A stretch of DNA of 37,424 nt. Source: a virus. Both the position numbers and the translations under genes were made by a program. The notes beneath the pieces were generated by a model. It was given only the letters and a program-made list of their open reading frames with translations, searched no databases and was not told the origin of the DNA. This document shows positions 1 to 37,424 of the stretch, piece after piece. The DNA is taken from positions 1 to 37,424 of the IMG/VR virus record IMGVR_UViG_3300028629_000001, one strand, 5' to 3'. How positions within the stretch are numbered: position 1 is the first letter of the stretch; every line of letters starts with the position of its first letter.

Positions 1-127
1 GCGGTTCAATCACCGCATCTGTTCCGCGGTTGGTATGCAATATCTCGCCATTGCCAATATAGAGTGCGGTATGGCACAATTTCCCACGAATACGCATCAG
101 TACAATATCTCCTTCTTGCGGTTCATC
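1..127. repeat. Terminal direct repeat, identical to 37298..37424. Assembly overlap of a circular or circularly permuted genome.
   Basis: Base-by-base reading shows 1..127 equals 37298..37424. One ORF reads continuously through the junction. Confidence 0.95.
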
Positions 128-355
128 TACTTTTTTTAGTGGCAACGCTTCCCGACCAATCGCTATCTGGTGTTCACTTTCGCTTACCGATGAACGCTCG
201 TAATCATCGAACGCTGGCAGTTCTTTGCCAAACTTTTCACGTAAGACAAGCCTCACAAGCCCCCAGCAATCACAACCTTCTTTTGTCCTTCCAGCATCAA
301 CGAAAGGTATACCAACATAGTCGCCGTAGTTCTGGTGAACAATATTATCGTTCAT
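1..355 (-). CDS. NlpC/P60-family cysteine peptidase, tail tip-associated (lambda gpK-like position). The 5' part is here; the gene wraps to 37297..37242.
   Basis: ATG at 355 overlaps the upstream stop (ATGA). Translation is MNDNIVHQNYGDYVGIPFVDAGRTKEGCDCWGLVRL...GDIVLMRIRGKLCHTALYIGNGEILHT, which carries the catalytic Cys (GCDCWG) and His (CHTALYIG) motifs. Joined length is 136 aa. Confidence 0.85.
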   Translation of the reverse strand, partial: MNDNIVHQNYGDYVGIPFVDAGRTKEGCDCWGLVRLVLREKFGKELPAFDDYERSSVSESEHQIAIGREALPLKKVDEPQEGDIVLMRIRGKLCHTALYIGNGEILHTNRGTDAVIEP

Positions 356-888
356 GTGAACAACCCCGGAGCTACTTGTGCCGTCAGTTCTATTGGCAAT
401 ATCTCGTACTCAAGTGCATCATCAATCGCCAGCGACGCTTGAATTATTTCGTCGTCATAATCAATGCTTTTTACGATATACGAAATTCCTTTTACTGGTT
501 CGAAGACCCCGGCAGTACCATCGAGGCGCTCGCTTCCGTCAAGATGCCAGCTTCCGTTCAGCGTCAAGGTTCCTGATTCGTCATACCAAACAGCTTGCAC
601 ATTTACGGTGATAAAATCCCCGACGGAACGAAGTGCCGAAATCAATTCGTCGGAATTATAGGTGGTAAGAGTCGCAGAAGCGACTTCGCTCGACGTCTCG
701 GCGTGCCAATCAAGCACAAACGGTACAGCGGCATAGGTATGCCCCCCATAGGTAAGCGGTACTGTATTATTTGTTATATATATCGTACTGACTGAAGGAT
801 GCGAAATAGTAAGCAACATAATCGCGGCGCCATTCGTTTCTCGAGCGAATAAAGCAGCTTTGACTTTTGCCGATAATGTAGTGCTCAT
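352..888 (-). CDS. Minor tail protein, gpL-like position (DUF1833-like)
   Basis: ATG at 888 overlaps the upstream TGA. It lies between the gpM-like and gpK-like genes. The pattern LLTISHP...Y..VPF is reminiscent of DUF1833 tail proteins. Confidence 0.6.
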   Translation of the reverse strand: MSTTLSAKVKAALFARETNGAAIMLLTISHPSVSTIYITNNTVPLTYGGHTYAAVPFVLDWHAETSSEVASATLTTYNSDELISALRSVGDFITVNVQAVWYDESGTLTLNGSWHLDGSERLDGTAGVFEPVKGISYIVKSIDYDDEIIQASLAIDDALEYEILPIELTAQVAPGLFT

Positions 889-1259
889 GCCCACACCTCT
901 AAATCAATCGTCACAATAAACTCATTGTCATTAGGCGCATAGCTCGGCGGATTGGCTTCTGGAGAAAATCTTGCCTGAACATAGACAGGCGCCGCGTCAT
1001 TATTAAACAGTCTCCAATCAGGCCAATAAAAGGTATCAGTTCCATAGTGTAAAATCGTCTGGTAAAACGCCTTGAACGTCGCAAGTTGTGCCGCCGTCAT
1101 TGCATAAGAATATCGATGCGGTTCAGGCGCTGTCGTAGCTTTGAGACGGATCTTTGCAGGCCCAGCGTCCATTTTTGTAACACGCCTATTGTCAGGTAAC
1201 GATACGCTAGCACCATCTTGAAGCGGCCTTAATGGTAAAGAAGTCGGCCAGTATTCCAT
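885..1259 (-). CDS. Minor/distal tail protein (gpM-like position)
   Basis: 124-aa ORF starting one base after the tape measure stop. Called from synteny only. Confidence 0.5.
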   Translation of the reverse strand: MEYWPTSLPLRPLQDGASVSLPDNRRVTKMDAGPAKIRLKATTAPEPHRYSYAMTAAQLATFKAFYQTILHYGTDTFYWPDWRLFNNDAAPVYVQARFSPEANPPSYAPNDNEFIVTIDLEVWA

Positions 1260-4200
1260 TTAGCTTTTCCTCACGCCACCGGCGTTTGCCGTGGCAATTT
1301 CTTGCCGTACTATATCCCGTAAGGTAAGGATAATCTTTTTATTCCCAGCAGCATCGGTAATTGTTTGCGTCTTGCTGGCGACAGGTGTCGACGAATAATT
1401 GTTGATTTGAATATCGATATTGCCTGTTGCTTTGGCGGATACTCCTAGCTTCCCTGTCGAATCACGCGCTAGAGGCATGATAGCTTCAGGCCCAGCTTCG
1501 GCGAACACACCACCTTTTGCGAAGGTAAATAATTGCGGATTGTCGTAGACGTTATTGGCGTATTGGTGCAAAGATGGAGAAGTATAAACATCTCCAAGCG
1601 CATTGCTTTTCAGTAAGCCAGCCCCAACGCTTCCTACAAGCCCACCGCCAATCAATGCAAGGCCTAGAGTATCATTTGCTGGATTTATATCAGTCAGCAT
1701 TTGCAACCCAGCCTGCACCGCTAGTTTCGGTAGCATAACAAGAATTTTCTCTAGTGTATCGCTCATTGCGTCGCCGAACGAATTCCACGCATTTGCACCA
1801 TCTGCGATCGCTTCACCGAGTTCATAGAATTCATCAGTAAGAGAGCTTATGGTTGTTATCAGAATAGCGTCACCGAATTGTTTCGCAAGTTTCGTTCCTG
1901 TGTCATATTGTTCCGCAAGTTCACGTAACGCTTGCTTGTAGCCTTCAGTAGATATTTCTCCATTAGCAAATCGTGTTTCTAGCTCATCCAACGCTGCCCT
2001 ATACTTTTCAGCATCAGTATATGCGCTTTGAATAGTGTAACCCAGAATATCTCCAGTATTCGGATTGATAGCGATAGTTTGTCTTTCTCGCCAATTAGTT
2101 GATGGTGGGGCATTCTGGTAGGCGAGCATGTTTAATCTAAATAATCCTTCTGGCGTCTGTGTTTCTTGATATGCTATCTTATAATCAATTCTTGAAATTT
2201 CTTCCGCTGCCTGTTCCTGTGTAAGTAACGGTATACCACCGCCTGGCTTATACATCCAGCGATCGGGTGGTACACGTTTCGCAGCCTCTGCAAGGTAAGT
2301 TCTAAGTTCAGTGGCTATACTAGCATTTATTGGTTCCCAAAAAGCATCTGCCTGCTCTTGCGTGAGATATGGTATCCCGCCGCCAGGCCTATTCATCCAG
2401 CGATCAGGCGGAACACGCTTAGCAGCCTCAGAAAGCTCTGCTCTAAGGTCTGTAGCTATCTGCGCATCTATAGTAGCGATAATAGAATCCGCTTGTTCTT
2501 GAGTTAATAATGGTATTCCGCCGCCAGGCCTATTCATCCAGCGATCAGGTGGAACACGAGCTGCAGATTCAGCAAGTTCAGCTCTAAGGCCAGTAGCTAT
2601 CTGCGCATCTATTGAATCAGTAACTGCTTTTGCAGCTTCTGGAGAAAGGAAAGAAACACCACCGCCCGGTTTATACATCCATCGGTCAGTAGGAGCCCGG
2701 GATGCCATAGCCTGCATTTCTATGCGGCTATCTAAATACATACTTGACGCAATAGTATCGAGGGCAGTTTGTGCTTCTTCTTGAGTGAGGTATGGTATAC
2801 CACCACCAACCTTATTAAGCCAGCGATCCGTTGGAGCGCGCTTTGCAGACTCTGCAAGTTCTGCTCTAAGCCCGGTAGCTATCTGTGCATCTATTGAATC
2901 AGTAACTGCTTTTGCAGCTTCTGGAGAAAGGAAAGAAACACCGCCACCTGGTTTATATAAATACGGGTCAACGGGTACTCTTGCCGCGGAATGTTCTAAT
3001 TCAATCCTTGTAGACAAATCAATCGACGCTTGTATGGTTTCAAGTGCTATATCGGCTTCTTCTGGCGTGAGATATGGAATGCCTCCACCGACTTTATTAA
3101 GCCATCGATCAGGCGGAGCTCGTTTTGATGCTCCTGCCAGCTCAAGCATTGTTGAGCTAAATATTTTGTTATCTATTCCAGCTATAATCGAATCTGCTTG
3201 CTCAGGTGTAAGTAGGGGAACACCGCCGCCAGGCATTGATTCCCATTTGTCGCCTTTATAGCGCCCAGCCATTTTGGAAAGTTCGATAGCGGTATCAAAG
3301 GCAATTCGATTGCTTATATCATTAAGAAAAGCATCAGCTTGCTCTTGTGTTAAATACTGTAAACCACCGCCTGGTAACCTTGCCCATCTATCAGATGGCG
3401 CACGATTAGCAGACTCAGCAAGTTCAGCTCTAAGGCCAGTAGCTATCTGCGCATCTATAGTAGCGATAACAGAATCCGCTTGCTCTTGAGTGAGTAGTTT
3501 AATACCACCACCAGGTCTATTCATCCAACGATCAGGTGGAACACGAGCTGCAGATTCAGCAAGTTCAGCTCTAAGGTCTGTAGCTATCTGCGCATCTATA
3601 GTAGCGATAATAGAATCCGCTTGCTCTTGAGTGAGTAGTTTAGTACCACCACCAGGTCTGTAGAGCCATCTATCGGTTGGCACGCGTGATGCCGCAGCAC
3701 TAAGTTCCTGAGATACTGAGAGCGTTACCGATGCAGTGATTCGTTCTAGCTCTGCCTGTGCTTGTTCAGGCGTTAATAATGGAATTCCTCCACCTGGCAT
3801 ATACATCCAGCGATCAGGAGGAACTCTTGATTCAGCCGACCCAAGATATTTTTCTGGTGGAGAATATTCTTTAATTGCATTTTGTAATAAGGTTATGGTA
3901 CCTTCGCCGAGCTTCCAAATGCCTGAAGTAAGCATCTTATAGAGTAAATCATTCGCATTATTAACAAACTGTTTTTTTACTTTTTCCTGTAATTCTGGTG
4001 GGAGATTCGGCAGGTCTTTTGTGTGCTGATTTATCCATTCTTGCACAACATAAGAGCCTGTGGGCTTCTCCCATCCAAGTTCATAGCGAGTCTTAGTAGC
4101 ATCAATGCCTGTTGCTTCTGTAAGCCACTGTCGCCAATCAAGTCCATTTTGTGATTGATCTTCTACAGGAACCCATTTTCTTCCTTCGGCACGATAAAGT

Positions 4201-5348
4201 TTCCCATTATATGTCGCATATTGGCCGTTATAATCAGACCATTCACTCAAAGAAGAAAGAGTTTTGTATCCACTCGGAGCATTAAGCCTTCCAGACTCGA
4301 GAGCGGTTTGTGTTTGCTCTTTTTGTAATCCCCTTAAAATCCCCAAGACTTGTTCTTGAAGAGTTATTCCAGTTCTTTGCCCGGTAATATTAGGCGCATA
4401 TCCGGGTGGTATTACACCTTCTAGTTGTGTAGGATTGGCTCGCGCAAATGCAAGCGCTGCTTGAATATTTCCACTTGACCCACCGGAAGCAATGACTGTT
4501 TTTATATTTTTTCTACCTAACACTCGATCAGAGTATTCATTGAAATCATCAAGCCATGATTTTAACGAGTCTTGTAAAGACTTCCCCATTTCGGCAAGCA
4601 TTGCCTTCCAATTATCTTTGGCGATGGATAATTTCCCCTCATAAGTTTGGGCGGTTTTTTCCATCATGCCTTCAAATTGCCCACCAGCTTCAGTAAGGGA
4701 TCTCAATGCATTTTCAATTTCAGGGAAGCCTACTTTGCCTTCGGTAACGAGAGCCTGCACCTGCTCGACTGATTTCCCCATGACTTGCGACAAAGCCTCG
4801 AATATTGGGACTCCAGCATTGACGAATTGGTAAAGGTCTCTAGTAAGGACTCTACCTTGTGCAAGCGCCTGGCCATAAGCAAGTGCCAACCGTTGCATGG
4901 TTTCATCGTTGCCGCGCGCAACGTCTCCCATGCGTTCAAGAGTAGGAATGATTTCTTCAGTAGCAAGGCCGAAGCCCTTTAACATTTGAGCGGCGCTTTC
5001 TACACCTTGGAATGTAAGAGGGGTGCGCTGAGCAAGGGCATAAAGTTCGCCGAACATTTTCGAGCCTTCCCCAACATCTTTCAAAAAGACGCCCCAGGCC
5101 ACACGCGAACGCTCGAAACTCCCGGCAAGGTTAACCGCCTCTTTGCCAAGATCAATAAACTCTCGAATAGCCGCTCGAGTAACTTGGATGCCAAGATTCA
5201 TCCCTGAGGAATAGCCTGCTATTTTAAGCGCAAGAGAACTAAATGACGCCTCGGTGTTGCGGCCTTGGTTGGCAAGGTTTTGGAGCCCAGCCGTGGTTTC
5301 TTGGATACCTTCATTATGTACCCGTACAATTAAGCTTGCATCATCCAT
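1260..5348 (-). CDS. Tail tape measure protein (1362 aa)
   Basis: It is the second-longest ORF (after the 1765-aa host-specificity gene) and sits downstream of the chaperone pair. The N-terminal core (GFGLATEEIIPTLERMGDVARGNDETMQRLALAYGQA...LYQFVNAGVPIFEAL) is typical of tape measure domains. It also has a Gly-rich hydrophobic segment near the C-terminus. Confidence 0.9.
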   Translation of the reverse strand: MDDASLIVRVHNEGIQETTAGLQNLANQGRNTEASFSSLALKIAGYSSGMNLGIQVTRAAIREFIDLGKEAVNLAGSFERSRVAWGVFLKDVGEGSKMFGELYALAQRTPLTFQGVESAAQMLKGFGLATEEIIPTLERMGDVARGNDETMQRLALAYGQALAQGRVLTRDLYQFVNAGVPIFEALSQVMGKSVEQVQALVTEGKVGFPEIENALRSLTEAGGQFEGMMEKTAQTYEGKLSIAKDNWKAMLAEMGKSLQDSLKSWLDDFNEYSDRVLGRKNIKTVIASGGSSGNIQAALAFARANPTQLEGVIPPGYAPNITGQRTGITLQEQVLGILRGLQKEQTQTALESGRLNAPSGYKTLSSLSEWSDYNGQYATYNGKLYRAEGRKWVPVEDQSQNGLDWRQWLTEATGIDATKTRYELGWEKPTGSYVVQEWINQHTKDLPNLPPELQEKVKKQFVNNANDLLYKMLTSGIWKLGEGTITLLQNAIKEYSPPEKYLGSAESRVPPDRWMYMPGGGIPLLTPEQAQAELERITASVTLSVSQELSAAASRVPTDRWLYRPGGGTKLLTQEQADSIIATIDAQIATDLRAELAESAARVPPDRWMNRPGGGIKLLTQEQADSVIATIDAQIATGLRAELAESANRAPSDRWARLPGGGLQYLTQEQADAFLNDISNRIAFDTAIELSKMAGRYKGDKWESMPGGGVPLLTPEQADSIIAGIDNKIFSSTMLELAGASKRAPPDRWLNKVGGGIPYLTPEEADIALETIQASIDLSTRIELEHSAARVPVDPYLYKPGGGVSFLSPEAAKAVTDSIDAQIATGLRAELAESAKRAPTDRWLNKVGGGIPYLTQEEAQTALDTIASSMYLDSRIEMQAMASRAPTDRWMYKPGGGVSFLSPEAAKAVTDSIDAQIATGLRAELAESAARVPPDRWMNRPGGGIPLLTQEQADSIIATIDAQIATDLRAELSEAAKRVPPDRWMNRPGGGIPYLTQEQADAFWEPINASIATELRTYLAEAAKRVPPDRWMYKPGGGIPLLTQEQAAEEISRIDYKIAYQETQTPEGLFRLNMLAYQNAPPSTNWRERQTIAINPNTGDILGYTIQSAYTDAEKYRAALDELETRFANGEISTEGYKQALRELAEQYDTGTKLAKQFGDAILITTISSLTDEFYELGEAIADGANAWNSFGDAMSDTLEKILVMLPKLAVQAGLQMLTDINPANDTLGLALIGGGLVGSVGAGLLKSNALGDVYTSPSLHQYANNVYDNPQLFTFAKGGVFAEAGPEAIMPLARDSTGKLGVSAKATGNIDIQINNYSSTPVASKTQTITDAAGNKKIILTLRDIVRQEIATANAGGVRKS
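2136..3827 (-). repeat. 12 in-frame tandem repeats of 141 nt (47 aa) inside the tape measure gene
   Basis: The unit R[VA]PxDRW(x3)PGGG(x2)LLTQEQAD(x2)IATIDAQIAT(x)LRAELAESA(x) was counted 12 times. Some copies are nearly identical at the DNA level. Confidence 0.9.
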
Positions 5349-5351
5349 GTA

Positions 5352-5720
5352 TTAGTCCTTATTGTCCTCACGCCATTTCGTTATGGCCGCATCCATCGCT
5401 CGCAATGCCTCAATCTCCCACGACGACAGCCGATACCCTGTTACTTCCTGATAGTCCAAAAGGGCGCGCCACGTAATTTTCGCGCCAGAAAAGCCTTGCT
5501 CCAATCCACTCCGTAAATCCCAAAACATTTGCCATAAATATTCAAATCCGTCTGGAACCTTCACCGAATCAAGCCGCTCATCATGCCCACGCCCTTGCCG
5601 TTCCCGCGCTTCAAGCTGTTCCCGCAAAGAAGTTTCGTCGTCCTTTGCAGGAACATTCAGGTCGCAATACGCCCTAACCGCTTCGCATAGTGCAGTTAGG
5701 GCTTCGGAAAATAATTCTTC
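5352..5720 (-). CDS. Tail assembly chaperone, gpT-like -1 frame extension (putative G-T fusion by frameshift; alternative internal TTG start at 5627)
   Basis: This frame is open from the TAG at 5721..5723 down to 5352. It overlaps the last 25 nt of the upstream chaperone ORF in the -1 frame. It sits directly upstream of the tape measure gene. Confidence 0.5.
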   Translation of the reverse strand, partial: EELFSEALTALCEAVRAYCDLNVPAKDDETSLREQLEARERQGRGHDERLDSVKVPDGFEYLWQMFWDLRSGLEQGFSGAKITWRALLDYQEVTGYRLSSWEIEALRAMDAAITKWREDNKD

Positions 5721-6070
5721 CTAGTAGTGATGAAATTACCAACAAATGTTGCTAAATACGGTAGCTTTAGATACTTCTCTTTTGCCGCTTCCTGAGAGAA
5801 TTTCACTTCGCTCCCATCATCCTCTTCCGCGCCTTTCCATCCAGTGGTACAGCGCGCAAAGAGTTCGCACAAATCTTCTTGCCGCAAGGTATTGATACCA
5901 CGCGCCTTGTTGCGTGAGAGAATCTCTTCAAGCCCCGCCTGATATACCTTTGAGTCTGCACCAAGCAAAGTAAGAATAAGCCCGGAAGGCTCTCCAGTAA
6001 TAGGGTCTGGAACCTCGGCGTCAATGCCTTTTTCTGCAAGTGTCTGCGAATCGAACCTTGAAAACTTCAT
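5696..6070 (-). CDS. Tail assembly chaperone (gpG-like)
   Basis: 124-aa acidic ORF between the tube and tape measure genes, with an AGGAGG RBS before the ATG at 6070. Confidence 0.7.
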   Translation of the reverse strand: MKFSRFDSQTLAEKGIDAEVPDPITGEPSGLILTLLGADSKVYQAGLEEILSRNKARGINTLRQEDLCELFARCTTGWKGAEEDDGSEVKFSQEAAKEKYLKLPYLATFVGNFITTRKNYFPKP

Positions 6071-6088
6071 TTTGCCTCCTGTATGGCC

Positions 6089-7288
6089 TTATGCCAATTT
6101 CCACCAGCGCCAGTTGATGAGGCCGCTTGTGGAGTCCTTCTCAACCTGGAACGGGATATTCTGAATGACGTCAGTTTCGCTCTTCTGGAACTGCGCATCG
6201 GTAATAAAAACCCTAGGTACATCGAGCGCATACCCGGTAACCCCGCCAGAATCCATGAACTTAAGCCCAAGCGCAAACCGTGTTTCAGCGGCATATTTAG
6301 TCCAGAAAGAAGATGATTCAACATAGAGGCTAAGGTTTCCGGTCAGATTGGAACGCCCGTATGAAATGCCTGTTGCTTCATCAAGGCCAATAGAGAACTG
6401 AGGGCTTCTCTGGTTCGCCATGGCAAGATTAAGTTGCGTGATTGTTGCGACAGGAGCACCATCTATAACTACTACGCTATCAGTTGCGCGAATCGGCAAC
6501 GTTGTTGAAGGATCGGCGTAAGAACCTGCATACTTCGTAGCGGAAGGGCCTAGAATCTTTTTGGCGATAAAATCAAAGTTACAGGTTACAATTCCATCGG
6601 TTGCCATCGAAAGCGTCATGCCATTAGCGACACAGCCTAGTGCTTCAAAGTAAATCGGAGTAGCAGTATCAAGTTGTGCATCTTCAAAAGCGAGCGATTT
6701 TTCTGTCGAGCCAGTTATCAGATATCCCATCCGCTGCACTGTTATTCCAGCCTGTGACGTTGCCGCGGTAAGCAGAGACGCACCAGTTTCAGGGTCTTTT
6801 GCTTCGCCAAAGGTAAGCATGTTGTCAGTGCGAGCGGTTACCTTGAAGAATCCATTGTTCGCGGTATATGCACCAGCGAATCCAGAAACCTTGACATAAT
6901 CTCCAACGGAAATGAGCGAAGCACCAGTGCCACCAATACCTGTAGCCGCCATCGTGTTCGTTGTTCCAGCGACGACAGTAACGGAAAGCGCGGAGATTGC
7001 AGTTCCTGCCAAAACCCATGAGTTCATACACGCCGAAGCGATAAAGTCCTCAAAGGTTCCGTATGACAGCTCTCCGTTCGCCCGGAATGTATTTGTCTTG
7101 TTGCCAAGCCTTCCTGGAGCTACAGAGCGGTCGCCAACCGCTTGCTGGCTTTGAAGGTTACTGCGCCTCTGTTCTAGCCCGGACGCCAATAGAAGCCTTG
7201 TTTTCGTGAATGCAGTTCCGGACGGAACGCCTAAAGAAGATTCGGTGACGTATGACGGCTGCCACCTTGAGCCACTTGCTCTTGCCAT
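6089..7288 (-). CDS. Major tail (tube) protein
   Basis: The ATG at 7288 is preceded by GGAGG. It lies after the connector/terminator genes and before the chaperones. At about 399 aa it is larger than a minimal tube protein. Confidence 0.6.
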   Translation of the reverse strand: MARASGSRWQPSYVTESSLGVPSGTAFTKTRLLLASGLEQRRSNLQSQQAVGDRSVAPGRLGNKTNTFRANGELSYGTFEDFIASACMNSWVLAGTAISALSVTVVAGTTNTMAATGIGGTGASLISVGDYVKVSGFAGAYTANNGFFKVTARTDNMLTFGEAKDPETGASLLTAATSQAGITVQRMGYLITGSTEKSLAFEDAQLDTATPIYFEALGCVANGMTLSMATDGIVTCNFDFIAKKILGPSATKYAGSYADPSTTLPIRATDSVVVIDGAPVATITQLNLAMANQRSPQFSIGLDEATGISYGRSNLTGNLSLYVESSSFWTKYAAETRFALGLKFMDSGGVTGYALDVPRVFITDAQFQKSETDVIQNIPFQVEKDSTSGLINWRWWKLA

Positions 7289-7310
7289 AAATACCTCCAA
7301 AGGTATGTTT

Positions 7311-7763
7311 TCAATTATTCACATCAGCTACCCAATAGACGCGAACCGCGACTACAGGATTGCCAGTCGTACCATCAAAAAGCCCTTTCACCATGCCGCA
7401 CGACGTTACCGTGACGGTCTGATTGTTGTAAACAAGGTTGGTGCCAGGTTTGAAACAGTCCATGATTCTTTGCGCTTCGGCTGTCATCGGTACGTCGCCA
7501 ACGTCTCTAGGCTCGCAAACATTTACCTGTAAGAACCCAGTGTGCCTTACTCTTGCGCCAGCGCCACATCCGTCCATGTTCGGCTGTGGGCCCGGAACCC
7601 ATAGAATGCGATACCAGAGAGCATTGTTCGGCGGTGGAATTTCAGCAGTTCCTTCCATGTGCCGCTTGTTCTCAAACCACGTTTTGTCGGCAGGAATCGC
7701 GGCCCCTGGAGTGGAGCTTGTGGCCCGTGAGATGAGCGCATGGCGAACATCAATCAGACTCAT
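7311..7763 (-). CDS. Tail terminator / tail completion protein (DUF4128-like)
   Basis: Called from synteny (last gene before the tube) and its 150-aa size. ATGA overlap with the upstream gene. Confidence 0.5.
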   Translation of the reverse strand: MSLIDVRHALISRATSSTPGAAIPADKTWFENKRHMEGTAEIPPPNNALWYRILWVPGPQPNMDGCGAGARVRHTGFLQVNVCEPRDVGDVPMTAEAQRIMDCFKPGTNLVYNNQTVTVTSCGMVKGLFDGTTGNPVVAVRVYWVADVNN

Positions 7764-8194
7764 ACCTTCCCCTGCATCTTTGCAATTGTGATACCAACCA
7801 TACCAGCTGGAGCCTGCGTGCTGTAGCCATTCACTGTTTTACCTTTACCTTTCTTCGGCGGATTAGGATAAAGCCCATATTCCAGCACCTTTATGTACGG
7901 CAAGCTGTTTGCTAAAAATGCGTCAGTCTCTTTAGGTTTCCAGAACGTTGCAACGACCTTCGCATTGTTTTTTGCCGACTCATAATCCGTTGATGAAGTA
8001 GTAGAAAGATCAGGTGAACCAGTAGACGGAATCCAGTTCGCACGTGCCATTCCTGTGTCAACAGGTGTTGCCATGATAATGTTTGTAGCAAGCTCGCCAA
8101 ATACCTTTCGACATACTGCGTCATTCTTTGCGAGAGCCTTGCCAACAAAGCTCTCAATCGATGCGGTAAATGTCCCATCGCCAGCAACACCCAT
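7760..8194 (-). CDS. HK97 gp10-like head-tail connector/neck protein
   Basis: Motifs TPVDTGMARANW and PYIKVLEYG are characteristic of the HK97 gp10 family. Confidence 0.75.
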   Translation of the reverse strand: MGVAGDGTFTASIESFVGKALAKNDAVCRKVFGELATNIIMATPVDTGMARANWIPSTGSPDLSTTSSTDYESAKNNAKVVATFWKPKETDAFLANSLPYIKVLEYGLYPNPPKKGKGKTVNGYSTQAPAGMVGITIAKMQGKV

Positions 8195-8195
8195 A

Positions 8196-8810
8196 TTAAC
8201 CCCTCGCCTGTATCATGTAGTAAATCACGACATCGCCAGGCATGAACGGTTCAACCGTTACAATCGTCAACGCGGTGCCAGATGAAGTACCTACAAAAAG
8301 CGTCCCACCAACATTCGGCTTCGGTATCTCAATGCCACTATCAGATAACGCCGATACCATGAATTTCCTGTCGCCAATCTTGATGCGCTCGCCGTCGTAG
8401 TCCTTGTCTGTGTACGATAGCTCAACGCCATAGGTAGCATAGTCAAGCGGAACAACATTTGGATTTGTGTGCATTACCAAGGTACACTTAAGCCACGCGT
8501 CTAGCCTTCCATCGAGATACTCGTCACCATTAAGGGTCCATGTGCCATCAAGTACCAAATCGCCAAGGGTAACGTTTTGATAAAGTTCGCCATTATAGCG
8601 CCCATATTGACCAGACGTCCCAAAATCTTCCAGCGACGACAAGGTAATGATAACACTTTCTGGAACCGTGAGCGTCCACGTATCGCCCAATATCGGATCA
8701 TAGGTATATACCCAATACTCAAGCGCTGCACCAGGATAGCGCAAAGTGAGAAGTTTACCGTTTTTCGAGATGCGGTCAGCCGCCAGTTTGCGCTTCTCTT
8801 GGTAGTTCAT
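8196..8810 (-). CDS. Head-tail joining (head closure-like) protein with an insertion
   Basis: Lies between the gp6-like adaptor and the gp10-like protein. At 204 aa it is longer than usual. Confidence 0.4.
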   Translation of the reverse strand: MNYQEKRKLAADRISKNGKLLTLRYPGAALEYWVYTYDPILGDTWTLTVPESVIITLSSLEDFGTSGQYGRYNGELYQNVTLGDLVLDGTWTLNGDEYLDGRLDAWLKCTLVMHTNPNVVPLDYATYGVELSYTDKDYDGERIKIGDRKFMVSALSDSGIEIPKPNVGGTLFVGTSSGTALTIVTVEPFMPGDVVIYYMIQARG

Positions 8811-9310
8811 CGTGATAGCCTCACGCTTCCGTTACCTTTCAAGATGCCGGAAAGACAGTTTTTAAGCACTGGATACACCATGCCTACCGGCGCCCCGGAA
8901 GCATAACCTGTTTCAAGGTTCCCAACCTTCTCACGTGTTATCATGCCGCCGTGCTCGAGCGCTTCCGTCAGTGCACCAGGTTCAGACAGCTCGATGAGTG
9001 CCGCTTCGAAACACGCATATTTGATGCCAGTCGGAACACCAATAAGTGCACAACCGTCAACGTCCCATGCTTCATACCGTGGCCACGACAACCCTTGTGT
9101 TTGTGTCATTCTATACCCTGGCCATCTGTATGAATATGCGCCCTCTATATATGCCGTGCCTCGAATGAGCGCCTTTTCAAGAGTGGTATCATCAGCACTT
9201 GTCGGGATTGAGAGCCCCCCGCGCGGTGTATATGCCTTGAACGCATCGAGAGTCGAATACACGTTCGCGTCAGTGACTCCTGAACCGTCTTCGACAATTA
9301 ACAGGCTCAC
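8807..9310 (-). CDS. Head-tail adaptor (gp6-like / DnaT-like fold family)
   Basis: The N-terminus, DANVYSTLDAFKAYTPRGG, resembles the conserved N-terminus of gp6-type connector proteins. GTGA overlap with the upstream gene. Confidence 0.6.
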   Translation of the reverse strand: MSLLIVEDGSGVTDANVYSTLDAFKAYTPRGGLSIPTSADDTTLEKALIRGTAYIEGAYSYRWPGYRMTQTQGLSWPRYEAWDVDGCALIGVPTGIKYACFEAALIELSEPGALTEALEHGGMITREKVGNLETGYASGAPVGMVYPVLKNCLSGILKGNGSVRLSR

Positions 9311-9528
9311 TTCTTTTTCTCCAGCGCTTTTTCAAGCGCGCCTATGCGTTTGTCTAGCTTTTCCAGCCTTTCGGGTTTATCAAGCTCAATTAGCTTTTCA
9401 AGCTCAATTAGCTTTTCAAGCTCGCTTTCCGCTTCGTTAGCGCGCTTTTCAAGCATGTCAAGCCTGGAAAGGATGGCTCGTATTTTTTCTTTTTCAAGGG
9501 CACCTTTCGGCAATTTCAATCCTTCCAT
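9307..9528 (-). CDS. Small coiled-coil protein (hypothetical)
   Basis: The ATG at 9528 lies 8 nt after AAGGAG. The product is Glu/Lys/Leu-rich heptad sequence (ELEKLIELEKLIELDK) and contains an 18-bp tandem DNA repeat at 9381..9423. Confidence 0.55.
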   Translation of the reverse strand: MEGLKLPKGALEKEKIRAILSRLDMLEKRANEAESELEKLIELEKLIELDKPERLEKLDKRIGALEKALEKKK

Positions 9529-9540
9529 TCCAGGCACTCC

Positions 9541-10218
9541 TTACTCTGCCGCGACACAATACGAAATGATTGCGTCATCCTGCGGGTCAGCGCTAAACGT
9601 GAATGTCACGCCGCCATTGCTTGCAACAGCCGATACACCTGTAACGTTTCCGCTTCCATCATTTAGAATCGCCCATGAAACCATATCGCCAGCCTTCACG
9701 TTTGCCATAGGAACAAATATCGCCGCTCCAAGTGCCGCATCAGTAACGGCAATCTGATACTTGCTTCCCGTGGTATGCGCGGTCGAGTCCGCATCATGCG
9801 CGTTGAATTTAGCCTTGATGTCGTTCAGCCTTGTGATTGCACCAGCAAGCGTTGTAACGGCAGTTTCAGCAGCAAGCGCGTGGGTAGTACCCTTCGCCTG
9901 GTGATATGTTGGTGACAGGTCGATGGCATCGGTGTTATGCAGGGTGTATTTCGCAGTTAGGTCGTTGACAAGCGTAAGCAAGGTTGCAAGATTGTACGGC
10001 ACGACACTTGTGGCGGCGAGCTGGCCTGCGGCATGCAGCGCTTTATGCTCTTTGGTTGATTCGCCATAATTGGCGACGTGCGCCGAATATTGTATCCTCA
10101 ATGCTGTTGCCAGAGTAATGGCCGACGCCAGCCCCGCGACATTCATATCGCGGGACGTAGTCATCGCATCATCCATGGCCAGAATTATTTTCTGATATCT
10201 TTTCCGTGAATGGAACAT
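9541..10218 (-). CDS. Capsid-associated (decoration-like) protein, hypothetical
   Basis: The ATG at 10218 lies 7 nt after AGGAGG and just downstream of the capsid stop. There are three internal helical repeats of the form L..L...Y..H......H, followed by a beta-rich C-terminus. Confidence 0.45.
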   Translation of the reverse strand: MFHSRKRYQKIILAMDDAMTTSRDMNVAGLASAITLATALRIQYSAHVANYGESTKEHKALHAAGQLAATSVVPYNLATLLTLVNDLTAKYTLHNTDAIDLSPTYHQAKGTTHALAAETAVTTLAGAITRLNDIKAKFNAHDADSTAHTTGSKYQIAVTDAALGAAIFVPMANVKAGDMVSWAILNDGSGNVTGVSAVASNGGVTFTFSADPQDDAIISYCVAAE

Positions 10219-10232
10219 TACACAGCCTCCTA

Positions 10233-11225
10233 TTAGCCGTTCGAGATAAGAGCAATCACGCCCGCGTTCTTGGCGCTGTAGACGCGATCCCACGAGCCGA
10301 GCGTGTAGAGCTGGGCGTCGGAGGGCGAGGTCGCCGTGTCGGGGGAAAGCACCCAAGAGAAGCCGAGCAGGTGGATGCAGAACTGCCTGCGGGTGTAGAG
10401 GGAATCGACACCAATGCCTTTCGGGTCTCGATAGGCTTCATTAGCAACATACTTGCCGGGATTCTCGGCGAATGCAATCGCGCCCTGCTTGAACAGATAC
10501 GAATGATATTTGTATCCGCCCGTAACTGCAATTACTGGCAGGTCATCGTCAACAACGATATTCAGCCCCATATACTTGGGAATAAGTAGATTAGAACGGC
10601 TGTCCTGCACATAGTCAATCAGGTCGTTCTTAAGCAATGTTGAATAGACCGTGGAATGAACAGCAATAGCGTATACTTCGCTAAAATGGTCACCCTGTTT
10701 CAATACCGCATCAATTGTCTTTTCAGCACTGATTTTATTTGCGGCGGTGGCACTAGTGGCATTATCGATTGAAATATCAACCACCAAGTCGCTGGAATCA
10801 TTGGCAACGTTGTCAGCGATAATACCGCGAACAGTAAGGGTAAGCAGTTTTTCATACTGCGTAGCCCAATACTGAGCCACACGGTCGCCGATGGCCTGGA
10901 TAGGATTATCTCCTGAAAGCTGTGCAGCGAGGTCAGTCGCGCCCCACGCCTTACCACGAAGCTGTCGGCGGGCAATCATCTTGTCAGCGGTAATCTCATT
11001 CACCGTCATTGGATTAGTTTCGTCGAGAATCTCTGAATCTCCAGATAAATCTTTCCAGAACGGGAAATTGAAGGTATTCGAACCGCCAGCAAGCTTATCG
11101 AACAGCACGGGCGACTGAACCAGTACACCAGCCTGGAAGAACTTATTGAGATGAATCGATCGCTCTGAAACATAAGGGTCAAAAACAGTCGGAACAATAA
11201 CATCCGAAAGTTTAGTCTCTGCCAT
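10233..11225 (-). CDS. Major capsid protein (HK97 fold, SPP1 gp13-like)
   Basis: The N-terminus (MAETKLSDVIVPTVFDPYV...FFQAGV...GGSNTFNFPFWKDLSGDSEIL...LRGKAWGATDLAAQLSGDNPIQAIGDRVAQYW) closely parallels my recollection of SPP1 gp13. It follows a scaffold gene. Confidence 0.85.
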   Translation of the reverse strand: MAETKLSDVIVPTVFDPYVSERSIHLNKFFQAGVLVQSPVLFDKLAGGSNTFNFPFWKDLSGDSEILDETNPMTVNEITADKMIARRQLRGKAWGATDLAAQLSGDNPIQAIGDRVAQYWATQYEKLLTLTVRGIIADNVANDSSDLVVDISIDNATSATAANKISAEKTIDAVLKQGDHFSEVYAIAVHSTVYSTLLKNDLIDYVQDSRSNLLIPKYMGLNIVVDDDLPVIAVTGGYKYHSYLFKQGAIAFAENPGKYVANEAYRDPKGIGVDSLYTRRQFCIHLLGFSWVLSPDTATSPSDAQLYTLGSWDRVYSAKNAGVIALISNG

Positions 11226-11237
11226 ATAAAACTCCTT

Positions 11238-11951
11238 TTATCCTTTAGATGCGGCCTCAAGTGCCGCGTATTGCGCTGGGTTGCTCTTGAAAAGCTGCGT
11301 CCGTTCATCAAGCGTCATATCCTTAAACGCTTTAGTTGTGCCGCCTCCAGCTCCAGAACCACCAGCACCGCCACCAGAATTGCTTGAAGCAAGCGCCCAT
11401 TCTTTACCGTCAGGCGTATTCATCCACTCAGTTACATACGCTTTGGGGTCGAGCTTCTTCACCGTGCCGTCAGCGACCTTGACGCTTGCGACAGCCCGTG
11501 GCTTTCCGTCTTCCCCAAGCTCGACAGTGAACTTGCTCTTGTGCAACAGTTTCACCGCTTCCATGTGAGCAGGTTTCACTGCGCCTGCGAGTGCCGAAGT
11601 CAGCCCGCCATCAATCAGCAGGTCGGCGACAGTCTGATTCGCGGCAGAGACTTTCTCGTCTCGTTCTTTCTCCGCTTTTAGCTTGTCAGCCTTCACGGTT
11701 TCCATATCCTTCTGTAGCCGTGCAAGGTTCGCCTGCAATTCATCGCGTTCTGATTCCAGCATAATGAGCTTTTGCCGTGCGTCGTCGTCTGGGTTTTTGT
11801 ACTTCTCCAACAGCTCTTTGTTTTTCTTCTTTAACCCAGCGACTTCAGCATCTATCGCGGCTTGCGTGCTCTCATTGACAATGCCCTCGGCCTTTGCAAT
11901 TTGCGCATCGTTCGCGCCAAGCTCTTTCAGCAATTCCTTCAACTTGTCCAT
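11238..11951 (-). CDS. Scaffolding protein
   Basis: 237-aa highly charged coiled-coil ORF immediately upstream of the capsid gene. Confidence 0.75.
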   Translation of the reverse strand: MDKLKELLKELGANDAQIAKAEGIVNESTQAAIDAEVAGLKKKNKELLEKYKNPDDDARQKLIMLESERDELQANLARLQKDMETVKADKLKAEKERDEKVSAANQTVADLLIDGGLTSALAGAVKPAHMEAVKLLHKSKFTVELGEDGKPRAVASVKVADGTVKKLDPKAYVTEWMNTPDGKEWALASSNSGGGAGGSGAGGGTTKAFKDMTLDERTQLFKSNPAQYAALEAASKG

Positions 11952-12018
11952 ATTCTACCCCTAGGGTCGGGCCTTGCCCGTATTATTTCCGGCCTTGCCA
12001 GATTGTTCACAAATAAAA

Positions 12019-12204
12019 TCAGTCATCGGATTCATCGATAACTTTCTCTTGCACCTTGTCATCAGTTTCAGGAATAAATGGCTCAAGCTCCGCCTCATAG
12101 AATGGCGCATCGAGCTTCTTTACTCCTACCACAACATACTCAACGCCTTCAATCGTCAAGTGTTCGCCTTTCTTGATCAAGTGAGGAACCATACAGTTTT
12201 TCAT
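12019..12204 (-). CDS. Hypothetical protein (61 aa)
   Basis: ATGA overlap with the upstream gene. No recognisable motif. Confidence 0.45.
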   Translation of the reverse strand: MKNCMVPHLIKKGEHLTIEGVEYVVVGVKKLDAPFYEAELEPFIPETDDKVQEKVIDESDD

Positions 12205-13235
12205 TTCAGCTCCTTAAGTGTTAGTAACTTGCCGTCTTTCACGAACGATTCTACCGGCATTCCTTGCTGATACAGCTTCGCGCGCGTCGGCCCCAATATT
12301 TCAGCCTGCTCTTTAGGACTCGCCGATTCCAGCATATCCTTCCACGTTGTATATTTCGGCACCTGTCCGTTCATGCTCGCGCGCGTTGTATCAGGTAATT
12401 CATCAGCGTCAATGCCAAGCTCACGGAAACTCTTGAAGATAACCGTGTATAGGCCTCGGCATGAAATATGACTTGGGAGAAACGGCTTCGGCTCGTACAC
12501 GTCATATACCATACCATCTTCAAGCCCGCACTGAATACACGTCCTATCATCCAGCGTTTCAACGCGCATATAGCCTTGGATAATATCCTCATTCGCCCGC
12601 CAGAATATATCTCTAGCCGTATTGCTCACGTGCATGACGGCAGTCCTTGCCAGCGCCTCTGCTTGCCGCGTGTCAACCGTCATTATTCCGCCGGTATATT
12701 TGCCTGCAACATACTTACCGCCAACCCATTTCGCGCGCCTCACCGCACGGCCTCGAAGCTCTACTATAAGCTGTTCCAGCGTCTTGCCTTGTTCAATCGC
12801 GCGCTTTGTCGTCTCGACTACGTCCGTGATATTATTGACGCCAAGCGCATCGACTAATTGTGCCAGCGTACTCCCTGCCGCCGCGGGGCGTTCCGCTATT
12901 TTCTGCCACTCAACCATTGCGCCCTTTATTGCTATGCCGGGGATTATCTCCTCTAACATGGCCTGTATTTGCGTAACCTCATTGTCCGCAAGCCTCGGCA
13001 GTGATTTGTCCATTGCCGACTTAATCTTGTTTATCGCCTCGCCATAGGTCATGTTGACGCGTGTCGCAATCTCGCCAATATCTTTGTCGCGCCATAGCGT
13101 AGAGATATGCCCCAGCGCTTCTGCGTGAGCAGCCTCAAGCAAGACAAGGATTGCCTGATATTCTTCCTGCGTCCAGTCCTCGAGCTTCTCAGCGTGCTCG
13201 ATGAGCGCTTTCAGCAAGGCCTCATTCGCGGTCAT
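12201..13235 (-). CDS. Minor head / head morphogenesis protein (Mu F / SPP1 gp7 family)
   Basis: The motif VETLDDRTCIQCGLEDGMVY is typical of the Mu F family. It lies directly after the portal gene. Confidence 0.8.
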   Translation of the reverse strand: MTANEALLKALIEHAEKLEDWTQEEYQAILVLLEAAHAEALGHISTLWRDKDIGEIATRVNMTYGEAINKIKSAMDKSLPRLADNEVTQIQAMLEEIIPGIAIKGAMVEWQKIAERPAAAGSTLAQLVDALGVNNITDVVETTKRAIEQGKTLEQLIVELRGRAVRRAKWVGGKYVAGKYTGGIMTVDTRQAEALARTAVMHVSNTARDIFWRANEDIIQGYMRVETLDDRTCIQCGLEDGMVYDVYEPKPFLPSHISCRGLYTVIFKSFRELGIDADELPDTTRASMNGQVPKYTTWKDMLESASPKEQAEILGPTRAKLYQQGMPVESFVKDGKLLTLKELK

Positions 13236-14773
13236 TTGCTAAGCCTCGTCGCCATGTTCGCCAGCGCCGATTGTGCGCTTACCTGTGCCTGTTCAACCGC
13301 CGCTTCTTTTTGCGCTTCAAGCTCAGAAAGTATCTCTTCATCAGTCCTGCTATCGTTAATCAGGTTCACGCGCCGTTGATACCGTATCAAGTCGCCTAGC
13401 GCATACAGGTTGTCGTTTACCTGATTTCTAAGCTCGGCCAGTATCTGTGCGTCTGGCGCAAAATCCATGTACTCAGTGTTAAGACTAAAGACCGCCCTGC
13501 CGCCGCCGAAGCCCCAGTCAAGCGCGAATTGTAGCCATTGCTCGGTTATCCGTGAGCAGGCCCGCGCCATATCCGCAAGCGTCGCCGACTCCGCCGAAGC
13601 TCGAATCCTCACCGTTGTTGCCGCTTCAGCCGCTGCCTTGTCTTGTGTCAGCATCCTTCCGCCGAACTTGGCGATATTGGTCAGGATTGACACGCCGCGT
13701 GCCGCCAGTGCATCTAGCCCTTGCCCAGTAAACTCAAGATACTTCGCGTCCGCATTTTCGTTGACCGAATGTATGCCGTTGAGCCCGCCCAAAGTTATGC
13801 CCTGGACTTCCTCATCCGTGAATCCAAAGAATGCCGCTGTCGGTATGCCTACCGCAAAGCACGCGTTCGCGAACTCGACCGCCCATTGATAGTACTCGTG
13901 CATTAAGTCAATCAGATCATTCAGCGGTGGCGTCTCAATATCGCGCTTGCCGCCGCGTGGCGAGTACATGTAGAACGGTATGCTGTCCAGCGGACGACCG
14001 CCCTTGCGGGGCACTATCTCAGTAGCGCTATAGTCGTCGTCAATGCCCCGCCGCGTGTAGAAAACTTGCTTATACTCGCCATCCTCCAGGACAAGCTCGC
14101 GATAGTCATAGTCGTACCCATCGGCACGACGGACACGCTCACGCAACTTATAGTACACAGGCACAAGTCGCCCACCGATGCGCGCCTCTCGCCAGTCCAG
14201 GATGTCCTCAGCCTTGTATGACGCCGCGTAAGGACGCAGGCCCATCCGCTCCGCCTCTGCTACGGTTATCCCAAGTTGGTTGACGGGCGGTGTGTCCAGT
14301 AGCACACCATGTCGTCCGACGAGCAGCACTTCAGCCAGCACGCCCTCGACGAACTCCACAAGCGGCGTCTCTTGTAGGTCAGCATCATCAAGGAGCGGGC
14401 ATGATGGCGGTAGCTCAATCAGGGGCGGAGTCGAAAAGATAAGTCCTAAGTACCCCGACCGTGTCAGCGCGACGTATGACGGGCAGTGCCCGCGCAAAAG
14501 GTAGAGGACGTACTCGGTATAGGTCATACGGTCAGACGTTGGGAGGATATACGCAGACTGCGCGATGGTGGCAAACTGCGCGCCCGCGACCGGAAGCCTC
14601 GACACGCCGGAAAGGTCGCGGATAACCGACGCGCAGCCCTGCGCCCACAATGCCAGGTCATGCGCACGCATGGCGTTGACGCCCGTCGCAAAGTCACGCG
14701 CCTTGGTCCATTGTGGGAGCATCCTTGTATACTCTGGATGCGTTGCCTGTAATCGCCGATCTAGCTCAGTCAT
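13232..14773 (-). CDS. Portal protein
   Basis: 513 aa. The ATG at 14773 overlaps the terminase TGA (ATGA). It lies between the large terminase and the MuF-like gene. Confidence 0.8.
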   Translation of the reverse strand: MTELDRRLQATHPEYTRMLPQWTKARDFATGVNAMRAHDLALWAQGCASVIRDLSGVSRLPVAGAQFATIAQSAYILPTSDRMTYTEYVLYLLRGHCPSYVALTRSGYLGLIFSTPPLIELPPSCPLLDDADLQETPLVEFVEGVLAEVLLVGRHGVLLDTPPVNQLGITVAEAERMGLRPYAASYKAEDILDWREARIGGRLVPVYYKLRERVRRADGYDYDYRELVLEDGEYKQVFYTRRGIDDDYSATEIVPRKGGRPLDSIPFYMYSPRGGKRDIETPPLNDLIDLMHEYYQWAVEFANACFAVGIPTAAFFGFTDEEVQGITLGGLNGIHSVNENADAKYLEFTGQGLDALAARGVSILTNIAKFGGRMLTQDKAAAEAATTVRIRASAESATLADMARACSRITEQWLQFALDWGFGGGRAVFSLNTEYMDFAPDAQILAELRNQVNDNLYALGDLIRYQRRVNLINDSRTDEEILSELEAQKEAAVEQAQVSAQSALANMATRLSK

Positions 14774-16011
14774 AGTGCCCCCAGTGTAATCGCTCCGCCC
14801 GAACCGCGCAAGGGTAACTCCCACAAAAGCAAATAGCCCAATGCGTCCGTGATATGGTCCAAGCCCGAGGATTTATCCGGCTCGTTGGTGCCCTCCACGT
14901 AGGTTAGCCCGTCAAGCGCCATCGTCAATTGTCGGCAGGTAGGATTGATTAGCACGCGCTTATCGCCCGCCGCTGTGCGTAGCCCTGTGTTGACCGTGTT
15001 GATTTTATCAACGACAGCGTACGGATGCGATGGCGCGAGCACTTGAAAACCTGCCTGTCGAAGTATGGTAAAATCTGTCTGTCCGACAGGAGCGCTTGTC
15101 TTGCGCGCATTGCCTGTCGGGTCGGGATAGATGCGAATTGTGCGATTAGGATAGCGCGATTTGATCAGACGGACCATCTCGTCCGTGTTGCCGTTGTCAA
15201 TTGTGGCCTCACCGATTACGTGTATCTGCCCGCCCGCTTTGACGGCAAAAACCGCGCTCATTGGGTTGATGTTAAAATCCATCCCGACAAGGATCGGCGC
15301 GCCGTCGATATCTTTGACATCAGAGATGTTGCCGTCAGGATACGGTCGCCTATCAAATGCATAGTACACGCGCCCCGCGAGCGACTCAAAGCTCGCCTCG
15401 TACTCTTGCCGAAATGTGCGCTCGTCCATGTCGTGCCGAGCCGCCTCAATCTCCTCAGGCGGCACGTTGCCACCCTCAAGTGTGGTGTACTTGTGGATTG
15501 ACCAGTCTGGCGAGTTATGCGCCGCAAGGTAAAGGCTATAAAAATGATTATAGCCCGCAGGTGTAGAGATGAGCAAAGCCCGCCCTTGCTTGTCGGATAG
15601 TGCAGGACGGATAGTCGGCCAGGCTGCCGGGTCTTGATACGCCATCTCGTCCGGTACTACCAGGTCAAGCCCGGCGCCACGCAGGCGGTCAGGGTTGTCG
15701 CTCGACCGTAGCGCGATAGTGCTCCCATTGCGCAGGGTTATCCGCAGGTTTGTCTGGTCAAGCGATGAGATATAGCCGGGCGGTATGATGTCCTTAAGCT
15801 TAGGCAGCATGACGTCGCGCGCCATGCCGTATGTCGGCGCGATATACCAGCTTGTGCTGCCCTTTTGGTTGACCGCGGTGCGCATGAGCTCGTGTGCGGC
15901 CAGGTGTGTTTTGCCAAAGCGACGCCCAGCGACGAGGATCCTCATCCGCGTAGGGTCAGTGTAGACTCGCCATTGCGCCGGTCGAAGGCGCATGACTAAA
16001 CGCTCAGTCAT
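14770..16011 (-). CDS. terL: Terminase large subunit
   Basis: Walker A motif VAGRRFGKT, Walker B-like motif LDLVVPDEMAY, and a C-terminal nuclease-like region. Confidence 0.9.
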   Translation of the reverse strand: MTERLVMRLRPAQWRVYTDPTRMRILVAGRRFGKTHLAAHELMRTAVNQKGSTSWYIAPTYGMARDVMLPKLKDIIPPGYISSLDQTNLRITLRNGSTIALRSSDNPDRLRGAGLDLVVPDEMAYQDPAAWPTIRPALSDKQGRALLISTPAGYNHFYSLYLAAHNSPDWSIHKYTTLEGGNVPPEEIEAARHDMDERTFRQEYEASFESLAGRVYYAFDRRPYPDGNISDVKDIDGAPILVGMDFNINPMSAVFAVKAGGQIHVIGEATIDNGNTDEMVRLIKSRYPNRTIRIYPDPTGNARKTSAPVGQTDFTILRQAGFQVLAPSHPYAVVDKINTVNTGLRTAAGDKRVLINPTCRQLTMALDGLTYVEGTNEPDKSSGLDHITDALGYLLLWELPLRGSGGAITLGAL

Positions 16012-16412
16012 GAGTCGGCCTCTTGATCGCTAGATGCTTGACTCGTGTCGCCATTGTCGCCCTTGTCTACCTCAACGCCAGGCCCCGCGACGACTATTTG
16101 CGGCAGGTCGCCAGTAATAGCCACCTTACTCCCTTCCGTTGTCTCCCTGATTTCTTTTATCAATGCAATCTTCGCTGAATCTGACCCTTTCGCTAATATT
16201 TGCGTAACAACCTGCTCTAATAGTTCAAGCCCTGTTGCGGGCTTTCCATCGATAACCACTTTCGTTTTCTTAGCAAGCAGCCGTGCATACATCTCTGAAA
16301 TAGCAGCTTTCTCTCGCCTAGCTTTTGCCGACGCCTTGCCTCCTTTTGAGCCCAGTTCTCTAGCTTCGCTCTTGCTGCGCTGCGAAGTAGGAATAAGGTT
16401 CTGCTCATTCAT
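16008..16412 (-). CDS. Putative terminase small subunit
   Basis: 134 aa with a basic N-terminus (KGGKASAKARREK) and an acidic tail. ATGA-coupled to terL. Confidence 0.5.
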   Translation of the reverse strand: MNEQNLIPTSQRSKSEARELGSKGGKASAKARREKAAISEMYARLLAKKTKVVIDGKPATGLELLEQVVTQILAKGSDSAKIALIKEIRETTEGSKVAITGDLPQIVVAGPGVEVDKGDNGDTSQASSDQEADS

Positions 16413-17145
16413 TCTTATTCTCCTGCTGCATCTTCGCCTTCTGCCTAATCTGGTATTTCGTCATCCAAGCCTTAGAATATTCAGCGTTCTCAAATAGCTT
16501 AGAGAAGCCAGTAATATGTTTTAGCTTAAGAACTTCCTCTGGCTGCATGCCTAATTCTTGACATATCTCAGCCTCGCTCATACCATTATCGAGCATCTGG
16601 AATACGAGGTTAGACATTCCTGTTACCATATGCTCTCCTCTGGCTCTATTATGCCTTACAGTAGACGCCATCCTCTCGGTAATGTCTTTATCTATCACTA
16701 CTATAGGGATCCTACCATTTATCCGCTTAGAAATATCTGCCTTAGTCTTTGCTATAAAATATCTGTGGAATCCGTCAACAATAATGTACTTGTCTAGCTC
16801 TTTATCGTATACCGTTACAATAGGCTGAGTATACCCATCGTGAGAGATTGAAACGTATAACAGCTCCATCTCTATACTTGCTACTGAGTTAGGGTTATAG
16901 TCGTTTGCCTGTACTATATCTACTGGCACCCAAAGAATTCTATCGACTGGTTGGCTCTTCTGCGGTGATAGGCTGCTAATAAATGTTCTTAATTCATTCA
17001 AAAATTCGATCTTGTCATCTGCCTCATTGAACCACTTAGTTATCAGCTCAATATCTTTTTTGCTTCTTTTCTTTAACCCGCCCTGTAGGTCTTCTATTGC
17101 ATCGAGCGGCAATAAATCGGCTGTTTTGCAGGCAATTCTTACCAC
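16405..17145 (-). CDS. ParB/Srx-fold (ParB N-terminal domain, IbrB-like) protein
   Basis: The GTG at 17145 lies 6 nt after GGAGG. The motif YIIVDGFHRY follows NDYNPNSV. It is the first gene of the late operon. Confidence 0.65.
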   Translation of the reverse strand: MVRIACKTADLLPLDAIEDLQGGLKKRSKKDIELITKWFNEADDKIEFLNELRTFISSLSPQKSQPVDRILWVPVDIVQANDYNPNSVASIEMELLYVSISHDGYTQPIVTVYDKELDKYIIVDGFHRYFIAKTKADISKRINGRIPIVVIDKDITERMASTVRHNRARGEHMVTGMSNLVFQMLDNGMSEAEICQELGMQPEEVLKLKHITGFSKLFENAEYSKAWMTKYQIRQKAKMQQENKNE

Positions 17146-17281
17146 AGCAACCTCCGAGTATAGCGTACTATATTTTAATTATTTGTCAAGTGCCTATTCA
17201 AAATGGGGCAGGGCGGTATTGCGCCGCCGCAGGGGAGGAGGCGTCCCTGCCAAACATTGCAGCCCCAATATAGTATAACAT

Positions 17282-17309
17282 TTTTCTATTATTTTGCAAT
17301 TACTTTTTT
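17282..17309 (-). promoter_or_regulatory. Putative late-operon promoter: TTGCAA, 16-nt spacer, TGtTATACT
   Basis: On the minus strand the -35 hexamer is TTGCAA (17304..17309) and the extended -10 is TGtTATACT (TATACT at 17282..17287). It sits in a 420-bp AT-rich intergenic region. Confidence 0.5.
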
Positions 17310-17409
17310 ATAATTCAAAATCACATATAGTATTATCCGCCTTTAATCGCCGCCTCTCAACCTCATTCATCTTTTACCTCCTTCTAACAATTTCATCTTT
17401 TTCTTCTTC

Positions 17410-17532
17410 CTATCTCCACCGCTGCTCGTCCCAGTAGTTCTCCCTGTCTACTTCACGCTGAGCAATTACTTCATCATCCTCAGCCTCGTCGAAATATCCT
17501 GGCGGAAAAGGCCAATCTGGCAAATTATTCAT
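17410..17532 (-). CDS. Small acidic hypothetical protein (40 aa)
   Basis: AGGAGGtataaaATG at 17532. The product is MNNLPDWPFPPGYFDEAEDDEVIAQREVDRENYWDEQRWR. It is below the ORF-track size cutoff. Confidence 0.4.
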   Translation of the reverse strand: MNNLPDWPFPPGYFDEAEDDEVIAQREVDRENYWDEQRWR

Positions 17533-17564
17533 TTTATACCTCCTATTCATTAGTATATCACGAT

Positions 17565-17750
17565 TTATCCAATTCCGCAAGCCTTATTTTTCTTTCTCTT
17601 TCGCTCTGCACGAATCGCCCGCTCCTCCAGCTCCTCAAGCCATGCCTCCATCGCCTGTGTGTCGGCGTACTCCTCGTCATCTAGCGGATCATCAAATAGC
17701 TCGCCTTCATCTTCCCAGTTTCTCGCCATTCCCGATTGACTCTCTTTCAT
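17565..17750 (-). CDS. Hypothetical acidic protein (61 aa)
   Basis: The internal ATG at 17750 lies 7 nt after AGGAGG. Confidence 0.5.
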   Translation of the reverse strand: MKESQSGMARNWEDEGELFDDPLDDEEYADTQAMEAWLEELEERAIRAERKRKKNKACGIG

Positions 17751-17763
17751 TTTCAACCTCCTT

Positions 17764-17949
17764 TTATTCATTATGCTTTATCTCTCGCACTTCTATCGAT
17801 TTAATAGCAAGATTCGACCGATACTTTTTATTTGACTCATTCACGATTCTTATTGCCTCGTCTTCATTCCTTGCGAACGGACATGCAACGAAAGGTTTGT
17901 CATACCCATCGAAATAAACTGCAACTTCGTATTCCTTCATTTTTATCAT
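17764..17949 (-). CDS. Hypothetical protein (61 aa)
   Basis: ORF with an upstream SD sequence. No recognisable motif. Confidence 0.45.
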   Translation of the reverse strand: MIKMKEYEVAVYFDGYDKPFVACPFARNEDEAIRIVNESNKKYRSNLAIKSIEVREIKHNE

Positions 17950-17959
17950 TCTCTACCTC

Positions 17960-18157
17960 CTATCTCAATCCAAGCCGCCTAGCCATAAATGCCTCAGCCT
18001 CAAGTCCAAAGCACCTGTCGTTCCATTTCCGTATAAGCTCAGCGGCGCTCGCCGAATGTTTCGCCTCTAGTAACATCAATAGCCGCCTATATTCGCTGTA
18101 ATAGTCTATCCGCTCAACCAGCGGAATCGTGTTGCTAGCGTGTTCATCCCAAACCAT
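17960..18157 (-). CDS. Hypothetical protein, paralogue A (65 aa)
   Basis: MVWDEHASNTIPLVERIDYY...RKWNDRCFG...RRLGLR is colinear with the product of 20063..20260. Confidence 0.6.
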   Translation of the reverse strand: MVWDEHASNTIPLVERIDYYSEYRRLLMLLEAKHSASAAELIRKWNDRCFGLEAEAFMARRLGLR

Positions 18158-18159
18158 TT

Positions 18160-18375
18160 TCAGCCTCCTTTGTGTTTCGCTAATATGGTTATTATAATGC
18201 TCGACACAACAACACCAATAAAAAACGCTGCCGCGAGCAGAAATCCAAGTGCTGCACGAAACGTCTCTCCGGTTCCCACTAGCGCATACTCCTCTATACT
18301 CCTATGCGCCAAGAGACTCAAGGTAATACTTAACGCTATTGCAACGGCAGTAGTGGCATAACCGACTGTTTTCAC
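18160..18375 (-). CDS. Small membrane protein (two predicted TM helices)
   Basis: The GTG at 18375 overlaps the upstream TGA; a TTG at 18393 is an alternative start. Two hydrophobic stretches are present. Confidence 0.45.
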   Translation of the reverse strand: MKTVGYATTAVAIALSITLSLLAHRSIEEYALVGTGETFRAALGFLLAAAFFIGVVVSSIIITILAKHKGG

Positions 18376-18557
18376 CCTTGTTTCTTGCTCCAATTAGCAA
18401 AGTCTCTAATTTCGTTAGACATAGCCTGAAACTCATCAGCTAGTTTCTCTGCTTCCTCCCCGTCCAGATAGCCCAAATCGATTTTTGTAAACTCAACCTT
18501 CAGAGTAACGAAGAGAAACCTATGCGAGCGATCTGTCCTTGTACTTACCGAAACCAT
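18372..18557 (-). CDS. Hypothetical protein (61 aa)
   Basis: The ATG at 18557 follows GAAGGAG. Confidence 0.45.
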   Translation of the reverse strand: MVSVSTRTDRSHRFLFVTLKVEFTKIDLGYLDGEEAEKLADEFQAMSNEIRDFANWSKKQG

Positions 18558-18559
18558 AC

Positions 18560-18811
18560 TCACTCCTTCTCTGGTTCCCAAACTACAATCATACTTGGGA
18601 ACGGGGCACTATAGATTGCACCTGAAAACTTCAGGCGCCCCCTCAAAAACCGTATCTGTGCTTTATGATAAATGAAGTCATGAAACCATTTTGTATCTGT
18701 TCGAGCAGGAAGAAGTCCAACCACAAGCGCACCACGACACGCTTCCCGATAAGCCTTTTCCACCCACTTACCGATTGCTCGTCCGTACGATGGAAATATA
18801 CATACCAGCAC
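18560..18811 (-). pseudogene. 5'-truncated phage Dam-like N6-adenine DNA methyltransferase remnant
   Basis: The product ...WVLVCIFPSYGRAIGKWVEKAY...LLPARTDTKWFHD...FLRGRLKF matches the C-terminal half of phage Dam proteins. FPSY stands in place of the NPPY motif. The frame is closed by a TGA only 4 codons upstream of the GTG, so the AdoMet-binding N-terminal half is absent. Confidence 0.55.
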
Positions 18812-18848
18812 CCAAATGTCTGCTCAATTCCTACTGTAATTTCATAAA

Positions 18849-19856
18849 TCATTTTTCTGCCCCCTCTTTTATACCACCGTTCTCATTCCACAGCATCAAA
18901 CTTTGCTCTATTCGATATTTAGATGATTTTGATGTGTGCCTTTTTATCAAGAAATCTTGAAAAGAGCTTTTCTTAAAAAAATTAACTTGGTTTGTATAAG
19001 AACAAATATCTATATAAAAAGGATTATATACACTATCCCAACAAGAAATATCTCTCATAACATATGGTAAACACTTATGATTTTTCAAAAAAATGATTCT
19101 TTGTACTGTTTCTCTAATAGACATATCAGGATGAACATATACAAAAAATCTTAATTGCCAATCCTTTGCCCATTTTAAAAGAGACATTTTTTCCTCGATT
19201 ATATCTTTGTATGTGTATGAATCAAAAGCAAAGGTGTATTCCCCCCAATAATTAAGTTCAGATAACAGCTTTGAATTTCTTTCATTCAGCAATCTAATAT
19301 CAAGTCCTTGATTAAACTGACATTTTATTTTCTTATCAACCAACTCTTGCAATATCTGCTCGTGGTCTGGAAAAGCCAGAATATTATTATCAAGAAATTT
19401 TACTTGTTTATGCCTAACAATGTCATCTATATTGTTTACTTTATGAATATAACCTTCCTTTTTTGGAACTTTACAAAAACTACAATTCCTTATACAACCT
19501 CTTGTAATAAACCCATACGATGTGTTATTGTTTGGGTATAAACTATAATCAGGTTCAAAATGTTCTATTTCATCCGGTAACGTTGTATTTAAGTCAAAAC
19601 CAGTACCACCAAATATAATGTTTTTACCTTTTACATAAGAAACATTACCATCAAAAACAACAGAGCAGTATATTATATCAAACTCATCGAATAGTGTATG
19701 AGGGGTATAATATGTGATTTTCTTTCTAGTGGGGTAATATGGCAAGTTGCACTTATGAAGTGTTACATCATCCCCCTTGCTTTTGTGCCATCCACCTAAT
19801 TTCATTAGTGGTAGATTGGGTATAACTGAATCGGCATCAATTAACAATATTTTCAT
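18849..19856 (-). CDS. Radical SAM enzyme (CxxxCxxC) with an N-terminal Rossmann/B12-binding-like region
   Basis: Motif RGCIRNCSFCKV. The likely start is MKILLIDADS at 19856. The gene is strongly AT-rich, unlike the rest of the genome. Confidence 0.7.
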   Translation of the reverse strand: MKILLIDADSVIPNLPLMKLGGWHKSKGDDVTLHKCNLPYYPTRKKITYYTPHTLFDEFDIIYCSVVFDGNVSYVKGKNIIFGGTGFDLNTTLPDEIEHFEPDYSLYPNNNTSYGFITRGCIRNCSFCKVPKKEGYIHKVNNIDDIVRHKQVKFLDNNILAFPDHEQILQELVDKKIKCQFNQGLDIRLLNERNSKLLSELNYWGEYTFAFDSYTYKDIIEEKMSLLKWAKDWQLRFFVYVHPDMSIRETVQRIIFLKNHKCLPYVMRDISCWDSVYNPFYIDICSYTNQVNFFKKSSFQDFLIKRHTSKSSKYRIEQSLMLWNENGGIKEGAEK

Positions 19857-20052
19857 CAATAAATTTAAGGACAGGCTTGGATTGATCTTCAACTACCATC
19901 GACAAATTGCAATCGCAAATGTCCTTCTGCTTCGTAGTTTTTAGAATCTGTGCAATAGTAGCAGAATCATCAAAAATATAAGTTTTTATGTAATCCTGAT
20001 ATTGGAATTCTCCTACTTGGTAATAGCCTTTTATATGTGCTGCTATTTTCAT
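19837..20052 (-). CDS. Hypothetical protein (71 aa), part of the AT-rich island
   Basis: Its 3' end overlaps the radical SAM start, and it shares the same AT-rich composition. Confidence 0.45.
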   Translation of the reverse strand: MKIAAHIKGYYQVGEFQYQDYIKTYIFDDSATIAQILKTTKQKDICDCNLSMVVEDQSKPVLKFIDENIVN

Positions 20053-20062
20053 ATCCTGCCTC

Positions 20063-20260
20063 CTATCTCAATCCTAATCGTCGCGACATATACGCCTCGG
20101 AATCTCGCCCGAAGCATTTATCGTTCCATTTGCGCACGATCGCCGAAGCCTTGCCCGAATGTTTTGCGCTCAATACGGTAAGCATCCGCTCGTAATCTTC
20201 ATAGTAATCCAATCTTTTAACCAATGGAATCATATTGCTAGCGTGTTCATCCCAAACCAT
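20063..20260 (-). CDS. Hypothetical protein, paralogue B (65 aa)
   Basis: The ATG at 20260 follows GGAGGctgaaa, identical to the context of copy A. The product is MVWDEHASNMIPLVKRLDYY...RKWNDKCFG...RRLGLR. Confidence 0.6.
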   Translation of the reverse strand: MVWDEHASNMIPLVKRLDYYEDYERMLTVLSAKHSGKASAIVRKWNDKCFGRDSEAYMSRRLGLR

Positions 20261-20273
20261 TTTCAGCCTCCTT

Positions 20274-20495
20274 TCAGCATCCAACGCTTTCTAATCTCAT
20301 GAGCGTATTTTGTAACTCTCGTTCAATCACTTTGCCAGTGTTGTCTTGAGCCTTAGCAATAGTAAGCAAATTATTTAGACATACAACCTCGTTTTTTGAT
20401 AAGTTCACCTGATGCCTTTCGTCTTCGGGCATCCATTTTAGCTTATCCAGTAAACGATCAATAATATTTTGCGCAGCCAATATTCCCTCATTCAT
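20274..20495 (-). CDS. Hypothetical protein (73 aa)
   Basis: ORF in operon context. No recognisable motif. Confidence 0.45.
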   Translation of the reverse strand: MNEGILAAQNIIDRLLDKLKWMPEDERHQVNLSKNEVVCLNNLLTIAKAQDNTGKVIERELQNTLMRLESVGC

Positions 20496-20898
20496 TTTTT
20501 ACTCCCTTATTCAATTTTCTATACCGCTCAATCTCCTCAATCAGCCATTCCCTTGGAAGATGCCTTTCTCCATTTAATTCCGCCTTTGCCTCCAGCCGCT
20601 TTACTCGCTCCTCGCCAATATCAGCGACAAGTCTTGATCGGAATTTCATCGGCTCACCTCCTCTATATTTGTTACATCCTTGACATTGAGGTCTGATATT
20701 ATCTAGCTCGTACCTCGTTGCGTAGAACCTCCGAGAAATATAATGTCCAGCGTCAATCTCTGAGACAGGATGCGGCGCCCCGCACGTATAGCAAAAACAC
20801 CAGCCATTCACTGCTGCTTTGTTGCGAACGTAAATCGAAACCTCTTTATCCAATAGGTTAATTAGCTGTTGGTAGGTCTTTTTATTCAGATCAGCCAT
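20488..20898 (-). CDS. ninG: NinG/Rap-family recombination endonuclease
   Basis: CFCYTCG...DAGHYISRR...NIRPQCQGCNKYRGG matches the Cys/His pattern of lambda NinG. Confidence 0.7.
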   Translation of the reverse strand: MADLNKKTYQQLINLLDKEVSIYVRNKAAVNGWCFCYTCGAPHPVSEIDAGHYISRRFYATRYELDNIRPQCQGCNKYRGGEPMKFRSRLVADIGEERVKRLEAKAELNGERHLPREWLIEEIERYRKLNKGVKNE

Positions 20899-20908
20899 CC
20901 TTCACCTC

Positions 20909-21325
20909 CTACAAAATATCGACGCCACTTTCGTCTTCTATCTTCCGCCAATGCCCTCTGGAATTGACGAACCCATCTATCCCCGAAGCATCATTTGGTT
21001 GCTCAATCTTAATCCCCCTTGTCCGTTGCATATATTCGACAAAATCGCTAAATCCTACCTTCACATATTCGCCATTCTCTATGAGCCGTTTTTGCGCTAT
21101 CGGTTTCATGTTTTGCACAGCCTCCTCACGTAACCGCTCGAATATCGCAATGTCCGGCGGTTTAGCCGCTACGTTGGAATATCTTTTCGTTAGTACCTCC
21201 TTTAGCGAATCCAAATATTGCGGGGATAAATCCCGTATATATTTTGTTATTTCAACCTGCTGAACATCGTTATATGCGGACTTGTAGTATTTCATTAACC
21301 AGTACGCAAACTCAGTAGGACTCAT
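20909..21325 (-). CDS. Hypothetical protein (138 aa), replication-module context
   Basis: ATGA-type coupling to the upstream replisome organizer gene. Confidence 0.45.
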   Translation of the reverse strand: MSPTEFAYWLMKYYKSAYNDVQQVEITKYIRDLSPQYLDSLKEVLTKRYSNVAAKPPDIAIFERLREEAVQNMKPIAQKRLIENGEYVKVGFSDFVEYMQRTRGIKIEQPNDASGIDGFVNSRGHWRKIEDESGVDIL

Positions 21326-22290
21326 TGCCCCGCCTCCTCAATCAGTCTTATAAAATTACGCAGCCCGTCGTCGTCTCGCCGTATTAAAAACCTTATTCTA
21401 TCCCATAGAGAGACAAGCACCGAAGGTAAGAAGGGCTGATCCTGCCAGAATTTATCACCAGCGCAACGGAGCTCTTGAAACTTTTTCATCATAACTTCAA
21501 TTTCCTCTTCGTAGCCTTTTGTTAGGTAAATTATTTTCTTGATCGCTGCACCCTCCTTCCCATAGTTAGCAAAAGCTCCGTTAACCTCCTCGAACCGTTG
21601 TTTTATTGCATTGTATAGCTCTATATCGTTTCCAGCCTTGCTTGCTCTTTTGCGCTTAGTCTTTTTATCGTTAATAACAGCATAATTCATACAATCAAGT
21701 GTAGAATCATCAACCTCGTCTTGTATTTCTTTTTGATAGTTTTGAATTTCGTTTTGCTTCGAAAGCATTACCGCTTCAGCCGAAGGCTGTCTTATATTTA
21801 TATTACTATTACTATTAAGATTAAGATAGTTCGACTCCCTTGTAAGGGGCTTGTAAGGGGCTTGTAAGGGGCTTATATCGAGCTTCCTCTTTTCTATTAT
21901 TTCATTCAGAAAAGGATATTTATATCCAGACCGAATAACGAATAACAATTTCTCATCATCAAGCGACATAAGAATGTCATCGATGCCTTTTCGGTTATTG
22001 TCGTTCTCGCTCACTTTCTGATGCTTCGGCCAATTAACTAAAACGATCAGATCGTCTTTTACGAATACCTTTCCTGCTTTCTCAAATTTTTTTAATATAT
22101 TCGCTATGGTATCCGAGTTATATCCAGTATCGAATACAATCCTTCTTGTTGTGATCTCATAAATTCCCGCTATATTAGTGAGCGGGTTTGTGAGCAGATA
22201 TAGATATACGAATTTTTCGCTTGGGTCTAATGACTGAACCCAGGCGTCATCCCAGAAGCCTGTATTGATATATCTATTTTTACTTTTCAT
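21322..22290 (-). CDS. Replisome organizer / replication initiator (phage rep_org N-terminal domain)
   Basis: The ATG at 22290 lies 5 nt after GGAGG. The N-terminus is FWDDAWVQSLDPSEKFVYLYLLTNPLTNIAGIYEIT. The central linker carries iterons. Confidence 0.7.
   Translation of the reverse strand: MKSKNRYINTGFWDDAWVQSLDPSEKFVYLYLLTNPLTNIAGIYEITTRRIVFDTGYNSDTIANILKKFEKAGKVFVKDDLIVLVNWPKHQKVSENDNNRKGIDDILMSLDDEKLLFVIRSGYKYPFLNEIIEKRKLDISPLQAPYKPLTRESNYLNLNSNSNINIRQPSAEAVMLSKQNEIQNYQKEIQDEVDDSTLDCMNYAVINDKKTKRKRASKAGNDIELYNAIKQRFEEVNGAFANYGKEGAAIKKIIYLTKGYEEEIEVMMKKFQELRCAGDKFWQDQPFLPSVLVSLWDRIRFLIRRDDDGLRNFIRLIEEAGQ
21839..21874. repeat. Three tandem 11-bp iterons (cttgtaagggg) plus a partial copy, inside the initiator gene
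   Basis: Read directly at 21839..21849, 21850..21860 and 21861..21871. An adjacent AT-rich tract lies at 21791..21830. Confidence 0.85.
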
Positions 22291-22304
22291 CTTTGCCTCC
22301 AGCA

Positions 22305-22390
22305 ATAAAAAAGAGTCATCGGGGCTTGGCGAGAGCGGCTAGCTCTCATTTCAGCCGCGACGCGTGCGGCTCCAAGCCCTAATGACTCTT
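22305..22390 (-). terminator. Y-shaped intrinsic terminator-like structure
   Basis: An outer 19-bp stem (22311..22329 pairing with 22372..22390, 2 mismatches) encloses two hairpins at 22331..22347 and 22353..22371. On the minus strand it is followed by TTTTTTATT. Confidence 0.55.
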
Positions 22391-22445
22391 AACTTTTTCC
22401 AGTCGCGTCATCTGGACATTTTGCGGTAGCCAGCCGCATATTTCT

Positions 22446-22473
22446 ATTATATCACACTTTTCTCACCTGTCAA
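22446..22473 (-). promoter_or_regulatory. Near-consensus promoter: TTGACA, 16-nt spacer, TGaTATAAT
   Basis: On the minus strand the -35 TTGACA is at 22468..22473 and the -10 TATAAT at 22446..22451, with an upstream TG. Confidence 0.65.
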
Positions 22474-22480
22474 TGTTTTT

Positions 22481-22738
22481 TTAATAAATATCGTCCGTCG
22501 AGCTTCCAATTCCATCTTTCTTTTCATCCCGATATGAATCGTATGATATGGTGTAATCAGGATATCTCTTTCCATTTCGCTCTCTGTTATCTTTCCAGAC
22601 AACGATTGGAATCTTCTCTCCGCGAGCAAGCCGATCCAATAGATTCTTGTCTGTGATCTGTAGCGATCCAGAAGCAAACGGCATTTTAGGATTCTTTGAA
22701 TAGCTAATCCATAATGCTCCAAGATTCTCCTGTTTCAT
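22481..22738 (-). CDS. Hypothetical protein (85 aa)
   Basis: ORF coupled to the upstream gene. No confident motif. Confidence 0.45.
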   Translation of the reverse strand: MKQENLGALWISYSKNPKMPFASGSLQITDKNLLDRLARGEKIPIVVWKDNRERNGKRYPDYTISYDSYRDEKKDGIGSSTDDIY

Positions 22739-23136
22739 ATTTCAGTCTCCTTCAACAATATTCCTTCCTCAGCCGCTAACCTGTGCACAGCCTCAATGAG
22801 CATTGCGCACTCTTGCACCGAAGATTCGGCCTCGGAGTATGGAATCACCATCCCTCGGAATGTGCGGAACGGGTATCCCATACTCACGGCCATTTGTTTT
22901 ATCACGGCTTTGACAGCGGCGAAGTCATTACCTGTCTCAATGCAGATCTGTTGTATGTGCCCGTTCAAGTGATGATTCTGACTCCGCTCGCCTGTGGTTC
23001 TGAGCTTACGGGGCGGCGCAATCTTGACTATGAGCGAATCTTTCTGTGCTAACTTCTCAAGCCCCTGCTTATAACCAGCGGGATACTCGATGATGAGCGG
23101 CTCGATACTCAAGATGCGCCCCGTAAATTCAAGCAT
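22735..23136 (-). CDS. Hypothetical protein (133 aa), recombination-module context
   Basis: The internal ATG at 23136 overlaps the end of the upstream gene. The longer ORF-track version would overlap that gene by 86 nt. Confidence 0.45.
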   Translation of the reverse strand: MLEFTGRILSIEPLIIEYPAGYKQGLEKLAQKDSLIVKIAPPRKLRTTGERSQNHHLNGHIQQICIETGNDFAAVKAVIKQMAVSMGYPFRTFRGMVIPYSEAESSVQECAMLIEAVHRLAAEEGILLKETEI

Positions 23137-23803
23137 TGATCGCTCCCAGCTCTTTTGCAAGAGCGACCCAGTCAATACCACTCCAGCGGCCTTTGCCGTC
23201 GGGCGTCTTGCCAATTATAAGTCCCCCATGCTTCGTATAGTATTCTATCCTTTGCTCGGGAGAATACTGCAAAAGCGCTGTCATAGCCTTCTCTTTCGCA
23301 ATTTCCTCAAGACTCTTGCCAAGCTTCACAGGTTCCCTCTGCGGCTCGCTTTGTGCATACTTGCTGCCGTCCCACTTCCCAGCATAGACGTCAGCAGCGA
23401 CACCGATTCTTTGCATTGCCGTTCCGAGCGCATCGGTGAGCGACATCTTGAAGGCTTCATCGTTGTTGTACAAGTGAGAGCCTTCGCTAGAGCGGTTCCT
23501 CTCTTTTGAGATCAGCATATTGCCACCGACTCCAGGGATCGGTTCGCTCCATTCGTCTCCCTGCTTAATAAACAGCGACACTTGAACGAAGCAGAAAACC
23601 TCACCATCGGCGCCTTGCTCCGTCCATGTGCGGTCAACGATGTATTTCCAACCGATACCGCATAGACCGAAAACCTCGGTCATTATGCGATAGCGCCATT
23701 GCGGGTTTATATCAGACATCCCCGCAAGCCTCCCCCCCCTAATCTCTCGTAGCGCATCCCTTGGCGGTTGTGCCATTTTCTCGTAAATCTCTAATCCTTC
23801 CAT
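23129..23803 (-). CDS. Single-strand annealing protein, Rad52/Sak family
   Basis: IRGGRLAGMSDINPQWRYRIMTEVFGLCGIGW...AFKMSLTDALGTAMQRIGVAADVY resembles Sak/Rad52-type phage recombinases. Confidence 0.7.
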   Translation of the reverse strand: MEGLEIYEKMAQPPRDALREIRGGRLAGMSDINPQWRYRIMTEVFGLCGIGWKYIVDRTWTEQGADGEVFCFVQVSLFIKQGDEWSEPIPGVGGNMLISKERNRSSEGSHLYNNDEAFKMSLTDALGTAMQRIGVAADVYAGKWDGSKYAQSEPQREPVKLGKSLEEIAKEKAMTALLQYSPEQRIEYYTKHGGLIIGKTPDGKGRWSGIDWVALAKELGAINA

Positions 23804-23814
23804 TTCATACCTCC

Positions 23815-24300
23815 TTATCTAATCGCAAGGCTCTCGCCCTGCGTAAGCTCCGCACCAGGCACCTGCTCGCCCGCTTTCAGCTTCTCTGCGATTGCCCGCA
23901 AGTCAAGTTTCGGCTCGACGGGAATGAAAAACTCTTGTGGAATCAATGCTTGGTCTTTCACCGAAACACTCGGCGGACTTTTACGGATGCTAATGTTAAA
24001 TATGCCCGCCTTAATACTTTGCAGCTTTAGCTCCTTGAGCACATTAAACAGGTAGGATTTTAGCCATGTCTGCTTATTTTGGAGCACTCGCCGCTTTTCA
24101 GCGAGCCTGTCCTCCTCGGTCTTGAGCGCGGTTATATCAGCGTCAAGATTGCGGATAAATCGCGCGATGTTGTCCGCCTTGATCTCCAAACTCTCATTGA
24201 TCTCATCGAGAGCTTGCTTTTTTGCAGCAAGCATATCTGGATCGCTCTCATCGATTGAGAGGATCTCAAGATATTGCCGCTCAATTTCGTACAATGTCAT
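23815..24300 (-). CDS. Siphovirus Gp157-family protein
   Basis: MTLYEI..YLEIL, then a coiled coil, then IPQEF...KLKAGEQVPGAELTQGESLAIR matches the Gp157 family layout. Confidence 0.65.
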   Translation of the reverse strand: MTLYEIERQYLEILSIDESDPDMLAAKKQALDEINESLEIKADNIARFIRNLDADITALKTEEDRLAEKRRVLQNKQTWLKSYLFNVLKELKLQSIKAGIFNISIRKSPPSVSVKDQALIPQEFFIPVEPKLDLRAIAEKLKAGEQVPGAELTQGESLAIR

Positions 24301-24466
24301 TTTGTACCTCCTTTACTCTAGTTCTTTTAATTATGAGGCCAGGTTCGCCCTCTTGTAAAAATCCAATAGCTTTTATACGAGCCTCCGACTTATCCCTAGC
24401 CGTAACCGTTAGGACATAGCCCACTCGGCTATTCCTAAAGTCAAACTCCACTTCATACTTTGTCAT
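24281..24466 (-). CDS. Hypothetical protein (61 aa)
   Basis: ATGA overlap with the upstream gene. Confidence 0.4.
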   Translation of the reverse strand: MTKYEVEFDFRNSRVGYVLTVTARDKSEARIKAIGFLQEGEPGLIIKRTRVKEVQNDIVRN

Positions 24467-24726
24467 TTCCTCCTCCTATCCTCATCTATAGCTCCAACCA
24501 CTATCTCGACGAATAACATCAGCACAATCAATGTTGCTACCACTGCAACAACCGTGCCGAACCAACCATCGAGCCATTTATCGAGCGCCGCCGCTGACTC
24601 TTTGCTGGACAAGACGATCAGCGCAGGAGCAACTAGCAGGCAACCGCCTACCAGTATGCCGGCCAACGCTTGATGCTTTGCCCACCAGATGCGCCGCCGC
24701 TCAGCCTTCCACTCATTCCTTGTCAT
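24463..24726 (-). CDS. Small membrane protein (two TM helices)
   Basis: The ATG at 24726 lies 6 nt after GGGAGG. Hydrophobic segments are present. Confidence 0.45.
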   Translation of the reverse strand: MTRNEWKAERRRIWWAKHQALAGILVGGCLLVAPALIVLSSKESAAALDKWLDGWFGTVVAVVATLIVLMLFVEIVVGAIDEDRRRK

Positions 24727-24928
24727 ATTGAGCCTCCCATTCACTCAACGCTGCACGATATCCACGTTCTAGCAATTTATGATGATCCAGCAGCATTGCT
24801 TCAATAACATCATGCGATGCTCCGCCCCTTAATACTCTTATGGCAGCAAGATATCCATGTGCTGCCGTTGCTTCTCCTGAGCCAGGATAATCAATAAGCA
24901 TTCTTAACGCCTCATACTCATTTTTCAT
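24713..24928 (-). CDS. Hypothetical protein (71 aa)
   Basis: ORF in operon context. Confidence 0.4.
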   Translation of the reverse strand: MKNEYEALRMLIDYPGSGEATAAHGYLAAIRVLRGGASHDVIEAMLLDHHKLLERGYRAALSEWEAQYDKE

Positions 24929-25073
24929 TTATTGCCTCCTCCTTATTTTTCCTCGGCCGCCCGCCCTTCTTCCCGTTCTCACGGGCAGCCGCAACTTTTG
25001 CGGGCGAGCGAGAGCGGCCACCCTTGCGGCCTGCAATACTCATGCAGAATCGCAAAATTTCCTCTTCAGTCAT
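24918..25073 (-). CDS. Small basic protein with KGGR repeats (51 aa)
   Basis: The ATG at 25073 lies 6 nt after GGGAGG. The product contains RKGGRSRS...KKGGRPRK. Confidence 0.45.
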   Translation of the reverse strand: MTEEEILRFCMSIAGRKGGRSRSPAKVAAARENGKKGGRPRKNKEEAINEK

Positions 25074-25135
25074 TTTTGACCTCCCTCTATATAACAAGCA
25101 TGCATTGCATCCAACCACTCGGCCTCTCTCCTCCT

Positions 25136-25175
25136 AAAATAAAAGCCCCAGGGCAGCTTTCACCGCCCTAGGGCT
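25136..25175 (-). terminator. Rho-independent terminator
   Basis: An 11-bp GC-rich stem (25165..25175 pairing with 25144..25154, 1 mismatch) is followed on the minus strand by TTTTATTTT. Confidence 0.65.
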
Positions 25176-25180
25176 GAGAC

Positions 25181-25369
25181 TTATAAAGACTTGTAAGTCT
25201 CTCCTGAAATCCAATGCCAAGAGTCATCCTCAAGGCAATGGACTTCCTCTCCGCAATCAATCCCGTCTTCGGGATCGATTAGCGTCCAATGCTCGGCCGT
25301 ATCGCTACGGCCATCCCATTCCCGCCTCATCCAGGCGGGCGCCTTGCCCTCATGGAAATATTCTGACAT
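25181..25369 (-). CDS. Hypothetical early protein (62 aa)
   Basis: The ATG at 25369 follows AAGGAGG. Confidence 0.45.
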   Translation of the reverse strand: MSEYFHEGKAPAWMRREWDGRSDTAEHWTLIDPEDGIDCGEEVHCLEDDSWHWISGETYKSL

Positions 25370-25370
25370 A

Positions 25371-25910
25371 TTAAACCTCCTTATAGAGAGCATCCTCATC
25401 TATGCTTACGAATTGCTCTCTTTTTAATGAAATATGCCTGATCCTAAAAAGAACCAGGCTTAATCGCTCAGAAAAACGTTTCAACCCAGATTGAGCGAAA
25501 CGCTCCTTGAGAATAAGGATTGCCACTTTAGGAGCAATCCGAAGAGAGGACACCAAGATGACCTTTTGCACCTTAGTTCCTCTGAAATCGCAAGAGACCC
25601 TCAAGGGCAGCCTCTTGTATCCTAATCGCTGGAGCATCGAGGATAAGTCCTCAGTGACAGCGAAACAAACGGCCTTGGAGCGCATGAGCTTGAGCAGCTC
25701 AACCGCACTCTTGGGGCCTTTTGGGGCGAAATGCGACGGGAAGAAAATCCCATCTTGCACTTGCCCAAAAATAAAACTCCCCCCGTGGCTATGATACACC
25801 ACAGAGGGAGAGAGGATATAGGAGCGAAAGTGCTCCCAAGACAAAGCGGAACCAGGGCGGCGCTTATCCATCGCCGTCATGTAGTTGCGCCAAATCTCGG
25901 AAGCTTTCAT
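25371..25910 (-). CDS. Hypothetical early protein (179 aa), first gene after the early promoter
   Basis: The ATG at 25910 lies 8 nt after GAGGAGGAG. Confidence 0.55.
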   Translation of the reverse strand: MKASEIWRNYMTAMDKRRPGSALSWEHFRSYILSPSVVYHSHGGSFIFGQVQDGIFFPSHFAPKGPKSAVELLKLMRSKAVCFAVTEDLSSMLQRLGYKRLPLRVSCDFRGTKVQKVILVSSLRIAPKVAILILKERFAQSGLKRFSERLSLVLFRIRHISLKREQFVSIDEDALYKEV

Positions 25911-25939
25911 CTTTGCTCCTCCTCAATCTTGATAATTAT

Positions 25940-25968
25940 ATTATATCCCATGTGTTTGGGTTTATCAA
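25940..25968 (-). promoter_or_regulatory. Early promoter: TTGATA, 17-nt spacer, TATAAT
   Basis: On the minus strand the -35 TTGATA is at 25963..25968 and the -10 TATAAT at 25940..25945. It sits in an AT-rich gap upstream of the first early gene. Confidence 0.7.
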
Positions 25969-26010
25969 GAGGAAAAATAAAAATATTTGCGATTTTTTTG
26001 AGGAAAACTA

Positions 26011-26196
26011 CTATACAAAAAAGCCCAGCAGGATACCCTCAGCCGGATCCGCGCGGCTAAAGACCCTCATCGGCTCCAGGGCACTGTTGCCATAGCGCTG
26101 ATTTTTAGCGACCAGCAGGCGCGCCAAGCCATCGCAGGTCTTTGTAATATTATTCTGCATTGTTTCAGGCCGTGTGGTACAATCAGTCATGCTCAC
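26011..26196 (-). CDS. Hypothetical protein (61 aa)
   Basis: GTGA overlap with the upstream gene. It is the last ORF before the early promoter. Confidence 0.4.
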   Translation of the reverse strand: MSMTDCTTRPETMQNNITKTCDGLARLLVAKNQRYGNSALEPMRVFSRADPAEGILLGFFV

Positions 26197-27122
26197 CTCA
26201 ACCTATAGTCAATAATCGACCGGTTGTGCACGTCAAAGTTACCATCCTCGTCAAGCGCTAGCTCAGCAAAGCCTAAGCTCCACTTATTGAGCGGGGCGTA
26301 CTCTGGATGTAGGTTGCACAAGCATCCGACCGACCAAGCGTCGATACTATCGCCGACAATCGTCGGCTCTTGATGCTCGGATTTTTGATGATAATGCGCG
26401 CAAAGTACCGACTTTTTCGCCTTGAGGAACATCAATCTTGCCGGGTTGACTGGCATTCCAGCCCCGCCGCCATACTCGTGCCCGTGGATGATGGTTAACT
26501 TTCCGTAACTCATCGGCGTCGTATGGTTGACAACCGTAACTCCCGGTAGTCGGTCCTCAAATAGTTTTTGAGCCGAGGTAAAATCAAACCCGACTAGCTC
26601 CGGTACCTTAGCCCTAAGCATAGTTTCCCAGCGTTTCTCATGATTCCCTAGCTTGTAGTATATCTGAAGGTCTGGGAAGTCTTGCTGGATGCCGAGAATA
26701 AAATCGCAGACAAGCTCAAGCTCATCAGCGAGTGTCATCTGCAACGGGTCGCGGGTAAAACTTGACGCTTGATACATATCCATCACGTCGCCGTCAAGGA
26801 TAAGTGCCTTTGCGCCCATCGCCGCTAGGCGGTCAAGCATAATGTCGATGGCGTCATTGTCATGGTATGGAATATGCAAATCTGCCGCAACGATCGCCGG
26901 TGACTCGGTAACGACGCACGCCTGCCAGTCGACAACGCGCGCATCTGGCAGTTTTGCCCGGCTTCGCTCGCCGCTTGCCCCGCGGTAATAGCGCACGCTA
27001 GCGCGCGCCTGCTCGATACTGTGATAGGTCTCCGGGTGCTCCTTGACCATAATCTTAGCGATAGATAACGATGGCGATTGCCGGTATTTTTTGATATAAT
27101 CTTTGACGATTTCGCCGCCCAA
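26193..27122 (-). CDS. Calcineurin-like metallophosphoesterase
   Basis: Motifs DLHIPYHD, LDGDV, GNHE and HGHE appear in the canonical order. The TTG start at 27122 follows GAGGGGG. Confidence 0.75.
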   Translation of the reverse strand: MGGEIVKDYIKKYRQSPSLSIAKIMVKEHPETYHSIEQARASVRYYRGASGERSRAKLPDARVVDWQACVVTESPAIVAADLHIPYHDNDAIDIMLDRLAAMGAKALILDGDVMDMYQASSFTRDPLQMTLADELELVCDFILGIQQDFPDLQIYYKLGNHEKRWETMLRAKVPELVGFDFTSAQKLFEDRLPGVTVVNHTTPMSYGKLTIIHGHEYGGGAGMPVNPARLMFLKAKKSVLCAHYHQKSEHQEPTIVGDSIDAWSVGCLCNLHPEYAPLNKWSLGFAELALDEDGNFDVHNRSIIDYRLR

Positions 27123-27132
27123 AGTTACCCCC

Positions 27133-27540
27133 TCAGTGCGCGATCAGGTAGACAATCCCCCCAGTAAGTACCACGTTTGCAAGGATTGAGATTATCAAGC
27201 TACGGTTGGCTGACTGTAAGCGGATTTCGTAGTTCTTGGCTAATTGCCTCGATTGCTCCAATGAGGATTCGTATGCGACTAATCGTATCACTAATTCCGC
27301 TTGCTTGCTTTTGAGCATCTGCAATTCTGCTTGCGACTCGGCTAAGTCGCTCTGTGCTAGCGTCAAGGAGTTTTGTAAGCTCATGATTTGCAAGTTCAAG
27401 TTGTCGATTTCTTGCTTCAAGCTCCCCATAAGATTGTCGAAGTCTTCCCAGCTCGCGGCTGGTTGCGATTGCGCTGTAAGCGGCGACAATAAGCAAAATG
27501 CAAACAATAACGAGAGCAATATCCTTACTGATTTTGTCAT
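27133..27540 (-). CDS. Alternative-frame ORF: signal-peptide-like N-terminus, coiled coil, C-terminal TM helix
   Basis: It uses the second ATG of ATGAATGA, 9 nt after the same RBS, and stays open for 135 codons. It ends 10 nt before the next gene. Codon usage is atypical (TTG/TTA, CAA). Confidence 0.35.
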   Translation of the reverse strand: MTKSVRILLSLLFAFCLLSPLTAQSQPAASWEDFDNLMGSLKQEIDNLNLQIMSLQNSLTLAQSDLAESQAELQMLKSKQAELVIRLVAYESSLEQSRQLAKNYEIRLQSANRSLIISILANVVLTGGIVYLIAH

Positions 27541-27544
27541 TCAT
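27200..27544 (-). CDS. N-terminally anchored coiled-coil membrane protein (lysis-cassette accessory); the preferred of two overlapping frames
   Basis: It uses the first ATG, 5 nt after GGAGGG. One N-terminal TM helix is followed by a charged coiled coil. Leu/Gln/Arg codon choice resembles that of the capsid gene. Confidence 0.5.
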   Translation of the reverse strand: MNDKISKDIALVIVCILLIVAAYSAIATSRELGRLRQSYGELEARNRQLELANHELTKLLDASTERLSRVASRIADAQKQASGISDTISRIRILIGAIEAISQELRNPLTVSQP

Positions 27545-27555
27545 CTAGCCCTCCT

Positions 27556-27893
27556 TTAATCTCCTGGCTTATATGGCGATTCCATTTGATTATCAAATTC
27601 TGTCAGTCCACTATCCATATTTTGGCGTAATTTTGGTAGTTGACTGGCAGAATTTACGCCGCTCGAACCATCCGGTATCGCCGGATAGTTGATGCCGCGC
27701 AGGTCGCTGATTGTCGTTAATCCTAGCAGCACCAGCACCACCAGCGCGCAGCCAAGCCCGCCGTAAATGCCCGCCGTTGTGCCGTATAGTGCACCGATAA
27801 GCAAGAGCGCGCCTGATAAGAGAGCATAGTACAGCGCCAGTAATCTCCGCATCGAGCGCGCGCCGTCCTGCTCTTGGGTGTAGCCTGCGCTCA
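27556..27893 (-). CDS. Holin-like protein (two TM helices)
   Basis: The ATG at 27893 overlaps the endolysin TGA and follows GGAGG. TM segments are LLALYYALLSGALLLIGALYG and GIYGGLGCALVVLVLLGLTTI. Confidence 0.6.
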
Positions 27894-28346
27894 TGATAGC
27901 CTCCATTGCAGGTGCGGGAAGTCGGGGAAGTCTTTCCACCGCACGCCAGACTCCCACCCGAATCCCTCCGCGATGGTTGCCATGCGCATCCAGACTCGCG
28001 TTGGGGCATCCCACCACGCCTTGCCGTCAGCCTTGATAGGCACGATATCCATCGCAAGCCCTGATAAATGCCTGCTTTTGAGTGTCGTTGTGATAGCGGT
28101 TTGTGTCTCTTTGTCGGTGAGTTTTTGTTTTAGCCCCGCAGCATCGTACATCATCCGCACATGGTTGGGAGCCATGCGCCCGCGGGAAAAGTATGCCATT
28201 TGCACTGCCAGCTCGCGCCGCGTCTCGACAATAAGCCAGCCGGCCACGCCAGAGTTGCGCAGCTCATCATCTGCGGCCAGCGCATCGAGCGTCTTGCGCG
28301 CGGCGTCTTGACAGCGAGGGTCTAAATCCTCGATTTTGCGGCTCAT
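27891..28346 (-). CDS. Endolysin, peptidase M15 (VanY / L-alanyl-D-glutamate peptidase-like)
   Basis: Zn-ligand motifs SRHLSGLAMD and DFPHLQW are present. ATGA overlap with the upstream gene. Confidence 0.75.
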   Translation of the reverse strand: MSRKIEDLDPRCQDAARKTLDALAADDELRNSGVAGWLIVETRRELAVQMAYFSRGRMAPNHVRMMYDAAGLKQKLTDKETQTAITTTLKSRHLSGLAMDIVPIKADGKAWWDAPTRVWMRMATIAEGFGWESGVRWKDFPDFPHLQWRLS

Positions 28347-28663
28347 TTGCATCCCTCCTCGACGAGGTGTCTCTGGATTTCATCTTTCGCTTCACGGATT
28401 TTTGCCAGCGCGTCATCGACATTGCCGTTTATTTTTTTGCCTTTGAGGGCATGGAGCTGTAGCTCTTGCGCATCAATGACCGCCAAAAGCGCGGTATACT
28501 GGTAGCGATTGTCATCACGCACGGCAAGCAACGTCTGCTGCACCTCGGCGAGCAACGCGTCCCGCTGATTGAGTATCTTATACCGCTTGCGCGCTATTGC
28601 CCAAGTGCCTGTTAGTATCGCGGTCGTTACTAGCGCCACGGCAGTGTTGATGACGGTATCCAC
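28343..28663 (-). CDS. N-terminally anchored coiled-coil membrane protein (holin or lysis accessory)
   Basis: The GTG at 28663 follows GAGGTG and the upstream stop. One TM helix is followed by a coiled coil. Confidence 0.45.
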   Translation of the reverse strand: MDTVINTAVALVTTAILTGTWAIARKRYKILNQRDALLAEVQQTLLAVRDDNRYQYTALLAVIDAQELQLHALKGKKINGNVDDALAKIREAKDEIQRHLVEEGCK

Positions 28664-28665
28664 TT

Positions 28666-28983
28666 TTACACCTCGCCATGGCGGCACAACAACACCTTCG
28701 GCTTCGGCGGCTCTGGATACTCTGGCACAAGCGGCGGCTTCGGCAAACTTGCGTTAAATTCAGCTATTGTTTGTGGTACTGGCACGTCCGGCCACTCAAT
28801 GTCTGCAGGGAATGTTGCCTCGTCCACTATCTCATAGAGCCTTCGGTCATAGCGCAAAAAGTCTTCTACGCTTTTATGCGTGTATCGCTCCGCAAAACTA
28901 GGCCGTTGCGCATAGGCCGAGGCGTCCAGTAATTCGTTTCTGCGGAGCTTTGCTTCTTCAATTGTTTCAAAGTGTTCAACCAT
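28666..28983 (-). CDS. Tail fibre assembly/chaperone-like protein
   Basis: RRNELLDASAY...LRYDRRLYEI...FPADIEWPDVP resembles the conserved N-terminal motif of Tfa-type proteins. Confidence 0.4.
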   Translation of the reverse strand: MVEHFETIEEAKLRRNELLDASAYAQRPSFAERYTHKSVEDFLRYDRRLYEIVDEATFPADIEWPDVPVPQTIAEFNASLPKPPLVPEYPEPPKPKVLLCRHGEV

Positions 28984-29009
28984 TTGTAACTCCTTATGCT
29001 ATGTAACAA

Positions 29010-29120
29010 GAGCGAGAACCGACATGGTAGCCCGCATTCGAGCGAAGGTAAAGCAGATAAAGGCACGCGAGACCGGCACTGGACGCGTCGTGCCAGTTAC
29101 CACCGCAGATCGGCAGGCGC
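29010..29120 (-). repeat. Non-coding DGR-type repeat (copy 2), 91/111 nt identical to the fibre VR
   Basis: Aligned by eye to 30330..30440. It lies in the position where a DGR template repeat would sit. Only a 44-codon ORF covers it. Confidence 0.8.
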
Positions 29121-29242
29121 CACATTCAGCTACACCCCTTTTTATTGCTAGGCGGTTTTAAGCCAGCCGCCCAACATCTTCCCGACCTCGGACGTGTACC
29201 GTCCGAGGACTTCCCATTTCTTAAGGGGCATAAATCCCAGTT

Positions 29243-30052
29243 TTACGCCCAATCTAACCAAAAGTCTAAATCTGCCAAGATTCCTGTCTGCCTCCTGAAT
29301 GAGGTACCGCTTCTCGGCGCTTTCTGAAACGACACTTGCTCTATGGTTTTCTCACTACTTTCGAGCACTCGGTCAATTTCAGCTCTCAATTCTATTAACA
29401 GCGCAATTGCCTCCTTTGTCGGCTCGAATGACCCTTTCGCGCGCAACGCGATAAGGACAAGGCGTGCGTTCGTCATCGGGAACATGCCATTTGAGCGCGT
29501 GAAAAATTCTTCTTGCTTTTCGTCAGGCTTTGCCCCGCTTTGATTGAGCTTAACAGCAAGGCTCGATGCTCCAGCGGCAACAGGGCGGCGCTCGCCATCG
29601 CTAAACTGCACACTGCGCTTTTGAAAGAATTCTTTTGCGCGCTCCGGCGTGATGCCTAATGCTTTAGCGATAACCTCGATGGGCAGTTTTAGCTCTTGCG
29701 CCTTAATGATGACGTGCGCTTTGTCCATCGGCGACAGCGGCAATCCCTGGCTTGCATTGAGCGCCACTGCGTCAATAAAGACGTCCTTGTCACTTTTGTA
29801 TTCACGCATGATTGCGCGGATCTGCGCTGATTCTCCGTAGACTTTTTCATGCGCCTTTGTACGATGGAACCCGTCAACGATTCGCATGGTTTTTTTATCA
29901 ACGATAATCGGCGGAAGCTCGATTCCAGCCTTTATTGCGTCCACCATACGCATGACGTTGGTGTAGTCAACATTATTAGCCTCGTGACGCGGCCAAATAC
30001 CCCAATCAAAAATCAAAGACGCGCACGGAACAAAAACTACATCCTCTCCCAT
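29243..30052 (-). CDS. ParB/Srx-fold protein with HTH (second ParB-like gene)
   Basis: The ATG at 30052 lies 7 nt after AGGAGG. Motifs are PPIIVDKKTMRIVDGFHR and IEVIAKALGITPERAKEF. Confidence 0.65.
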   Translation of the reverse strand: MGEDVVFVPCASLIFDWGIWPRHEANNVDYTNVMRMVDAIKAGIELPPIIVDKKTMRIVDGFHRTKAHEKVYGESAQIRAIMREYKSDKDVFIDAVALNASQGLPLSPMDKAHVIIKAQELKLPIEVIAKALGITPERAKEFFQKRSVQFSDGERRPVAAGASSLAVKLNQSGAKPDEKQEEFFTRSNGMFPMTNARLVLIALRAKGSFEPTKEAIALLIELRAEIDRVLESSEKTIEQVSFQKAPRSGTSFRRQTGILADLDFWLDWA

Positions 30053-30280
30053 TTCACACCTCCTAAAAATTATTCTCCCATCAGTCTTTTTAGCTTTTCC
30101 CGCTCCATTTCCTCGCACCGCGGGCAAAGTGTCCGCTTGGATCGCCGCTCCTGTATCGAGGAGCGCGTTGACCGTTTGCGCTGCCAAAGTGTGGCGTTCG
30201 CTCTTCGGGTAGCTCTTTATGGCGATGTACGCATATCCGGCGAGATCCTCCCACTTTGTCAGCACGGTTAAGTTGTCCAT
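30053..30280 (-). pseudogene. avd: Truncated avd (DGR accessory variability determinant) remnant, in frame with the ParB-like gene
   Basis: MDNLTVLTKWEDLAGYAYIAIKSYPKSERHTLAAQTVNALLDTGAAI matches helices 1-2 of four-helix-bundle Avd proteins, including the P(K/R)xE(R/K) motif. Only 76 codons remain; helices 3-4 are absent. Confidence 0.55.
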
Positions 30281-30307
30281 TAAGAAACCTCCAAGAAAGA
30301 TCAAGGA

Positions 30308-31855
30308 TCAGGAGAGAGAAATAAAAGCCGAGCGAGAACCGATAACGCTGCCCACAGCCGAGCGAAGGTCATCCAGATAAAGGCACGCGAGACCGGCAAC
30401 GGCCGGGTTGCCCCAGCCACCACCGCAGATCGGCAGGCGCTCACCGTAGTTTCGCATGTATAAAATGCCCTTCGGCGACCACGGATTTGTGCTGCCAGTG
30501 CTGGAAATCTTGGGAGCTATCCCCGCTTTGAGCATTCTCTGACGGACAGCGATATTAAGAGCATCATACTCTGCAGCCATCATCAAGGAGCTATGCACTA
30601 CCGAGGAAGAATTCGGATTGGTCAGCGCATTCTCGCGAGAGGTATTAAGTATGGGAACACCACCTGATCCAGCAACAGTATTATCAAAATACACTCCTTG
30701 CGAAGGCCAAGATGCTTCTGCGAGATCAAAATAGTTGTCGTTCGGCATATAAATGAGGCCGTCCACAATTTTCATTAAATCGGTCCACTCGTACATCGAC
30801 CCTACAAGATCGTAGATACCCCATCGCTCACGATTGTGGGACCATGTTGAGGGGCATGATCCGTTTCTGTGTTTCGGGGTTCCCGATGCCACTCCTGGAG
30901 CTAACCCGTCAAATCGGACCGCAGACTCATACTCGTAGCCTGATTCGTGGCTTCTGCCGTAGTAGGTATTTCCCCTCGGCTCTGTGCCCATCTTCATAGA
31001 AAGCCACATAATGAGCGCGCGCTCCCAAATATTCATCATGTGCCAGCCAGGGCCTTTAGATGTATGCAAGGCTTTATTGACGTCATAATTTAGACTTCCA
31101 GTCGGATAAAGGCCAGGCCAAGATACGGCGCGCCATCCAGTGCCACTACCATGATAACTTGTACCATTGAAGCTGGTCATCTTAAACATTGAAATAAATA
31201 TTTCAGTTTTTTGTACACCGTTAACCTTAAAAGCGGGGAAATCATCGGTCCCTAAAGTGGCACCGCCCATATCAGAATGGATATGCCCCGCGAGGATAGG
31301 CCCGCGAATAACGTACATCATCGAGGGGAAACCAAGGTCATCATGTATTACTGTGGCCGCTCCATTGGATGAAGATTCAACAATTCTTTTTAATAGGGAT
31401 GGTGGCATCTTTGCTGCGGCATTATAATCCCAAAGCGCAGTCGCCGCTTCAGCGTCTGCAAGCTGTTGTAAGTGCGCATACCCGGCGGCAAGTGCACCTT
31501 TCTCTGCAGCGGTAACGCGCTTGTAATTCGTTCCATCGTCGAGGCTATCAAGGTTATACCCGCCAGCGTCAAGCAAGGAAGCAATCTCTGCGCCTGTGGC
31601 CTTCGGCACTTTTGTGGCGTCCTGCTGTCCAGTCGAGGCAAGCTGCACCTTACCTTTGACGCTTGTTGTTGCATCGGGCAGACGGTTCGCCAATTCGGTC
31701 GGCGAATCCAATACGTCTTTCAGAAACTTCGTTCTATTTGCAAGTGCCTGCGCCTGTGCGTTCATTACGCCGCCGGGGCCACCTATTGCCTGAGTTGTCG
31801 TCTCGAGTTGCGGTACGCCAGATTCATACACTGACGATTCGGTTAAATTTGCCAT
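30308..31855 (-). CDS. Tail fibre / receptor-binding protein with a C-type-lectin (FGE-like) fold and a C-terminal DGR variable region
   Basis: The N-terminus is a conserved fibre motif (SVYESGVPQLETTTQAIGGPGGVMNAQAQALANRTKFLKDVL). IYDLVGSMYEWTD is FGE/CLec-like. The C-terminus is CGGGWGNPAVAGLACLYLDDLRSAVGSVIGSRS. Confidence 0.75.
   Translation of the reverse strand: MANLTESSVYESGVPQLETTTQAIGGPGGVMNAQAQALANRTKFLKDVLDSPTELANRLPDATTSVKGKVQLASTGQQDATKVPKATGAEIASLLDAGGYNLDSLDDGTNYKRVTAAEKGALAAGYAHLQQLADAEAATALWDYNAAAKMPPSLLKRIVESSSNGAATVIHDDLGFPSMMYVIRGPILAGHIHSDMGGATLGTDDFPAFKVNGVQKTEIFISMFKMTSFNGTSYHGSGTGWRAVSWPGLYPTGSLNYDVNKALHTSKGPGWHMMNIWERALIMWLSMKMGTEPRGNTYYGRSHESGYEYESAVRFDGLAPGVASGTPKHRNGSCPSTWSHNRERWGIYDLVGSMYEWTDLMKIVDGLIYMPNDNYFDLAEASWPSQGVYFDNTVAGSGGVPILNTSRENALTNPNSSSVVHSSLMMAAEYDALNIAVRQRMLKAGIAPKISSTGSTNPWSPKGILYMRNYGERLPICGGGWGNPAVAGLACLYLDDLRSAVGSVIGSRSAFISLS
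30330..30440 (-). repeat. DGR variable-region-type repeat (copy 1) at the 3' end of the fibre gene
   Basis: A 111-nt block shared with 29010..29120. All 20 mismatches fall at codon positions 1 or 2. Confidence 0.8.
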
Positions 31856-31920
31856 TTCATCCTCCTTATGGGTTCGCCAAAATTGTCTTGCAGATTATTG
31901 TTTGTATAGTTTACAGCCAT
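31843..31920 (-). CDS. Possible 25-aa micro-ORF between the J-like gene and the fibre gene
   Basis: AAAGGAGGGataaaATG at 31920. The product is MAVNYTNNNLQDNFGEPIRRMKWQI. It overlaps the fibre start and is too short to verify. Confidence 0.25.
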   Translation of the reverse strand: MAVNYTNNNLQDNFGEPIRRMKWQI

Positions 31921-31954
31921 TTTATCCCTCCTTTAACTCCAAATATTGCTCTCC

Positions 31955-34900
31955 TTATGGATGATATGGCGTTGCAAGTGAGAAACCAAAACGATACATC
32001 TTAAGAGATTTGTTGTAACTGTCGATAAATGCCACATCAGTACCATTCATCGCGGCAAGAGCAGGTATTCCCCCAGAAAGCGATATACTCCCAGCTGACC
32101 CTACCTGCGCCCAACTTGAACCATTCCAGCGATATACTCTAATGGAATCGTTGGATCTGTCGATAAATGCAACATCGGTACTATTAAGTGCGGTAAGTGC
32201 TACTTGGCCTACTCCCGTTATTGTTAATCCAGAACCTACTTGTGCCCAACTTGAACCATTCCAACGATATACTTTAAGGGATTCGATGTAACTGTCGATA
32301 AATGCCACATCGGTACTATTGAGTGCTGCAAGTGCAGGATAACCTACTCCCGTTATTGTTAATCCAGAACCGACCTGCGCCCAACTTGAACCATTCCAGC
32401 GATATACTCTAATGGAATCGTTGCCACTGTCGATAAATGCCACATCAGTACTACTGAGGGCTGCAAGCGCGGGAGTGCCTGCTCCTGATATTGTTAATCC
32501 AGAACCAACTTGTGTCCAAGTTGAGCCATCCCAGCGATATACTCTAAGAGAAGCGTTGACACCGTCGATAAATGCCACATCGGTACCATTAAGCGCCGCA
32601 AGTGCGGGGTAGCCTATTCCTGATATCGATAACCCAGAACCTACTTGTGCCCACGTTGAACCATTCCAGCGATATACTCTGAGAGAATCGTTGTCCCTGT
32701 CGATAAATGCAACATCGGTACTATTGAGTGCTGCAAGTGCAGCGGAGCCTGCTCCAGATATCGTTAATCCAGAACCTAGTTGCACAGGGCTTGACCATTT
32801 CACACCTCGCACTTCGGCAATATCTAGTTTCGCGCCAACCGCCTCAAGAACCCCAGTTGAATGCGCGAGCCTAAAGCCAGCCGAGGGGAAGCCTGTAGGG
32901 TCGGTAGCGAAATTCGACGATTTGATATATCCTGTGGTGCCTAAAACAATGTTTTGTGCAAAGAGAAAACGGACCAGCAGAGTCTCAAAACTCGTTGCCC
33001 CCGTACCTATGTAGTCAGCCGACACACCATATCCCTGCCTGACGGCATCAAGTACGTAGACAAAGCATAATGATACTTGATTCGCCGTAGGGCTAGGCTG
33101 TTTGGTCCATGTTGTGCCGATATAGGCATAGATGCCACGTTCGGCCCACACTGTGGAGTAAAGCACGGCAAGGTCATTCTCGTGCATTCCCGCGATTGAG
33201 CCACGGCTGGCGTAAGCAAAGAGGCCAAGACATCTAGGTATCATCTCCTCAACGTCATCTTCGCTAAGTTGAGGCAAACCATCCGCAACCCATGACGTTG
33301 TATAAATGTACCATTGCCGAGTATCGGTCTGATAAACGCTATCACCGAAAATCATGCCAGTAAGCGCATTTCTTGCGGTAGTATTGGCTACGTCAGCATA
33401 CCGTTTCGGGGTGAGGCGCGTTGAGTTTGCAAGAGTGATTGATGCGCCAGCTACAGTACAGCGGTAGAGCAGGGAGGCGTCGAGGAATAAATCCCCAATT
33501 TTGGCGGAGGCTTGCGCGAGCGCGAGCGTCGCCCATACTGTGGTTTTCGCGTTTGCCGTTCCTTGCGCGGCGTCGGCGAGAGTTTTTGCCTTCGCAGCGA
33601 TAGCGTTCAGGAGTGCGGTTCTGGCGTCGTAGTAGGCTTTCCACGTTGCCCGGAATGTAGCACCTACGATATCGGTTGTCGTTCCGAGGTTTGCATCAGC
33701 GAGCCACGAAGGAATTCCAGATGTCCAGGTCGTTCCGGCATTTAGATAGGTAGCAAGAGCCTGGAATGCATTATCGTAGGCCGTCTTTTCAGTGGTTATT
33801 CCGAAAGCGGTAGCCTGTGCATCGTTCGCCGTGAGTTCGGCGGCGATTATATTCCACTCGCTTCTTGCGCTAGATTTTTCAACCGGAGTGAGCTTGCTGT
33901 CTGATGCAATATCGGCAAGCAGATTATTTGCGATAGTCGCAGAGGATGCGGCATTGTTGGCGGTAGTCTGCGCATTCGCAGCTGCGGTCACGGCAGAATT
34001 TGCCGTTCCTTGCGCGGCGTCGGCGGCCCCGGCCGCTGCGGTCGCGCAAGCCTGCGCGACGGGATCAGATATCTCCGTCCACGCTGTACCACTCCACTGT
34101 TTCCATACGGCTCCTGTAGCGGTGCGCCAATAATCGCCAATATGTTCATTTTTTAATGCGGTTGTTGTCCAGTCAATTGAAGGGTCGCCAGCTTGCGTAT
34201 AGTAAACAATTGCCCTGTCAACCTGTGTCTGTAGAGCTGAGGCAAGCGTTTCCGCATAATCTTTTGCATCGTCTGCATAATCTGAAGCTATTGATGCTAC
34301 TTCTGCCGCTGTCTGCCCAGCATAATCCCTTACCCATGTATTTGGCATTGTGCCGATATATATTATCCCTTGATAAATTCCGTATTGACCGTTGAAATCC
34401 ACGGGGGCAGAGAGCGTTGCAAGTGCTTTTGTTGCAGGATATGGAATCACGTCTTGTGATGGCGGATATACCGGCGTCACTGTAGATGGCGCCGAGGCTT
34501 TCGGCCCGAAGCTCACCTTGCTATTAAATTCAGGTATTGCACCAGCATCGGCATTGTGCACAGCTGGAGCCGCTTCAAACAATGTCAATTTCGCCGACAA
34601 ATCATCGTTCAAATCAATACCAAATACGATACAGTCAATGGTCTCAAGGCCAGCGATACCGAAGAAGAACATATCTCCGACAGCTGGCATATCATCATTG
34701 ACAGGCATACCGCTTGAAAAAGTAAGCGTGTGTGTGTCGCCAGCAACCGTTGCAACAGGCCAGTAAATTGAAGCCCCACTTGAAGTCCTAAAACGTATAG
34801 CATATGATTTACCTGATTCCATAAACACCGCATTGTCGGTTTCTACAGCGAGAATATCGCCATATTCATCGGTAGTTAATCCTGTAAGCCTGCCATCTGC

Positions 34901-37252
34901 AAGCCCCCACCTAGGCGCCGGATGTGATACTTTCACTAACTCACCGCGCTTCACCGCTAGGTTTTCAGCATCCATGTTGACGGTAAACATCTCTGGACGC
35001 AACCGTCTAGTCGCAAGCAAGTATCTGCCAAAGCCAAACACTTGTGCAGGATTCGTCATATACACGGCTTCAATCGACTCAAACTTTGTCGCTTCGGTAT
35101 ATGAGCTGTCGCTCGTTCTATCGACGCCCCATGCATCACGAAGGACGCCATCCTGTTCGGTATCGTACTTGTAGCCATCGTCAAGCACTATACGCTCATC
35201 GATAACATACTGTTCATTCGAATTTATGAATTTAATCCTATATCCATGGACGACTTCGCCAAAAGATTTTGTTCCTCTGAATCCCCACGAATTATGCGGG
35301 CCGATATGCTGTTTCGGCGTTGTCTGCAAAGCATCCCATACAACGCCATAGGTTCCATCAGACATTGTGAGTGACGCTCGTGCAGGTGAAAGAATCTGCG
35401 CAATCAGCTCAGATAGCTTTGCGCCTTGTGTAACGATTCCATTGGTTTCTATGCGATACTGGCTTCCACTCAAACCTTTCAACGTGTTACACCATTGCGC
35501 GAAGGCATAGACCGAGTTCCAGTCAATCTGTGCGGCGGTTCGTGGCCGTGGATTCCCAGCGCCCATCAACGCATGAACAAATGCAAGTGCAGTATTTTGT
35601 GGGTCGGTAGCAATGATTGATGCCCAATCATGACCTGTATCTTTTTCTGTAATATATGAATAATCGGCACTGACAATACAATTCAATTTCGTGATGCAAT
35701 TTTGTACCGCTTCCGAGCTTTTTATCTTTATGCCAAGAATCGCAACCTTTTTGCGAGTATTGACAGGCATAATATCCAAATCAGTAAAAGATTGCAGGCT
35801 TGTCCAAAACACTACATCCTGAATATTACTATCAGTCGCATCTTCTGTTTCGCGCGCAACGAACACTTCATATTGCCCAGCCGTCAGTGTTGCACTCGTT
35901 GCGACAAACCGCAGGGTTTCAGCTTTGTTGCGTGTAATAGTGTTCGATCCATTGTCAAATGTGCCAAGCAACGTCCACGGGTTTGGGGTAGCACCTGGCG
36001 CAGATTTTAATCGGTAATATGGTTTAACCATGACTGTTGCGTTAAGCTTATCATTATTAGAGTATTTGACAAGTTTTGGAAACGTTATCGTTACCGCAAT
36101 TTTAGTGGTGTTTTTTGCCGTTGTCTGGATATTCGATGGTACAACGATACACCGTGCATGTATTCCAGATTTTGCTTCGTTCACCAAGCCTGTTGCCTGA
36201 TTGCAATAGATTGTTGTCGGCGAAACTCCAGTGACAAGGCATTGTTTATTATTCCCAGCGTTAGAGAATCCAGAGAAGGTAATAAAGTCTCCAACACGAA
36301 TATCAGCATAACTCGTTGTGTCTTTCGTGCCGGTCGCTGTCCAATCACCTGATGAGCGAGTGAAGGTTCTTGCAGCCGCATTTACGGTTATAGTTATCCC
36401 ATTCAATTCTTTAGTTGATTCAAGTACATGATACCGTGCAAGCGCAGCAGAAAGGTTTTGCTCAATGACTTCTTTTGGATAGAGCGAAAGTCCTGTACCA
36501 TTCACGCTGTCTTGCCTTATTTCAGCCTCACAGCCTGGCAAGACACCGTCGCAGACGATTGTACCATTGGTAACATTGGCGCTGTTCGTTGCAATGAGCA
36601 TATCGCCAAACTGGATATTTGACACCTTGAGCGGTGTATATCCAAGAATAAATGCCATGTGTAGATATTGATCTTGGCCATCAACACCTGATATTTCGGT
36701 ATAAGGTGGTGACAGATACCCAGGCGTCATCAAGTGCTTGCCAAACACAAGCGGCACTTTACCGTTCGGATTCGATTGATTTTGTGCGCCATGAATTGAT
36801 GGATGATTTATTGTACCCATCTCATCGGCATAAGGACCACCTATAACGCCAGCACCTGTTAATCCTGCAAGGAACGGAGAGGCTATACCAATAGCAAATC
36901 CAGCAGCAACCCATGCCACTCCGCCTGTAACAATACCAACCGCAATCAAAGCTAGGGATGCAATAGCGCCACCAAATGCTTTTGTATTTGCTGCTTTTCC
37001 CCTGTCGGTATCTTCACTACCGTTCTCTGGAACAATCCTTACAATTATCTCATCATCATCATGCACGATAGTTTTACTTCTATCGTTATTGCTGATAAGT
37101 TTTCCATTGACATAGGTTCTTACCATCAATCCGTGGGGGATGTCATTACGTGCGTTCTTAACAATAGATTCAAGCGTAGCTCCTGATTCTATCGTTTCTT
37201 CGCGTCGTTCGCTTGTGAATGGGTGTGGGAAGAAATATACTTTAGCTGGCAC
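31955..37252 (-). CDS. Host-specificity / central tail fibre protein (gpJ-like) with a fused gpI-like N-terminus and a C-terminal repeat domain
   Basis: The GTG at 37252 overlaps the gpK-like gene by 11 nt. The N-terminus is a ubiquitin-like region plus a Gly-rich hydrophobic segment (gpI-like). The core is J-like (VPLVFGKHLMTPGYLSPPYTEISG...). The protein is 1765 aa. Confidence 0.8.
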   Translation of the reverse strand: MPAKVYFFPHPFTSERREETIESGATLESIVKNARNDIPHGLMVRTYVNGKLISNNDRSKTIVHDDDEIIVRIVPENGSEDTDRGKAANTKAFGGAIASLALIAVGIVTGGVAWVAAGFAIGIASPFLAGLTGAGVIGGPYADEMGTINHPSIHGAQNQSNPNGKVPLVFGKHLMTPGYLSPPYTEISGVDGQDQYLHMAFILGYTPLKVSNIQFGDMLIATNSANVTNGTIVCDGVLPGCEAEIRQDSVNGTGLSLYPKEVIEQNLSAALARYHVLESTKELNGITITVNAAARTFTRSSGDWTATGTKDTTSYADIRVGDFITFSGFSNAGNNKQCLVTGVSPTTIYCNQATGLVNEAKSGIHARCIVVPSNIQTTAKNTTKIAVTITFPKLVKYSNNDKLNATVMVKPYYRLKSAPGATPNPWTLLGTFDNGSNTITRNKAETLRFVATSATLTAGQYEVFVARETEDATDSNIQDVVFWTSLQSFTDLDIMPVNTRKKVAILGIKIKSSEAVQNCITKLNCIVSADYSYITEKDTGHDWASIIATDPQNTALAFVHALMGAGNPRPRTAAQIDWNSVYAFAQWCNTLKGLSGSQYRIETNGIVTQGAKLSELIAQILSPARASLTMSDGTYGVVWDALQTTPKQHIGPHNSWGFRGTKSFGEVVHGYRIKFINSNEQYVIDERIVLDDGYKYDTEQDGVLRDAWGVDRTSDSSYTEATKFESIEAVYMTNPAQVFGFGRYLLATRRLRPEMFTVNMDAENLAVKRGELVKVSHPAPRWGLADGRLTGLTTDEYGDILAVETDNAVFMESGKSYAIRFRTSSGASIYWPVATVAGDTHTLTFSSGMPVNDDMPAVGDMFFFGIAGLETIDCIVFGIDLNDDLSAKLTLFEAAPAVHNADAGAIPEFNSKVSFGPKASAPSTVTPVYPPSQDVIPYPATKALATLSAPVDFNGQYGIYQGIIYIGTMPNTWVRDYAGQTAAEVASIASDYADDAKDYAETLASALQTQVDRAIVYYTQAGDPSIDWTTTALKNEHIGDYWRTATGAVWKQWSGTAWTEISDPVAQACATAAAGAADAAQGTANSAVTAAANAQTTANNAASSATIANNLLADIASDSKLTPVEKSSARSEWNIIAAELTANDAQATAFGITTEKTAYDNAFQALATYLNAGTTWTSGIPSWLADANLGTTTDIVGATFRATWKAYYDARTALLNAIAAKAKTLADAAQGTANAKTTVWATLALAQASAKIGDLFLDASLLYRCTVAGASITLANSTRLTPKRYADVANTTARNALTGMIFGDSVYQTDTRQWYIYTTSWVADGLPQLSEDDVEEMIPRCLGLFAYASRGSIAGMHENDLAVLYSTVWAERGIYAYIGTTWTKQPSPTANQVSLCFVYVLDAVRQGYGVSADYIGTGATSFETLLVRFLFAQNIVLGTTGYIKSSNFATDPTGFPSAGFRLAHSTGVLEAVGAKLDIAEVRGVKWSSPVQLGSGLTISGAGSAALAALNSTDVAFIDRDNDSLRVYRWNGSTWAQVGSGLSISGIGYPALAALNGTDVAFIDGVNASLRVYRWDGSTWTQVGSGLTISGAGTPALAALSSTDVAFIDSGNDSIRVYRWNGSSWAQVGSGLTITGVGYPALAALNSTDVAFIDSYIESLKVYRWNGSSWAQVGSGLTITGVGQVALTALNSTDVAFIDRSNDSIRVYRWNGSSWAQVGSAGSISLSGGIPALAAMNGTDVAFIDSYNKSLKMYRFGFSLATPYHP
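31958..32779 (-). repeat. Six in-frame tandem repeats of 135 nt (45 aa) at the C-terminus of the J-like protein
   Basis: The unit VGSGLTISGxGxPALAALNSTDVAFIDxxNDSLRVYRWNGSSWAQ occurs 6 times; the last copy is degenerate and runs to the stop codon. Confidence 0.9.
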
Positions 37253-37424
37253 GATAATATCCCTCCACCTTCAGCCTAAGCTGTCGAATACCATCGAGCG
37301 GTTCAATCACCGCATCTGTTCCGCGGTTGGTATGCAATATCTCGCCATTGCCAATATAGAGTGCGGTATGGCACAATTTCCCACGAATACGCATCAGTAC
37401 AATATCTCCTTCTTGCGGTTCATC
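37242..37424 (-). CDS. 3' part of the NlpC/P60 gpK-like gene (continuation of 1..355 across the circular junction)
   Basis: The frame reads ...DAVIEPLDGIRQLRLKVEGYYRAS then a stop at 37242..37244. Bases 37298..37424 duplicate 1..127. Confidence 0.85.
   Translation of the reverse strand, partial: DEPQEGDIVLMRIRGKLCHTALYIGNGEILHTNRGTDAVIEPLDGIRQLRLKVEGYYRAS
37298..37424. repeat. Terminal direct repeat, identical to 1..127
   Basis: Direct comparison of the two ends. Confidence 0.95.

Follow-up and report, generated by a model that had tools for sequence, protein, structure and literature searches.

A phage-encoded radical SAM (rSAM) enzyme acting on DNA has a precedent in gp53 of phage M6, an SPL-like rSAM isomerase that takes part in thymidine hypermodification and works on the DNA after replication (PMC8989533). 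This enzyme operates within a multi-gene 5-hmdU pathway, whereas the gene described here lacks pathway partners. In phage-host conflict, rSAM chemistry is also represented by the prokaryotic viperins and by OpnA of the Ophion system, which is partnered by PHP and PRTase proteins. These differ from the present protein in architecture and partners, the latter being phage-borne and stand-alone. The only family that the present protein matches is PHROG 9298 (E 5.6e-62, 210.8 bits, residues 13-319 of a 347-aa reading of the ORF, profile positions 1-296 of 305), and it passed the test of no characterised rSAM subfamily. Phage proteins of PHROG 9298, from Clostridium phage phiCT453B (gp19), Bacteroides phage LoVEphage and Oscillospiraceae phage NatCom_21982, align with it over nearly their full length at 30-37% identity and show the same two-domain layout and an invariant CxxxCxxC motif. 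In their genomes, too, the gene stands between the replication and the packaging functions, and DNA methyltransferases are often its neighbours. In NatCom_21982 (L017) it is the middle gene of a methyltransferase-rSAM-methyltransferase trio in a natural operon. The family has so far been named only 'radical SAM domain protein', and a full-text search of the literature found no study of it and no biochemical or genetic data on any member.

The DNA analysed here (the window, 37,424 nt) is the complete 37.4 kb genome of a siphovirus-type phage. The features of the locus are as follows.

18849-19856, minus strand: radical SAM enzyme gene, 335 aa (ATG 19856, stop 18849)
19473-19496, minus strand: codons of the [4Fe-4S]-binding motif, C121-x3-C125-x2-C128
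18853-19899: foreign AT-rich DNA proper, about 1.05 kb, GC 0.31, comprising the rSAM ORF with 37 nt upstream and 26 nt downstream
19837-20052, minus strand: orf71, 71 aa, a resident small gene of the phage lineage (about 60 aa in relatives)
18560-18852, minus strand: decayed T1-type Dam DNA methyltransferase
17763-19905: 2.14-kb block missing from the closest sibling phage, L183
18372-18581: orf69, a member of the 2.14-kb block
18160-18393: orf77, encoding a membrane protein, a member of the block
17960-18157: MVWDEH paralogue A, a member of the block
17764-17949: 61-aa gene, a member of the block
20063-20260, minus strand: MVWDEH paralogue B, flanking the block opposite paralogue A

A sequence-only reading of this DNA had proposed that an AT-rich island, recently acquired by horizontal transfer, carries an orphan rSAM enzyme and a 71-aa ORF. 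Both ORFs are present, and recounting gave exactly the base composition quoted in that reading, 18/60 G+C for 19261-19320 and 39/60 for 13561-13620. Windowed GC bears out the discontinuity (0.31 against 0.48), with a genome GC of 0.482 compared with 0.306 for the rSAM gene (GC3 0.253) and 0.315 for orf71. In 100-bp windows GC is 0.23-0.34 from about 18900 to about 20050 and 0.41-0.52 on either side. Among all 1047-bp windows (mean GC 0.483, sd 0.050) the lowest in the genome falls in the rSAM region at 0.302, the next-lowest non-overlapping window being at 0.382.

Recent acquisition holds for the rSAM gene and not for the 71-aa ORF. Sibling phages L178-L183, which were found by looking up orf71 only, have flanks 94-99% identical to those of the window and lack the rSAM gene, so that absence from close relatives accompanies the compositional break, as in an island or moron. 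The same gene is present at 93.5% nucleotide identity in L002, an otherwise unrelated phage contig with which the window has nothing else in common and in which homology is confined to positions 19861-18879. No near-identical phage genome was found in GenBank. By contrast orf71 is resident in the lineage. Its homologues (18 of 59-72 aa, one of 109 aa) occur in the rSAM-less siblings, and it had no family match in profile searches. Only its last 13 codons are new. They encode a chimeric tail, KPVLKFIDENIVN, that arose at the insertion junction and overlaps the start of the rSAM gene by 20 nt. Alignment with L183 and L179 places the left junction of the foreign DNA after codon S58 of orf71, and on the right it borders on the Dam remnant, at 18852. 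The foreign DNA is the 335-aa rSAM gene alone, a single-gene cassette. The cassette recombined recently into an accessory hot spot that lies between replication genes (replisome organiser, NinG) and ParB-like and terminase genes; its insertion clipped the 3' end of orf71 and left the cassette beside the decayed Dam gene. The last nine rSAM codons (GGIKEGAEK) are read-through into local sequence, the original stop having been lost.

The closest sibling, L183, is collinear with the window from 23000 to 19906 at 93.7% identity and resumes at 17762, and the right part of the intervening 2.14-kb block is 82-96% identical to siblings of the L178/L180 type. The two MVWDEH paralogues (66% protein identity) are the same over 41 nucleotides at the 5' junction and over 17 nucleotides at the 3' junction, and have diverged in between. 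The Dam remnant was recognised from PF05869, phrog_111, comparison with the intact homologue L122_9 and three-frame translation. It has lost about 50 N-terminal residues and carries a frameshift, being read first in the frame of ATG 18852 and then in that of GTG 18811, and its catalytic NPPY reads FPSY. It matches phrog_111 at E 1.3e-21 and positions 66-146 of 169 of PF05869 at 27.4 bits, under the cutoff of 28.1. In the same accessory region sibling L181 carries a C5 methyltransferase.

The rSAM protein contains RGCIRNCSFC at residues 119-128. A TTG-started reading of 347 aa is unlikely, given that MKILLIDADS is where PHROG 9298 and every homologue begin. The cluster-binding cysteines C121, C125 and C128 are invariant both in a diverse alignment of 14 sequences (A2) and in one of 44 sequences from the close clade (A3), and inteins in two homologues, P0138 and P0265, are inserted directly before the second of them. 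The window protein falls in a 'long' clade, distinguished by an additional segment, NLPYYPxRKK, at about columns 46-60 of A2; in several phages the genes of this clade are markedly richer in AT than the DNA around them. The predicted layout is a Rossmann/B12-binding-like domain (about residues 1-100), the CxxxCxxC motif, a partial TIM barrel and a C-terminal helical bundle. In the AF2 model (pLDDT 92.2) strand-helix units alternate over residues 112-268, in keeping with the barrel, and Foldseek gave a probability of 1.00 to several rSAM structures. The N-terminal domain that the earlier reading placed before the core was also recovered in the model and by Foldseek. The match to PF04055 reaches 19.2 bits against a gathering cut-off of 29.5 and covers profile positions 3-74 only, and a BFVD fold search returned only unnamed or generic rSAM proteins. 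The family is a divergent branch of the superfamily.

The best structural matches of the model are MgmA (PDB 9ccb) and AprD4 (PDB 6fd2), with Foldseek E-values of 2.8e-6 and 4.9e-6 and TM scores of 0.54-0.58. Both share the order of an N-terminal Rossmann-type domain followed by an rSAM partial TIM barrel, although identity is only 10-12% and the window protein is about 100 residues shorter. In the model the Rossmann-type domain occupies the position matching that of class B cobalamin-dependent rSAM enzymes; there is no PF02310 match, and scores with NCBIfam models are 14-20 bits where the cut-offs are 251-450. AprD4, which matches equally well, works without B12 and so shows that such a domain need not come with the cofactor. 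Several other assignments were tried and rejected. The SPL/gp53 type scores 13.4 bits with TIGR03886 against 437.6, and no SPL was among the 50 best PDB matches. QueE gives TM scores of only 0.31-0.33, and no queC, queD or DpdA partners were found among the ORFs scanned. In NrdG, a small activase encoded with nrdD, the cluster motif is N-terminal, whereas here it begins at residue 121, behind a domain of 100 residues; no activase family was matched, and no nrdD was found among the genome ORFs of at least 100 aa scanned. Maturation of a RiPP encoded by the upstream small ORF was also rejected, since orf71 is resident and occurs without the rSAM gene, the upstream small ORFs are not homologous from locus to locus, and SPASM or twitch cysteines are absent from the alignment.

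Comparison of loci shows that the family moves between unrelated phages as a bare gene. In nine further phage contigs only two sets, each of a single phage type, share more than the rSAM ORF. Between unrelated phages homology begins 0-14 nt from the ATG and ends inside the ORF in most pairs, or about 30 nt past the stop in L009/L012, and locus comparisons revealed no conserved flanks, repeats or hairpins that would mark the end of a mobile element. Within the clade of at least 55% identity the GC of the gene lies 0.12-0.195 below that of its flanks in several different phages. Carriage as cargo of an IS607-like serine recombinase was rejected, as the window has no recombinase; a serine recombinase adjoins the gene in L009-L011 only, with remnants in L012-14 and L018/L098. 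An ATGAGAA 'scar' in the window is uninformative because it lies within the rSAM reading frame. No promoter site beyond chance was found upstream of orf71 or the rSAM gene, and no terminator after it. The gene and its neighbours show stop-start overlaps of the ATGA type, and it is translationally coupled to them. Lacking signals of its own and being so coupled, it is expected to share the expression of the early-to-middle lytic operon.

The family is large, with about 1,800 clusters at 50% identity, and occurs in phages and prophages whose hosts are gut, sediment and digester microbes, some of them archaea. Its direct neighbours are enriched for DNA methyltransferases, which belong to four classes (30/281 at ±1 against 2/148 at ±5/6; OR 8.7, p 1.7e-4). 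One is directly adjacent in 28 of 145 dereplicated loci, always on the same strand and often overlapping. As the classes differ and stand on either side, a shared guild or hot spot fits better than a fixed enzyme partnership. Further direct neighbours include DndB, PAPS reductase and ParB_N, and in L012-L014 the gene is flanked by genes for a RecA-like protein and a 5'-3' exonuclease, with a family A DNA polymerase nearby. The description of the window gene as an orphan is accordingly right in one sense, as the ORFs scanned included neither queuosine genes nor nrdD nor any other obvious pathway partner, and incomplete in another, as it abuts a decayed Dam gene and its family preferentially adjoins DNA methyltransferases.

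Roles in nucleic-acid modification, nucleotide chemistry or counter-defence, as first suggested for this gene, are best guesses from gene context. A gene that hops alone and tends to adjoin DNA methyltransferases probably acts on DNA or nucleotides, and the reading preferred here, plausible rather than probable, is that of a stand-alone enzyme that acts on these substrates in restriction evasion. Such an enzyme would bind one [4Fe-4S] cluster via C121, C125 and C128 and cleave SAM reductively to a 5'-deoxyadenosyl radical, which would abstract hydrogen from a substrate available in every host; DNA or a nucleotide is the likeliest. On this view the gene would form part of the phage toolkit for DNA modification and restriction evasion, like the orphan DNA methyltransferases. 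Candidate chemistries include C-methylation involving the B12-like domain, or some other radical modification. Several points count against a role on DNA. In 80% of loci there is no adjacent methyltransferase. In the window the adjoining Dam is no longer functional, and the ORFs scanned included no intact methyltransferase. The predicted fold, with a best TM-score of about 0.55-0.58 at 10-12% identity, gives no information on the substrate, and the sequence around the cluster resembles tRNA and protein methylthiotransferases about as well as anything else.

This last likeness points to a different target, in that the protein may modify host tRNA, rRNA or protein, in the manner of MiaB/RimO or the MCR glutamine methylase, and so aid phage translation or disable a host factor. 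The cluster loop, Y-x-x-I-x-x-G-C-x-x-x-C-x-F-C-x-V/I-P-x-x-x-G, is similar in MiaB and RimO, and the only sequence likeness to named enzymes is this one around the loop, to RimO, MiaB and B12-rSAM protein methylases. The best structural match, MgmA, methylates protein, and a single self-sufficient gene would suit a universal host target. The E-values to MiaB/RimO are only 0.04-0.1, however, and all scores lie far under the family cut-offs, TIGR01125 (RimO) giving 18.5 bits against 357. No TRAM domain was matched, and no cysteine of the N-terminal domain (residues 1-110) is conserved in A2, so that the triad which holds a second cluster in MiaB/RimO is lacking; C64 comes near to invariance in the close clade A3 alone. 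The neighbours, moreover, are enriched for DNA enzymes and not RNA enzymes, and a host target of this kind is judged unlikely.

Another role is suggested by a side branch of the family in which the rSAM domain is fused to a Septu PtuA-type ATPase and takes the position filled in Septu by a separate partner, the HNH nuclease PtuB. The metagenome scan, in which an alignment query gave matches and a single fusion protein query gave none, yielded 68 ORFs of at least 600 aa encoding PtuA-like ATPase-rSAM fusions in 80 loci, with a DruA-domain protein nearby in 16 and at +1 in 14; L257 is one locus with an ATPase-rSAM and DruA-like pair. The equivalents of C121, C125 and C128 are kept in the fusions. 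The window protein may thus be an effector of phage-borne defence or superinfection exclusion that shields the lysogen or infected cell from competing phages; the cellular fusions may act likewise, other rSAM enzymes such as Ophion OpnA work in defence, and the gene is a foreign AT-rich accessory one. Against this, it has neither promoter nor terminator of its own and is coupled to lytic-cycle genes, its homologues lie in the replication and recombination modules of phages that themselves encode a DNA polymerase, and the stand-alone form, which no PADLOC defence model matches, lacks the ATPase and DruA partner. This reading is considered quite unlikely.

Metagenome surveys commonly count rSAM enzymes among the auxiliary metabolic genes of viruses. 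This, together with the place among the best structural matches of AprD4, which acts as a diol dehydratase on a small molecule, would favour an enzyme that in the infected cell produces or changes a cofactor, a signal derived from a nucleotide, or a metabolite related to SAM. A pathway is usually required for chemistry of this kind, though, and no recurrent biosynthetic partner genes were found in 145 loci, which leaves a metabolic role very doubtful. That the gene is a functionless hitch-hiker, a neutral or decaying cassette spread by recombination alone, would accord with its ORF-precise mobility, the decay of the neighbouring Dam and the lost stop, but is scarcely credible for a gene under strong purifying selection (dN/dS 0.096, dS 0.27, over 326 codons since its split from the L002 copy) in whose close clade, A3, about 55 positions besides those of the catalytic motif, itself invariant, do not vary.

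Restriction evasion by a stand-alone enzyme directed at DNA or nucleotides may also be extended to a bolder proposal, itself a long shot. The family would be an oxygen-independent DNA base modifier, the first rSAM enzyme to install a DNA modification alone (for example by C-methylation or a further change to methylated bases), used against restriction by phages of mostly anaerobic hosts, and cells would have co-opted the same domain as effector of an undescribed defence module of ATPase-rSAM and DruA-like proteins. Travel as a bare gene, clustering with DNA methyltransferases and fusion to a defence-type ATPase set the family apart from metabolic passengers and mark it as an active party in phage-host conflict. 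The sibling phages with and without the rSAM gene provide a clean natural experiment, and if DNA is indeed what is modified, phage DNA modification would gain a new chemistry that does without oxygen, and DNA labelling a new tool.

The record is that of a complete virus. Its 37,424 bp carry direct terminal repeats, and nearly all long ORFs lie on the minus strand. Family scans indicated a siphovirus-type layout, with tape measure, head morphogenesis, portal-size, large terminase and tail fibre genes together with an exonuclease and a Gam-like protein. The AT-rich island lies in a small-gene accessory stretch between the ParB/terminase genes and the replication genes.

Features in and around the accessory stretch
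16405-17145, ParB-like protein
17960-18157, MVWDEH paralogue A
18560-18852, minus strand, remnant of a T1-type Dam methyltransferase gene
18849-19856, minus strand, radical SAM (rSAM) gene, 335 aa
19837-20052, minus strand, orf71, 71 aa
20063-20260, MVWDEH paralogue B
20488-20898, NinG/Rap
21322-22305, DnaD-like replisome organiser

Two repeats were seen elsewhere in the window. A direct repeat of 111 nt (29010-29120 and 30330-30440, 82% identity) occurs both at the 3' end of the tail-fibre-like gene 30308-31855 and downstream of gene 29243-30304, which has a ParB-like match and a weak Avd-like match. This arrangement resembles a diversity-generating retroelement, but the two copies do not differ in an adenine-specific way, and the ORFs scanned included no reverse transcriptase. 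At 31962-32801, in the C-terminal part (3' end) of the central tail fibre gene (1765 aa), a 135-nt period occurs five times in tandem, the repeat unit being reported as 300 nt with 60-84% identity.

Both ORFs of the island are present as described in the sequence-only reading, whose base counts proved exact on recount. The rSAM start is taken as ATG 19856 since MKILLIDADS opens the PHROG profile and all the homologues, and the motif RGCIRNCSFC then occupies residues 119-128. The compositional island is real: the rSAM gene has a GC content of 0.306 (GC3 0.253) and orf71 of 0.315, against 0.482 for the genome, and the windowed GC discontinuity is clear, this being the lowest-GC kilobase of the genome, 3.6 sd under the mean of all 1047-bp windows (next lowest separate window, 0.382).

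The proposal that the island had recently been acquired horizontally held for the rSAM gene and failed for orf71. Eighteen homologues of orf71 (about 60 aa) were found, and six sibling contigs (L178-L183), 94-99% identical to the window through the replisome organiser, NinG and small genes, hold homologues of orf71 and lack the rSAM gene; orf71 is a resident of this phage lineage. An rSAM copy is found instead in L002, a 35-kb IMG/VR contig whose sole stretch in common with the window is 18879-19861 (93.5% identity), the alignment running from a few bases upstream of the ATG to the final codons of the gene. L002 is an unrelated phage that shares the rSAM gene only. In it the rSAM cassette separates the two permease genes of a sugar-type ABC transporter operon, carried by the phage, that also encodes a binding protein (L002:3628-8149).

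Collinearity between the window and the sibling L183 runs from 23000 to 19906 and picks up again at 17762, so that the window has an extra block of 2.14 kb, holding the rSAM gene, the Dam remnant, orf69, orf77, a second MVWDEH copy and a 61-aa gene. The right-hand part, from Dam remnant to 61-aa gene, is 82-96% identical to other siblings of the L178/L180 type, and the rSAM gene alone is truly foreign. At the left junction orf71 is cut after codon S58 and has gained a new 13-residue tail overlapping the rSAM start; at the right junction the rSAM gene no longer has a stop of its own (WNENS* in L002) and runs nine codons further to a TGA overlapping the ATG of the Dam remnant. These junctions place the foreign DNA at approximately 18853-19899. 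The MVWDEH paralogues bracket the block, with 41 and 17 identical nt at their ends and a diverged middle, a pattern that would arise if related phages recombined at conserved gene boundaries. Cargo in this accessory region differs among siblings: L181 has a C5 DNA methyltransferase (2542-3585), two genes away, and L180 (2625-5282) an IS607 TnpA, a LAGLIDADG-like ORF and TnpB. In the Dam remnant some 50 N-terminal residues are missing, the frame is shifted and FPSY replaces NPPY. T1-type Dam genes adjoining rSAM genes are also split or frameshifted in LoVEphage (L016:5132-5621) and a Lachnospiraceae prophage (L129:5893-6168); possible causes are sequencing error, phase variation and recurrent decay.

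Between the window and L002 copies of the rSAM gene dS is 0.27 and dN 0.026 (dN/dS 0.096). Pairwise blastn of the window and ten loci, eleven sequences in all, found the rSAM ORF to be the only DNA in common, except where contigs belong to one phage type (L005/L006/L007 and L009/L010). Within the clade sharing 55% identity or more with the window protein, rSAM GC also falls 0.12-0.195 below the flanks in L012, L018, L026, L021 and L009. No repeats mark the gene ends, and no promoter-like or terminator-like sites beyond chance frame the window gene. These comparisons show a single gene, recently acquired and selectively maintained, that is alive and moves alone. In one lineage (L009:6950-7558, L010:1102-1719) an IS607-type serine recombinase (HTH_17 and Resolvase) overlaps the rSAM stop by 14 nt; recombinase scars at L012:6950-6994 and L018:1572-1661 keep only the first 15 or last ~30 codons.

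Pfam finds only Radical_SAM in the protein, below threshold (19.2 bits against 29.5), and in NCBIfam the region around the cluster loop weakly matches B12-rSAM and MiaB/RimO models (12.7-19.6 bits); PHROG 9298 matches over the full length. CxxxCxxC is invariant in both family alignments (14 and 44 sequences), as are DxDSxxPNxxLMK at the start, GG-G, DNN, FxQGxDxRL and FxxD. The AlphaFold model is confident (pLDDT 92.2, pTM 0.86) and begins with a small Rossmann-type domain, followed by a strand-helix barrel segment and a helical C-terminus, in keeping with the earlier suggestion of a Rossmann/B12-binding-like region ahead of an rSAM barrel. Among solved structures the best matches are the B12-dependent glutamine C-methylase MgmA and the diol dehydratase AprD4, which has a B12-like domain (TM 0.54-0.58 and 10-12% identity for the two); remaining rSAM structures match the core only, and a profile search of PDB sequences reached only E 0.03. 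Taken together, these results predict a radical SAM enzyme of 'Rossmann domain first' architecture that passes none of the tests for characterised rSAM subfamilies.

The family is large and phage-borne. HMMER against 1.84 billion representatives gave 1,825 clusters at an E cut-off of 0.001 (1,116 at 1e-10), and a word-indexed search gave 3,992 proteins, none functionally named. Genome matches fall in Bacillota, Bacteroidota, Desulfobacterota, Lentisphaerae, DPANN, methanogenic archaea and others, for the most part anaerobes, and annotated phages have Clostridium, Bacteroides, Oscillospiraceae and Methanomassiliicoccales hosts. Two members (P0138 and P0265) carry an intein exactly ahead of the second cluster cysteine (GCIRN / intein / CSFC), which is its +1 residue. 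Inteins usually occupy conserved catalytic sites of replication-related proteins.

ORFs were called, by simple longest-ORF calling, in 175 loci dereplicated to 145. DNA methyltransferases, which fall into four kinds (C5, ParB-type N6/N4, T1-type Dam and D12), are the commonest rSAM neighbours, followed by DEAD and SNF2 helicases, integrase, VRR-NUC, SSB, HNH, small terminase and PAPS reductase. Methyltransferases stand at 11% at both -1 and +1 against 0-5% at positions 2-6, and directly adjoin the rSAM gene in 28 of 145 loci, always on the same strand and frequently overlapping. By Pfam tallies this adjacency is enriched (18/141 at -1, 12/140 at +1, 2/148 at +-5/6; odds ratio 8.7, p 1.7e-4), the control being positions +-5/6 of the same loci rather than position-matched random genes. 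Other next-door genes encode DndB (2), PAPS reductase (2), ParB_N (4), a Tad2-like protein and SAM decarboxylase; in L012-L014 RecA-like and 5'-3' exonuclease genes flank the rSAM gene, with family A DNA polymerase and SbcCD near. Since the adjacent methyltransferases are diverse and missing from most loci, a shared guild is suggested rather than a fixed two-enzyme pathway.

A further clue comes from relatives of about 700 residues that have a Septu PtuA-type ATPase ahead of the rSAM module. A metagenome scan found 68 such fusion ORFs of at least 600 aa, with a DruA-domain protein (PF14236, E 4.4e-36) near the fusion in 16 loci, at +1 in 14 and at -2 in two (for example L257:9223-10533, with 15 further metagenome loci within L184-L263). 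In Septu the ATPase works with a separate HNH nuclease, PtuB, so that the rSAM module of the fusions stands where an effector would be expected. Fusion and DruA-domain protein look like an undescribed two-gene candidate defence system; some of these loci also have Hsp70/GrpE or Schlafen-AlbA genes. Of the rival readings, a takeover enzyme modifying RNA or protein is doubtful, a defence effector carried by the phage is unlikely and a small-molecule enzyme slightly more so; for a gene with a dN/dS of 0.096 a passenger without function can be set aside as very improbable indeed.

Radical SAM chemistry on phage DNA has a precedent in phage M6 gp53 (PMC8989533), which differs in being SPL-like and embedded in a pathway, and Ophion OpnA is an rSAM protein acting in defence; the tests run found no kinship of the window protein to either. 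The reading that we tentatively prefer, held at somewhat below even confidence given the diversity of the methyltransferases and their absence from most loci, is that the enzyme may act on DNA or nucleotides as part of a restriction-evasion toolkit.

Follow-up and report, generated by a model that had tools for sequence, protein, structure and literature searches.

A phage fibre locus with two diversified repeats and no reverse transcriptase as a probable remnant of a canonical DGR

Introduction

The locus analysed in this work raises the question of how a phage genome came to carry two repeats of the kind made by a diversity-generating retroelement (DGR), together with an avd gene and without a reverse transcriptase (RT). 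It lies in IMG/VR virus record IMGVR_UViG_3300028629_000001, and the whole analysed stretch of 37,424 nucleotides is called the window here. The original prediction, made from the letters alone, read the locus as a DGR footprint with the layout target gene, avd, template repeat (TR), and offered three histories: a TR that became self-targeted and burnt out, a second target gene reduced to an orphan 3' end, and servicing in trans by an RT encoded elsewhere. We consider it likely that the locus is an inactivated remnant of a canonical phage DGR (fibre gene with its variable repeat, VR, followed by avd, TR, RT and tfa), killed by two lesions. The second of the three histories comes closest, except that the orphan end would have been fused to the TR by recombination. 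The features needed for the argument are listed below.

30308..31855, minus strand: tail-fibre/receptor-binding gene, former DGR target; ORF of 515 aa
30326..30440, minus strand: VR (copy 1), last ~37 fibre codons; adenine-mutagenised copy of the relatives' TR
30137..30280, minus strand: avd 5' fragment, codons 1-48; 100% identical to avd of relative L005
29343..30136, minus strand: insertion of 794 bp splitting avd, with a ParB/Srx-like gene; mapped to the base
29148..29342, minus strand: avd 3' fragment, codons ~57-120 and stop; out of frame with the upstream ORF
29121..29147, minus strand: spacer between avd and TR, forming a TR-type flank 5' of copy 2; identical in four DGR-bearing contigs
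29093..29120, minus strand: first 28 nt of copy 2, putative TR x VR crossover interval; same in TR and VRs
29010..29092, minus strand: VR-derived part of copy 2; 13 TR-adenine substitutions and one T-to-C
28994..29009, minus strand: orphan fibre C-terminal tail, ..S-C-Y-I-A-stop, from an allelic fibre gene
28666..28983, minus strand: tail-fibre-assembly/chaperone-like gene (tfa), 105 aa; Pfam Phage_tail_APC, 3e-4

The repeat pair, the fibre and the missing reverse transcriptase

A repeat search of the window paired 29010-29120 with 30330-30440 at 82% identity (91 of 111 nt), as had been predicted, and these are the only copies of the scaffold in the window, where shuffles expect 0 by chance. 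The claim that no mismatch touches a third codon position also held: all 20 fall at position 1 or 2, for which a uniform model gives (2/3)^20 = 3e-4. The adenine counts at these sites were likewise correct, with A at 4 of 20 in copy 1 and at only 8 of 20 in copy 2, which thus lacks the adenines that a TR would show at the variable positions.

The fibre gene is the former target. Its residues 1-140 have phrog tail-fibre matches, a DGR variable-protein domain of the CLec/FGE type spans residues ~145-515, and the protein matches phrog_2889 at 1e-71; among its 70 homologues, some have Pfam Mtd_N or FGE-sulfatase matches. The lectin-type fold proposed for the C-terminus is borne out by structure prediction: in the AF2 model (pLDDT 82.9), a C-type-lectin/FGE-type DGR variable-protein fold is predicted, with TaqVP of Thermus aquaticus (5vf4; E 3e-30, TM 0.81) as the best Foldseek match in the PDB, followed by TvpA, PvdO and Mtd. 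TaqVP matches the C-terminal ~380 residues at 28% identity, and both proteins have their variable residues in the C-terminal segment; however, TaqVP is a cellular DGR target, whereas the domain in the window is joined to the N-terminal part of a phage fibre.

The absence of an RT was confirmed by two approaches. Pfam found no RVT match in 40 ORFs, a set that contains all non-nested ORFs of sufficient length for an RT, and the RT of L005 had no tblastn match below E = 1 anywhere in the window and none in blastn of the RT gene. A DGR-clade RT was seen in relatives L005 and L021 and not within the window. No significant stem-loop of the BPP-1 type was found 3' of either VR flank. A stem-loop after the VR is not universal among DGRs.

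Relatives with an intact cassette preserve the template

A 22-mer from the invariant start of the scaffold picked up relatives in IMG/VR; an exact 24-mer of the window's own scaffold gave 0 matches there because the relatives differ at a variable TAT codon. An N-padded scaffold pattern had 0 matches in genome contigs and so pointed to no host, and a distant blastn of positions 27500-32500 against GenBank phages returned nothing beyond one spurious 127-nt match. The window was compared with L005 by segment-wise blastn and direct comparison of the flanks, a global MAFFT alignment being scrambled by rearrangements.

L005, whose fibre protein is 87% identical to that of the window, has an intact cassette: fibre at 1995-3566, avd at 3570-3932 (120 aa), TR at 3960-4074 and RT at 4227-5279 (RVT_1 match, 4.6e-21), followed by a tfa-like gene. 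L021 has the same gene order, with an RT. Such relatives, carrying avd, TR and RT between fibre and Tfa-like gene, had been named as a check of the original prediction, and they support the footprint and its layout. The TR is identical across L005, L009 and L010, contains ..GGTAACTGGAACAACACGTCCAAT.. and has 25 adenine positions; VR-TR homology in the DGR-bearing relatives ends at ..CGCTCGGCT. In L011 the TR has two A-to-G changes, though the L011 VR fits the canonical TR, and in L010 the VR is identical to the TR, which may be a collapse artefact.

With the TR at hand, both copies in the window turn out to be diversified by adenine-specific mutagenesis, and neither is the template, as had been supposed. 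Copy 1, at the 3' end of its target, differs from the TR of L005, L009 and L010 at 18 sites, 17 of them TR adenines (P = 1.4e-10), and copy 2 differs from the relatives' TR at 14, of which 13 are at A (P = 4e-8); its T-to-C site also varies in L015 and L001. The template previously inferred from the two copies was right for 11 of 13 codons, the relatives' TR having TCC and GTG in place of ACC and GAG. Two further variable codons (AAT and AAC) had been missed, hidden because both copies in the window carry the same substitution. The copies have 3 substitutions in common, which matches the mean of unrelated VR pairs (2.7), so direct gene conversion between copy 1 and copy 2 is superfluous and was rejected.

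The second repeat as a TR/VR chimera

The two flanks of copy 2 belong to different kinds of locus. Upstream, the DNA of 29121-29342 is 100% identical to L005, L009, L010 and L011 (222/222 nt), and in the first 28 nt of the repeat all three A sites are unmutated. Downstream, the flank covers the last fibre codons ..GSRSCYIA*, the RBS and the start of tfa. Copy 2, which had been called non-coding, is so only in part: it runs in frame into the final codons of an allelic fibre gene, and the fibres P0006, P0005 and P0004 of L001, L003 and L014 end in GSRSCYIA* exactly like the copy-2 ORF. Identical tail DNA follows the VR in these three contigs. Mismatches in the 3' flank number 0 in 50 nt against L003, 1 in 159 against L014 and 13 in ~285 against L001. 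The stop of the orphan tail overlaps the RBS of the next gene (TAAGGAG), and the first ~250 nt of tfa are those of a cassette-less 'CYIA-type' allele; the tfa of the window and that of L005 are only 86.5% identical.

Judged by these flanks, copy 2 is a chimera of TR and VR: its 5' flank is of the TR type, and from the second variable codon on it is the VR and tail of an allelic fibre gene of the cassette-less kind. Cassette-less fibre loci, in which no avd is present and the repeat occurs once, were found in L001, L003 and L014, in L006 and L013, in L015 and in L019. They share with the window the fibre family, the VR scaffold and a fibre stop overlapping the RBS of a tfa-like gene, an arrangement reproduced by the 3' part of copy 2, but in the window a broken avd lies between two repeats. 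Neither the 22-mer scan of IMG/VR nor the scan of genome contigs turned up this chimeric junction in a second genome.

A single crossover could account for this structure. Homologous recombination in the opening ~28 nt of the scaffold (111 nt) would have joined the TR of a DGR-bearing phage to the VR of a related cassette-less phage, in which tfa directly follows the fibre gene. TR-specific bases are last seen at 29121 and non-TR bases begin at 29092, so the crossover would have to fall in 29093..29120. The product would keep the donor's fibre and VR, avd and TR 5' flank, and past the crossover it would continue with sequence of the other phage, namely a VR diversified beforehand, the final fibre codons (CYIA*) and tfa. 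One event of this kind would yield the adenine-mutated 'template' and the orphan in-frame fibre tail, together with the loss of the TR 3' end/spacer RNA region and of the RT. In a variant, an excised VR/TR circle with avd would integrate into a cassette-less VR and give the same product. While the mosaic structure, its junctions, the adenine specificity, the lack of an RT and the fold of the target come straight from the analysis, we reconstruct from sequence comparison that the mosaic arose by natural recombination, in which direction this went and which of the two lesions came first; the cassette-less CYIA-type genes could conversely derive from a window-like locus.

A history of self-homing is very improbable; in it, cDNA with adenine mutations would have been written into the TR by the RT of the same phage, and the TR 3' end and the RT would have been deleted afterwards. 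Copy 2 does occupy the position of the TR, nearly all its differences from the canonical TR are at adenines, and the two A-to-G changes in the L011 TR hint that A sites of TRs can be hit. However, this route requires two events, leaves the 3' flank of copy 2 unexplained and is unnecessary: the deletion would need to reproduce, to the last base, what follows the VR in three cassette-less relatives, namely the fibre tail with ..TCTTGTTACATAGCATAAGGAG.., the RBS and the tfa allele, and the downstream tfa is the cassette-less allele, unlike the RT-linked allele of L005 and L009.

We also regard it as unlikely that the mosaic is an assembly product, in which a DGR-bearing strain (possibly already with the ParB-like gene in avd) and a cassette-less CYIA-type strain were joined through the shared scaffold, so that the RT-less genome would not be real. 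DGR-bearing L009 and cassette-less L013 co-occur in one metagenome (Ga0209099), the junction sits in a 28-nt exact match of TR and VR, and the repeat clearly troubles assembly, with contigs L003 and L004 ending at or shortly after the VR, L009 starting within it, and the L010 pair perhaps collapsed. On the other hand, common assemblers finish with k-mers longer than 28 nt, and assemblies of the related contigs break at the VR instead of bridging it. The window is described as a closed genome of 37.4 kb with a coherent gene order, and the insertion in avd is an independent sign of an already defective DGR-bearing parent. Moreover, independent contigs have natural mosaic junctions at the VR: L005 and L006 are 100% identical upstream of it and 93% identical downstream, with the cassette only in L005, so that the VR is a mosaic junction elsewhere also.

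The split avd gene

The avd gene had been described as truncated. Instead, it is interrupted by an insertion of 794 bp, both halves being present at 98-100% identity to avd of L005; it is split after codon 48, and its 3' half is out of frame. The Pfam bAvd match in the 5' fragment covers profile positions 4-38 only, and the 3' fragment matches residues 56-120 of L005 Avd with 98% identity (tblastn). In the proposed history, this second lesion would be an illegitimate insertion of a fragment with a ParB-like gene.

The inserted gene has its own RBS and an ATG at 30052, and its ORF extends to 29243 through out-of-frame avd sequence because the native stop was lost through a deletion of ~37 nt. 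The ORF matches the ParB-like phrog_1033 at 1.6e-12, in keeping with a ParB/Srx-like N-terminal domain, and contains a DGxHR-type motif (IVDGFHRTKA); its homologues P0081 and P0088 carry PF02195, and Pfam gave no match at E <= 0.01 for the fused ORF itself. Window positions 30108-29356 are 90.6% identical to L018, where the gene is free-standing (P0071, 238 aa), and in L016 and L017 a homologue lies upstream of the terminase small-subunit gene, outside avd. A related-locus search of IMG/VR for relatives of the ParB-like protein found none. The insertion is a fragment of another phage with a ParB-like gene. A self-splicing intron or homing-endonuclease insertion was rejected: Rfam cmscan of 28800-30600 gave no match at E <= 1, and the insert is a piece of the free-standing gene region found in L016, L017 and L018. 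The hairpin of 9 bp noticed earlier was confirmed at 29186-29208 (dG -11.7 kcal/mol, z = -3.9) and lies inside the avd 3' fragment.

Diversification in trans

Since the window has no RT, no intact Avd and no adenine-bearing TR, the element is unable to diversify by itself, and its VR is a frozen variant unless serviced in trans. It is possible, though doubtful, that the VR, and perhaps copy 2 too, is still diversified by the avd-TR-RT of a co-infecting or co-resident DGR-bearing relative that has the same TR, a reading compatible with the chimeric origin of copy 2. Action in trans is established experimentally for the avd-TR-brt of BPP-1 on a separate target (PMC12875486; PMC5758913), and the VR 3' flank of the window is intact, being 100% identical to L005 up to the start of avd. 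The VRs of cassette-less L006, L013 and L014 differ from the common TR at 9, 14 and 8 A sites, respectively, and at 0 non-A sites. A single nucleotide in 1437 separates L006 from L013 upstream of the VR, against ~13 sites within it, and DGR-bearing and cassette-less contigs come from one sample. Nevertheless, repeated loss of the cassette would give the same pattern, as would VR recombination that moves diversified VRs onto cassette-less backbones (L005 vs L006); each copy in the window has one non-A substitution, as expected once rewriting stops, and neither VR flank is followed by a stem-loop.

Remote DGR targets acted on in trans have been surveyed, for example in Treponema denticola (PMC5758913). 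As in the present family, a VR gene without an adjacent RT differs only at adenines from a TR located elsewhere; however, the RT and TR there are in the same genome, whereas the window phage has neither and would need those of another phage or a prophage. We offer as a speculative extension that the avd-TR-RT cassette is a shared resource and its loss no dead end, with cassette-less phages, the window phage among them, keeping a competent VR that is rewritten by DGR-bearing relatives in the same host. If so, the constant VR/TR scaffold would be a portable recombination site for cassette gain and loss.

Comparison with known elements and implications

The best-known counterpart is the BPP-1 DGR (mtd-avd-TR-brt). 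Its order of target, avd, TR and RT is that of the intact relatives, and, as in the window, its VR forms the 3' end of a gene for a receptor-binding tail fibre, its variable sites fall in AAY codons at positions 1 and 2, its accessory gene belongs to the bAvd family and its target has a CLec/FGE-type fold. Mtd (1yu0-1yu4) is among the Foldseek matches of the fibre, as a distant structural match only (TM about 0.3). Unlike BPP-1, the window has no RT, no adenine-bearing TR and no stem-loop after the VR, and its avd is split. The locus is a non-functional remnant of a well-understood element, an ordinary decayed DGR whose history is unusually legible, and it would provide a base-resolved natural example of the death of a phage DGR.

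The TR/VR homology that retrohoming needs would also expose such an element to recombination with cassette-less relatives, and one crossover of this kind would overwrite the template and remove the RT. In the literature, laboratory TR-VR recombination is rare and non-A changes occur in 23% of DGRs; an incomplete literature search turned up no description of an RT being lost through TR x VR recombination, and the mechanism may still have been reported. The window genome would escape DGR finders that look for an RT, and finders that look for repeats might take copy 2 for a TR with 'non-adenine mutagenesis'. The family mixes DGR-bearing and cassette-less variants, and because their near-identical fibre genes carry different A-site VRs, it could serve as a system for testing trans-diversification and cassette turnover.

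The Repeat Pair and Its Target Gene

The locus is a real remnant of a diversity-generating retroelement (DGR) with a well-resolved mechanism of decay, and is a derivative of a known system. It lies in a siphovirus-like phage genome whose minus strand holds nearly all genes and in which Pfam recognizes terminase, portal, capsid, tail tube, tape measure, a 1765-aa J-like protein, fibre, and endolysin. Its core is a 111-nt direct repeat, the sole pair of its kind within the window, formed by the variable repeat (VR) of the fibre gene (30330-30440, copy 1) and a second repeat (29010-29120, copy 2).

30308-31855, minus strand: fibre gene, 515 aa, its 3′ end being copy 1

The copies are identical at 91 of 111 positions, and all 20 mismatches fall at codon positions 1 or 2. 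No reverse transcriptase (RT) was detected in the window, either by Pfam among 40 scanned ORFs or by tblastn with the RT of a close relative (best E = 1). Both the codon-position pattern and the missing RT thus agree with the original prediction. The AF2 model of the fibre, built on a 50-sequence alignment, has a mean pLDDT of 82.9, and for the greater part of residues 160-515 the value exceeds 90. Among PDB structures, the Thermus DGR variable protein TaqVP matches it best (E 3e-30, TM 0.81), with TvpA, PvdO, and Mtd next in rank.

The Template in Related Phages

Mtd_N or FGE-sulfatase domains occur in some of the 70 homologues that a search with the fibre protein returned. The fibre of one IMG/VR contig, L005, is 87% identical to that of the window, and its locus contains:

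1995-3566: fibre gene
3570-3932: avd (bAvd, 2e-17)
3960-4074: 115-nt repeat, the template repeat (TR)
after the TR: RT, 350 aa (RVT_1, 5e-21)
beyond the RT: tail-fibre-assembly-like (tfa) gene, then endolysin

This is the canonical target-avd-TR-RT layout, found also in the more distant relatives L021 and L007. The TR is identical across three independent contigs (L005, L009, and L010), with the codons AAC TGG AAC AAC ACG TCC AAT ... AAT CTG AAT AAC ... AAT GTG AAC AAC AAT ATC. The window VR differs from it at 18 positions, 17 of them adenines (binomial P 1.4e-10), and copy 2 at 14, including 13 adenines (binomial P 4e-8); both copies are therefore adenine-mutagenised products, as had been proposed from the window itself.

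At repeat index 86, a non-adenine position of the TR that forms the middle base of GTG (29034 of the window), copy 2 has C, L015 has G, and L001 has A, and the other eight VRs compared keep T. This recurrent variation may be a sign of a further, unsampled TR allele that carries GAG there, as the original prediction had inferred.

Structure of Copy 2

Copy 2 occupies the TR locus: the 222 nt on its 5′ side (29121-29342) show 100% identity to L005, L009, L010, and L011, in which this stretch is the avd 3′ end and the avd-TR spacer. Its 3′ flank, reading TCTTGTTACATAGCATAAGGAGTTACAAATGGTTGAACAC..., differs in kind from the TR spacer and RT and matches the post-VR sequence of L003 (0/50 mismatches), L014 (1/159), and L001 (13/~285), in which the fibre gene runs directly into the tfa-like gene with no avd-TR-RT cassette. 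The fibres of these contigs (P0005, P0004, and P0006, respectively) end in GSRSCYIA*, as does a 43-aa ORF across copy 2. The tfa gene downstream is likewise the cassette-less allele, the RT-linked allele of L005 being only 86.5% identical. Because a TR-type 5′ flank is joined to a fibre tail and tfa allele of cassette-less type, copy 2 is a chimera whose left part is TR and whose right part is the VR and tail of an allelic fibre gene. The switch lies within 29120-29093, since 29092 is the first non-TR base.

One homologous crossover between the TR of a cassette-bearing phage and the VR of a cassette-less relative would produce this structure; it would also delete the TR 3′ end, the spacer RNA region, and the RT, leaving a “template” that bears another phage's A-site mutations. 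The direction and order of these events are what we infer. An assembly chimera is improbable in our judgement, although the junction sits in a 28-nt exact TR/VR match, where such an error could be placed; scaffold scans of IMG/VR and of genome contigs turned up no second genome with this junction. Self-homing followed by deletion was rejected, because the foreign tail, RBS, and tfa allele would have to be recreated by chance.

The avd Gene and Its Insertion

From the VR 3′ flank as far as avd codon 48 (30137), window and L005 agree without a mismatch, and the perfect match resumes at 29342. Thus avd, previously described as truncated, is split by an illegitimate insertion of 794 nt, with L005-identical sequence on both sides. 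The inserted stretch is 90.6% identical over 30108-29356 to contig L018, where a 238-aa ParB-like gene is free-standing (phrog_1033, 1.6e-12; motif DGFHR); L016 and L017 carry the homologue upstream of a terminase small-subunit gene. A ~37-nt deletion in the window took the stop codon of this gene, so its ORF continues into out-of-frame avd sequence. No Rfam intron signal was found in the insertion. The original prediction is confirmed in its observation and partly supported in its interpretation: it stands as to adenine-mutagenised copies and the lack of an RT, and not as to avd truncation or to burn-out of a self-targeted template, one of the three histories it offered.

In the reconstituted BPP-1 system, inactivating Avd, RT, or TR each abolishes retrohoming (PMC12875486), so either lesion of the window, loss of template and RT or the avd split, would alone be expected to kill the element.

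29186-29208, minus strand: 9-bp GC hairpin inside the 3′ part of the avd coding sequence, with the TR position ~65 nt downstream

This hairpin, noted earlier and present as described, is identical in all cassette-bearing relatives and has no T-run. In BPP-1, reverse transcription is terminated by a motif in the 3′ end of avd (PMC12875486), so the hairpin may belong to the DGR RNA instead of acting as a terminator.

Presence of the Cassette Among Relatives

Even very close relatives differ in whether they have the cassette. The fibre bodies of L005 (with cassette) and L006 and L013 (without) are 99.9-100% identical, whereas their VRs differ; downstream of the VR, L006 and L005 share only 93% identity, which makes the VR a mosaic junction. 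In L006, L013, and L014, all without a cassette, the VR departs from the TR at adenines only, and cassette-bearing L009 comes from the same metagenome as L013 (Ga0209099). These patterns fit frequent recombination at the scaffold and are likewise compatible with diversification in trans, without separating one from the other. Trans diversification is experimentally possible for BPP-1 (PMC12875486, PMC5758913), and that of cassette-less VRs is the main lead from this locus.

L012 groups with L006 as a cassette-less partner of L005, having a near-identical fibre body and another A-site VR, and L015 and L019 represent additional cassette-less junction types. An imperfect short direct repeat flanks the L005 cassette, as CGGCTTTTATT following the VR (3548-3560) and CGGCTTATTGC at the RT 3′ end (about 5225-5240); the cassette-less junction of L006 (1552-1575) reads CGGCTTTTATTGCAATATAAGGAG. 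This suggests gain or loss of the cassette at the repeat, and the L005 RT 3′ end appears to retain a vestige of the fibre tail and of the tfa RBS.

In the TR of L011 (Ga0116158_10102871, about 1204-1318, reverse strand), AGC GAC stands in place of the AAC AAC of three other contigs, and the VR of L011 (CAC AGC) agrees with the canonical TR but not with the TR of L011. The TR may have been eroded at A sites while the cassette otherwise stayed intact, or VR and TR reads may have been mixed during assembly. The VR of L010 (ERZ795059 NODE-75534, reverse-strand position 46) shows 0 differences from the TR, yet has VR-type flanks; either it was freshly reset or is naive, or the assembler collapsed the two repeats.

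Other Genes of the Window

1260-5348, minus strand: tape-measure protein, 1362 aa
16405-17145, minus strand: second, distinct ParB_N-domain gene (phrog_2159, 8e-75), adjoining the terminase region
31962-32801, minus strand: five tandem repeats of 135 nt (45 aa) each, 60-84% identical, at the 3′ end of the 1765-aa J-like gene

Whole-protein Pfam scores of the tape-measure protein for TNT (tuberculosis necrotizing toxin, 4e-11) and DUF2680 include no single significant stretch across its 1362 aa and are probably repeat or low-complexity noise. The terminase-adjacent site of the ParB_N gene is the usual place of such genes in relatives with a homologue of the avd-inserted copy. The J-like repeat units encode ..ALAALNSTDVAFID..LRVYRWNGS.WAQVGSGL.., match Pfam Tectonin weakly (6e-5), and resemble a lectin-like beta-propeller that would form a distal domain of the tip-attachment protein.
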